Part shown: one piece after another, positions 1 through 64,000 of the stretch
How the letters are laid out: each line of letters begins with the position of its first letter
How positions within the stretch are numbered: the stretch's first letter is position 1
NCBI GenBank assembly: GCA_003971905.1
Contig: RSEE01000008.1
Location: forward strand, 496,001-560,000
Reading direction: 5' to 3'
From: Moniliella sp. 'wahieum'
Lineage: Eukaryota
DNA: 64,000 nt
Position numbers and translations under genes: made by a program
Notes under the pieces: model-generated
What the model was told of the DNA's origin: nothing
Database searches by the model: none
Seen by the model: the letters and a program-made list of their open reading frames with translations, nothing else

Positions 1-2262
1 CACACCAGGCGACATGGCTTCACTCGCGATGCGCGCCGCGTCAATCCCTACCGGGTTGTAGCTGATTGAAGTAACTTGACCATTCGTCGACTCAACAGTG
101 TTGAAAGAGGCATCGAACCCACACACGCGAATGCACGAAGACAAGAAGTGGCGCGAGTAGGAGAAGGCTTGGAAGCAGGCCAAGTCGGCGCCAAGCATTC
201 CCTCAAGAATCTCAGTCCGCTTGGGCAGGCAACGGAACACTTCACTCGAAGGGAAGGGTGCGTGCATAAAGAACGTAATGTGAGCGTCGGGAACCAGCGT
301 GCGCAGCATCTTGGGCACCAAGAGAAGGTGATAATCGTGCACAATGACCATGTCTCCGGGCTGGTACTCTTGCGCTACACGCTGGGCAAACGCCTCATTC
401 GCCTTGTAGTACGTCCCACGTTGAATTGTCCCAAGTCGAGCATTGACCGGGTTGACATCCTCCCACAAAAGGTAGTGCAGGAGAGGCCAAGAACCGTTTT
501 GCAGTACCCCTCATAGAAACCGTGGGCCACCTTGGAGTCCATCCAGACCGGAACGTACTTGATCCCATGGGCCTCGTCCCCACCAAGCTGTACTTGTTCC
601 TCAAACTCTTCCCTCCGCTCCTCTTTGGCCGCTGATGTGGCAGTGCGGAAGAGCTTGTGAAACGAGAGGGGGCAACGGACTCAGGCACCGTCTTAGACTT
701 CAATAACGGGAGGACTGCTTCGGCGTGGGATTTGGTGCAGCGGACTCGGGGCCGTCCGTGCTCTCAGCATTGAAAGAGTCAATGCCCGGGCTTTCCAGAT
801 CGCTCAGCGCCTTTTCGATCTGTTCCTTCTCCTCGTCGGTTAACTGGGCAGTCTCCGTACGCACGTCACCCAGCGCCTTGGACGCAAAGACAATGTCGCC
901 GGGCCAACCAATAAAAGTCTGCTTGTGGGTCATGCATAGGCTGCGTACACCACTGTTAATGGCCGTGTGGCCACGGCGAGGAGTGAACACCCACTTCTCC
1001 GAGGTGAACGTGCTGTCCCGTGGCTCGGACGAATACGTCGCTTCAAAGTCTTCTCCCGGAGCGGCAGAAGAAGGCTCCGTGGAGGATAAAGGGCCGGTAG
1101 AAGAGGGTTCGTCGTGGCTCTTCACTTCATTGCGCAAGCCGGTCGGCGGAGCCAGAGGACCCTGAGCATCGTTCAAGCACCGTTCGGTGAGTGCGGGCTG
1201 GCATGATCAGAGCTTATCGGCGGCGTATCCATCGGGGTGAACCGGTCCTTGAGATCATCCGTCTGCAGGTGCGCGTCGTTGGGATCAGCCGCATCGTGAT
1301 CCATCCAGGCCCGCCGGCCCGCACAGGCCTTGGCTCGCTGTTGGTTTTCCTCAAACAAGGCGTACATGTCTTGCCCTTCGAGGCCATGAAGCGCCATGTG
1401 AGAGGCCTGGTTGTCGACGTCACCTTTCTGGGCAGGTAGACCGTGTCCCTGCGGACATCTTCATGTGCATATCCGTCAGGATCGCTTCACGGCGAGCATC
1501 CGCCGCCCGAGCTACATTCCGGGATCGGGATGCTGCAGCAATGGCAGCCATGTTCTGCCGGGCCTCTTCCTGCTCTTGCTGAAGACGTTCATATTCCACC
1601 TCGGCAGCCGCATGAACCACAAAGGGAATGGAGTGGCTCACGTGAATGATACGGCCGGAGAGCGGGGTGTGGCCCATCTGGTTCGAATAGGCCTGCTCCA
1701 ACTCGGCGAGGGAGGAGCGGATTTGGCTGATAGTTTCGAACTGAGGCCACTCATCCTTTGGGTTGAGGTGAACATCGGCAGCAGCCGCAATGTTTTCGAT
1801 GCTGTTCTTGTGCGGGTGGCTGCCGACGCTCGTTCGGTAGGTACTTCCGGCGGACTGTGGCAGAGCATGAGATCCAAGGGAGAAGGAAAGCTTGATGGAG
1901 TATGCGATCCATGTTGAGGTACATTAACCTCACTTATCGTAGGCGAGGGAGGCGGGGCGAGCGTCTCCAACCCTGACAGCGAGGCAATCGTGGGGGGTAA
2001 GAGTGAGCTCTGGGGCACAGGCTGTGACTCATGACTGCGGGGTTGGCGGCGGGAGTGGAAATGCCGGCCGCCCTTGTGGGGCGGACGTACGCCCCCGTTT
2101 ACGGTGGATAAAGGGACGGCGGAGGGGGAGACCGCCGATGCTTGTTTAGTGGTGTGGGCGATGTTTCCAACGGGAGCCGGTAAGCTGGGGCTCATCGGCG
2201 TCCACGCCTGGCGAAGGGGATGAGGTGCCGCTGTGTTTGTTCTGCCCACTAGGTGCAGGCAT
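1..2262 (-). CDS. TPS2: Trehalose-6-phosphate synthase/phosphatase (GT20 family, TPS2-like), 5' part; runs off window start; frameshifted
   Basis: The minus strand over 1-350 reads VHDYHLLLVPKMLR...HITFFMHAPFPSSEVFRCLPKRTEILEGMLGADL (GT20 motifs). Upstream fragments GRIIHVSHSIPF and WVFTPRRGHTAINSGVRSL...FIGWPG are typical of the long TPS2-type N-terminus. Likely ATG at 2262 (MPAPSGQ). The phosphatase domain would lie outside the window, so TPS2 versus a regulatory subunit is inferred. Confidence 0.85.
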
Positions 2263-2380
2263 GTCGTGAGGGAGGTGTAGTTGGGATATAAGGGGTAGGG
2301 TAGCGGCGATGGAGGGGTGGGGGAGGTGGTGCAGGTGGGAAGTGGTCGGGGGGGGTTGAAGAAGGGACCGAATGGGTGGA

Positions 2381-2414
2381 GTCGGCCAGCTCATTTGGTC
2401 GGCCAGCTCATTTG
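2381..2414. repeat. Perfect 17-bp tandem duplication upstream of the TPS2-like gene
   Basis: GTCGGCCAGCTCATTTG occurs at 2381-2397 and 2398-2414. Confidence 0.95.
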
Positions 2415-4275
2415 GCGTTTGGGTTCGGCAGCATCTGAAATTATAACAATACAGCGTCCGCCGGCACTGCGCGCGAGTGCAAACGCACGGCCGCTGATGC
2501 CGCTGCCCCGTGCGGGTCCTCAGCACTCAGCTCAGGCTGGGGGCATTTCTACCCCCGTGCTGTGACTTGCCGTTTCCGCACTGCGCTGCTGTCCACCGCC
2601 TGTGCCTTCATGCCTATCACCACTCCCGCCAGTGCACTAGACAGCAGTCCGCTCCGTGCGCATTATAACCATCCCCTTCCCCAGCTCACGCCACCCTTCC
2701 ATAACTACAGGCTGAGGCTCTTCCCCATTTGTCACATATATATGCACGCTTCCTTCGCCCTCTGCGCTCAGGCGTTCAGGCGCTCGTGCCTTTTGGAGGG
2801 TGGCGGCATGTGACACCACTTGGTGTGATGGCTTGATCGCGGGCTGGCAACCTGAGCGCTCAGCCTGAGCTGGCTATAGAGTTCCGCGTCTCGCACGCTC
2901 CGGATTGGTTACCGTCGGGCCTTGTTCCCCTCCTTTGTTGCATTCAAGGTCGGACTAGCGTCAGGCCCTGTTTCCGCCCCGCACACCAGGTGAGCTTCCT
3001 CTCTGTTCTCTCTTTTTCTGTTCTCTTCCTGTTTCTGGCGTTTTTGTCCTTTTGGCCATCGATCACATACGTAGGGTCGGAGGTCCTTCAAGCTTCAGGC
3101 CACGATACAAGAATTGATCTCTGAAGACTGATTCCTATCTTCCCTTGCACAATGCAATTATCGTCCTTAGCTTGGTAGCGTAGCTATACTTCAATCTCAG
3201 CATAATGGACGTGCTGAGGAGGCCCCCTCAGATCTGAGGCCTCAGCCTCTCAGCGCCTCAGCCCCGGCCCAAGGCATGCACTTCTATATTCACAACATAA
3301 ATCCAGTTCAGCTTGACAAACTCAGGTCGACAACATGATGGCTGAGGCCCTGAGGGCAGTATTAGCCTAATCCCCTGAGGGGGCTACACAACAGGCAGTG
3401 GAAGCCTGCGGGGATCAGAGTTTTGTGTTGCGATGCGCCACCCAAGACCATACGTCATTCCAAAGCGGGGTATATATGACTTCTAATTGGTCGCTGTGAC
3501 TAGTGACTGCAGAGAAATCAACCACGCCTGTAACGGTGTGGCCTCCCGGTCGATAACAACCTTGAGGAAGGGTGAAAGGGAGTCTGCCCTCCGGTTTGTC
3601 GGACAAGGGAGGGGACCAGATGTATATTAGGCCCGAAGCGCGAGTTGCGTGCCAATTAACGAGAGGCGTCGTCCCTCTGCCTTGCTAGCAGTAGCCTTCC
3701 TAAGCTGCGTCCTATAGAGGGTCCGGTGTTGCGGGAGGGCGTAGGTACTAGGACAAGACGATTGGTCGCTTGCCTCCAATGCATGCTTAGTGCAGAGCGG
3801 GTCTTTATATATGCAGGCAAAGGAAAGCGGCGAAGCTGTGGTCTGTTTTTTTGCGAAACCACAGATGGCTCAAAGTAGATCCGGCGCGATCGCACGCGCA
3901 CGGTTCACCGGCTCGTAGAAGCCGAGAGCGTGCGATAAGGAGCAGCGGCGTCAACGAAAGCATATCCTTGTGACGTCGACGGTCTTTCCACGTGAAAAGA
4001 TGGTAACGCTGTACGCAACAAGATATGCACGAGAGGAAGTGCTCTCGGATGATTTCCTATTAGCACCGTGGTGCTTCAGCGAGGGCATCCCCCTATTACA
4101 CCTCTGCTTAGCTCCGTCAACACAGATTTTCATAGACGGTATTGTATGGGGTCTGTATATACGGATGGCAGCCGCCAGATGAGGTCCTGACCTGCAGTTG
4201 TAGTTCCCATGGTTTCCTAAACGGGTTTGGCGCCAACAAACGACGCACGCCCCGTATGAACAGGTCTTGTTTATA

Positions 4276-4680
4276 TAGGCGTAGCATTTCTCTGTCCCAG
4301 CATCTACTTAAACTGAGTCTGTAAATGATATAATTGCGCGGAGGGGGAAATTCCAACCAAGAAGCCTCGGTCAGCATTCTCAACCTCTTTGCTGTTTGAA
4401 CGGGTCGCTTTAGGCGTAGCGTTTCCCTGTCCCAGCCTTAAGCTCTGTCAATGATATGGATGCAATATAGAGATAAAGAATCACATTTCTGGCAATGCAC
4501 ACCCCTTCTTCCCTGGATGGCGAGTACCAGAGGGTCCTGATATCCTGGCGATCCCCTGGTTCCTTAACATTGGTAGCGCTACCAAGTAACTCACGCAAGA
4601 TTAACGGTTCGGTTTAGGCGTAGCATTCCCCTGTCCCAGTCTTAAGCTCCGTCAATGATATGGATGCGAATAGAGAGTGG
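4276..4680. repeat. Dispersed repeat, locally triplicated in part; inverted homologue at about 59445-59960
   Basis: TAGGCGTAGC...CTGTCCCAG occurs at about 4276, 4411 and 4615; the latter two continue CTTAAGCTCYGTCAATGATATGGATGC. The segment 4517-4680 aligns by eye to the reverse complement of 59445-59544 plus 59894-59960. Confidence 0.9.
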
Positions 4681-6994
4681 CCCATCAGTGATAGTAGGCC
4701 TGAACCAGCGGCCGAGCAACAAAAGGTGACTTCACAAGATTGGATCCCTCAGGCCTCAGGCCTCAAGCGACGTTGCTCTTCACAGAAACCAGCAGGGCCT
4801 CTATACGTTCCATTCTCATAGTATTGGGTAGGCCATTGCGAAGATGGCAAGTCCCATGCTAGTCGGCCGATTCGGCTTCTTCAGTGGCAAAAGGCTTAAG
4901 GGTTTATTGGTGTGATGGTATTAAAAGAGAGCCATAGTTGCGACCATGAGCGATCTGAAGCCCACAGTAAGTTATAGATGAAGGAAGAATTGCTTAGTCA
5001 CAGGTGAACGATATGAAGACCCCAAAAAGTACTAAGTGCCCAAGAGCTTAACAGAGGCTTAGGGAAGCATGTCTAAGAGTAGCGAAGGATAGCTTTGTGC
5101 ATAGGGTCGTTTTGCCACCACAATATGATGATCCACTGGTCCATAATCCCGCATGGTGTAGAGATAGTAGGCCACCGCATTGGTGGGGCAATGTCTTAAC
5201 CGCCGCGGCCGTGTGGGGCTCGAAACTACTGAGGGCGCAGCCGCAATAACGCCTTCGACTTCAATCGGCATTAGGAGGCGGGGGTATCGGTGATGATGTC
5301 GATGATGAGGATTCCTGAAGCCTGAGGGCTTCAGAGAGATGGAGAGGAAAGCAGGGGGCGGGGGGGGGGTAACCGGTAACCGATGACTTGGCCCATATAG
5401 TACGCGGGGAAGTGGTAGAGGATAGCTTGACCGGTGACGCGTTACGCGTTAGTGTTATGCGCGCGTTACGCATCATGTTAGCGCCTGTACATGATAGCGC
5501 TTAGCGCTGGCTTAGTAGCGCTTACGTGGTTACTATATCCGACGGTTACTGAGGTTTACTCCAAATTTTGCTATTTACTCTAGTCCCTATGGGCCACTAG
5601 CACCAATCGAACTAAGTGCTGATCGCGCTGGTCAAGTATGTTTTCCCAACAGGGGGGTGGGGGGTACCGAGTACCGGTTACCCCGTGTTGCCAGTATGTC
5701 AATGTCACATGCAGCGTCACACATGTCACACTCTCGGTATGCCCAACAACCCCGTCCGTTGGGGCTTTTTGGTCTTACAATAGGCCGAGGGAGTGGATAC
5801 TAGAGAGCTCTCGCCCCACGGCGGTTGCGCGGCGTGGCAGGGCGTGGCAGGGCGTGGCAAGTGGAGGTGCTCGTTAACATTGTGGGGGCGATTCGCGTGG
5901 GAGCTGGTAACCGGTAACTACGGTAACTCCGGTAACTGGTAACTGAATACTGTCTGACTGGGCCCGGTGGACGCTGCAATCCCTCTCCGCTTGCCTCATC
6001 GGTCACTCATCGATGACCATCAATTCTACCAGCAGTTGGCCAAGATGACACCGCTGCAATGGTGAGACATCTCGGCCCGCCGGCGGCCGCCGGCCCAGGG
6101 TCCAGCAAATCCCCTCGCTGCGGCAAAGACCACTTTTGAAGGTAGGGTCACGGTGATCAGTGACCATCACTGACGCGTGACGTGTGACGATGCTTAAAGT
6201 TTTTGAAGCTCTCCATTTCCCACATGTGCCCCTGATCGCCTGGGCGTCGGAGCTACAGTCTGCCACGGCACTGCGCCTTGCCCGGAGGAAGGCGGTTGGG
6301 GAAGCGTACGCATAGGAAAGCTGTAGCTTAAGAGTCGGCGAGCAGAAGCAAGTCCTGAAGGAGGCAAATGATTAGGCTGGCGGAGGAGAGTAGATACGGT
6401 TTCCGAAGAAAACGAAGGAAGGATTATCTGATTTCCTGCCAAGAGGACAGTCACAGAAGCGCTACAATGCGAGACGCTAAGTCGGCCCGTGGGGGAAGCA
6501 AGAGATGGCGCTGACGCGTGACGAGCGCCAGTGACTAGTGCCTAGTGGCTAACTAGTGGCCTAGTGACACGCGCGCATTACCGAAGACCCGCCACGGGGC
6601 CAGTGACTTTGGAGTGACTAGTGACTGCCCCGGGGAGGCAGGGGCACATGCATGGGGGCATGCCGGGTGCCGTTTGTGGGGCCCCACTTCAGCACAGGCG
6701 CCGTGCTTCCTTTGCCGCTTGGCGCAGCGCGTGAGCAATTGGATCCACGGTGTCTGGGCCCTGATCGATGATCGATGACCATCGATCCACGACCACCGAG
6801 CACTGATCATCTATCACGCAGCCATACGCCAGGCCCCAGCCCACTCAGTTACCCAATAACCCAATGCCAATGCGGCTCAGGGCGGGGGCAGTGTACCTGG
6901 CTGGGCGTGGACGGAGTGTGCATCCTGAATCCTGGGGCAGGTGGTTCGAAGTTGGCTGAGCGCGGGAAGCGCTGAGCAGCGCTGAGCAGTGACC

Positions 6995-7022
6995 AGTGAC
7001 TAGTGACTAGTGACTAGTGACT
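6995..7022. repeat. (AGTGACT)4 tandem of a T-N-A-centred odd palindrome
   Basis: Four exact copies of AGTGACT; related tracts at 6530-6630 and 46050-46122. Confidence 0.95.
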
Positions 7023-8022
7023 AGTGCAGCCTAGGGCCGAGGATCGAGGCTAACTGGGTGACCGCGGTGGCTGGGAGCGGTACCTGGGTGCACAGGCTCA
7101 GCGGCCAGCACGAGAGCCGAGTACGACCGCGTACGGAGTATACTGGTACTGCCCTGGTGCCGCACCTACTGAACGTTGGACGCTGGACGATGGACGTTGG
7201 ACGAGCGCAGCCGACGTCTGCGCTGGGCGGCAGGCGGCAGTTGAGCAGCAGCGGCGGCTAGTGGAGATGCGAAATGCGCGGCCCGCCAGCCAGCACACAC
7301 ACCATCATGCCATGTCGCATGTCGGCAGCACCAGCATCGCGTGCCAGCAATACTGCCCCAGTGGCTCGGCTGGGCGGCGCAGGCACCGCTGGCACTGCTC
7401 GCGCTCCTGTCTCTCCACGATCCAATCCCCCGGCTCTTCCCGCACTGTGCGCATCACACACCAGCCATCACGCATGGCATGTATCAGTGCAAGAGGCGCC
7501 CGGAGGAGCCCCAGGGAGCCCCACACTTTCTCCGCATCTGCGTGGCACTGCGCAGCAGTCTGCCGCACTGCCCGCCTGATGCGTCCTCTCCTTTTTCCGT
7601 TCGATGTTCGCCGCCGCCCAGACACGCCCAGACATGGTGTTGCGATGCATGTGCCCCCGAGTGCCGCCGCCCCGTGCTCCTTCCCGCTGCCCGCACACGC
7701 TGCAAGCTCAGAGTGACACCCATCCAAGACCTCAACGTCTCAACGCCTCAACCACTCAGTCCTCCAGTCGCTTCACAGCCACCGAGCCCCCCCCCCTCGG
7801 CCACCAGCTCACCGGCCACAACTCACGGGCATCACTGGTCACTCCACCCTGCTAGCCCTTAGCGCTTACTAGTCCCCCGTCACGCTAGTCGTCATGCACG
7901 TCATAGCTGTGTAACCATGTAACCGGTGACCGGTGACCCAACCTGGCCACATTCCCCCGCCACACTCGGGCCGGCTCCAGCCCACAATCCCACCCGAACA
8001 ACCCCCCCTCCCCCCCCCCGGG

Positions 8023-8029
8023 TATAAAA
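8023..8029 (+). promoter_or_regulatory. Probable TATA box of the MFS gene
   Basis: TATAAAA after a C-rich tract, about 120 bp upstream of ATG 8149 and followed by a pyrimidine-rich leader. Confidence 0.55.
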
Positions 8030-8148
8030 CCTGACAGTAGTCGTCCTGGTCACTCATCTTTCTCTTACCCTCTTGGCTACTCTTCTGTCCTCCCACCTCT
8101 TCCAGTACCCGCATTGCTCTCTTCCACCCACGCATCCATCACCAGCAC

Positions 8149-9938
8149 ATGACCTTCCAGCCTTTCCCCCGCTCTGGCCTTAAGAAGGCCCAGGCGCAGC
8201 CTACCAAGGTATCCACCGCCGACGCCCCAGCGACGAAGACTCCAGCGGCGAGGTCAACTTTCCGAAGGCCGCAGTCGACGAACAAGGCCGCCAGATCATT
8301 CATGTTGACTGGGAGCGACCATATGACCCCGGCAACCCACAGAACTGGAACAACGGCAAGCGATGGTACCTTACTATTCTCGCCTCAATGTGGGCCTTCA
8401 CTACCGCCCTTTGCGCGTCTGCGTACTCACCCCTCGCTGGCCCAATGAGCAAGAAGTACCATGTTGCCAAGGTCGTCATCCTCGTTGGCAATTGCACCCT
8501 CCAAAGTTCCAACAGTACTGCCGACATGTTCATCACGCCACTCTCTGAGACGGTTGGTCGTGTGCCCTTGTACTGTGTATGTTATTTCCTGCTCTCTTCT
8601 TGCTTGTCAGAGACACTAATGCGTATCCCGCACAATAGGCTTCAGTCATCCTCTACGTGATCCTCTTTATCCCGCAAGCCTTGTCGTACAACGTGGAAGG
8701 CCTCCTCATTCCCCGGTTCTTCCAAGGTATTGCCTGTTCTGCCGGCAACTGCATGGTGGGTGGCTCTGTCGCCGACATGTGGGCCCAGCACGAGCGTGGC
8801 ATTCCCATGAGTGTTATCTCTGGTTCAACTTTATGGGGCAAGCTGTCGCGCCTGTCATCTCCAACGGCATTCTGTCTGCTAAGCCACACTGGGCCTGGAA
8901 GTGGACGTTCGGCTATCAAGCCATCCTCTCCGCCGTGTACGGTTTGGTCATGTTCACGACAATCAAAGAAACTCGTGCCAGCGTATTGCTTCGCCGGCGG
9001 GTTAAGAAGCTCCAGGCCGAGGCAGATGAGCAAGGTCTCGCGGTTCTATACATTCCCCGCGGCGAGGAGTCGCGTTTGCCCCTCAAGCAAGCTATGCTGC
9101 AGTCGTGCACGCGTCCATTCCGCATGCTCATGTTTGAGCCCATCACGACCGCTTTCTCCATCTGGGCCGCGTTTGCCTGGGGCATGCTTTTCCTGACCTT
9201 CAGCTCGGTGGGTGTTGCCTATGGCGAGGCGTATGGTTGGAACGCTCTCCAGTCGTCCATCATTCTTCTCTCCATTGGCTTGGGTGCGTCCCTTGCTTGG
9301 TTGCTGCACTTGCACCAGGAGCATCTCTTCCAACGTGACCGAGCTCGCGCCAAGGATGGTCGTGTTCAGCCCGAATCGCGTCTGTACTACGGCTGTGTAG
9401 GCGGTGTGCTGTACCCGATTGGACTGTGGTGGTATGCCCGCACTTGCATCAAGACGGTCCACCCCGCCGTCAGCATTGTCGGTTTCGTCATTGCCCAGGG
9501 AGGCACGTACCTGATTTACGACTCGACATGGGAGTACCTTTCGGACGCGTACGAAATCTACGCATCAAGTGCGCTCGCCGCCTGCTCTTTCCTTCGTAAC
9601 ATGTGGGCTGGTATGTTGAAGATTGCCACTTGTTCATCTTGCGTGTGTGGATCCGCTGCTGACCTTGACTTTCATTCCAGGTGTTTTCCCATTATTTGGA
9701 GTGTACGCTTACGGCGGCATGAAGCCGCAGAACATGACCTCCATCCTTGCGGCTGTGTGGCAACATTGTGGGTGTTGTGCCCTTCGTGCTGTTCTTCAAG
9801 GGCGATGCAATCCGGGCCCGTTCCAAGATGGCCACGTCGCTGGGGTATGAGGCGGAGGAGGAGGCGCACGAGAACGTGGTGGCTGCGCACGGCACCCCTG
9901 GTTCGCATGACGAAGAGAAGATGCCCGAATCTGCATAA
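8149..9938 (+). CDS. MFS transporter, DHA1 (drug:H+ antiporter) type; 2 introns; frameshifted
   Basis: Motifs PLSETVGRVPLY, RFFQGIA, GGSVADMW, ETRASVLLRRR, RPFRMLMFEPI, PESRLY and YLSDAYEIYASSALA; multiple hydrophobic helices. Introns at 8577-8638 (GTATGT..ACTAAT..TAG) and 9611-9680 (GTATGT..GCTGAC..CAG). Confidence 0.92.
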
Positions 9939-10792
9939 TAATCTTCAACATCTCATGATATGTTCCACGTTGCTCCAACTTGGACCCTTCTACTTACACT
10001 TCCCGCTGTTATTATCTCTCGTTGTGTTGATGCATTGATGCCACGTTACGATCTGTCAACGGTATGCTACGCGCAGTACACTACTCCAATACTCGCCTTT
10101 CATGGGGCCTTGGCGTTCTAACGTTTCTCGCCTCCCACCTCACTGTGGACGATATATCCCTCCCGTCCGATGACTTAGTATCTTTTCCTGTGGCTTTCCC
10201 CCATCCCACTGTGCTCTCCTCGTGCGTTTTGGCAGGCTGGCTTGGGCGGTTCAACCGTCTTGTATTCTGCTCAAAATCAACATTGATGCTCCCACATTTT
10301 TAGTCCTGATGCCACATGGTGCAGGGCATGCATGTAATAGGATAGCTAAGTATAGCCAACACCCCCGCGCGCGCACGCGTGCGGTCCCTTTTTCCCCTCC
10401 TCATTCTCCCGCATGTCCTCTCCTTTTTCTTCGCCGCCACCTCACCTTCCTTCCCTCTCTCTTTCGCTCGACTCGATACGAATCATACTCGTTGTTCGAT
10501 AGAGGCTGGGTATCTCGACGATCGTGTCCTTCTGCGTCGCTCCACTTGCTACTGCTCCTCGTGGGTTGGTGGGAGACGATCGTTGGCGGTCTGTACGACC
10601 ACCACACCGGTAACATATTAGTTTCAAAGATGAAATTCATTTCAAATTGCAGTGGCGCGCCTTGGCTTGCCTCCATTCTGCCCCACTTGGGCTTGCCCCC
10701 GATAGTACCAAGTAGTCAGCTAAGCACATCCAACTTCTTAACGCCCCAAGTCGAACCTCCAATGTTGCCAGCGCCTCCCTCAGAGTGTAGCG

Positions 10793-12228
10793 ATGACGGC
10801 TGCCACTTACAGCACTCCTACGCCCACCACCAGGCCATTGGACAACCTAGGACGTCTCGCCAAGATCCCCGTAGCCATCTCTCATTTGTTCTCAACCACC
10901 AGCGCCACACAGGTTGTCACGACCACACCGGCCAATGCGACCGCTACCTCGCACGCAATCTCGACCGCCACTCCTTCGTTCTACACTGCTCCGTGTCTGT
11001 CACCTCGGTTGCGCCTGCTGCGTCGGCACTGAAGCCAACACCCATCGCTACCAAGGCGGCCCAGGTGGCGCGCCGAAAGTGCTGCCAGGGTGGCAGTCCG
11101 CCCTCCAAGGGCTAACGCATCACATCCCTTTTTCCTTCGATCCCCGGCCGAGGCGATCATTGGCACGGTGCGGCTTCTTTTCTGACGTTCGGACCTTTGT
11201 TGAGTATCGCTCTGACTGACTTCAATGGATTTTTAGGAGTGCTATACGACGTTGATTTACGATGCGATCTCACTTCAACGTATTGCATCCGGCTGTCGAT
11301 CTCCAAAGGCCTCGGACTGGGCATCGTCGTCTTTGGCTCCATCATGAAGATCCCTCAAATCCTCAAGATTATCAAGGGTCGTTCCGCCCGCGGGATCAGC
11401 CTCAGCATGTACGCTCTCGAAGTGCTGGCATATACCATAGCCTGGCCTACGCTGTGCGCAAGCAGATCCCCTTCAGACGTATGGGGAAAATGCAAGCTTA
11501 ACAGTTCAAAGTAAGTCATCCTCTCCTATGCCCCACGTTTCTGACAGGCATCTTGCAGATATGGTGATCACTCTTCTGATCCTTGCCTATGCGCCCATCG
11601 CCCGGGTCAACGGAGCAGGCGCGTCGAACACGTGTCCTGGTCTCTGCTGCCTTAATGGTCGCCCTTGCCATCTTCTTGTTCTCCCCCGCCCTGTGTGCGG
11701 CAGGTCTACTCTCCTTCCTTCAAGCGCTCACCATTCCATCTCCCTCATCAGCAAGGTGCCCCAGAGGTTGAGCGCACACCCGCAAAGCCCCGGGCCAACT
11801 GAGCGCGATCGTTGTCTTTCTCAATTGGCCGGAACAATGGCAAGGGTGTTCACCACGGTGACTGAGACCAATGACTCGCTCCTGTTTTGGGGATTTGCGT
11901 TGGCTACTGTCTTCAACGCCATCATCTTGTCCAGCATGCTCGTCTACTGGAACGGCAACGAGCGCAACATGGCCATTGCCTCGATGGCAACCCCAAAAGC
12001 TCTGATTGAACGTGGAACTCGGCCATTCTGGAGGTAATGCCGACAGTATCCAAACTGATGGACTTATATCGCTTCCTTCGTTCGTGTTGCAGGTGTATGG
12101 GGGAGGGGTATGCTGATGGCGGGAGTGGGGAGAACACATCGCGCCTGCTATGGCTCCGACGTTCTTGGTCACCTGACCGCCCGGCAACCCGTCGGACGCG
12201 GGAGCTGGAGTTTGGATTTGAAATGTGA
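10793..12228 (+). CDS. MPDU1: PQ-loop protein, mannose-P-dolichol utilisation defect 1 (MPDU1/Lec35)-like; about 3 introns; frameshifted
   Basis: ECYTTLIYD..CIRLSISKGLGLGIVVFGSIMKIPQILKIIKGRSARGISLSMYALEV (first PQ loop), then ISKVPQ..GQLSA..QLAGTMARVFTTVTETND (second). Introns at 11168-11236, 11511-11558 and 12034-12092. Start and end are approximate. Confidence 0.9.
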
Positions 12229-12429
12229 AATGGAGAGACTGAACATTTCTGAGTGTGGCTAGCTCTACCGGAGGCGTTGACACTGGTCCTGTGCGACGCG
12301 TGCTGGGAGCGGGCAGGAAGCAACCAGCACACATCAGAGGCGGGGTGTGTCGTAGCTTCCTCTTGCCGCCCCGCTTGGTCTTCATCCCCATCGCCATCGC
12401 CCTTGCCACCCCACCCAACTTGACACATC

Positions 12430-15400
12430 ATGCTACCTCAAAGCCCTTCGCGGCGGTCCACAGCGACACGTCCGCCCGCCAAAATGCTGCGTCCAAGATC
12501 CAGATTGTCGTCCCGTTCCCCTCTGCCTCTTCCACTGCTGAACCCATCAAGTAGTGGTGGACAGTCTGACCTGGCGTCCGACGAACTACGTACACTGACA
12601 TTTTTTTTGGATTAAACCAGACCTACCCGTCTCGTCCAGCACACCTCTCCAAATCCGTTACGAGCCCTACATCACCGTTCACAATGACACTGACATCGTC
12701 ATGAAGCCCCTCCCGATGTGCGTGCCCACTCTCTTCCCGCCTTCCCTAAGTGTGGTTGCTGCGCACGGAACCCTCCCTGACCCTCTTTCTTCCCTATAGT
12801 TGCCCCGTCCTCCGCCAACAGTACTCCTTTGCCAAGGTTTCCAACCAGCCGAAGCCGAGGAGGCAACAATTCCCAGTCGCGTTTCTTCCAAGAAATTGCC
12901 TGCCCATGGTCCAGGGGCTCCTGAACGAGGGTCAAAGCGGTTTGTACTGCACCTAGGCACAACCTGCAGTGGCAAATCCTACACTGTCCATGGCGGCCGT
13001 CGAGCTAAGGAGGCCGGCGTCCTGCCACGTACCTTGGATACCATCTTCAACTCGCTCGACGGTTTGTTCAGCTCACGTCGCATCCGCCCCAAGGTTGAAT
13101 GGCGTTGAAGAGTTGGTGCACGAAGGGCAAGATGGGCCGGAGGAGTTTGATCCGAGTGAGTCTTCTCCCCTTCGACAGAGACTGCTGGGAAAGCAAGGAC
13201 CGTTCCTCCCCGCTCGGTTCTGGGGGCTCTATGCCCGAATATGAGCATGACAAGACGGTCATCCCGGTAGACAAGAACTACCGCTTCAGCGTCGGGTGAG
13301 CTACCTCGAGGTGACAACAGAGAAGAGATACGACCTTCTTGATGTGGGAGCCGACCCGAGTAGTGCGCCCGAGGCACCAAAAAATGGTCCCTTGGTGGCC
13401 GGCGCATGGCCAGTGGCGTCGGGTCCGATGCATCGGGCCCTTCGAGTACCGGGCCGGTGCTGCCGCCACGCCTTGGCGTTGCAGAAACGATACGGATACG
13501 ACGGGGGATGCCGAGGGGGTGTGTAAGTACGCAGCGGGTCTGTCCGAGCATGAAGTGCGGTCTGCCAAGGAGGCCCAGGCCTCATTCGCGCGGCGCAGAA
13601 TCGTGCCGTGTTTGGCACGATGGCAAACCGCGTGTCCAGTCGCAGTCATGCGGTCTTTACCGTCCGATCATTCGCCACCATGCGGGCGAGACTGGGGCGG
13701 AGGCAATGTACACCACCTCTCGTATGAGCATCGTTGATCTGGCCGGAAGTGAACGAATGGCCCATACCCAACTCACCGACAGTGCTCGCATGAAAGAAGC
13801 AGGCAACACAACAAGAGCTTGATGACCTGGGGCACTGCATGAGAAGATTCGCTCCAACCAAACCCGTCTTAAGACCGCCTTGGCAACAGGGGGCGTGGAG
13901 AACGCCAAGGCCGAGATGGTGCCGTACAACTCATCCAAACTTACCTCGCTCCTGAGAGTACTTGTTGGGGAGGGGACAACGGTCATGATCATCAGCCAAT
14001 CCGTTGATGGTGGGTTCTACGAGAATGCCCAAGTGATGAAATTCAGCGCGCCATTGGCGATGTTGTCAAGCAGCGCCAAAGTGCCATCCACGCAGTCCAA
14101 GATCAGTCTTGACTATGGCTGGCGGGAAAGGAAGAAAGCTCGCTGGTCGCCCCACGTTCGACGGCCTCCAGCCGTGTTCGTCCATGTTACCCCGCGCCCT
14201 ACCCAAGCCTCCACCCTCGATCCCAGCGAGATGGACATTACGATCTTGAAGAAGGCGAAGAGGAGGAGCAGGACCCGTTGGTGGACTTGCTGCTTGCCAA
14301 ATGTGAGGAACTGCAACAACGTCTCTACTTGGCTGAGCAGCGCGCTGCCAAGGTGGAGGCCGAGGTGCGCGCTGAAATGGCCGATGAGATGGAACGCGCA
14401 CTGCGAGCGATGAGTGTCATGTATGAGCAACGTCTTGAGGAGGAGGTGCGCTTGAGCGAACAGGTGACGAACAAAAAGCTTGATTTGCTCAACGACCTGT
14501 GCCATGAGGTGGGCTCCTACGACCAGTCTGCCTCCGCGAGCGACTCTTTCCAGTCCATGGACAAGTCTCACCCCACTCGCTCCGCCCGAACCAGCACTCG
14601 CGCCCCTTCCTTGGCCGAATCGGACATCCTCACCCAAGCTTTGGACCGCGTTCGTCTTGTGTCGGATCGTACCCCGGCTACCCCCGGACGGACGATGATG
14701 CCCCCATGATCCCGGAGATCCCTACAGCGGGGGACCCCTTCCGCTCCATTGGCGTCACTCCCAACGCCCTTGCCCCACGGGGATCATTTGGGGCCTCTCC
14801 TATCCGTGCCCACCCGAACTCACAAGGGGCTACTCCGCGAACGAGTTTGGCTTCTTCAATCGACATGCCGGAGCTGAAGCCGTCCCTACTTTCTGACCCA
14901 GCCAATGCGACAACGATCGAGGTCAACACGTCCGGTGTGACGGAGGACAAGGCGAATGAAGACGAGCCCGAGAGTGAGGAAGAAGGGCCTAAGGATGTGT
15001 TGGATATTGGCACTCCGCGCCTCCCTAGCGGGGGCTCCGCTAGGGCGTCCCAGGGGAACGACGGCACCAGTGCCGAAAGTGAGGACTCCGAGACGGAAGA
15101 GGAGAGCGAAAGGAAGAAGAAGAAGACGATGACGAGGGAGATGATGACGATACATTCGACCCCACCAACGATGGTTCGGCTGAAGATGTTACCCCTCCGC
15201 CGCGGAAACGACGCAGTGCGCGGGCCAGTACGGCAGCCAGCACGCTTGCTTCCAACACGCGGCACAGGGAACGCGTGCTGTCCGGGAGCAAGTGGAATGT
15301 TTCGCATTCGGGTTCCAGTTCGGGGTCAGTTACAGACGAGGCACCTCGCAAGGCCGCCCCTTCTCGCCCCCACCCCAAAACGCTGCCCAAGACGCTGCTC

Positions 15401-15726
15401 CGATCCACTCGCCCCTCCAAGGCAGCCATTCAGGCCGCCGCAACGCTCGCACCTGTCGTCAAAGGAAAACGCTCGGTGTTGAACCGTACCAGTGGCAGCC
15501 CCGTCAAGCGCGAACGCAAGACAAGTTCTGGGCGGATGCCTTCGGGCCTGTTTGCTGACGCAACCGCCGAGCTCAACCGCCGTCGACGACCACCCACGTC
15601 GAGATGGACTTGTCGGATGTGAGCTTGTTGAAGCCTTCGCACGACTCACCCAAGAAGAAGCGCAGGGCGCTCCGTGCGTCTGCGGCGGTAGACGAGGAGG
15701 GCATGGCGCTCCAGCTGGATGCTTGA
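12430..15726 (+). CDS. Kinesin, probably kinesin-6 (Klp9/MKLP-like); frameshifted
   Basis: P-loop SGKSYT, GVLPRTLDTIFNSL, SYLEV, SSRSHAVFT, IVDLAGSER and VPYNSSKLTSLL. The long insertion between IFNSL and SYLEV matches the extended loop 6 of kinesin-6. A coiled coil (about 14290-14500) precedes an acidic/basic tail ending SPKKKRR..LDA*. Probable intron at 12551-12620. Confidence 0.88.
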
Positions 15727-16576
15727 TGCGAGTTTGTTCCAGCTGGAGCTCCTCTCTCACATCCCAGTTGTTCTTTCGTATCTCTTCCATCAGTCCTCTC
15801 TTCCTTGCCTCCGCAGTCTTAGTTCCACTTCTTCGTTTTTCTCTATGCCCACTGAACATCGGTCAGGGCTTGCCTGTTCTCTCAAACCTCATTGCCTCTC
15901 CGATCTCATTGCCCATTCTGAATTGATCCATGTGGCGAGCATCGCGCTCGCACGCTGCACCATTAAACTCCAGCCACTGCAGGGGGTCCAAGTGGCCCGG
16001 CGCTGGGGCCGAGGCCGGGCGCGGCGTTAGTTATAGCTAGAACAGGGCCAGTACCCAACGTACTCAACTGAGTACACCGAGTGCGGGAAACTGTCACTGT
16101 TGGTCAGCAACCAGCAAATTAGCCGCTGGTAGAGCGTGGAACGTTGCGGTGCTCGGCTATAAGCCTCAGCGCCTCTGCCGCTCGGAGCACTTTGGTCTTG
16201 AGCTTCATCGATCGAGGTTGCTTCCCGCGAGTACTAGTTACTAGTTACTAGCCACCAGCCACACGCCACTCGACAGAGCAGATGCTGTCCGAGGCAGCCA
16301 CCCGCAACCCTCCCCGCCGCACCCTGTACCCGCCACCCGCCGACCCATCGGGCTACCTTGCAGCCTCAGCCTCAGCCTCAGCCGCACGCCTCCGGCCGAA
16401 TCGATAGCGATAATCTCGATAACCGAGCAACCATCCATTCCACCGCTCGCCGCTCTTCCCCGCAGCGCCTGTTATATTCCCGCCTCCATTCCTGCGCCCC
16501 GCCCCTGCCTCCCCGCGCCGCTCCAGCACCTCGCACACCCACACCTCTCCCTTCCCAACCACCACCTGCCCTCGCC

Positions 16577-18560
16577 ATGCGCCCCGCCGCCCGCCCCGCC
16601 CCCCGGCCTGCCCTCGCCACCCGCAGGAGACAGAGTGTGTCTCCGCTCTCCCGCCACTCCTCCTCGTCCTCGTCCTCCTCCGACGATACCTCTTCATCCG
16701 GCAGCTCGGTGCCTCCCCTGCTCTTTATACCCTCGGCCAGCCGGCGAACACACTCCCGCGTCGCGGATGGATCCGCACTCTTCGCTTCGCTCGGCGCCAG
16801 TGCCTCCAGGAACATCCGCCCACCTCTTTCCTCCCCTTCCGCTCTGCACACCTCGCCACCCGCATCACCCTCTGCCCCTGCCATCTCTCCTACCCCGCCG
16901 CCCTCGGGTCCCTCCCATTCCCAGTCCGCCTCACACCTCTGGCGCAAGGTCATGGCTTCTTCATCGCCTGCTTCGTCCCTCACGCCCGGCCCAGCAGGCA
17001 GCGTTCCGCCGCATGCCTCGACGCCCAGGTACAAGTACGCTTACACCTATGCGCCATCCCGCAGCCGTCCAGTCAGGGACAAGGAACAAGGCAAAGGGAA
17101 GAGCAACGACAATGGTAAGGGCAAAGGCAAAGGCAAAGACAAAGGCAAATGGAAAGGCATGGGCAATAACGACATGACCGACCGCGCTTCCGATCCCGGC
17201 CCCGCCATGACTCTTATCAGCGCCGCCCCCTCCCATTCCCCCCCCTTCCAAGCCCTTCCTTGCGCTCATTACCTTATTCTTGTTATGGGTCTGTTCCACG
17301 ACCTTCCTCTATCTCTGGGACCGCCATCTCTTCGCCACGCCCCCCCATCTTTCTTCTCCCGTCATTGCCCAGCACACCCACCGCAAACTCGCATTCCCCC
17401 CACTATTTCTCAGTGCGCTGCAAGCGGCGGCTGGGACCTTGGTCTCGGCCCTGGGCGCCATGATTGTTGTTCCGCTATGCAAGCCTGTCACCAATACGTA
17501 TGCGCGCTCCTCGGTCAACAGGTGGCTCTTGGGCTTGGTGGTCTTGGGCGGCCTGTATGCCGCCGAGACGGCACTTTTTGCGCAGGGGCTACAGAACACT
17601 CACCTCGCTACCATTGGTCTGGGCCGGGTTCCTACGGGCATCGTGGCTCTTGCTTCAGGTCGCTGGATGCACGCCCGACGAGGGGGGGCGGCTCTTCTTG
17701 CTTTATTGGGAGGGATGGTCGTCGTCGATGGCTTGACGGGCTCATTGGGCTCGTCTTTCGAAGCATTGCAACAAGATGGCTGGGAGGGAGGGATGGTGGT
17801 GCTGGCCTCGGGGGTGGTGGGTGTGCGCTGGGCTGTGACCCAAGCGCTGCTAATCCCCCTCGTGGACATGGGCGTGCCATCGCGTCGGGTTCACCCGCTC
17901 GTTGTCACCGCCTGCACCGCCTGCCTCGCATGCCTTGTCTTGGTTGCACTCAGCTCGCTCCGCTGGTGCCGGTCGAGCAAACATACCTGGGATCTCCTCA
18001 CCGGACAATGGGGCGAGCATGGACCGCCAAAGCGCCTCCCATCGCTGCCCCAGTGGCAAGCCCTCCGGCCGAACACGACCACCTGGGCCTGGCTCGTTCT
18101 CGCCTTCATTCCTGGTACATTGCAAGCGTCTGCATGGGCCTCTGAACTGGCGTTGCTGCAGCTGCCTTTGGACTCCGTTGTGGCCCTGGATGCGTTGCGC
18201 GTGAGCGTCCAAGTAGGGGCAGCAAAACTGCTCGATGAAGATACCTCGGCCTCGCCCTTTCCGGTGGGAGTTCAAGCGGTCCAGGTCCTTCTCGGTCTGG
18301 CCCTCTTCCTGCCTACCTTGTTTTGGCTTGCCATCTCCCCCTCGCCGGAGCATAGCAATTCTCTCCTCGCCGCCAAACCAACAGATAGCTTTGGCACGTT
18401 TCCCGCTACGCCAGACGACTCGTCGCCCTCCACCTCAGCCCTCAAGGCCCAACTGGACCCCGAGCGTGCGCGTCAACTGGCGCAAGAAATCGACTTTTTG
18501 TCTTGGGACGGGTGTGGAGTGACAAACACTGGGGATGGCCTGTACGAAGAGCATTGTTAA
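16577..18560 (+). CDS. DMT/SLC35 (triose-phosphate/nucleotide-sugar transporter-like) membrane protein with a long Ser/Pro-rich N-terminus
   Basis: After one frameshift near 17285: LWVCSTTFLYLWDRHLF...FPPLFLSALQ, LGGLYAAETALFAQGL, MVVLASGVVGVRWAVTQALL and ELALLQ, the helix pattern of the TPT/SLC35C2 type. Substrate unknown. Confidence 0.7.
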
Positions 18561-19271
18561 CGTTTCCAGTGCCCATGCACGTGTATGCCTAATACGTCTC
18601 TAGTCTCTCCCCCTCTGCTTGTCCTTGTCTTCACACGCACGCTACGTCCCCGATCTCATCTCAATATCAGTATCAGTATCGACCTGCCCCGTGTTGTTTT
18701 ACTTTACCTGTTTTCGTTTTCCGTACCGCATTTCGTATCTCGTACTACATACCATTCGAGCGTTTGGGCTCGGCTCCCAAGAGGGATATTAATAGGACCG
18801 CCACCAACTTCAATGGCATCTCAACCACTGTGGACCAATGTTAGCACACAGCGCTCATGCATGAGCAGATGGAGAAACGTGTAGCTGATTGCCAACAGCA
18901 CTGATGTGTTGCATGAGCTCTTGAAACTAAGGGGAGGGCGTGAAGCAACATGCAGGGATGCCAGTCAGTGATCTTTTTGCCTATTAGTTGAGTGCCTGAA
19001 CTTTCGACCACCTACGATGAAGTACCCGTGATGGCTATCAAAGGATCAGTGGGAAGTGCTCTATCGTATCCCCTTTCCTACTAAGTGATGTGGAATTCGG
19101 CATACACAGGGATGAAGAAACATATAATAATGATTTTGGCGTCTTGATGCGCGTGTACACATGCTCGGACTGGTCTTGGAAGGTAAACAAAGGAGAGACA
19201 AAGACACAGAGAGAGGGTGACTTAATCAACCCATAATAGTAGTACGACACAGAGTATAAATATCACAGGTA

Positions 19272-22200
19272 TCATAGTGAGAGAGAGGGGCTACTTTCCT
19301 TCAAAGGGGCGAAGAAGCGAGCTCCGATTCGTTCCCCTCGGGCTCGCTCGGCACTGAAAGACTGCTGAGAGGAAGACCAGTGGCCCGTGCCGTCTTGATT
19401 CTTCTGGGCAGTCGCAGCGGCGGAGGGGTACTGTGGCGAGGGGGATGATTGGATGGTTGCTGCAACCGACCAACCCATTGAAGACCTATCCACCGCTGAG
19501 GGGGGGAGAACCAGACTTCCCTACTCGTCCTCGGTTGGGGGCCAAATGTGCTCCTCTTCCCTGCACCAAAGGGTGCCTCTTGCCCCGATCTTCTCTCGCT
19601 TCCGAGAGGTAGGCTCTCACTAGAGCGTTGAGGGGAAAGGGAAGGTAAAGGCTCCGCCGCTGCGGGTGGAGGACCAGGGTACGGACGTGGGCCCCAAACA
19701 CGGCTGGAACGTCTTGTGCTACCTGATCCCATGTGAGTTCTGGTAGCCTCGTGTTCGCCTGCCGGTGGAATCGTTTCCAATCCTTCCTTCTTCCCGCGAC
19801 CAGGGGTGCCAAGGCCCGTTGTTGTACCTGGTCCAGCTCGCTCTTCGACATATGCACCACCTGGGACGTGCCCACCTTGGTCATCAGAGCCAACCGGATA
19901 GCCTTCCAGGGGCAAGGTCTCTGGTGACCTCTCCCTCAAAGGTGGGGACTCTGCTTCGGCTCCAGGACCAAGAAGGTTGGTATGAGCTTCAAAGGGGGAG
20001 TAAACGGAATATCTTGGTCCAGCCGGTGGTGGCCCCGGGGAAAGGGTTGCTCAAACCTGTGGAAGGGGCAAGCATTCCCAAAGCCGACGCGGGGGCAAGC
20101 AATTCCTCGTCCGATACATAGCGGGCGTGGGGCGAACGAGTTTCTTGTGCCTCATCGGCCCCACCTCCCGGCCTGGCATATGAGCTTGGAGCACGTGCGG
20201 GTGTGGTGGGAATAGGCGTTTGAGCAGCATCGAACCACTGGTCCGGTGTGGAAGGTATGGTCGAGTAGGCTCTTTCCCCCCACGGCTTCCAAGGGAAGAA
20301 GGGCGGAATCTTCTTGTAATTGCCACCGGAGGATTGCTTGTGGGATTCCACTCGGGCAAAGCTCGTGTACTCCGCCACGCTTCGTCATCTACACCCTCTG
20401 CTCCAAGGCCTGGGACGGAGAGATTGGCATCTTGTCCAGACTGGGGAACGGGTGGGACTGAGAAGCTAGAGGGAGCAGAGAGACGGTAGGTATCCGTTGG
20501 GGGATGGTGCGAACGGTTCCCACTTGCTTCCGATTGCCCTTCCGTACCTGCCGCACCCACTCCACCGGCGACTCGTAACGTTGCAAGGGACCCAACAGTC
20601 GATCGTCCCGTGTCATATAAGTCACCCCCGGGTGACGGGGGAGATGGTGGGCCGGTGGGTGAAGAATGAGTGCGCCATGTCAAGGAGGATGTGATTGAAC
20701 GGTGGCGATTATACTGCTTGGCGGCCGCGGCAGCGAAGAAGGGAGCAACCCGAGAAAAGTGTTTGCCCCTCCTTGCCGCGTCTTCCGCAAGCACGGCAGC
20801 TTGGGCCTCGAACGCAGTTGTTTTGAGTGGTTTCCGGGCCGAATTGCTTCGTCCCCTTCCTAGCCAGGCTCCAACCTCAGAAGCAGGCCCCACTCCTGCG
20901 CTCGTAGCATCCATGGAAGTATCAGCACCCAGAGGCTCGCCTTGGGCCGCCACGGGAGCATACCCTCCCCGTCGAAGTACGCGTCGCCTTGAGCTCGGTG
21001 CGGCCAACACGGATGGGAAATAATGACCGGATATGTCTCCAGAATGGTGGGTAAGAAGGGCGCCTTCCTCAGCAGGTGCTCCCATCTCAGCTGCCTTAAT
21101 GTGATCACGTCCTCGTTTGCGGCGGCGAAGAAGGAATGCAAGCAATGCCAAAATCAGGAGGAGTGCGAGCGCGCCAAAGACACTACCGAGCACGATTCCA
21201 GCAATTTGTCCCCCGGAGAGGTGGTGATGGTGTTCATGCAGTCCTGTGGGGGTAGACAGAGAGCTGGAGGATGATATCGTACCGATAGGAGCGGAGGTTG
21301 TGGCAAGTGAACTGGTGGCAGTATTGGATGGGGAGCGTGTGAAGAGGGTGCTGTTGGTGATGGGGGCAGGCGAGCTCAAGGTAGATTGGGGAAGCTGGTG
21401 CTTGTGGTGGAAGTAGGGAGCAGCGATGTGTTGAGGCTCGAGGAGACTGTGGGGGGTGAAGAAGGGGGGGTGAAGAAGGGGGGAGTGAAGAAGGGAGGAG
21501 TGAGGAAGAGGAGGGTGAAGAAGAAGGAGATGAAGAAGGGGCGGGGGAAGAAGGTGGGGGAGAAGAAGGAGGGTGTGAAGAAGGAGGGTGTGAAGAAGGA
21601 GGGTGTGAAGAAGGGGGGTGTGAAGAAGGGGGTGTGAAGAAGAGGGAAATGAAGGGACGGGTGAAGAAGGGGGGCGGGAAGAAGGGCGGCGTGAAGAACG
21701 AGAGGGTGAAGAAGAGGCGGGTGAAGCAGACGGGGGTGAAGAGGACGAGGGGAAGAAGGAGTGTGTGAAGGAGTGTGTGAAGAAGAGGGAAATAAAGAAG
21801 GGGATGGTGAAGAAGAAGGAGGGTGAAGTCGGGGGGTGTGAAGAAAGAGAGGGTGAAGAAGAGGGAAATGAAGAAGGGGAGGGTGAAGAAGGAGGGCGTG
21901 AAGAATGAGGGTGTGAAGAAGACGGGGGTGAAGAAGAGGCGGGTGAAGAAGAGCGGGTGAGAAGAGGCGGGTGAAGAAGGAGGATGTGAAGAAAGAGGGG
22001 GGGAAGAAGAGGAGATGAAGAAGAGTGGGCCGATGAGGTGAGGGATGACGAAGAGGAGGCCGAGGAGCTTAATAGTGATGAAGAAGAAGGAGCCGAGGAG
22101 CTGAGGGATGAAGAGGAGGGGGCCGACGAGCTGAGGGATGAAGAGGAGGGGGCCGACGAGCTGAGGGATGAAGATCTCTCGGTGGCGGATGTTGGATGGG

Positions 22201-22740
22201 TGGGGTTGTGCTAGTGATGGTGCTAGACGTTCTGGATGATGAGGATGATACGCTTGACACAGATGTTGAAGAGGGGACACTAGTAGTTGCAGTCCTCGAG
22301 ACGGATGCTTCCGAGCGGGAGGACGCTTTGGAAGCTGATTTTTCGCTTCTTGAAGATTCACGACTGGCACTGCGCTCGAGTTGTAAGACGAGCGCGAGGC
22401 CGATTTACTCTCCCGACTAGCGCTCCTGCTTGCACTCTTGCTAGCGAGACTGGCGCTCCTGCTTGCACTCTTGCTGGCCAGGCTGGCGCTTTGGGACGGA
22501 CCCATGTCAACCTCCGCAGCCTTGGGGCCCGCTCCAAGACGTTGAAAAAGCTGTGATGGCACGGGGGACGCGGTAAGACGCGGGAGTAGAGCTGGGTGTG
22601 GGATGGTGGAGGGGCGGGCAACAACGTTTGTTTTGCCTTCAGCTTCGGCGTGAACGGGTGGCAGTGACGTTGGCAGCGATGGTAGTGGCGAGGGTGGTTA
22701 GGGGGAGAAAAGAGAACGCAAGGGAATGGAGGTTGAACAT
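19272..22740 (-). CDS. Mucin-like type I membrane protein (signal peptide, Ser/Pro/His-rich repeats, one TM helix, long cytoplasmic tail); Mid2/Wsc/Msb2-like architecture
   Basis: MFNLHSLAFSFLPLTTLATTIAA signal peptide at 22740; SKSASRSASLA and SSHPP repeats; TM GGQIAGIVLGSVFGALALLLILALLAFLL followed by RRRKR; the tail continues through frameshifted ORFs to 19272. Confidence 0.75.
21445..22175 (-). repeat. Coding tandem repeats: about 15-nt units (SSHPP-like) and 30-nt units
   Basis: The plus strand shows an imperfect GGGTGTGAAGAAGGA array at about 21445-22020. GCCGASGAGCTGAGGGATGAAGA recurs with 30-nt period at about 22092-22175. Confidence 0.9.
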
Positions 22741-23308
22741 ACTATCCCAGTGGGGCAAGTCCGGCATGGGCTCTCCTGTGCCGCCCGAGTAGACTCTCCC
22801 TGGGGGACACAGGCCCAGTGGCGGCACTCGACCCTGCCGTCACGGCAGCGTTGCCCGATCGGGAAAAGAATGGATGGGGCGTGGGGCCTGTGTCCTCACG
22901 GGTGGTGCACGGTCTGGCAGAGGGGCAGTCTCGCTAAAGGGATCGGCTGGCTGAAAGTCCATACAGCCAGCAGGGAGCGAGTGTGCTGCGCTGGGACCCT
23001 GCCGAGGTCGCGCTTAAACATTACTCGATGCGATGAAGAAGCGCTTGCCCTGGGGATGGCGCTACTCTGACGTCTACCTGCTTCTGCCGAGCGTCGGCTA
23101 GGGGCGGGAGGCCGGTGAGCGCGAGCCCTGAGGATGCAGATTGCAGCCGCGGCCTCCCACCATCAAATGCTCTGAGCCCCTGGGTCCATTGCACGCAGCA
23201 GCCTGCTTATACCGTTACAGCCGGCAAAGCTAGGAATCGATAACCTGCGTTCTGTAGGATCCTCCGCAATCAGAGGGGAACCCATTAACAACGACAACGA
23301 TGGAATCA

Positions 23309-26300
23309 TCATAATAGTACACCCAGTTTTAGTATACACTCGACCGCCACAGTCATGGACGATGCGTTACGCGTTATGCCGCGCACGACTCTGGTCCAAC
23401 ACCTGCTGCCGAAGACGAGATACATCGCTCCTTGTCTCCCCATCCGTCTCACCGATAGCAGGCATGCTTGGCTTGTCCATAATCTCCTCCGTCTCCCCAA
23501 GTGGATGCCGACGTGCCTGGTTCAACGGCTTGACGCCCAATCCCCTTGGTGCACTGACCCCACCGATCCCCTTTACGCTGCTCGGCCAGGCCCTGGCCGC
23601 ACTCTTGGATCCTCAGACGGGCAAGGACGTTTGGACCCGGCAAAAACGCGAACCTTATTCGAAGACGCACTCTTGGAGGGGGACAAGATGCGGCTGGGGC
23701 CCGAGGCATGTTCTTCCATTTCTCATTTCCTTCAGCGGCAGGGAGAGCAGCAAGACGTTGTCGCAACCCCTCGCGCTCAGCTTGGACCTTGGCAAGTTTG
23801 TTCTGTACCTTCTTGGTTGTCTTTTTGAGTTCTAGTACCCGATCATCGTACCCTTCGATCTCATTTGCTTGCTGCTCCACCAACGACGACAGCTCTGATA
23901 CTTGCTCTTGGAGATCTTGTTTGGTCGCGCGTCTGTCCAGGATGTGTTAGTTAGGACCAAGAATGGGTTAGAGATAACATACAATGCTCCAATTCGACCT
24001 GCAACTCAGTTGGTGCTACGCTGGCACTGATGCGCTCCTCCATCTCTGCGTTAGTGGCTTCCAGGTCCTTGATGACCTCAGCCCGCTGTTGCCGCTCTTT
24101 CTGCATTTGCTGCCTGAGCGAAGCGAGCTGTTCTTCGGCTTCACTGTGGGCGCTTGGGCCTCTGCCCACTTCTTTTCCGCAAGTTGCATCTTGCCCCGCA
24201 AGATTCCGATTCCAACACCACGGCGCCCTGGGCAACGTGCGTTTCAGCCAGTTCTGCTTCCACGGAACGCACCCTTTGCCAGAAGGGCGAGCTCCGCCAC
24301 CGCCTTGGCCCTTTCCGACTCAGTGCTGGCCTTCTGCTGGTCCAAATCGACGAGGCGAGCGCTCATTTTCTACACCGCGCGGAGAGAAGACCATTCTCTT
24401 CACGGAAAGACACGAGGACTTGTTGAATCTTCGCCTGCTCCTTACGAGCCCCAACCAGCTGGACTCGTTCTTCCTCCAATTTAGACACAGCTTCCCTTGC
24501 CTCATGCAGGTGAATTTTCACTCCCGCCTTGGTCTCGAGTAGTATACCCTTTCCCTTTGAACGGTCAGAAATGCGTTTTGGAGCTGCTCTTGGGACGCTT
24601 GTTGGTCAACGGTCTCGGCCCTTACTACCCTCAACAACGCAAGCGCATGGGCCCACCGTGTCTCCACTGCAGCCACATGCGCAGAGAGGTGAGCAGCTGC
24701 GAAAGAAGAGAATCCCGCTCAGTTTGGGCAGTTCGATGTTCCTCGTCCGTAGAGCGAGAACTTGCCTGAGCACGTGTCTGCTCAAGCTGTGCATCGAGCG
24801 CAGCCTTCGTCTTGGATATCGACCGCTCGGCCCTTGCCAGTTCTGCTGTAGGAGCATTTGCTCCTCTGCCGCCCGGGTTGCAAATGTGCTTTCCTCAAGA
24901 GCCCGTTCATTAGCCAAAGCAAGGGCCGCTGAAAGGGAGGCGTGCTTGGTCCTTCTGTGAGAGAAGGGAAACAAGGTACGCATTCTCCTCCCCAGCTGAG
25001 GAGGGAGGTTGTGTGCCAGACGCTCCGCCTCGGTTTGGGACGCTTGCATCAATTGTTGTGCCTGGGTATATGAGACGCGGCTCCCTTCCAATTCCGCTAG
25101 CGCTCTCTCCGTTTGAGCACGGGCCTGCTGAAGGGCCTGTGCATCAGCTTCGTGTGCTTGAAGCCACGCGTCCCTCGCTTGAAGAATTTCCGCACCTTTT
25201 TCTTCTCAGCATGGAGCTGTTCCCCTGTCTGTGCTTCAGCCTGGGCGAGTACTTTGCTCTTCTGACGGATGCTGCAAGCTCTTTGCGAAGCGCCTTGCTC
25301 TCTTGATATGCATCTCGAGCACGTGAATAGCGTCCTTCTCCACCCCCTGGAGGGAGGCGCGAGCAGTTTCGGCAAGGTCAAGCGCCGTATTAACCTCCTT
25401 GACTTCCGCTTCCAGCTTGGCAACACGTTCAACCAGCTGTCTTTTTCAGTTGTATGCCGTGAACACTCTTGCTCTTGCAATTGTGAATGCTCCTTGGCTT
25501 TGTGGAGTTCTTCTTGAACCGAGCTAACCTGTCTCGCACCGCACTCAGGGCAGCCTCAGCCTCTGCTATTCTTGTGCAAAGATGGGAGGCCTCTTGTTCC
25601 GCCACCTCGGCAGCAAAGCGGGCTTGATTCTTCCCTCTCCTGCTTACGCAGCGTTAGCTGGGCTCGCCCCAACTGCTCAGTCCGACGGACAAGCTTGTCC
25701 TCAAGTTGAGAAATGCGGAAGTTCTCCTTCTCCTCTTCCGACGAAGGGGTCTTCTCTACCTGGGAAGGAGCAGAAATATCCCTAAATGCTGTTGGGAGCG
25801 ACTCCGACTTTCGTGACCTTTGCACAGGCGAAGTGGCAGGTAGAAGGAGCGTTTCCTTCGTTCGGGGGAAGAGAAAGCAATTGAGAATGTTGTTCGAAAG
25901 CCTTCAAAGCCAAGGCACGGAGGTTTTCTTCTTGTTCCTTCGCTTGCTCCGCTATGTGACGCAGAAGCGCAGTCTTCTCTTCCCTCCGTTGGGCCTCCTC
26001 CACCTCTCTCAACCGCTCGTGCGACACCAAAGAACATCTGCTACTGCCCTGCTCTGCTTAAGACGGTCTTTTTCGCTCTTGGTGCTTCCAAGGCACGGGT
26101 AAGGGCTGCGACTTGGTTGTGCGGTAGATGCCATAGTGCGCGCTTCGTCTCGCTAAGCTGTAGCACCGCTCGCTCAGCTTCGGCATGGTTCGCCTTGGCC
26201 TCTGTGGCAGCCAAGGATCGGGACGACCGCTCGGCTTCAGCAGCATGAGAAACAGACAGCTCGACCAGGCGGAAATGGAATGCCTGTACAGCCTCGTCGG

Positions 26301-26709
26301 CCGCACAGACGACAGCTCTGATTGGCTCGTCAAGTGCGTCCTCGCCCCGAGCGGGAGAGGAGGGGGCAGCATTGGTGTCTAGACCCATGGAGAGGCTGGC
26401 GCCAAAGTCTGGGAAGAGTGAGGTGGGGCGCAGCACCGATTCGTCGGCCGCGTACTGCCCCCAATCGCTGCCGTGCATCGAGGACAGATGCGGGGCGAGC
26501 GCGTCAAGATCTGGGTATGTCCATCTAGCTGCCCTGTCGCCGTCTCCGTGTCCTGCTCCTGTTTTTTCCTGTGTTGTGGCTGATGAAACGAGGGAGGAGA
26601 GAGGGAAGGATGTTCTGCGGCCGCCCGGCTGAGAGCTTGGGCCAGACGGCGTAGTTGGCCTCGCTCCTAGACATGTTGCTAGTCGTGCTGGTGGACACCC
26701 ACAACCCAT
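23309..26709 (-). CDS. Large coiled-coil protein, function unknown; heavily frameshifted
   Basis: A collinear series of minus-strand ORF fragments rich in E/Q/R/K/A/L heptads (e.g. VEQQANEIEGYDDRVLELKKTTKKVQNKLAKVQAEREGLRQRL; EQLASLRQQMQKERQQRAEVIKDLEATNAEMEERI). Start uncertain. Confidence 0.7.
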
Positions 26710-26994
26710 GGGAGCCACATTAAAAGTGCCGTTTTTAGTCAAGGTGTTTGTTGGAACACGGATGCATCACGTGGCCCAAATTGCCTGTTCAATTTGAACG
26801 TTCAACATGCAATCTATGAGGATCTGGCCGATGCAGTTGAATACGGATCTGACGACTGGGGTTCCATCAGTTCTCTCTATTTGCCGCCTTCTTGTTGGGT
26901 TGAGGCGGTACCACGGATGCCAGCTCTATGCACAAGCAAAGTAAAGGGGAATGGGAAATTGATGGATCAGACTGTGGATTACGTCGCACAACGC

Positions 26995-29227
26995 TCAATT
27001 CTTCGTCTTTGCCGCGCGCACCTGCCTTCGGGTCTTGATGAGGCGAACGAGCGAGAGAGCAAGGGCACAGCCGCAGGGGCAAAGAGAGGGGTTGTAGATG
27101 GGCGTACTTGTGTTCGTCGGGGAAGTAGTAGAGCTGGGCAATCATAGAAGGGTGCAAGAAGTGCGGGTGTGAAAGGTAGGAGGCGTCCCATGCGTGGCGC
27201 AGCAGAGTTGTCGCAGTGTTGGTCGATAAGAGCGAGGGAGCAGCCATATGCAGTGCAGCAAGCGCCGCTTCAAAGTCAGCATGCACATGGCGGTCCACTC
27301 CCAGCGCCTCCATCTGTTGAATCAGACGGGTGGTGGAGCGCAGCGTATCCCGTGCAGCCCGTACATTTTCGTGGATCCGAGCAAGAGCGAGAAGATCGGG
27401 GGCAAAGCGTGGGCTGCTGCCGCCCTGACCAGGGGGATGCCCAACAGCTTACGAAGCTGCTTGTCCCATAGCAGCAGCGCATCGTCTAGCCGTTCGGGGC
27501 TCAAAGGTACAGCGTACCCAGTTTCTGGTTTTTGCTCCAGCACCACCCCGCCCCACTGGGGAATGACCCAGCTGTGCGATGGGCTCACGTCCCCATCCCC
27601 ACCGCGGACAAACAGGGGGCGGTGCCTTGGCGCAGGGACATAGTAAAGCATATGCAGCGTCTGTGGTTCTTCTTGTCTCTGTCCCGACCCTGGCGGTTCA
27701 GTCGTCTCCCGCCCATGGAGTGAAGGGTAACGGGAAGACTTCCTCCTAAGCTCCAGGCTCCGGCATTGACAAACGTTTGCAAATCAGCCGGCTCCACCAC
27801 TGAACGGTGGCGGTGTGATTGACGTCTTGCTCCTCCATAAACCACTGCAGCGCAAACGACCCATCGTCGGCGCCGGAGTCAGACCCAGACTCCTTTTGCT
27901 CAGAGCCCACCTCTTCTGTACTTGATGCGTCTGCAAGAGGTGGTGGCTCCTCGGGGGAGGAGGGGAGGTGAGCTTGGGACGAAGTGCCTCGGAGCTCTCG
28001 ACCTCCTTCACTGTCTCTGGAGAAACGTCATTGGGAGGAGGCAGGGATTCCGGAGATGCGGAAGCAATGGGAACCGCACGCTGAACTCGGACATATTCCT
28101 TGGCAGTCCAAGAAACCGTGTCGAGGGTAGGCTCAAAGGCAAGTGGAGCATGGAAGAGCATCTGTGTCGTCACCTGAAAATGGTGCAGCCCCAGCCGGGA
28201 AAGCGAGGCGAGGGTAGCTGCCAACCTGTCAGCCCCGTTGGTTTGCTGTAGTGTATGCTCTCCTTCGAGCACAGCAGGTGTGCGAGGATCAGCCTGTTCC
28301 CGGGCCAGCGACTGCTCCAGTGCGCTGGCCAAAGACCAAGAGGTGTATTGGTGCGAGTCGATCTCATCTCTTGCCGTGGGGGAGTTCCAAGGGGAATCAG
28401 TTGTATTGTCAGGGGTTGCAGCGACATCGAGATCGAGATCGGAATCAGTTGGAAGGAAGGTAGTGTCCTCCTGCACGAGGCTGAACACAATCTCGACTGA
28501 GCGCATGTACTGGATCGCCTTGCTCGAGGCTTCTCCCGCCGGATCCGACTGACACACTCCCCCAGTGTGAGAAAGGCATGAGATGGGGAACAATTCCAGG
28601 AAGCCGGCAGCAATGTTGGACCCGGCGTTGGGTGCAGCCACATCCACACTCAGGGGGGAGAACAGCCGACAACTCGGCCGCCGCCGGCTGGGAGGTGCTT
28701 TGTGAATCAACCACGCCGATGCGGTAGTCTAGCACATACCCATTGTGAGGTCCTTCCCAATCCGTTTCGTTCGAGCCGGAGAGGGAGTGAGTCAAGGCTT
28801 GAAGAGGAGTGGGGTACTCGTCTGTCTGAGGCGGGGACCACATCAAAGCGAATGCAGGCTGCAGCGCCACCATCGCCGCCGGACAATCGGTCGGACTGGT
28901 AGCCTGGCTAGCAGCGTGGCGGAGGACATCCTGGGTGTCTTGGGCAACAGCGACCCAATCCAATGTGTGTCCTCCATGGGGAACGAGGCGAATGCGGATC
29001 GGAAAGAGGGCAAGACAGTCTGGGGTGTCGGCGGGATCGGCATCGATGATGGTGTCGGCGGGCAATGCGCGGCGCTCGATGGCAGTGGTGTGCCACCAGG
29101 CGGGCAAGCAGGCGGCGGCAAGCAGCAGCACACTGCACAGGATAGCGCTGCGTACGCCCAGGCCCTGGAACGCATCAAGGCGCTTGCTAGGGCGCCGAAG
29201 CGCGGCAGCCAGCGACGCAGCCGTCAT
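26995..29227 (-). CDS. GPI17: GPI transamidase subunit PIG-S (GPI17); frameshifted
   Basis: N-terminal TM followed by LPAWWHTTAIERRALP, IVFSLVQED, QVTTQMLFHAPL, WVIPQWGGVV, QLRKLLGIP, and the C-terminal HPSMIAQLYYFPDEHKYA..PLFAPAAVPLL signature of PIG-S. Confidence 0.93.
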
Positions 29228-29675
29228 CGCAGCGCAGCCGGTTCGAGATGGGGGGAGAGGTGGGGGAAGGGAAATGGGAGGCGGGCGCGCCAGCTTCCGG
29301 CGGCAAGTCCAGGCTCAGTCTCGGGCTCAAGGCTCAACTTGAGCTGGTCGCCCTGATCACGGGCGTGGTTAGCTGGAGCTCAGCCTCGACTTGAAGTTGA
29401 AGGTTGAAGCTTCAAGGCCCAAGCTAGCCAAACGCTCGCGCTGCTCCCGCCTTCCTGGACGCCGGGCGGGGTGTGTTCCACCCGTCAATGTTGCAACTGT
29501 TCAATTGAAACGCACTCTTCGTGCGATGATCCGACGACGAGCGACTACCGACGACAGTCCTGAACGTTCAATTGAATGCATGTGGACCTCCCGCTAGCAG
29601 CAGCGCAACAGCAACACCACAGCAGCAGCCGTGTGGACACCACCTCCGTCGCCACAGCCACCACCGCCTGTCGCG

Positions 29676-32600
29676 ATGGACTGGGCCGCTGGCGCGTGGG
29701 TCCGCTTGACGCGCACCAGGCTCAATGTACTTCTGGCCACCGCCGCGCTCTCTATCGCGCTGTGGTGGGTGTGGGTGTGGCGGAGCTACCCAACCGGCTG
29801 GGGGCGACGCAGGCGTGCGAGATGAGCCGCATGTGGCCGGCCTACGCGGACTATACGCCGCGGATGGTCTCGCCCTCGGGCCTGGCGGCATCTGTACCAG
29901 GACGGTCCGGGAAATACCGCCTGCTGCTCTACCGTGAAGGCTACCTTCAGCCCCATCCAGATGCCTTCCCGCCCTCGGGCCAGCCTGCTCTCTTCGTCCC
30001 GGGCAACGCTGGCAGCTACGGCCAAGTACGCAGTGTGGCTTCCAGCGCAGCGTACCAGTACTGGTCCCATGACTACGTCGCAGATCCTTCTGCCTTTGAT
30101 GGCAGCCCTCGGCCCGAGTGGAGCAACCTGACTGCCCGCGGCATCGATTGGTGGACCATCGACTTTAACGAGGACTTTTCTGCCCTCCATGGTGACACCC
30201 TTGTTGAACAGGCCGTCTTTGTTAATGAGGCGATCACCTACCTCCAATCCCTTTACCCAGGCGACCACGTCCGTGTGCCTCTTCTGGCCCACTCCATGGG
30301 TGGAATCGTATCCCGCCTGGCCATGGCTCTCCCCGAGCACCCCCCACGCAGCGTCGACACGCTCGTGACCCTTTCCACCCCTCATGCCTATCCTGTTTTG
30401 GCTTTTGATGGAGGGATTGCAAGTGTCTACCGCCTCATCAATGCTGCGCCCGCCTTGCCCGACCCACCCTGCTGGTCAGCATTGCGGGTGGTGCGTTGGA
30501 TGTTCAAGTTTCCCCTGACGCTGCCAATATCGCCGTCCCCCGTCTGGAAGGGGGAAAACATTACCATCTCTAGCAATGCTGTGCCAGGAACGTGGTGCAG
30601 CGTCGACCACTTGGCCATCATGTGGTGCCACCAACTGCGTACCCGCGTCGCTACCGGTTTTCTGCAGTCGGCATTGCCCGGATACAGTAGCCAGCGGAAG
30701 GCCATGTGGCTCAAGGCCCTGGGAGTGGTCAATTATCAAGTCCCCTTCCTCCCGGCTGGCGAAGATGTCGAGATTGAAGCAGTGATAAACGAAATCTCGC
30801 TCGATTATGAGAATCCTGGTTCATCGCTGAGTCTGGTAACCAACAGAGCGCCCGCTACGGTCTTCCAGGTTAGGCTGTGCCACCAGCCTGTGGGTGGGCC
30901 GTGCTATCTTCTTCCACCTGAGCGCTGGAGACTTATGCCGCCATCTTCCGAGTACGCTTTGGATTTCCCTGATCCCAGCGTGACATATGGTACTCAAGGT
31001 CAGGGGCTGTGGCACGCGTTACTCTCGGTCGGTGCGTTGCGCGCATTGGGGATCCAGCAAATCTATGTTGAGCGGTTGGACCCGGACATTGCTGCATTCA
31101 TGGAGCCCACGTTTGCTCCGCCTCCTACTTTGGCCTCCGAGATCGCCGTGTCCACCATGGGGTCTTACACTCGAGTTCTTCTGCCCGAGGTGGACTCAAG
31201 CTTAAAAGTGTTCGAGCTTGAGGTCGATATTCCTCCTCGCCATTGCTTGCCCCCCACACGTTCAAGATTGGTTTCCATCCTTTGATTCGAGTCAGCAGCC
31301 AAAGCAGTTTGGATGAGGTATGGTCCCCTTCTCTCGATATGGGTGGCACCAATCGGCTTACGGTTGCGCTCACTGGCAGCGCACCGCTCTCACCCCCGCT
31401 CGACCCTTCGCAACGAGGAGCACTTGTCGAGTTGTGGATGGACAAAAAGCCCATGTCAGGTCTGGCAGCCGAATGCGACCGAGCACCTGTGCGCATTCGA
31501 GCCAAACGCCAATGGATCGCTTCGGCAGGGCGGGTGTTTATGCACGTACGCACCGCGTGGTTATTGTTCCGATCATCCAGCTTGCCTTCGTCTTGATTTT
31601 GGCCAAAATATCCCCATCTGGTATGTCAACCTGCCTTCTTGACCTGTTCCTTTTCTCTGACTCTTCCTTCTCCAGCCGGCACCACCACCCTCATTTTTCA
31701 ATCGCTTTTAGCATCAGGGGTTGCCTCGGCAGCTGTCCTTATCGCGTGCGACTTACTCGCCTCTGTCCTCCCTGCTTGGTCGGTCTACCCTTTCTTTAGC
31801 ACAGGCACCTTGGGGCTAAGCCTGACGTTTTCAGGGTTAAGTCTACCGGAACGAGTCGGGACTATACTCCTGGTCGTGCTGACGGGCCTGGCACTGACCC
31901 TCGCTGGTACGGGGATTTTAGGCATTCTTGTCACACTGTTCCGGCTAGGTGCTAAATGTCTACCCGCCCATACTCTCACCAGCGGGCCAAGTGCTGGCTC
32001 CCCAGCTCAAGCTCTTGGGGGTGGACGGTTTTGGCGTACGCTGCCCAGCGTAGTGATTGCACTTGCTGTGGGCTTGTTCGTTCCCCATCAGGTGGTGATT
32101 GTCGTCCTGCTGCTGATCCAGCTTGCCCTTGTCTCCGTCTTGCCCAATCGTGGGCCGAACAGCCGAGCTGACGCTTTGTTGCTCTATGTCCTCTTTTGGC
32201 TCATTCCTCTACGGGGCCCCGGGCTGTTTGTCTGGGTGCGCAACATGATCTTTGGTTGGTCGTCACCGGCCGGCATCAAACTTACCTCAATCCCTGGGCT
32301 GAGCGAGGCAAGCGGGGACCACAACCCGTTCTTTGTCCTCCCCTTTTTCGCCCTGGTTCAACGGAGTGTGTCCCAGTCCTTCCGTCCCATGTCTGTAACA
32401 CCACCAAATGGGCCTGGTCGGTTCCCTTACCTTGAACTCGCTGCCCTTCTTGTCGCGATCATTGTGGTTGCTGCCTTGGCGCCGTACAAGACCTACTTGT
32501 GCTTTGACGTGGTGTGCTTCCTCGCTGCGGCTTACTGGGCCACGACAGCGCACTGGCGACCGGCACCCAACGCTCGTCCCGACGTGGTGGAAGGCTACAC

Positions 32601-33435
32601 TTTCTCTCCGGATCAGCGCATTGAGCTGGGACCTCTCCTTCCCAGCCAAGTATCTGCCGCTTCTTCCCTGCCTGCCGAGTTGATCCCGCCGGATCTCGAG
32701 AGTGCAGGTAAGGGTGCGAGCAACGTCGAACGCATCGTCGAGACGGACAAAAAGGAGAAGCCTGACGGGCCCGAACATCTCATGGAAGGAGCCAGGGAGG
32801 AAGCGTCGGTGCCGCCCACACCTCATTCTCCCCCTCCCAGTCCACCCGTCCAGCTGGATCGTGCGATCAAGGCGTACCTGGACGAGGTAGATGTATACGA
32901 AGCGGCACGGGAACGAGCCCAGGCCGCTCTCGCAGGGGGCTTCATGTCACTTGCCAAGGCTCGGATGGAGGTACCAGCAGCCGGGCTGGGCGCACGAATC
33001 GGCAAGGATGGGTTGGATGCGCGCGTCCGGACGGCCAGCTTGCTCGTGCGAGTAGAGCAAGAACCTGATGGCCCCATTCGCTGGCGACTGGTCAAGCCCC
33101 CACCCCCTCCTCCACCCGAACCTTCACCCGAACCCGAATCCGAATCCAAAGGAGAGGGGAACAAGGCAGAGAACGCGCCTCCAAAAAAGACGCTTCGCCC
33201 GGTTGACCCTCTTTACCAGTTTGCTGCCCTACCTCCTCCGGCGCTGAGAAGGGCCCAAACGCAGTTCCGCGAGGCCTTGCTCGCCCTGGTAGGGCCTTTG
33301 GAATCTACGGCCTCTCCAGGATCTGACAAGGCCCACACCCATGGGGAAAACGCGCCCAAGCCTAGTATGGCTGAAAGCATTGCTGCGCTCAGTGGGCTGG
33401 CTGACCGCGTCCAAACCGCTCAAACGGAGCTATAA
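29676..33435 (+). CDS. BST1: GPI inositol deacylase BST1/PGAP1 with an in-frame C-terminal Vma22/CCDC115-like domain; frameshifted in the 5' half
   Basis: CEMSRMWP, KYRLLLYREG, PALFVPGNAGSYGQVRS, DFNEDFSALHG, lipase motif AHSMGG, TLSTPH and DHLAIMWC; a multi-TM region with DHNPF. The same ORF (31639-33435) then continues into a Vma22-like segment. Confidence 0.93.
32848..33435 (+). other. VMA22: Vma22/CCDC115-like V-ATPase assembly factor domain
   Basis: LDRAIKAYLDEVDVYEAARERAQAALAGGFMSLAKAR and DPLYQFAALPPPALRRAQTQFREAL match the two conserved blocks of the family (G-F/W-x-SLAKAR; DPL-x-x-F...P-x-x-LR-x-AQ-x-x-F). Confidence 0.8.
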
Positions 33436-33599
33436 CCCCCGCCCATCTGCAAAAAAGACTGTGCCTGGATCCCTCGTGACATGGATGCAATTATCGTCAG
33501 GTCTGTACGATCCATGTGCGATTGGCATGGCCAGGGGGCGTGTTGTCCAAAGAACATGTACGTTGGAGCCGGTATCGAAACAAGGTAGATGATTATAGA

Positions 33600-34948
33600 T
33601 CAATCCTTGAAAATTACTTCGGCGGACGAGGAGAAAATAGAAGCGTTCGCGTCACTCGTCCTTTCACTCGTCCTTACTCTTCGCCTCATCGTTGGTCGCC
33701 GTCTGCGACGCCACTTCGCGCAACCAAAGGTAGTTGCTGAAGAGCCAGCCAGGACCAAAGAAGACGAAATGGGGAGCGGAGAGAATCCACTGAGGCAAGA
33801 CCGGGTCAGCATTCGGTCCCTGTAGCAGGAAGAAGGAATACGGCGACTTACGTCTTCAAGCACGCGACGTCGCGGGTGGATTTGAACAATTTTGGTTTGT
33901 TCGACTTGCAGATCGTCGGCATACGCGTCAATCAACACCACCCAGTACTCGGCCGACGCGATCGCCAGCGTATCAAACAAAAGCAGCCATTCTCCATCAC
34001 TGCTCATACCACCCTTTTTGACCAGAGCATAAACGGCGCCCAGATAGTCCCGCGGGGACGAAACCAGCGTGGCACAGTCAAACAGAGCGTCACGGCCATC
34101 AAACAAGGTGAAGAGAAGTGTCTTTCCTTCGCGCCACATTAGCCACATGGAAAACATGCAGCCCAAGTAGGACATAATGCTGTTGTTCCAATACAGGTCG
34201 ATGATCGCCGAATGGTTCTTCTTGTTGCCAGGCGTGGCTTTAAAGAGCTTGGCGACCACAGGCGCCAAAACCAGAGGGAGGAAAAACAGAGGCGAAAACT
34301 GAAAAGCGACATTGGTCCACACCCACTGAGGGTGGTCCACCCCCAGGAACGTAGTCAACATACCTACTCCCCCAAAGGCGGCAGAGGCAATTTGCAAAAA
34401 CACAATGGCCAACGCCGGCGCGGGCGCGTACGAGGCACAAAGGCAGGGGAGCGGGCCTGGCGAAGGCGGTACCAAGCGTACCACGGGATGTAGAGGATGT
34501 TGAGTGCAGCACCCATCATGATAACCTGCCCCATCGACAGAATCAAGACGAACCACGAGACCAACAGGACCGTACAGCTCGGCTCCCGCAGCGCTTCCAC
34601 AAACATGCTGGACACCATGGGCGTGGCTGCCATGCCGAGGTACACCACTCCCCGCGACCAAAGCGGGTGGCAAGCATGTGCTTGAAGAATAAGACGAGCA
34701 CCCAGAAGAAATTTACGGCTGTGTCCCATGCGGTAGCAAGAGGGGCGGCAGGCGAGCCAGGGTCAAAGAAGGAGGCAAATGTGCCCTTGGAAGGAGACAG
34801 GCCCAGCTGCCGCTTGACATGGACGGGGCCTTTGCGGAGGCTGTGTTGCATCTCGCCAAAGGGGCCGTGATTTGCCGCCACAAAGACGGCGACGCCCACC
34901 GCGATGCCAAGCAAGGCGGGTAACAACGCCTCTGACTTGGCCGGGCAT
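33600..34948 (-). CDS. Multi-pass membrane protein of unknown function; frameshifted
   Basis: Joined fragments (34543-34926, 34364-34729, 33600-34673) give many hydrophobic helices and a basic C-terminus; ATG at 34948. Confidence 0.7.
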
Positions 34949-36772
34949 GAGCGGTGAGGCCAGAGGGCGGAGGTGCGGGGGAAGGGAGAAGAGGGTGGTG
35001 GCAGACGGGCAAGGGGATCCTGAATTCACATTGGGGACTGGGAGAAGCGGCACGCTATACCCGAGGCAGACGAGCGTTGGGGATGTCCGAGGGGGGCTGG
35101 CAAAAACAGAGACCAAAGCGCCGCGGTTGGGGTAAAGAAGGCCACCCCGCCTTTTCACGAGCAGTCGTCACGCGTCACGCGTCGCGTCACACCGTCGGCG
35201 TTCACGGACTGTCACGCGCCAAGCCCCGGCTTGGTATGCAGTGACTAGCACGTCCAGTGCCTCTTTCCTTGGACGACGCGTGACGCGGGCGTAACCGGCG
35301 TAACCGGCGTAACGCGTGCGTGTCTGGCGGTTCCTTCTAAGTTTTTACATCCTTTCCGTCGCTGGTATCGATGGCCAACAGATCCCAGAAGAGCCAGGAG
35401 ATCCCATCAATACTACTTGCATCATCAAAACGTTCAACCTTCAACAAACGTTCAACGCCAACATCCATATTGGCCTGCCTGCGCACAGACCCCACACAGA
35501 CGGAGAGGTTTCTGCTTGTTCAAAGTCGATTGCCGTCGATTGGTTCAATCGTGTCACATACCCAATGCAACGAGGACGCTCAGGCTGAGCCTTAGCGCTG
35601 TGCCGCTGAGCCTCAGACCCTCCCTCAGGCCTCGGCCTCAACGGTCCAGCTGAGCGGCGAAGCACTGAGCGGCAGAGATGCGTCGTCTCTTTGGTCGGGG
35701 AACGGTGAACGGTTGACCGATGCTGGCCGAGGCAGCAAGATCTGGGTTGGGGCTGCCTGTGTTCGTGATAGTGGGTCGCACGGATGCCACAAGTGTAATA
35801 AGCTCCTACCATCCTACCTCCCATGTGTACTCGCTGAGTTGTGACATGTGAGTTGTGAGTGATGAGTTCACAGTGTTGTGAGTTGTGAGTTGCGAGCTGT
35901 GAGTTCTGAGAAGTGAGATCGATGTGATGTAGTGAGAGCTCAGTCTGAGTACTAGTACGAAGCGCTAAGCGCTAAACTCTATTCACATATTCACAGTGCT
36001 GGCCCGGGCACGGTCACGCGTCACGCCACGCGTCTCTTGATTATAATGACTAGTGGAGTCACTACTTCTAGTACTCTAGTTACTATATAGTTACTAGTTA
36101 AGCGACGAGCACACGCACCGTCTAACTCAAGGTTTCAGGCTCGTCAAACGGCTGACCAAGAATGGTGCTCAAGGAGGGGAGCCGGAGGAGCCCTGCCTGG
36201 GAAGGATCATTGAGAGGGTAGGATGGAGCAATGAAGCTTGGGTGAACACGATAAGGCCCAACTCCAATGGTCCAGGAGCCTCATCCTGTGAGCAACTGGA
36301 AGTTGTGCCCACCGGATCGTGGTGCAGCGCGCGAACCAGGCGCGCGCGGGGGGGGGGGGGGGGGGCAAATGATGAGGGAAGAAAGAACTGTAGTCTGTAA
36401 AGAAAAGAATGGAAGAGTAACTGATATCCCTTAAGAAAAACTAGAAATCCATGATCAACACGAGAACTGAGCCGTAACGAGATGGAAAGGGGTGGGGGGG
36501 AGACGTCGACAGATCCGTGCAGGTGGGTCTGGCGTGGGGGGGGGGGGGGCATATGCTGGGAGAGGGAGCGGGGGTAAAACAGGATGGGGCGGATGGAGGA
36601 TGGGGGGGAGGGGGAGGTTGCAGGTGAGTAGGTAGGCATAAGGGGATAATACATCTGGGAATCCATGGCCAGGAATCGAAGTGACATGGTACCCAGAGAT
36701 CAGGGTACGATGCGAGGCCAACTAGGACGGCATTCACATAAAACAAACAAAAGAGAAAGGAGGTGTGTGCAC

Positions 36773-37624
36773 TCATGCCCGGAAGTGACGACGGTGACGC
36801 GTGGCGTTGATGTTCGTCGCGGCAGCACCCGATGATGAAGCCAAGCCGGCCGAGTTCAGCACCTTCTCACCCAGCACTTGGGTTGGAAGCATGTTTGGAG
36901 GCCGCAATTGAAGGTACATGACAGACTGTAGGAAACATCCGGTGATCAGTATACTCTTTTGGCGGGAGGGGGAGACACAAGGACACAGGGAAACTCACCA
37001 TTTTCTGCCCAGCCTGGCCACCGCCGCCGTCTTGGAACATTTGCAGAGCATACGCTGGGCTCCCGTTGGCAGGATCATTCGCTCCAAAGCCCGAATCAGG
37101 CTCAATGTAGTTATACCACAAGGGGATGAGTTCAGGCTGGTAGTAGTAGTACTGAGTGAGTGTTTGGGCACCGCAGGCATCGATGATCATGATCTTGCCA
37201 TCCGCTTCCAAGGTTGGAGCGACAAACTTCCATTGGAGTTGATGAGGTACGTGCCATGCTGCCAGATCAGGGAGGCTTTAACGCATCGGTTGACGGTAGC
37301 TACGATAGGTGTCAGACCAGAGAAATGCAAGAAATGATACGTGGAGAAGGCGGAGAGGACGTACCATTGGAAGTGTAAATGTACTTGGATTGCTCAAAGA
37401 AGCCATCTTCGGTGAAGGAATAGGCAATGCCACCAGATGCTGGGATGGTGAACGCGGCCGTGCTGGGTTGAAGAAAGAAAGGCCAGTAGTGACGTTGCCG
37501 GAGCCGCTGGACCAAGTGCCTTCGAGGGAAGTGACATTGTTAAGCGCCTGCGCATGGGGGGCAGGACAGCCAAGCTGGCGGCGATGGCAGCAGCGACAGC
37601 AGTGGCGAGAGAGAGGGAGAGCAT
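36773..37624 (-). CDS. ROT1: Rot1 ER chaperone; 2 introns
   Basis: Signal peptide, then NNVTSLEGTWSSGSGNVTTG..FFNP, GIAYSFTEDGFFEQ, LIWQHGTY..NGSLSLQPWEADG and MYLQLRPPNMLPTQVL. Introns at 37364-37300 and 36998-36926. Confidence 0.93.
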
Positions 37625-39266
37625 GATGGATGATGGGCGGGGAAGCAAGGCGACAGAGGCCCGGGGGTCGCGGTGAGGCAGCAGGCCGAGGGGAAGGGGG
37701 CGGGGCAAGAGGTGGAGGGGAAAAGGAGCGGGAAGGGCGGGCAGGCAGAGGGCAAAGGAGCAGCTCAGAGAGCGGCCCAGGAAGATGGCGTGGTGGAGGC
37801 GGTGGAGGCAGTGGAGAGGGCAGGTTGGAGCGCGTGGCGATGCCACCGACTGGCTCGGGAAGAAAGGCGTTCGCAACGCCTCGCGCCGAAGGGCCAAGTT
37901 TCAAGGCGCGGGTTAGCTGACGGCCGCCTGCGCCTGTGCGTCGGGGGGTGATGTGTGATGCATGATGCATGGTGGTGGTCTGGTGTGGCTCCGGACGCGA
38001 GGCGAGGGCATGGAGGCACGAGCAGCTGGGCTCAGCCCCGTGGCACCGCCGCACTGGCCGATCGCAGCCGCCGCACCACACCACACACGCTGCGCGTGGG
38101 GCGGGGTGCCGGCCAGTGCTCCAGACCGCGTAGGAACATGGTGGGCGGAGGTCCGGTGCACAGGGGCAGTGTGCTCGCAGCGGCGTTGTTCCGAGCTGCA
38201 AGGCAGTCGCTAGTCGCTCCCAGCCCTGCGCTGGGGGGCTCAGGCGGCACCCCCGTTAGTACGTTTAGTAATGAGCTGCTGAGCCTGTGCTGCCCACGCC
38301 GAGCCAGGCGCAGCGCGCGAAGAGCCACGCCGTGGGATTGTGCCTCCAGAACTTCAGCCTCAGACCCTGAGGACTGCCTCCGGCCACCGGCCACCCAAGA
38401 TGAGCTCCCTGTTTCTCCCGGCATCCGCTCCATCTCACCTGGCCCAATGGACACCCCCAGATCCGCACCCAGATCCCAGATCCCAGGCCGATCCTACAGC
38501 TGAAAGGGCCTGCACCCACCCTACGGTGCCAAAAGAAGCTCCCGTGGCATGTGCCAGATGTGCTCTTTCGCCTACCAACGGAACGTACCGTACTGAGGCC
38601 TGGGGCGGCGTGCGGGGTGAGCTGACGCGCTGACTAGTGGCCCCGTCGCCACGCCGACAGTCTCCCAGGAGGACCGAGCGCTTTTCGTGCCATGTGGCAT
38701 GGGATGTCGACGTCCATCGAGCCGCTGGCTGAGAGGTCACCGACCGGTCAGGTGACCGCATCGGGCAGAATCAGTGGCACGTGACATGTGACAGTGCAAT
38801 TCGGCAGCACCTGGCCGGGCATCCAGATCGCAGGCGCCATGCTTCTGCCTGGGCCGCAGCCCCAGGCCACTACACCGCCTGCTAGTGTCACGCCATGTCA
38901 CGGGCGTCACTGAGGCAGTCACTCACATGATCTTCAATCACCTTGCGCACCATCCATCGTGTAATGTGTATGCCTCAGGGGCTGGCGGCAATGCAATGTG
39001 ATGTGGTTAGACCGAGTGCGGGTGTTGCCGGTCGCTGGGACGCGCGAATTGAACGTTCACGCTGGGCATTGAAAGTTGAAATGAAGGCCGCACAAGCAGT
39101 TGGAAAATGAAACCAACACCTCGCGTGCCATTTCACACGACTGGTTCGCTTGGTCGGAGCTGAAGGGTGGGGCGCAGTGTTGTGCTACCCGCCTGTGGTA
39201 CACCACAATGTGCCCCGCCCCTCGCACGCACCACCGCCACTCTCCTTCGCCCCCCCCCCCGGCCCC

Positions 39267-40721
39267 ATGGCTTCCGCCGCTTCCCAACGCCTCCATTCGC
39301 CTCCCACAAACCCCAACGACTCCCCAGCTGTTCTTGAGCCATCCCCCAGCAGAAGGCGCATCCACAGTACCGCCCCCCGCCCTCCACCCGCACAGACCTT
39401 AACCTCCCGCCTCGCCAATGCGACGAAATACCAGGCAAGCGCCTCACGAGAATGACGTGGGGTCCGAGCCATTGAGCTCCTTACTCGCCAGCCGTTTGAG
39501 TACAATCCTGGGCGTCTTTGGGCGGCTAGAGGTTCCGCAGCACATGGACTCCCTAATCGAATACCTCTCCTCCTGGGGTGGCACAGACAAAGCCCTAATG
39601 ATGTCCCAATACGGTGTCCGTCTCCTTGTCGCTCTTTATTCAATCCAACATAGGGCACGTGCATGGGTCTTTGCTGGGTCATCCGCCTCCCTCCCCTACG
39701 GTGGATCTTCCACCGCCCGTCGCTTTGCTGCTTTTGGTGATGCCTGTGCCGACGCCCGTACGCTGTTCCGGGTCTTGACCATTCTCCCGGTCATTCGATG
39801 GGTTCGTTTATTCTCTTTGACGATGCCGTTCTAACATTGACTCTGTTTCTGTTGCAGATGATCCAAATCGAGCATGTTCAGCCACGGACAAGACTGCTGT
39901 CCAATGTTGAGCGTCTCCAAGGGTGGTCGCTCCTCTTCTGCCTTCCTCTCGAGTTGGTCGCTTACTTGGGAGCCCATTCGGTCGTTCCCATGAGGCGCAG
40001 GGCCCATCGGCGTCTCGCGCTTTATTCTGCCCGGTTTTGGGTCGCATACCTGTTGCTTCAATGCCTGCACTTGATGGAAGAAAATCGGCTCTGCCGGCTG
40101 CAGGCGCGCGCTTTGGAACGCACACGAGGACATCCCGTCCCACTCCCTTCGCTGTCTCCTCGACCCAGTGTGGTGGGCTTGTCCCCAGCCGAGGGTGCGC
40201 CCACCTCCCTGTCCAGTTACTATCGTAAGCCCGAAGAGAAGCCACCTCGGTTGCATAGCTCGGCCAAGAAGGCAGCCCAGCGGGCCGCCGTTCGACCTGA
40301 AATGTTTGAGGAGTATCACAATGACCCCAAGGCGGCAGAACGAGCGGTAACAAGAGCGTTGTGGGACGAGCTGGACGACAGGAATCATGACATTCTCGTG
40401 TCGCTTTGGTTGTGCCTAGGCTACCTTCCTCTCGTGCTTGGATCGGCTACAGGGCTTCGACGTCGGCCAGGAGAAGCGCCGGGTACCTACCGCATTTCCA
40501 CTTTGTCAAACTTGGTTCAGGGTGCGCTGGGATCACTCACTGCCCTCTTCTCCTTCCGTCATGGCTGGCGTGTGGCCGCTGCCAAGGCCCGTAGTCGTAG
40601 CAAGCTGCAGCGGCAGCTGCGACGAGTAAGTATGCCTACGCTGTCGACGGGGAGAGCCATTTGGCAATGGCCGAGGAACGACCAGCACTCTTGCCCTCTG
40701 ATTTTGCCCCGTGAAAATTGA
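39267..40721 (+). CDS. PEX11: PEX11-family peroxisomal membrane protein; 1 clear intron
   Basis: LIEYLSSWGGTDKALMMSQYGVRLL, DARTLFRVLTILPVIRW, ERLQGWSLLFCLPLELVAYL and SARFWVAYLLLQ. Intron at 39802-39857. The 3' end is uncertain. Confidence 0.8.
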
Positions 40722-41155
40722 ATCCGCTCCAGGCCGGGTCAATGTGTTCATATCCCCTGCGTGGCGAGACCTCTTTCTTCCAGCCCATCATTTCGATCTA
40801 ACCTTGGTCAATCGTTTCTTTTTACGACTTTTTTTGTTCTACTCATTGGTCACTGTCGTTACACTTTGCATGCGAATGATGCCGGGACAAAGGTAGAGTT
40901 TTGGTTCTTTGGCTTGCTGGCCAGAAACATTGGTCATAGGGCCAGAAGAGATCAGAACGGAAAAGGTAAGACCAAGACAAAAAAAGAAACGCAGGTTAGC
41001 AGATCAGTGAATGGAGAAAGAAGGAAAGAAAGGAAAAACTTATGTGTGCAGGATATGCGTGGTACTACAGTTACGGTAAGTGGAGTGTATCGGCCAAGAG
41101 ACAATCAAGTTTAGCAGCAATCTGCAATAGCTGGGTTTCGACCTTCGCGTAGGAG

Positions 41156-44100
41156 TCAAGAAGCAGGAGGGCAAGGGGATGGCATGGGTGGTTGGTGGAT
41201 ATCCTGTTCCCCACCCGTGGGAGGCACAGCAGATATGCCACATAATGATGGGTTTGAAGAGAATAGGAGTTGTTCAGGCATGCTTTGATCTTGGTTGGTT
41301 GTCAGGTTCAGCTTACGTGTTCGAACGGAGAAAGAAGCCTCATCCATCAGGTTGTACACCAAGTCCAACGGGCTATAAGGTGTCTTCCCTTCGGGCAGGT
41401 CGGGCACAGAGGACACATTCTCTCCCGGAACAGGAATGGAAGGGCCCAACGCGGGTGGGTTGCGGAGCAAAGAGCCCAAGGCTGGTGCGGAGCTACCCAC
41501 AAGATCGATGCTCTGGCTTCGGTGTATGTGAGACCAGCTGGGGAACACCAGAGTCGGGCTATCCCGAAGCGGTCCTTGAACTGAAAGTGAACGTCCATGA
41601 ACCGGGGCATCCGTCGCTTCGTTGTCGGTTTTCGTCCCTGCTGTTTCACTTGACAATGTGGGAAGGGGGAAAGAAACAGACGAAGCAATGGAAGAGCCTT
41701 GGTTGACTCGGACCACGTATGCCCGTTTGAGTGACTTTGTTGTCTGGCGTGTGGGGTCGACGGTAGCCTTGCCCAAAATATCGACGCTATCCAACCCATC
41801 AATGAGTTCTCCATCGCTGTGTTCACTGATCGAACCGGTTGCCGTAGAAGCCACAGAGAAAGAGCGTTCATCGGGACTGCTTGCAAGGACCGGTGCACTG
41901 TCTCTCAGTAATGGGGAAAGCGCCGTCGGGGTTCCTGGGTCATCCTGATCCAAAGAAAAGAGCTGCTCCAAGAGTGACTGGCGCCGAGGGGAAACTGTCC
42001 CCGCATCTGATGACCCACTGTGGTTCACTGAATCGTGTTGATCCAGATAATGAGATAAACCGGTGCCGTAGTCATCGTCGTCATCTTCGTTCAGCACGGC
42101 GTTCAGTATGTCATCAAGCATACTCTCATTTTCCGTCTGTTCCTCTTCGTTATCATATGAAACAGAACGCTGGCGGTCAAAGGGGGACACTAACCCAAGT
42201 GAGGCAGTCGAAGTAGTGTCGGATGCGGAATCATGCGCCGTTGACCCAGAGCTTCTGGGTGTTGAGTTCAAGCCTTCATGGTGTTCAAGGTTGTTACCAT
42301 CAAAAAATGTCATGGTATTGGGGCTGTTGTAGAGAGAATCGAACAGAGACCGTCGCTGAGCGTCGTGCTTGGTGGATTCCAAACCTGGCTCCAACGTGGG
42401 GCTCCAACCGCAAACCGGACCTTTCCTAGTCACCACAGATGTGGACAACCGACGAATAGTTTCGGTCTGGCGGAGAATGAAGGTTGGGTCTGACGGACGC
42501 AAGGCGGAGACAATGTTCTGGGTCAAGGGGGAACCGATTCTCTGATGTGTGGAGCCGGAGATTGAGGCCAAAGGTGGGGCATTGTGGAGAGGTGGTGGTT
42601 GGGAAAAGGCTTCGTACACAGATGCACTTAGACGGAGTGCACGTTCGGTGTTGTCTTGACTTACCATCGTTAGACCGTAACTCACCGTACCTTCTTCTTC
42701 CCCGGTGGGTGCTCCAGAAAGCCTGGCGGTCTCATCGCCACCGTCTGATACGCCAGGCACATTAAAGTGCTCCAGGGCAAGTTCTACCAGTTCAGCGGCA
42801 GTAGCGGATCGGGCGAGAGTCAAAACAGCTTCGGCGTATGATCTTCTCTGGTTCGTAGGGACAATGGTGGAATGCCTCTTTTGTATCACCGTGCCGGAGG
42901 CGTCCAGCGTCAGCGACCGAGGAAGGTCATCTATAAGCAGAACGATGCGCACGCCAAAACGCAACGGCGTGTGTGAAACTGATGGGGAAGAGAGTCTTGA
43001 TGCGGAATAAGGGGCTACTCTGCTACTCTTGGATGCACTAAAGTTCCCAATCGGAGCCAAAAAGAACTTGAATGTGTGGTCATCGTAAAAATCGCTACTC
43101 CAACGCCGCTCGGAAGAGGAGACAGGGGCGCCTCCGTCTAAACTGAGAGCAGACCAACGCACTGATGGAAGGGACTTTTTCGTCAACCCTTCGTACACCT
43201 TCAGAGGATGCTCGTCAGGTTCAAGTGTCCACTCATCACCATCCAACACATGAACTCGAAGGGAAAAGCTGCTTTCCAGCGACTTGCGGTTTCCCTCCCA
43301 CTCGCCCCGGCCAGCGAGCCCGAACCGCTGGACCGCCTGAAGCACAATTTCTCGCGATGTCGTCGACTCGGTGAGAAGCACTGTCTTGTATGCCACACTG
43401 GTGCCCAACATTGCCATAGCAAAGACACGGATGACATGGAGGGTGTACCGGCCTGCTTCGCCTGGAGGGATTTGTAGGCTCCCGCGAGTGCGTTTGCCCA
43501 TGGCAGAGTCAACCAAAAGGGATGTTGAGGTCCCTGCCGCATTGAAGGTGGAAACGCTGGGCTCCGTGATGAGAGTGTTTTGAGGCGGTAAGTTGTTTTC
43601 CCGTATGGACGTAACCGTTGAGTCGTCAGAAAATGATGAAGTCGACAATGGCTCTGGTTGCGTCCTCGGGTCTGGGGGAAGAATGGACCCATTGTTTGAT
43701 AGGGAGTTGGGCGCATCGAGGCTCCCCATTCTGGCCAAAGCAGTTGCATTGTTGACATTCGCCTCGTTCAAACCGTTTGAGCTTGGCTGTACCACAGCAC
43801 CCCCCATTAAGGGGAACTCATGGTGAGAGAAGAAGGCACATCCGATACGAGGTGCTCCTTGAATGTGATCGTTCGTATTTGTGTGAATACGTCCTCTTGG
43901 TGCTGAAGCTCGAGCTGTGCGGCGTAGTAAGCCTCCTGCTGGGCGTAGTATTCGCTACTTCTGGAATATGAAGAGCCTTGACCACCCGAAAGCCAGAGGT
44001 TTGGTGAAGAGTTGTTGCCGGTGTTGGCGTGGTGAACGGGGGGGTGCGGTTCAATACTTGTCGCGTATTGGGTCGGCATCAGTTGTTGAGCTGGGTTATC

Positions 44101-45113
44101 AGAGTGATGAGGAGCATTAGCAGGTTCGAGTGGGGTCTGCTTCCCCTCATCCTCCAACGCAACAAGATCAACCTCAAAAGCGGTTCCAGCGCTGGAGCTA
44201 GACCATTCGTCCTGGTCACTCAGTTCTTGCACCATAATCGGACCGAAATCAACCGATGGCTTGCTCTTTAGTTCTACCTTCCCTTCCTCAAGTACTCCGC
44301 CATGACGCCGCGATAGGGCAGAGAGTTTTCCCGAGGCCGGATGCGGTTGAGCCTGTCCCCTCATTTTGATCAAGTGCGAATTGTGCACTCTGCGTTCCAC
44401 CTGGACATTGTCCGCTTGCGTTGGCGACGCCACCGCTACGTTGCGGTACCGATTAAGACGCGCCAGGCGCTCAAAAGGGCTCTCAATGTTTTCGGCAGGG
44501 ATGTAGCCCACTTCCTCAGAGTGAATCACACGGACGAGCCACCTGTGGCGTTCAACGTACGTAAGGTTAGTCCCTCTTTGTTATACGAGCCACAAATGAA
44601 TGAAAACAAGACATACCAGTACGAGTTGGAGTCATCAAGGAGAACAAGCGGGTTTCCTCTGCAAACCGTAGCCTGGCCTTGGACTGTTGCGAAGAAATTG
44701 TGCAGGGCATAGACATGGTCGAACTGAATGTCCTCCTCTGGGATTGAAGATGAGGAGAGGTAGTCTTCATCTAAATCTTCATCAGAATCTTGCTCCGGTA
44801 CCTCTTCTTCGATACTGAGGTTCTCGTGTTGTGAGGAAATATAGTAACGGAGAGGGACAGAGGCTGCGCTATGCTCGGAGGTTGGAGGTGGGAGTGGGTC
44901 ACGGTCGTCACCAGAGTCATCTTGTGTGTCCAGGAAGGACTCTTGAATGTCATCGAGATGTGAGTATGGGGCATGAAAGGACTGTTGCTGGTGTTGTTGC
45001 TGGTGCTGTGGCTGTTGCTGTTGCATCCCTTCGATCCTGTCGTCAGGGGAAGGGGTTGTAGTACGAATGACAGCATCAAGGTAGGCAAACTGGGTGGAAA
45101 GTGGGGAAGACAT
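41156..45113 (-). CDS. tea4: Tea4/Bud14-like SH3-domain polarity protein with Ras-association-like region(s); 1 intron
   Basis: SSSIPEEDIQFDHVYALHNFFATVQGQATVCRGNPLVLLDDSNSYWWLVRV..EVGYIPAENIESPFERLARLNRYRN (the Bud14/Tea4 SH3 and flank), and an RA-like VIRVFA..YKTVLLTESTTSREIVLQAVQRFGL. Intron at 44616-44543; frameshift near 43807. Confidence 0.88.
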
Positions 45114-46809
45114 GGTGCTTTTGCTGTGCAGTAGAGGGGTGTGTGTGATGCCTGGGGCGCCCGGTGTTGGGCAGCATTCATGCGCGGAAAGATGGGGGGT
45201 TGGTCAGAGAATGGACGACAACGTCGGTGGTGGTGTGGTTCAAGAGAGAAGGGCGCATGAGTCGCTAGCTAGTTGGACTCGTACCGCCGAAATGTTGATC
45301 CCCTTTCGTTGCACCGAACAATCGTGCACTGGTTAAGCGCCAGCAGTTGGAGTGGCGGTGGCTGCGGTGTATATTTTTTAGGTTCACAGAACCCACACTT
45401 CGCCGAAAGCCCGATCACAGAGGAGAGGAGAGGGGCATTGCATATACGTCGCAGCAGCACATATCTGTTTGCTTGTGCGGTTAGACAGCGCTGACAGCTG
45501 CTCAGACAGCCCTATACAGCCCAGGAGGTCAGGAGAGAGCGGAGGTCGCAATTTCCCTCCATGGTCTGATGCACCTGATGACCCGCACAGAGTATCAAGG
45601 AGACGAAACATTCATGGCTATGAACGGGAAAAAGAGGATCAAGCTTTATCGATTATCGATCATCGACCAAGAGAGGCGATGGGACCCTACTTGGGGAGGA
45701 AGCACACAGGTCCTCTCTGGATAGATTTTGTGCACAGAGAGATTGAATGGGCAGGCCCCCTGTAAGACATTTTGCCTTCAAAAGCGTAGAATGTGTGGTT
45801 GTTGCTTACTCGAAATTATCACAGGAAAACCTTTTGCTGGGAAGGCCACTCAATATACCCAAGCTATCCAAGGCGACTCTCTTCTGAATCGGCAACATGA
45901 AAAGAACCGAGAAAAGATATTTTGTTCCAGGATAGCTCATATGATGTGTGAAGTGCATGAAGCTTGAAGCTAGCTTGAAGCTTGAAGACGATATATGTGC
46001 CGATGTCCAGCCTTATGCCTTAGGCCCGATGCGACGGCTAGTGATTTACAGTGACTAGTAGGGTGACATGTGACAGTAACTATTAGTGAAAGTGACTATA
46101 GTGACCAGTGACTAGTGACTAGCGGTTTGCCGCGCCTGGCCCTGCCTAACCAACGATGTGAAAGATTGCAACAGTGCGCATGCAGAACGCAGCGATTTGT
46201 TTGTCCGTGATGACCACGTGTGATGCGGCGGTGACAGGCACGTGATGTCGACGGTCACCGGTCACATGGGTCACATGTCACATGTCACACGGCACAGACC
46301 GAAAAACCCCCCCAAAGGCCGTGACATGGAGCTTTGTAATTTAGTCGTCGCAACGGAATGCCGGCGAGTGGCGCGAGTCCTGCGACGCTGTCTCGGCGTC
46401 AGATCGAAGCAGCTTGTACAATGCGCCCAGCGACACTGGCGCCATGGAGGCCCAGCCGTTCTTGATCTCAGGGGCGGGGATGGGAGCCAGGGTAGTCCGG
46501 TCACCGGTCGATCCCAGTCAAGGCTGGAACGGAGGTGCTCGCACTGCCCCCTTGGCCCCACCTGGCCTTTGGGGTTGTGCCAACACGACTATATGTTTTG
46601 CGCAACGAATCGGATTCACCTCGGCGACAGCCCACTCTCTTGCCCCACTGCGGCCTCTCTCTGGTGCTTGCTGGGTACCCAGGCTGGGTGCGCAGTCGGT
46701 GCGTGGCAAACTCGCGTTGGCAGCGCTTGTGGTCTCCCCAGGCAGCACGACGTGCCCACTCTGCCCTCCTCTTTCCCAGCAACTCCATCCCGCCCTCCAC
46801 ACCACCATA

Positions 46810-48316
46810 ATGGCGCCTGCTCTGAGTCTGGCCCCGCCATCTCAAGCGCCGTACAGCCCGGCCACCAACGGCCATTCTCCATCGGCGCCAGCGCACCAGG
46901 ACCCGCTGGCCCAGATTCTTGCGGGGCTGCAAACTCTCCAGACCCAGCTTACCCACCTCCACTCGCGCATGGACCATCTTGAGGAGACCAGCTCTTCCCC
47001 GTCTCTGGCACCCCAGCCCGGCCTTTCTCCTCTCCCCAGCTCGTCCCATGGCCTTTCGCTCGCGCACCCGGGCCCCGGCCTACTTCGAACCCAGTCTTTG
47101 ACCGGCTCTACCACCGCTGATCATATGGCCCCGCACCTCTCTTTGCCCACTGCCCTAAGCCAACCGGCGCCGATCCTAGCAGCGTCACCCAAACTCAACC
47201 TTTGGTGCGTTGTTCCCGCCGGGCGCCGGCACCCGTCTCTGGCCTCTGAGCCGCGAAAGGTACCCAAAGTTTCTACTTGACCTGACCGGAGCTGGACGCA
47301 CCTTGCTCCAAGGCACGTGGGACCGTCTGTTGCCTCTGGCTGGGCCAAGTCATATGATGATTGTCACAGGTGCGGCTCATGCCCCGGCTGTAGCCCACCA
47401 GCTTCCCGACTTGGATCCGAAGAACTTGCTCACAGAGCCTTCGCCCAAAGAGAGCATGGCGGCCATTGGGTTGGCAGCTGCCGTGCTCTACCACCGCGAT
47501 CCGGATGCGGTGCTCGGAAGCTTTGCCGCCGACCACATTGTCAGTGGCCGGGATGCATTCGAGTCGGCGGTACGCGAGGCGACGGCCGTGGCGGAGCAGG
47601 GGTACCTGGTGACCATTGGGATTGCCCCCTCGCATCCGAGCACAGGCTTTGGATACATTAAGCTGGGCAAGTCTCTGGTTGGGATCGAGGCAGCCCCCAA
47701 TGCACGCGTGGTTGCCGACTTTGTCGAGAAGCCCGATGCCAAGACGGCCTCGGCGTACCTCAAGACGGGCGAGTACCGCTGGAACGGGGGGATGTTTGTC
47801 GTCAAGGCCAGGGTCCTGCTTGACCTCTTGGCTCACACCAAACCCGAGCTTCACAGGCTTGCTGCAAGTTGGGGCCGCCTGGGACGAGGGGCCCGAGGCC
47901 AGGAAGGTTGCCTTTGCCGAGATTTGGCCGCAACTGGAAAAGATCGCGATCGACCACGCGGTTGCCGAGCCAGCGGCCAAGCTGGGCAAAGTTGCTGTCG
48001 TTCCGGCTACATTTGGGTGGGACGACGTGGGCGACTTTGCCTCGCTCGCAGGCCTGATTCCCGCCGAGAAGGGCGAGGCGAGAGTGCTGGGGACCATCGG
48101 TTGGTCATCACTGAGTCGCAGGCGGGAGGGATCATCGTACCGGCTGCGGGCGGCCAATAGCATGCCTGGGGCTGGATGACGTGGTGGTAATTGACACACC
48201 GGATGCTCTGTTGGTCACCACCCGCGCGCAGCCAAGATGTGAAGAAGGTTGTGCGCGTGCCAAGATGGTGTATCCGAGCTTGGGCTAGGCTCCCCACACC
48301 AGGGCACATGCTCTGA
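46810..48316 (+). CDS. manC: Mannose-1-phosphate guanylyltransferase, bacterial ManC/GMP type, with an N-terminal extension; no introns seen; frameshifted
   Basis: WCVVPAG(G)AGTRLWPLSRERYPKFLLDLTG, EPSPKESMAAIGLAA, GSFAADH, STGFGYI, FVEKPDAKTA, YRWNGGMF, IAIDHAVAEP, GWDDVGDF and GLDDVVVIDTPDALLV. Confidence 0.92.
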
Positions 48317-49076
48317 TGGATCGTCTGATTGAGATTCGTTGCTAATCCCGGGGCGGCTTATGCAAGGGCTAGTTGCCGGCTATCGATATTGCCCTTCCGA
48401 CGACTTGCTCATGGACACTACTTGTATGTCGGCTCGCGCTCACCGCGCGTGTCCTTGCCCAGCGCATCCCTGTCTGCTGCCAAGACAGGCGCTGTGGCGC
48501 GCCCCCAATAATTTGCCCGACATCTTGTTTCTGCACTCGTATTGCACCCTGTGCACCGTAGACAGCGTTGCCAGTTGGTGTAGCGTGGCAAATATCCATC
48601 GACTAGCTGGGGGAGCATGAAGCTTGAAGCTTCAAGTATTGAAGTGGGGGCAGGCTGGAATGCTGGCACCATAATTATGGGGTGGTCACCGGCCACGGTC
48701 ACTGGTTGTTGCCCGGGCCGCCAGGGGGTCATGTGACTGGTCATGTGACTTGGCCGATAAGCGGAGTAGTGACAGCCACATGCCACACGTGCTCGTCGAT
48801 CTGATTGATGCTCTCGATCTGATCGTCGGTGCAACGTTCAATGCGCACGAAGGCACAGCACAGCCCTGGCCGATTTGAAATGTTGCCAGCGCACAGATGC
48901 CCCCCCCGCGTTGGGCCAGCGTCCACAGTGCCTCCTAGGGTTGCCCCCACCCGGGCACTCTCTCGCAGTCCGCTCCCCCGGCCCGACCGCCGCCCGATTC
49001 TTCCCGGTGTAGCCCTGCGTTCGGCGCTGGGAGCGCTGCCTTCTCCCCCCACACCATCGCTCGCTCCCTGCCCCCC

Positions 49077-49807
49077 ATGTTCGCCCGCACCTTTGTCAAC
49101 TCGTTCCGTGGCCAGGCGTCCCGCTCGGCTGGCACGCTCGGCCGTGCTGCTGCCCCCCGTGCCATGATGTGGGCTGCCGGTGTGGCCGGTGCGGCGGTGG
49201 CTACTGCCGCCATTGCCCGCCCCGCCCCGCTGCACCTCGAGGGCCCCAAGACCATTGCTGGGGAGGCCAAGACCGTGTCGGAGCGCAGCTACATCATGAT
49301 CAAGCCCGACGGCACCGCCCGCCAGCTCGTGGGCGAGATTATCTCGACGTTCGAGAAGCGCGGCTACGTTCTGGTTGGCTTGAAGATGGTCGTGCCGAGC
49401 AAAGCGCTGGCTACGGAGTACGTTTCTGTTCTGCTCCTGCTTGTCTGCTGATTACTGGTTCACTGACCTTGCCTTGGATTAGGCACTACTCCGACCTCTC
49501 GTCCAAGCCTTTCTTCCCCTCGTTGGTCGAGTACATTACCAGCGGTGTGCCCGTGGTTGCTATGGTGTGGGAGGGTAAGGATGTGATCAAGCAGGGCCGC
49601 AAGATGGTTGGTGCGACCAACCCCCTTGCTGCCGCCGACCAGCCCGGCAGCATCCGTGGCAAGTACGCTATCTCGGTCGGCCGCAACCTGATCCACGCCT
49701 CGGACAGCTTTGAGTCGGCGACCAAGGAAATTGGTCTCTGGTTCAAGCCTGAGGAGCTGGCGTCGTACAAGACGGCCAACTACGACTGGATCTTCTCCGA
49801 CAACTAA
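49077..49807 (+). CDS. NDK1: Nucleoside diphosphate kinase with an N-terminal mitochondrial-type presequence; 1 intron
   Basis: [32 protein letters not shown] and [10 protein letters not shown] (catalytic His). Intron at 49418-49482. Arg/Ala-rich acid-free leader [16 protein letters not shown]. Confidence 0.97.
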
Positions 49808-50757
49808 ACTGTTGACCGGGAAGTCCCGCGCAGTGTGCTCCCACCCAAATCGTCTCGGATGTATCATTAGCAGGTGCTCGAACCAAGCCTGCTTCGTATG
49901 ACCTTCCCAGGACATGCGCAATTTTCTAGTTCCCACAAGCGTACCTCACGCACCGTTATTGCATTCGCTCGTTGGCACAACAGAGGCCTATTGCGGCTTT
50001 GCTGCACTAAGATTATAGACTCTTATGTAGTTGTACGCAACGTAACCGGTAACCATTCAGCGCACGACCCTGGTTGAGCTGGTTGTGCAGATGACACACC
50101 GGAAAGATGCCATTTGCATGTCATTGGGTCTTGGTAAGGGGGCATGCCCACCCATGTTCGTTTCCCTCGTCCAGATGCCCATCGTTGCACTGACTTTAGT
50201 CAAGCGTATACTCAGCGTGGTACAGCTGCTGACAACTTGCGCATCACAAAGAAGGGCGAAGTGGGCACGACAAAACAGTGCTAATAGGCGCTAATTGCTG
50301 GTAATGCTCACTCTGTCTTTTTGACCCGCTGGCGTGATGGTTGAAGTCTACATGATGGAACGATTCTACTGCGGTCACGACACTACGGCAGAAAAGGGAG
50401 CACTACATCAGCCGTTTCATCAGAATACCGTAGCATAACAACCAAGTGGATCAAACAATCCCGAGCTCAGCGTCAAAGCACAGCAGAGACTATAGTGACC
50501 ACTGATGATACACTCGTTGAACCTCTGCTATATCATTGGAGGGGCCGGTCTTGGCATCAGGAAGCTTCCCTGTGAAGAAAAAAGTGAAGCGAGGCGCCGT
50601 TCCCAACTGTCAAATGAGAGGAGGGAGGCACCACGCGAATGAAAACAAAAGAGACGGTGCGTAGAGTGGAACCCGTTGCACCGGGGTAGGGGGAGAGTGG
50701 GAGAGATGGTCCATGCAATGCGTTTGCCATCGATTGCGAATGGGAAAAAAAGGTGAA

Positions 50758-51754
50758 TTAAGGCTTCTTGATAGCCGGACCATTGGTGACCGAGGCGTGC
50801 TGGCGACAGTTGGAGCTCTTGCCAGCCGGCTGGGCCGAAGGCGTAGGCTTGATGCCCTGGTACCAGGTGCTACCGCCATACACGCCAGGGGGGTGACCCG
50901 ACTCGCCGTCGCATTGCTCAAAGCTGTTGCCATAGGCCGCAGGCTCATTCCAGTAGCACCCCATGACGTCGTAAATGTGGGGGCAGTAACGACGCGCCGT
51001 GGGCGAATCGCCAAAGCAGGCGCGGAAACAATACTCGTTGTGCGACATGAAGGATTGCCACTCGGAGAGGCGCTCCCAGTTGCCAGTGCGGGCACGTGTG
51101 AAAACCAGACCTCCAATGGGGTTGCCGGATCCGGTGGCACCGTGAGGGTCGAGCTCGCCACCCTCGTCGCCAGGCTGGATGTTCAGCTTGGTAAAGTCGC
51201 CGTGGCCGGTGACCTGAACAAAGTGAGGCGTCTTGAGGAAATGCGCACCGTGGATGGTACCTTCAGGAATGAGCCGAGTACCGTATCCCGACTGGACGAA
51301 AGGGCAAAAAGAAGGGAAAAGAAATCAGTCAGCTCTTTCCCCTCTTGTGCGATATGGACGTATGGAGAGCGGGTTCGTACCTTGAGACAGTATGAGATCA
51401 TCTTCTCCTCCAGAGCTCCCACGGTGCCACCGGGACCGGGCTTGGCCTTCCAGGGGGCCCAGAGACAAAAGTCCTTGACACTGTACGAAAAGAAGGAAAC
51501 AAGGATTAGGAAAGATGCGAGGGTGAAGAGAACAGGATATAGGCAAACCTGTTAATGTAGGCGTTCTGGCAGTGACCCTTCTTGGTCGAGTCACCGTACC
51601 GCTTGGTGCAATCGTTCCAGCCAAACTGACCGCCCTTTTTGTCGACCTTGGCGGGCAGGTTGGCGGGGTTTTGGTACTTGTTGCCGTATTGGTCTTGTGC
51701 AACGACCGAGACGGCGCCCAGAGCAAGGACAGAAAGAAGGTTGCGCAGCTGCAT
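50758..51754 (-). CDS. Secreted Cys-rich protein of the basidiomycete MP88/macrophage-activating glycoprotein family; 2 introns
   Basis: Signal peptide MQLRNLLSVLALGAVSVVA; NSVKDFCLWAP, GTRLIP..GAHFLKTPHFVQVTG.GDFTKLNIQPGDEGGELDPHG..GNPIGGLVF, EYCFRAC and CPHIYDVMGCYWN. Introns at 51548-51481 and 51380-51292. Confidence 0.85.
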
Positions 51755-53134
51755 TGGAAAGGGTAGCGGAAAGACAAGAGAGTGGGGGCAGGCTGTCGGA
51801 AAAGAACGGAGAGAATAGGAGGGGAGGAGGGAAGGACAACAAGAGTGGAGGGGCGGCGGGGATGATGGCAGAGATCCGGATGAGTGTTCGGCCCCTTAAA
51901 TATATTCACGTTTGGTGGGCACTATAAGCGTCGCGTTTGGTGGACGCTATAAGGGTCCCGTGTTGTGGAGGATGGGCGGGAGGGGGGGGAGGGGTGGCCA
52001 CCTGGAATGCACGGAATGTATCTCAGATCCATAGGTCTCGAGTAGTGGGGTGTGTCCACCCGTTCCTACTACTGGTGTCTGTAGTGGCTAGTGACTAGCC
52101 CACCGGCGAGTGGCGCCGATGAGGCGGTAAGGTAGGGAACCAACGGCGGGATGGGACGGGAGATGCACTGAAGGGCTGAGCGGCCCCATGCCCGAGGGCC
52201 TCAGGCGCCAAACAGATCTGCGAGTCCTCCGTGGCTGAAGAGGCGCTGAGGCGACTGTGACCGGGCTCGGGGATTGCAGGGTGACACAAGTGACATGTCA
52301 CGCTAGGGCGCTGGGGAGCGCGGCTGGCCCAGAGGCTGCCACACGCAGGCCCGGCGGCCGATGGCAGGTGGAGAGAGGAACTACTTTTTGCCTCTACGAT
52401 CTGCGATCGCCTTGGGCGCCCTGCGAAGGCTGCTACCGGCTGCTGTACCCTATGCTACTCTCAGGCCCCAGGCACTGGCCCAATGCCTTGCTTGGCCGTT
52501 CTTGGCTCTTTCTGTCCCTCCCCTCGGGCCGGGCGTGTGCCTGACTTTGCAACGTGCCAAGTCTGTGACGTTGAGGTAAAAAGCGCCAAGACCGCTCCGC
52601 GCTCCAGCTCCAGCCCTCCGGCCTCCAGCTCAAGCCCCCAGATATCAGATGCCCTCGATCAGCGATCAGCGCTCAGCGATCATCGCCCACGCTGGAGCGT
52701 TTCACCACCTGTAACCTGGCCCACGGTGCATCTTTTGCGCGTTTACATGTTTACACGATCATCTCCCTTGAAACGTCGAAGCTCGAGCGCTCGAAGAGGT
52801 TACCTTGCAACTCATGCACTCTTGGGGCGGGGTCGCACTAACAAACACCATAAAGCTTCAAACCGCTTCGAGAGCAAATAGCGTCCTTCATTGACATCGC
52901 GATCCTCGTCTTCAAGCTATACAGAAGGCTACGCAGGCAATGGGTGGGAAGACCATATTATAGGTACCACATCTTTTGTCTTTGCTCAGTTGAACGAGCA
53001 CTGGCTGGGTCGTGGAGAAACGTTGAAGCATAGAAAGCTTTGGTATCCGTAGCTTATTCTTGTGGTTTGGGGTGGACCATGGACCCTCTCGTACCATGCA
53101 ATACAGAGGGAAAGGTCGTGTCCCGAGTAGTAAG

Positions 53135-56100
53135 CTAGCTGTGCAGCAAGGCCTTGGCCTGTACAATGTTGGTTGCCAACTTGCGTGTGTTCGCCGCTGC
53201 GATGATCACATCCGGGTCAAAGTCCACGTTAAACGAGGTCCGGATGGCCGTCGAGAGAGCCTTGGCTTGAGCCACGTTCCAAATGAAGAAGTCGTCCGCA
53301 TCCGCCTTGGCTGGCGGGCCCTCGGTCGTGCTACTTTCCGCCGCGTATTCTTGCTCCGAACTTGACAATCGGTGCAAGCGCATCATACACTTCGGATTCC
53401 GTCTTGGCCGGGTGCACTGAAAGGGAAGAAAGGGAAACATTAGCATCCTTTTCAGGACATCGCAAGAGGTGTCAAGACAAGAACTCACCATAGATCTCAA
53501 TCACGCTCGACTTTGCCAGAACGCCGTGCTTGCCATCATGGTGATAGCGCAACTCGTACAATCCGGGGGCCCAAACGAGCTTGTCGGCTTCAAAGAGGAC
53601 CGTGCCGTTGTCCGAACTAGCTGCACCTGGGCGATCAATCAGTTGGTCTCCCTGCCACTGGTCGGGCGCCACACCAACCCACTTGCCTTGACTCGTAATG
53701 AGGGTCACTGTATGACCATGGTCGCCGTCTTCTCAGCCCCCGCTGCTGCCAGGCGGTTGAGAGAGTAGAGACCAATCCAGTCCGCTCGGCTGTGGCTCGC
53801 TTCAGCCGTCCATGTCGCCTTGATCGGCTCGCCCACATAAAACTTGTTCGCGACGGGCGAGAGAGAGTACCGAGCCAAGTCCAAACCCGAAATCTCATCG
53901 TCCTTACGCACAATCAGAAGCTTGTCCCGGCGTGCCTGAATCGCAGCCTTGGTATCTGTCACTCCGGTGCTAACTAGCCGCGGGACCGATGGACGAGTTG
54001 CTCCAATGCACCCTGCGCATCGCGATATGCCTCCTCAAAGCTCCCCGTCAGCTCGCGCAAGCGTGGGTTAGCCATCGTCGCCTTGCGCAGCAAACTTGAA
54101 CTCCGCTGTTGAATCCCAGCCCGCTTGATCTGCCGTGTCACGCCCGAGTCTTTGCGCACGGCCGCTTCCCCATAGAGCTTGCGCATATGCGGTCCTTCGA
54201 CATAGGAGAGGAACCACCAGTGGGCCAGGTGACTAAGCACAGCAATGACCAACACGAGTTTGCTCCCGCTAATCAGGACCGCCAAAGAAAGCTGCGCCGC
54301 CCATGGACCTCTCGGGGTTGTTGAGGAAGCGGTAGATGCCCGTGTAATACAGTTGGTGGGGTAGTCGTCGACAAAAAGTCGCCATAAAGCCAGCCAAAGG
54401 GCCCGAGGACCTTGTACGAGCTATGTGCCGCCCATACATGAAGGGCGAGCAAGAGAGCACCAAGTGTGGCGGAGCAAATCGGTGCCAACCGTGTAGTTCG
54501 ATCCAGACAACGGAATGTAGCAGTTCCAGCACAACACCCCAAAGCTGGCGTACGTCAGGATGAGGGACGTGTTGTAGATCACCTTCCAGTTCTGAAACGC
54601 TTCCAGGACAGCGTCACGGGGGTGGTGTAGCTGTAGTGTTTCACATAGTGCCGCACCATCCAGCGGCTTTGAGACTGCTCATGCAGTACTGCGCCGAGAC
54701 CAAATGAATGCAAGAGGCGCCAGAAAAGAGCATTGACAAACAGCAATCCCAAACGGGTCCGTGGGCCCATTGCGGGTAGCACCCACGGCACCACTGCATA
54801 CACCACCGCTGTCAAGAGTAAAAAGTCCGAGCCGCGGAGGAGGTCAAGATTGTTGAAAATGACGGTGTCCTTGCGGAAGAGGCGATGGTGCATGTCGTGG
54901 AGGGTCATGGTCGTTGAACGCTCGGGTTGCTCGGTGTCTAATGGGGTCTGTTCGTGAATGGTATCAGTGTCGATCGAAGCACGAGATCCCGTTACCGTGG
55001 TGGTATCCGCCTTCTCTTCGTCTGATAAAGCCGTACTTCCGCTTGTTTGACTTGGCGTAGGGGCGTCCGCCTCCGAGACAAGAGAACTCGAGTGATATGA
55101 CGGTAGCTGGAGGCTGGAGAATCGGACGAGGAATTGCTGCCAGCGGGGAACGAAGGCTCGATTCCAGCAGCAGCCTGGACAGACGCCTGGTTATATAATG
55201 CCTTATTGAGGGGAATGCGTGCGGCTAGGGGCTTCTTCTCCCCATAGACGCGAGAGATGTGGGGGTTCTCAAAGTAATTGAGGAAACAGGCTTGACCAAA
55301 GTGGGCTGCGAGGGACGAAGAGAACAGCATAGCTGCCCGACATCAATGACAGGCCATAGTAGCCGGCATAGCCAATGCTGTACATGGGATCGGGAGCAAT
55401 CTCGTACACTCCGTCAAAGACCAAGTTTTGAAGCATCAGGAAGAAACAGTCGCCCCAGTACCATGCAAAATCGCCCACAATCTTGTGAGCATCAACTTTA
55501 ACCCAGAGGTTGAAGAGAATGATGACGGTGCCAACAACGTAGCGGGCGAGATGCATGAGCAGTTGTGACCCTCGGGCAAGCGGAAGCATGAGAAAGCAAA
55601 GAGACTGTAGGCGACAAAATCGTTAAGCAAGATCACGTCCACCAGTGAACGGAAGAGGAGCCAAACGTTGTAATCGAGAGGTACAGCGTTAAAGTCATAG
55701 TCAGCGCCCATCTTGACCTTGAGTTCATGCTTGATCATCTGGGCTGCTTGAGGACGGCGCTTCTCGTCAAACCATCCCTCGCGTTTGACCGTGTTAACAA
55801 TCCAAGCCCGCTCTGACTGTTGCTTGAGGACCCAACCTAGACCACCATTATAGGCAATACGCCAAAAGGCAAAGGTGAGCAAAAAGAGCTTCTGAGCCGT
55901 AGACCGTGACACAAAGAGGTAGGTGAGTACCTGCAGGCCCAGCAACCCAACCGTCAGGAGGTCAGGGGTGTCTTGGGCTCGCGCGGGTCAAATATAGAAG
56001 AGAGGACGTCGGCGGTGCGGGGAACGACAAAAACTGGGGCAAAGACCGTATGTTAGTCCATGTCAGATCAAGCAATCAAAAAATCGACATTCGTTCAGAA

Positions 56101-56321
56101 TAGTAGTGACACGCACCTGTGCCATCAAAAGTGCGGCCCATAGGCCGGCCGGGCGCCTGCTTCTTGGCATGGTCATCATGGGCGACACTGTTGGAGGGTG
56201 CAGATGGCGAAGGAGTCGCAGCAGCTACAGATGGGGCCTCCGGAGCAGCAGCGGGAGCCACTGGCCGACGCTGGGTGAGATGTGATGTGGACCCCGCATT
56301 GTCACTAGCACTGACGTGCAT
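53135..56321 (-). CDS. CHO2: Phosphatidylethanolamine N-methyltransferase; 2 introns; frameshifted
   Basis: [98 protein letters not shown] and DWIGLY. Introns at 56116-56034 and 53488-53417. Confidence 0.96.
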
Positions 56322-59300
56322 GCCGTTGTCAGCAGCAGTGGCAGTGGTAGTGGCGGCAGGGCCAGTGCAGCATCGGCACTAGCGCCAGCAGGCACAGCAG
56401 GTGCGACGGCCGACGAGCTCATCAGCGGCGATGGGAACGGCAGGTGGCAGTGGTGGTGGCAGGGAAGGAAGAAGAAGCAGGCGAAGCGGGAATGGGCATG
56501 TGCGGACCGAAGCTTTTGCGCCATCCATCGCGCTAGCGGTGGACGAAGCGTAGAGGCCGCAGGCATTGGGCCTTGGGCGGGAGCACGGGGCACGGGGCCT
56601 GAGCTGCCCGAGTGCGTGCTAGTGCGCCATGTGCTTGACACCGTGCTGAGGCGCGGGGGGCGCCAGGGCCAGCATGTGTGGGCTGGTGCCTGCGTGGCTA
56701 CTACCGGCCTGAAGCGGCCCGAGCCATCTGCAAGTGGAGCCCTCCCCCCTGCAGAGCGCCAGTGTCCCGTTACCAACGCTGTGATTACGTACCCCACACG
56801 ACCAGCCACGCCCGCAACGCCACACTCCACCTCTGGCACCCCCGGCACCGGTGGCACTCAACGTACGCTGGCGCAGAACCGTGCGCGTGATCCATCACCG
56901 GTGGCCGGTGATCCCGCCCTCAAGCCAGCTTTCATATGCCACGCACGACACCAGTGTGCCATGCTTTGCACCTCTGGGGTTTGTTACGTTTCACATTTCA
57001 ATTTCTGCTTGCGCTCGTCATTCAGCCTTCGTGGCTCCGGCGGATGCTTGGGCTCAAGCTTCAAGCTAGGCCAGTGCTCGGGAGGCCTCGGGCCTGAGCC
57101 TCAGGGGGCTAATAACCGGTTCCCGATGCCCCGGTAACGCGCGGAACGGAGATTTAATAGACCGGCTCAGGCCTTCGTCCACAACCTCGGCACTTTCCCG
57201 TGTAGACAACGCCAGTCCCCTGGCGAGTCCTAATCATGGATCAGATCATGGACCAGGCCAGCCATTAGTCAGGCACCATGCACACCGCCCTAGTTCTCGA
57301 GGCTTCAAATTTCATCAGTTTAGTTTGGAGCCAGCGTTTGAAGCCTTGAGAAGCTTGAGGAGCTTGGGGTCTAGCGACGGACTACGGCAGGCAGATGGCG
57401 CGGTCTGAGCTACCAGAAGCAGATGAGCGAGAACGAGGTAAAGAGTTGAGGGAAGAGATGGGGGTGGTCAGGAAAAAACAGGAATGCGCCAGCGGCGTCT
57501 ACAACTTATACAGTTGGAACAAGATGGAGACGCCGTGGGAGAGCGCGGTGCAGGCCTCAGTCTAGACCAATAAACCTCCAACGATACGGCAGTGCCACAC
57601 TCACAGCAGCCAACACGGCACAGCAGATGCTTCACATTGTGAAGCTGGAAGTTGCTTGAAGGGCGTCCTTGTCCGCTTTTTGATATTATAGCGACCCCCT
57701 CTGTCACATCAGCAGTACAAAGCCTAGGCTCCTTTGGGGACAAAGGCTTTGATGGAAGCGGTACTGGCATACTAGTGATTATGGCCCTAATCGCCATGGA
57801 TAGACGGATATGATGAGAGTGCAACAGAGACATGAAACCCCAAAGAGCCAAAACGCCATTCATAACAGAGTGTGATTGAAGCCCAACAGCTATCCACCCG
57901 AATTGTGGTCGATCGCCATTACCATAAGCATATGACGACGCTTTGGGCGTGCGTTCTCGATCATATAGACTGCCCACACCAAGAGGTGTCCCTGCTACTG
58001 CCGACGCTGAAGTTCCCCCTCTATTTTAATGCTATTACCTTTTCCACTACGGCCTTCTGTCGCGTATAGGGTATCTCCAGTGTAGGATGATATATGAGTC
58101 CAATGTAGGACGGTGGCTACGGTGGCCGGGCGAAGCCCCAGCTGACATGGTCGTTGGCCCGGTGGTCTCCTAGTCTATATATAGCAAGAGAGATACTTCG
58201 CTCTATGAGACGAACTTGTGTTATTGACCCGCCGCTTCAACCATGCTCGGATTATGGTCCCCGCCTCATGTGAAGTGCAGAGTATCATAACTTCATCATG
58301 TCTTCATTCACAGCACCCTATGGCACGTCGAAGTCTCCCACACCTTTTGGGCTTTGTGTTCGGAGCCCCCACAGTATTATTTCCCTCTGGGATAGCCGAG
58401 AATGTCAAAACTAATATCTTTCCTTAGCTCCTTCTCTTTCCTGAACTCCATCTCCCCAGTCAGCTATAGCGAGGGCCTCCCTGACGGCATAAGCGCGCTT
58501 TGGCCATATGTAGAACTAGTTGGGATGGGTGGGTTCGCCTGAGCACCATATTCGTTCGCTATGTGGTAGGCCAAAAGAGAGCACAACTTCAATCGGTTGC
58601 CTGATATGCTGCGGACTCAAACTGACATATGAGAGACCGTGGATCGTATGCACGCTCCTTGATTTCTCTCCCCCCCTTCGGGCCTCCTATGTCTGTCGCC
58701 CATGTGGTCATAACCCCCCGGTATCAGCAGGACGTCTGTTTCCGAAAACTTGGAATCGCGAGGACAGTATACACTGGGGCTCGAATAACCACTTGGTAGC
58801 GTTCGGACCGAAAGACCGCTGTGTCACAGTGCAAAAAATCACGCCAAACCTTCTTCTGAGATCTGATGCAGGCTCTCTTAATCTTTGACTTCGACAAAAC
58901 TCGTCTCTTCGCCACAGTTGAGTGACCCACCGGACCGGAGGCCGTCTTGTATGTACACAAACCATCTTTCTCTCTCCCAAACCGCTGAATATACGGTTCT
59001 ACCTGCCATATTGGTCTCCGATTACCCTCTGAAGCGAACTGCCCCTTTTCCTGTTTCGACTCCTCTGCTACAAGTGTATGCTATTCGCGAGAGACTCATT
59101 TATAGGCTTTCATTAGCCCCTGAGCGTGTTGTCTCCGTGCATCATCATTGTCACACAAATATATATTACGGAACCCGTATTAAGCCGGCTGCCCTGGATG
59201 AGTTAGCGCTTAGCGGTCGGATGGAAGCCTATTACTGTGGCCACTGCGTGTTATTCACACAGCATAACTACCAAAAAGACAGCACAGCACCAACGTTATT

Positions 59301-59444
59301 ACTGGCCGGGGTTGCTTTTGGAGATGGACACAAACCTATATTATACAACTGCCTTAAAGAACCGAGGCAAGAAGACATAATAATGTGCTTTTTTTGTCCC
59401 GAATTCGTGAGATAGAGATGCGTCCGCAAAATGGAGACAAACCA

Positions 59445-59960
59445 CTGTTCTTATATATTCCCATCATTGACAGAGCTTGTTAAGGCTGGGACACAGGGAC
59501 ACGCTAAGCCTAAACCGACCCGTTCATCTTGCGTGAGTTACTTGTGCTAGAGGGTAGTGCTAGGGTTCACCTGCACTCTCTCCAATGGATCGGTGATGCT
59601 CGCTGGTTCGGGAGATTCGCCCCTTGCGTGGTCTGCGCCACCCCTTTGTCTGTTCCGACTTGCTTGCTTGGCTCTTGTCTTCTTCCCTTAAGCTTGCTTG
59701 AAGGACTTGTGGCTGACCGCCCTGCCTTCTTGCACGTCTTGAAGGTGCGCCTCTGTTTTCCCTGTTCTTGTGTTGTCCTCCGCAATGGAGCTTGCTTGAA
59801 GGACTTGTGGCTGACCGCCCTGCCTTCTTGCACGTCTTGAAGCTCATCTCTCGTGCTGCCCATAGCGTTTCCCAGCTGCAGTCTAGCAACTTGGTAGCGC
59901 CACCACTGTTAGGGAACCAGGGGGATCGCCAGGATATCAGGACCCTCTGGTACTCGCCAT
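59445..59960 (-). repeat. Inverted copy of the 4517-4680 repeat, interrupted by a 344-bp insertion
   Basis: For example GGAACCAGGGGGATCGCCAGGATATCAGGACCCTCTGGTACTCGCCAT (59913-59960) is almost exactly the reverse complement of 4517-4563. Confidence 0.92.
59545..59888. mobile_element. Solo-LTR-like insertion (344 bp)
   Basis: Starts TGCTAGA and ends TCTAGCA (TG...CA, 7-bp inverted termini). Flanked by ACTTG at 59540-59544 and 59889-59893, whereas the uninterrupted copy near 4583-4587 has a single ACTTG (minus strand). Internal perfect 54-bp direct repeat at 59691-59744 and 59789-59842. Confidence 0.85.
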
Positions 59961-60862
59961 ACCTATACTGGAGTGAATATCGAAAAGGTGCTGTGGATAT
60001 CACCTTCTTCTGAACCATATATCTATTGATTGAAGCTTGAAGAGTGGCCGTTTAATGTTTAGGGTTTAAACGTGGCCATCTTCTATTCGAGGGAGGGGCA
60101 AGACGGCGACGGACAGCACACACGCCGATTAATGAGCAAGAGTTGGTATGCGACGCAGCGTTTCTTTGTCCTTATTAATTTGAAGCTTCGCAAATGATCC
60201 GAGTGCTGCAACGCAACTTCAGGATTGCGTGTGCGATATGTTGCTGGGGCAAGCATTGGGTGTGCGTTGTGTTGTTGGGAAAGACACAAGCCCACACACG
60301 CTTGGTGCTGGGTGTTTTGTGTGCCAAAAATGCTATTGCAATTAACAACAAACGCCCACCTTGGGCTTGGTGCGCGGCCAACAACTGTGGAATGACTTTG
60401 GCTCATTTCGTCCGCCTCAGCGGCCCTGCGCCACATGTTTCAGAGTGGCAGGGCGCGTGGGCCTATTGCAAGGACCTATGGTCGCCGTCGGCGTCTGGGA
60501 TCCGATATCGCACAGTGCCAAGTGTAGCGCCTGGCGCCAGTACTCAGTCTCAGTGTATACACGACAGTTCTCACGCCATCACGCCTGCGTCGCGTTCCGG
60601 CCCGGCACGCCCAGGTCTCCTGCCTGCTCCTGCCCGCCAGATCAGTCAGATCGCCACACAAGAACGGCGGGCGGGCTTCATTAATAGGCTTTTGTATACG
60701 CGTGGGCGCTTGAGCGCTCGAGTGCCGGAGCCAGCGCCCCTGTGCCAACCAGCTGCGCTGTCCTGAGGCAACTAGCAACTAATAAGCAAAAGGAGCCATA
60801 CCCAACATGGTCAGTCAATGCACATGAGCCACGCCCAGCCGCCCCTTCCCCTCCCTGTACAT

Positions 60863-62422
60863 GAACGTTCTTGGGGGGTGCGGCGTGTAGTGCGTTTGGC
60901 AACAGGACTACATCCCCACCACCACCACCACCTTCTCCTGCTCTTCCTTCTTGCCTCTCTTCGTGTTGCCTTGGACCGAGACTGTGGCGTGGTAAGCCAA
61001 TGGGCTTCTATGCGCTGACTACGATGCGCGTCGTGCCCGCCGCAGTGCGCGAGCTGGATCCCCACGATGCCCTCCTGGGGTTGCCCCTGCCGCCCCCCCT
61101 TGCCCACCGGCGCAATATCGTGGGCGATACCCATATTCAACCCCAACCCCCGCGCCCGCACCATCATCACTGCCTCACTACTTTCCGGCCACCCCACCAC
61201 CACCATCACCACCTGTCGGAGCTGCCTCCCCTGTCGGCGGAGGAGCAGGCAGAGGATGAGCATGCCCTGTCCCGTGTTCGCGCACGCATTCCCATGGCAG
61301 ATCGCCACATCCAGCGCCTCGTTGACGCTGCCGCCGACTGGGCGTTCGAACACCCTCGGTCGTAGCCCCTCCTCCAGATTTTGAACGCCTGGTATTGCAC
61401 AAGCTCGATGCCCACCTTCCACTTGATGATGGGACGCACTATGCCCTACGCCTTTCCGTTCGCACTCCCTCCCTGTCCCGAATAACCTCGCCTGCGCGAC
61501 GCAGTGCCAGAACAGCTTCTCCAGCCGACTCAGAGTCCTTACAGCAATCCCCACGCATATCTTGTTCTTCCTCACTCTCTTCGTCGTCATCTGGGCATGC
61601 CCCCTGGGGGCTTACCGCCCACATATCGGTCGCACCCTATATGGGCAACACCCCGCCTTTGGTCCGACTGGACTGGGTACCTTCACGCCGCTTCCCAAGT
61701 CATCCGGTAGCCAATGATATCCCAGCAGCGTTTGGTGTGATTCACAAAACATCAGCACGGGAACGGTACGAGGCCGCGCAAGACCGGGTTCAAGCCAACT
61801 TGACCCAGCACTTTGTGCGCAATCCTCAGCGGATCTCCTGGCACCTATCTCAGCACCGTTACAGCGACCGTTTTCAGAAAGCGCGCCAAGGCGCTCGGCA
61901 TCGTAGTGCCACTACGACGAGCGCCTGGCCACCATCTGCTAGCTCGGTCATCAGCTCCAACACAGAGCAAGTGGTGGGCGCAGCGGCGGATTCCGCTTCG
62001 AGTCGCCGCACCAGGGGTATGTCTCTCTCCTCAGGTGGGCCAAAGGGTCCGTACTCGGCTTCTCCGGACGAGGTGGAGCACCATGCTCAAGAGGGGGATA
62101 CTCAAGAGGGTACGTTTGTGTTCGATGCACTTCTCTGGTCTCAGGATGCGATGGGCCATACCCGTCTGTTGGAGTCGGGCATTGCCAACTTGATCCTCGA
62201 GGACACCATTTTGCCCGAAGACAAACTTGATCGATTTGTCACGCCAATCGTCAAGACACGGGATGGGCCGTTGCCAGGCCTCCTGCGCGCCGAGTTGCTT
62301 GCTCGTGGCATCATTTCCGAAGGCGATGTGCGTGTTCAAGACCTTGTTCAACAGCCGGGGCGGTGGCGGATCTATTTGTGTAATGCAGTGCGGGGGTGTT
62401 TGAGGTGGAATTGGCTACTTGA
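60863..62422 (+). CDS. ABZ2: 4-amino-4-deoxychorismate lyase-like (class IV PLP enzyme, ABZ2-like); frameshifted
   Basis: FYALTTMR, DRHIQRLVDAA, HKTSARERYEAA (PLP lysine region), FDALLW..LLESGIANL, FVTP..LPGLLRAELLARGII.EG and IYLCNAVRG. Start could be 60863 or 61000. Confidence 0.8.
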
Positions 62423-62657
62423 TTGTCTATTGCACCTGTCCCCTGGCTTTTGCCAGAGGGGCTTTCCTTCTCTCTTGACGCGACACGATGCATCGTGTAT
62501 CATAATATTTTGATCGTTTTGATGACTCTACGTCAAGTAGAACGATGCGTTGGTCGCGTAGGAGAACATCATCAGGACAAATAAAGGCATAACACGGGGG
62601 GCGAGATAATAGACAGGTATTGAAAGAAGAGGGACAGGCTGAATACGGGTGAAGCAA

Positions 62658-64000
62658 TCAATATTCTCCCGAGACCGTAGAGGCATCATCGCGAGTGCTG
62701 CTGGCCTCGGACGAGGCCATGGCGGTCGACTCTTCGGTCGCTTCGGTTACCCGCCCCAAACTGTATGCTCGGGACCGAGGGCGAGGCTGGTTTGGACCCC
62801 ATTCGGGTACCTGGACAGCGGTCGAATGCGCTTGGGCCGACCTTTCCGCTTGCCAGGGCTGGGCCAAGAGAGTTTCAGGGTAATCTTCGTCCTGGGCTTC
62901 AGACTCGGTCAGGTCGTCTTCATCCTGCACTTCAAGTTGGCTCGAGGACATTTCACTTGTCCTGGTCACTGTTTCCCCATCGCTACTCGTCACCTCTTCC
63001 TCAGGTGGAGGAGACGGCGGCCGAACATGTGCGCGTGTGGACGGGGACGTCTTGCCGGTACGGGATTCACTTCGGCTGCTTCCCCCCGTCTCAATACTTG
63101 AGCTGAATCGACCTTGGCTTGAGCCAGTGCTTCTCACCACCGAATCGGAACGAGAAGATGCACTGTCTTGGGTTATGACCTTGAGCGTGTTGGATGACCA
63201 CAGCGATACAAGCGCCCACAGGAAAAGTGCCACATTCAACTCTAGTCCCATAAATAGGGAGGTAAATACCAAAAAGGACAAGATGGGGTGGTAGTACAAC
63301 AACCACCTGTCATAAAATGAAACGGAGGTAAGTATGCAACCTAGAGGAGAGACAAATGGAGGCGTGTACGTACCGAAGACCCGTAATGTGAGCGTCAAAC
63401 CGGAGCACAGCACTTTGCGTTTGTAGTTCCCCACGAGACTGGCCCGAAGTGCCCAGCAACCCATCGGAGGAAGGCTGGAGATTGATTTGGATTGATTGGC
63501 GGGTGGAATCAAAGAGGTACGCGTCCGGCCGGCCCACAGTCAGTAAGCCAGACGTGACCCGTAGCGAAGTAGGTGTTGTCCATTGAGACCGCTCTTTGCC
63601 TACATCACGGTGGCTCACAGTACCCGGGTCGAGAAATCCGAGGGGCCCATGCGAGGGTTGCAGCACCTTCCTTCGTAACAGGGGCACCGATATAATTTGT
63701 GTCGGGATGGACCACATTGAAGCTGTCACAGGCGAGGAGCCTTGGGTACTGGAGCCACCACCGGCCATCCAAGTGAGCAGACTTGACATTGAAGGCTGGT
63801 TCATGACCCGAGAGAGCTGGCCAAAGCCCGAACGGGAGCAGGTTCTTGCAAAAGGATAGACTGGATGGGTTCACCCGTTAGCTGTTGATATGCACATACG
63901 GAAAAATACGTACTGGACGCGAAGCCCGCCAAACCGTGGACCCATTTGCGTTGTACAGCTCAAGTGTTGTCATAAAGTTACCCAGACCGACATTGGAAGC
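62658..64000 (-). CDS. SEI1: Seipin (BSCL2/SEI1), 3' part; gene starts beyond the window end; 2 introns seen
   Basis: NVGLGNFMTTLEL..WRASRP, ELQTQSAVLRFDAHITGLR|WLLYYHPILSFLVFTSLFMGLEL (second TM of seipin) and an acidic tail. Introns at 63913-63861 and 63373-63307. Confidence 0.88.

What the first reader, a model, noticed from the sequence alone, without database searches (positions are those of the whole stretch)
31639..33435. Apparent gene fusion: GPI inositol deacylase BST1 plus V-ATPase assembly factor Vma22/CCDC115
Seen: one uninterrupted 598-codon ORF carries the BST1 C-terminal TM region, a linker of about 100 aa, and both conserved Vma22/CCDC115 blocks. Established: in yeast and animals these are separate genes; Vma22 is a peripheral ER protein recruited by Vma12/TMEM199, and CCDC115 defects cause a glycosylation disorder. 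Inference: Bst1 could tether Vma22 to the ER and couple GPI remodelling to V-ATPase assembly. An in-frame ATG at 32782 could also yield free Vma22. I cannot check whether related smut fungi share this fusion.
Basis: partly seen in the sequence, partly recalled or inferred. Interest (0 to 1): 0.72.

Follow-up and report, generated by a model that had tools for sequence, protein, structure and literature searches.

The report
Bst1-Vma22 fusion gene of smut fungi
In this fungus, and in every smut-fungus or Malassezia relative examined, the gene for an enzyme that trims GPI anchors runs straight on into the gene for a helper that assembles the cell's proton pump, so the helper is probably made already tied to the membrane of the endoplasmic reticulum.

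Summary
One open frame (31597-33435, + strand) carries a PGAP1/Bst1 membrane domain, an unconserved linker of about 95 residues, and a complete Vma22/CCDC115 domain. Its first 26 codons lie before or inside an intron, and the real exon starts at 31675.

The fusion is not an accident of this assembly. All 49 best full-length Bst1 relatives end in a Vma22 domain. The named ones cover all three classes of Ustilaginomycotina. None of the next 71 relatives (ascomycetes, Mucoromycota, Kwoniella) does. Linkers range from 16 to 140 residues, cannot be aligned, and stay in frame. 15 of 55 contain no methionine. A metagenome contig shows the junction inside a single 1420-codon frame.

The folds match solved PGAP1 (Z 12.8) and yeast Vma22p (Z 9.4). 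PGAP1's ten-helix layout puts the tail in the cytosol, which is where Vma22 works.

No transcript or protein data could be obtained. The lipase half of this copy has frame slips, most likely assembly errors. Six literature searches found no description of the fusion, although database entries already show the architecture. It is a new variant of known families, of moderate interest.

The parts
29676..29762 (+). Probable BST1 start codon (ATG 29676) and first membrane helix, read in a different frame from the rest of exon 1
   Evidence: Three-frame translation. Position of the ATG. The frameshift-aware alignment to P0009 puts a slip near 29763. Similarity on the helix side is weak.
29762..31222 (+). 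Bst1/PGAP1 luminal part: lipase domain with the AHSMGG serine motif and the DH histidine motif, followed by the beta-sandwich region. The Asp motif LLVSIAGGALDVQV (about 30455-30526) lies out of frame.
   Evidence: Pfam PF07819, E 1.8e-55. tblastn to Tilletiaria anomala P0009, 43% identity over 510 residues. Slips at about 30455 and 30526.
31273..31621 (+). End of the luminal region and second membrane helix (VVIVPIIQLAFVLILAKI). Probable further slips near 31268 and 31558.
   Evidence: tblastn and three-frame reading. Frameshift-aware alignment.
31622..31674 (+). Spliceosomal intron, 53 nt, GTATGT...CTGAC...CAG
   Evidence: Sequence. The relative P0002 aligns from 31675 onward.
31675..32556 (+). 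Bst1 membrane domain, eight helices (helices 3-10 of PGAP1)
   Evidence: Pfam PGAP1_TMD. AlphaFold2 helices H4-31 to H270-294. Structural match of model residues 8-294 to C. thermophilum PGAP1 8k9t_A residues 813-1153: Z 12.8, rmsd 3.7, 224 aligned. Hydrophobicity.
32557..32841 (+). Disordered cytosolic linker (residues 295-389 of the exon product). Holds the non-conserved in-frame ATG at 32782 and a GTAAGG at 32709.
   Evidence: pLDDT is under 50 for most of residues 299-381 (segments 299-311, 313-333, 338-381). The linker is not alignable among relatives, at 16-140 residues. Coding-like GC1/GC2/GC3 of 0.73/0.51/0.62, against 0.47/0.49/0.56 downstream of the stop. No in-frame stop.
32842..33432 (+). 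Vma22/CCDC115 domain: long helix, two beta strands, variable Pro/Glu-rich loop, conserved PLYQFAALPPPALRRAQ helix, C-terminal helix
   Evidence: Pfam PF21730, 52.1 bits against cut-off 28. The profile of 87 relatives hits only yeast VMA22 8eas_A, E 9.1e-23. AlphaFold2 pLDDT 81.5. Foldseek top hit 8eas_A. VIA Z 9.4, rmsd 3.0, 127 of 130 residues.
33433..33435 (+). Stop codon TAA of the fused frame

Best explanation
This is the BST1/PGAP1 orthologue of a Ustilaginomycotina fungus, and its C-terminal cytosolic tail has become the organism's Vma22/CCDC115 domain.

The fusion is old. It is present in Ustilaginomycetes, Exobasidiomycetes and Malasseziomycetes, and the reading frame has been kept across a fast-evolving disordered linker.

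The product is most likely one polypeptide with four parts:
- a luminal GPI inositol deacylase;
- a ten-helix membrane domain in the endoplasmic reticulum (ER);
- a flexible cytosolic linker of 16-140 residues;
- a Vma22 domain.

Elsewhere Vma22 is a soluble protein held at the ER membrane only by Vma12. Here it is inferred to be covalently anchored to an ER-resident protein. The linker would let it reach subunit d on top of the nascent VO ring, where it blocks V1 binding and helps load subunit a. The anchor would keep it, and any unfinished VO bound to it, in the ER.

What is shown: the fused frame, its conservation, both folds, and a compatible topology. What is inferred: translation as a single chain, tethered function, and any cross-talk with GPI-anchor remodelling.
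For: (1) Both Pfam families lie in one frame.

(2) The search of 1.84 billion representatives with the Vma22 part gave 209 hits. Of the best 150, 16 are 1082-1527 residues long with Vma22 at the C-end. Pfam on 15 of these shows PGAP1 plus PGAP1_TMD in all 15 and Vma22 in 14. The 16th, P0001, carries all three families in precomputed annotation.

(3) Searching with the lipase part, the top 49 of 120 listed relatives all end in Vma22. 43 do so by precomputed Pfam. The other 6 match by phmmer at the C-end. 0 of the next 71 do.

(4) Named carriers include Tilletiaria, Tilletia (3 species), Microstroma, Violaceomyces, Thecaphora, Sporisorium, Ustilago, Pseudozyma, Moesziomyces, Kalmanozyma, Melanopsichium and more than ten Malassezia species. 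One search's names for the six phmmer-only carriers add Sympodiomycopsis, Parajaminaea and Jaminaea. The lineages of five carriers were checked and span three classes of Ustilaginomycotina.

(5) The nearest relative P0002 is colinear through the linker at 47% identity, and its gaps keep the frame.

(6) Linkers are 16-140 residues (median 97) in 55 sequences, and 15 of the 55 have no Met. The Malassezia-type linkers (named Malassezia entries and unnamed rows grouping with them) of 16-44 residues leave no room for a terminator and promoter.

(7) In the DNA of metagenome contig L001, one 1420-codon frame runs from the Bst1 N-terminus into the Vma22 helix.

(8) In a tree of the Vma22 domain, all 77 fused rows fall in one branch with 96% local support. 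17 proteins were re-scanned by Pfam, 16 of them from the 22 short 'stand-alone' rows inside that branch. 6 of the 17 start with the last helices of PGAP1_TMD, so they are fragments of fused genes.

(9) Structure: Z 12.8 to PGAP1 8k9t_A up to its residue 1153, and Z 9.4 to Vma22p 8eas_A.

(10) Topology: PGAP1 has 10 helices with the lipase in the lumen (PMC10761859). This copy has helix 1, helix 2, and eight more helices in the last exon. Vma22p sits on the cytosolic side on subunit d (PMC9963935).
Against: There is no transcript or protein evidence. No RNA run could be listed and no genome is held for this window.

A few close relatives appear as short Vma22-only proteins. These include Ceraceosorus bombacis (245 aa, a Ustilaginomycotina member) and P0003 (294 aa, 46-53% identical to the window, beginning with Met). 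P0006, P0007, P0012, P0015, P0050, P0055, P0064 and P0129 show no membrane-domain remnant. They may be fragments, split gene models or true secondary fissions, and their DNA could not be read.

Openness of the linker in this window alone is only about a 1-in-20 to 1-in-40 event.

The lipase half of this copy carries at least two certain and three probable frame slips. As assembled, a full-length product cannot be read off this sequence.

Many database proteins are gene predictions, which join any open frame. Named fungal entries are therefore not independent proof of a single transcript.
Confidence: 0.8

Rival explanations
1. The gene is fused, but Vma22 acts mainly as a free protein. It would be released by an internal promoter and start codon (ATG 32782 here) or by proteolytic cleavage in the linker.
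For: There is an in-frame ATG 20 codons before the first helix of the domain. The linker is long and disordered, so it would be accessible to proteases. Short Met-initiated Vma22-only proteins exist among relatives. Yeast Vma22p works as a soluble partner of Vma12p (PMC9963935).
Against: The Met is not conserved in the nearest relative. 15 of 55 linkers have no Met. Some linkers are only 16-34 residues. No conserved cleavage-like motif was established. The frame would not need to be kept open across the subphylum if only a separate transcript mattered.
Confidence: 0.12
2. In this particular organism the BST1 catalytic half is decaying: the frame slips are real. Only a shorter membrane-domain-plus-Vma22 protein would still be made.
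For: There are five slips in about 2 kb of the 5' half and none in the 1.76-kb last exon. Other frames in the window stay open for up to 2.8 kb, for example 41159-43954.
Against: All catalytic motifs are intact at the codon level, and there are no stops in the homologous frames. Identity to Tilletiaria is 43%, as expected for a live gene. The slips at about 30526 and 31268, and one in the neighbouring PIG-S gene, lie at C5 or C6 runs; those near 30455 and 31558 lie at shorter C or G runs and the one near 29763 at no run. That pattern is typical of sequencing error. GPI anchoring is essential in fungi (general knowledge).
Confidence: 0.06
3. These are two separate neighbouring genes that look joined only through a chance open frame or an assembly indel in the linker.
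For: A linker of this composition is open by chance in 2.5-5% of cases. The assembly does contain indel-like slips nearby. A stop lies in another frame at 32681.
Against: The same in-frame junction is seen in 49 of 49 closest Bst1 relatives and in independent contigs, with unrelated linker sequences. Linker codon-position composition is coding-like. The nearest relative is colinear through the linker.
Confidence: 0.02

Closest known systems
Vma22p of Saccharomyces cerevisiae (PDB 8EAS chain A) / human CCDC115
   Same: Same Pfam family (PF21730). The profile hit is E 9.1e-23. Same fold: a twisted helix pair plus two beta strands and a disordered loop after them (fold description from PMC9963935). 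The C-terminal helix motif is conserved.
   Different: It is not a free soluble protein. It forms the C-terminal domain of a ten-helix membrane enzyme. Binding to Vma12, subunit d and subunit F was not tested.
Bst1p / PGAP1 GPI inositol deacylase (Chaetomium thermophilum structures 8K9Q, 8K9R, 8K9T)
   Same: Lipase domain (PF07819), beta-sandwich region and membrane domain occur in the same order. The membrane domain superposes up to residue 1153 of the 1183-residue C. thermophilum protein (length from PMC10761859).
   Different: It carries about 290 extra C-terminal residues (linker plus Vma22). Ascomycete, Mucoromycota and Kwoniella Bst1 proteins end soon after helix 10: 0 of 71 have Vma22.
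Annotated 'GPI inositol-deacylase' / 'PGAP1-domain-containing protein' entries of Ustilaginomycotina, e.g. Tilletiaria anomala XP_013243697.1, Sporisorium reilianum 'related to BST1', Malassezia pachydermatis XP_017993106.1
   Same: They have the same three-domain architecture. They are orthologues at 43-47% identity in the lipase part.
   Different: They are named only after the deacylase. The Vma22 domain is not mentioned in their names, and none of six full-text searches found it discussed.
Vma12p / TMEM199, the usual membrane anchor of Vma22
   Same: By inference, the Bst1 membrane domain does part of what Vma12 does: it holds Vma22 at the cytosolic face of the ER membrane.
   Different: There is no sequence or fold relation. 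Here the link is covalent. Whether Vma12 still exists in these fungi could not be checked.

Membership tests
Vma22/CCDC115 (Pfam PF21730) | Sequence match above the curated Pfam cut-off | tested here: met
   52.1 bits (domain alone) and 48.9 bits (whole frame) against a cut-off of 28.
Vma22/CCDC115 (Pfam PF21730) | Homology to the experimentally defined yeast Vma22p | tested here: met
   The profile of 87 relatives hits only 8eas_A 'Vacuolar ATPase assembly protein VMA22', E 9.1e-23.
Vma22/CCDC115 (Pfam PF21730) | Fold: twisted helix pair abutted by two antiparallel strands, like V1 subunit D | tested here: met
   AlphaFold2 gives H21-66, E88-93, E99-104, H153-170 and H196-216 at pLDDT 81.5. 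The top Foldseek hit is 8eas_A, followed by subunit D chains. VIA Z 9.4, rmsd 3.0, 127 of 130 residues.
Vma22/CCDC115 (Pfam PF21730) | Soluble stand-alone protein that forms an obligate heterodimer with Vma12 | tested here: not met
   The domain is encoded in frame behind a ten-helix membrane protein. The stand-alone part of this feature is therefore not met. Binding to Vma12 could not be tested because no Vma12 sequence of this organism was available.
Vma22/CCDC115 (Pfam PF21730) | Required for VO assembly in the ER | not testable with these tools
   This needs genetics, for example a Vma-minus phenotype after removing the domain.
Bst1/PGAP1 GPI inositol deacylase | PGAP1-like alpha/beta hydrolase domain | tested here: met
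   PF07819, E 1.8e-55, 188.7 bits against a cut-off of 24.3.
Bst1/PGAP1 GPI inositol deacylase | Catalytic Ser-Asp-His motifs in one reading frame | tested here: inconclusive
   The Ser motif AHSMGG and the His motif VDHLAIMWC are in the long frame. The Asp motif LLVSIAGGALDVQV is intact but shifted by one base between about 30455 and 30526. Whether this is an assembly error or a real shift is unresolved.
Bst1/PGAP1 GPI inositol deacylase | C-terminal multi-helix membrane domain (PGAP1_TMD) as in the solved structure | tested here: met
   PF25140, 33.8 bits against a cut-off of 25.3. Z 12.8 to 8k9t_A residues 813-1153. Eight helices in the last exon plus helix 2 upstream.
Bst1/PGAP1 GPI inositol deacylase | N-terminal anchor helix before the CxMSxMWP motif | tested here: inconclusive
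   A suitable helix follows ATG 29676 but is read in another frame than the motif.
Bst1/PGAP1 GPI inositol deacylase | Inositol deacylase activity on GPI-anchored proteins | not testable with these tools
   This needs a biochemical or PI-PLC sensitivity assay.

The most novel reading that the evidence does not exclude
The fusion is a natural 'Rosetta stone'. In an entire fungal subphylum, Bst1 would be the physical platform for V-ATPase VO assembly. ER-exit licensing of GPI-anchored proteins and quality control of the proton pump would then be mechanistically coupled. Bst1 may have partly or wholly replaced Vma12 as the membrane anchor of Vma22. If so, an unrecognised Bst1-Vma12/22 contact could also exist in yeast and humans, where PGAP1, CCDC115 and TMEM199 defects cause disease.
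Probability: 0.2. Interest if true: 0.8.

Novelty: new variant of a known kind. Interest (0 to 1): 0.55.

Why it matters
Vma22/CCDC115 and Bst1/PGAP1 are both well studied and both linked to human disease, but they have never been connected.

A covalent fusion kept across three classes of fungi shows that Vma22 can work, or has had to work, while permanently tied to an ER membrane protein through a linker as short as 16 residues. The carriers include the model Ustilago relatives and the skin yeast Malassezia. This constrains models of how the Vma12-22 complex docks on and leaves VO.

The fusion also poses a directly testable question: are GPI-anchor remodelling and proton-pump assembly coordinated? 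In practice, genome annotations of these fungi name the protein only as a deacylase. A search for VMA22 by name in these genomes would therefore wrongly conclude that it is missing.

Tried and rejected
- **Own genome:** not held. Stand-alone VMA22 and VMA12 could therefore not be sought in this organism.
- **RNA runs:** none was listed for 31000-33700.
- **Word-indexed search with the Vma22 part at similar length:** found only P0003 and says nothing about stand-alone forms.
- **Metagenome scan with alignment A1:** 32 pattern matches, of which only 1 was confirmed (L001).
- **Possible in-frame intron in the linker** (GTAAGG at 32709, CTGAC at about 32761, CAG ending at 32795; 87 nt). It is neither supported nor excluded. 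It would be longer than the two introns seen here (53 and about 64 nt), the branch site is far from the acceptor, and the stretch has coding-like codon-position composition. It would not break the fusion.
- **Frameshift-aware alignment:** it also proposed events at 31399, 31472, 31751 and 32686, plus 'introns' at 31590-31717 and 32714-32853. These lie in regions without similarity, and I disregard them.
- **Maximum-likelihood tree:** the first run did not finish and was replaced by FastTree. The domain is short and support is local only, so the tree is used only for the grouping of fused rows.
- **Foldseek on the Vma22 model alone:** no hit at E <= 0.001. The best was 8eas_A at E 0.011. The VIA second look and the sequence profile settled the match.
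- **Earlier notes of this scan**: nothing on this locus or this fusion.
- **Literature:** six full-text searches found no paper on the fusion. They were Vma22+Bst1+fusion; Vma22+Ustilago; Vma22+PGAP1; Vma22+Malassezia; CCDC115+deacylase; and Bst1/V-ATPase/GPI-anchored/Vma21. Subscription journals are not covered.
- **Complex prediction:** not used, because no partner from this organism was available.
Full report
**Observation.** The + strand of the window has a stop-to-stop open frame at 31597-33435, 612 codons. Pfam finds two families in it. PGAP1_TMD covers residues 74-264 (E 3.1e-8, 33.8 bits, cut-off 25.3). Vma22_CCDC115 covers residues 424-559 (E 1.2e-12, 48.9 bits, cut-off 28). The frame just upstream, 29576-31285, holds the PGAP1 lipase domain (E 1.8e-55). 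One correction is needed. 31622-31674 is a classical 53-nt intron (GTATGT...CTGAC...CAG), and the coding exon starts at 31675, where the nearest relative also begins to align.

**Is the open frame more than chance?** In this window alone, only mildly. 5% of shuffles of the 102-codon linker have no stop, and local non-coding composition predicts 2.5%. Codon-position GC in the linker (0.73/0.51/0.62) resembles the flanking coding parts and differs from the DNA after the stop (0.47/0.49/0.56). The decisive evidence is comparative.

**Relatives found with the Vma22 part.** I searched 1.84 billion representative proteins with the 217-residue Vma22 part and got 209 hits at E <= 0.001.
- Of the best 150, 16 are 1082-1527 residues long with the match at their C-terminal end, 5 are 400-999 residues and 129 are shorter.
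- Pfam on 15 of the 16 long ones shows PGAP1 plus PGAP1_TMD in all 15 and Vma22 in 14. P0108 is below the Pfam threshold but was matched by phmmer.
- The 16th, P0001, is a Tilletia horrida 'GPI inositol deacylase' and carries all three families in precomputed annotation.
- Four of the five mid-length proteins (P0002, P0018, P0042, P0117) and the short P0004 and P0008 hold the end of the membrane domain followed by Vma22.

**Relatives found with the lipase part.** I searched with the lipase part for relatives of at least 997 residues. This gave 122 hits at E <= 1e-20, of which 120 are listed.
- The first 49 rows all end in a Vma22 domain. 43 do so by precomputed Pfam. The remaining six (P0193 Sympodiomycopsis, P0194 Parajaminaea, P0204 Jaminaea, P0198, P0206, P0108) match by phmmer at their C-ends. 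Those E-values are relative to a small local set.
- The next 71 rows are ascomycetes, Mucoromycota, Coemansia and Kwoniella. None of the 71 has Vma22 by either method.
- Named carriers include Tilletiaria anomala, three Tilletia species, Microstroma, Violaceomyces, Thecaphora, Sporisorium, Ustilago, Pseudozyma, Moesziomyces, Kalmanozyma, Melanopsichium and more than ten Malassezia species.
- The taxonomy tool places checked examples in Exobasidiomycetes, Malasseziomycetes and Ustilaginomycetes, all within Ustilaginomycotina.
- Named stand-alone Vma22 proteins among the 13 short hits looked up (5 of them named) come from Sporobolomyces (Pucciniomycotina), Zymoseptoria and Polychaeton (ascomycetes). 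One comes from a Ustilaginomycotina member, Ceraceosorus bombacis, at 245 aa.

**The junction.**
- The nearest relative, P0002, is an unnamed contig frame of 575 aa. It is colinear with the window from 31675 to the stop at 47% identity. The linker is poorly conserved, all gaps keep the frame, and the window's Met at 32782 is absent.
- In an alignment of 55 fused or junction-spanning proteins, the stretch between the last membrane helix and the first Vma22 helix is 16-140 residues (median 97) and cannot be aligned. 15 of the 55 have no Met there. The Malassezia-type linkers (named Malassezia entries and unnamed rows that group with them in the tree) are 16-44 residues, too short to hold a terminator and a promoter.
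- At DNA level, metagenome contig L001 is Tilletia-like. It has one 1420-codon frame running from the Bst1 N-terminus through the linker into the Vma22 helix. A one-base slip lies just before the PLYQF block.
- In a FastTree of the Vma22 domain (215 rows), all 77 fused rows fall in one branch with 96% local support, together with 22 short rows.
- 17 proteins were re-examined by Pfam: 16 of those 22 short rows plus P0287, which is identical to P0015 in the tree. Six of them (P0013, P0020, P0030, P0034, P0051, P0166) begin with profile positions of about 276-324 of PGAP1_TMD. They are therefore fragments of fused genes.
- P0003 is the closest short form. It begins in a stretch that aligns with the window's linker, which suggests another fragment. 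Its DNA could not be read.

**Structure and topology.**
- AlphaFold2 of the Vma22 part, with 87 sequences, gives pLDDT 81.5 and the expected layout: a long helix, two strands, a loop and helices.
- Foldseek's top hit is yeast Vma22p (8eas_A, E 0.011, probability 1.00), followed by V-ATPase subunit D chains. A sequence profile hits only 8eas_A, at E 9.1e-23.
- AlphaFold2 of the whole last exon (586 aa, 55 sequences, pLDDT 68.2) gives eight membrane helices up to residue 294. Between them and the Vma22 domain, most of residues 299-381 have pLDDT below 50; the domain starts at residue 390.
- VIA-align matches model residues 8-294 to C. thermophilum PGAP1 8k9t_A residues 813-1153 (Z 12.8, rmsd 3.7, 224 aligned). 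It matches residues 395-579 to 8eas_A (Z 9.4, rmsd 3.0, 127 of 130 residues).
- The PGAP1 paper describes ten membrane helices. Helix 1 anchors the loop that leads to the luminal lipase (PMC10761859, sections 9 and 10 read). Nine helices follow the luminal part, so I infer that the tail is cytosolic.
- The Vma12-22 paper shows that Vma22p is soluble, forms an obligate heterodimer with Vma12p, and sits on subunit d in the place of V1 subunit D (PMC9963935, passages read). The fusion is therefore topologically workable.

**Mechanism.** The fused frame, its conservation, both folds and the compatible topology are shown. The following is inferred. The gene yields one chain in which Vma22 is tied to ER-resident Bst1 by a flexible cytosolic linker. 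This fixes Vma22 at the ER membrane, keeps it and any bound, unfinished VO from leaving, and couples its expression to Bst1. Whether the two activities talk to each other is open, and so is whether Vma12 is still needed.

**Caveat on this copy.** The 5' half of BST1 cannot be read in one frame.
- The Asp motif LLVSIAGGALDVQV matches 12 of 14 residues of Tilletiaria's motif, but it is shifted by one base between about 30455 and 30526.
- Further probable slips lie near 29763, 31268 and 31558.
- The slips at about 30526 and 31268 sit at C5/C6 runs; those near 30455 and 31558 lie at shorter C or G runs, and the one near 29763 at no run.
- The neighbouring PIG-S gene has the same kind of slip at a C5 run near 27410, with no room for an intron.
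- All motifs are intact at codon level.

I read these as assembly indel errors, but real recent decay is not excluded. The last exon shows no slip against P0002.

**What is known.** Six full-text searches found no paper on this fusion. The architecture is nevertheless visible in public protein entries, which are named only as deacylases. Earlier notes of this scan hold nothing on it.

**Verdict.** This is a real, ancient fusion of two known families that appears not to have been discussed in print. It is of moderate interest and is directly testable in Ustilago maydis or Malassezia.

Noticed in passing
window 29700-31600 (+): The BST1 lipase half has at least two certain and three probable one-base frame slips, near 29763, 30455, 30526, 31268 and 31558. 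The slips near 30526 and 31268 sit at C5 or C6 runs; the others lie at shorter C or G runs or at no run. The catalytic Asp motif is out of frame although intact. This is probably assembly error.
   Followed up: partly
window 26870-29314 (-): A PIG-S (GPI transamidase subunit Gpi17) gene lies head to head with BST1, about 360 bp from its ATG, so two GPI-pathway genes form a divergent pair. It also has a frame slip at a C5 run near 27400-27424, where there is no room for an intron.
   Followed up: partly
L001 4085-4110: This Tilletia-like metagenome contig has a one-base frame slip inside the variable loop of the Vma22 domain, just before the conserved PLYQFAALPPP block. It is either an assembly error or a real shift.
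   Followed up: no
protein P0168: A 1242-aa Bst1-Vma22 protein is filed under the fern Adiantum nelumboides. It clusters at 90% identity with a Meira miltonrushii fragment, so it is probably fungal sequence inside a plant assembly.
   Followed up: no
window 32640-32680 and linkers of relatives: Many otherwise unalignable linkers carry a short [LIV]-P-x-[ESA]-[LI]-like motif shortly before the Vma22 helix, for example SLPAELIPPDL here. It may be a short docking motif.
   Followed up: no
protein P0275: The Kwoniella newhampshirensis Bst1 entry also carries PF11968 (a 25S rRNA methyltransferase domain). This is probably two gene models merged by the predictor.
   Followed up: no
window 33603-34712 (-): A convergent neighbour has a 370-codon frame that looks like a multi-helix membrane protein. 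It has no Pfam match even at E 0.1.
   Followed up: partly
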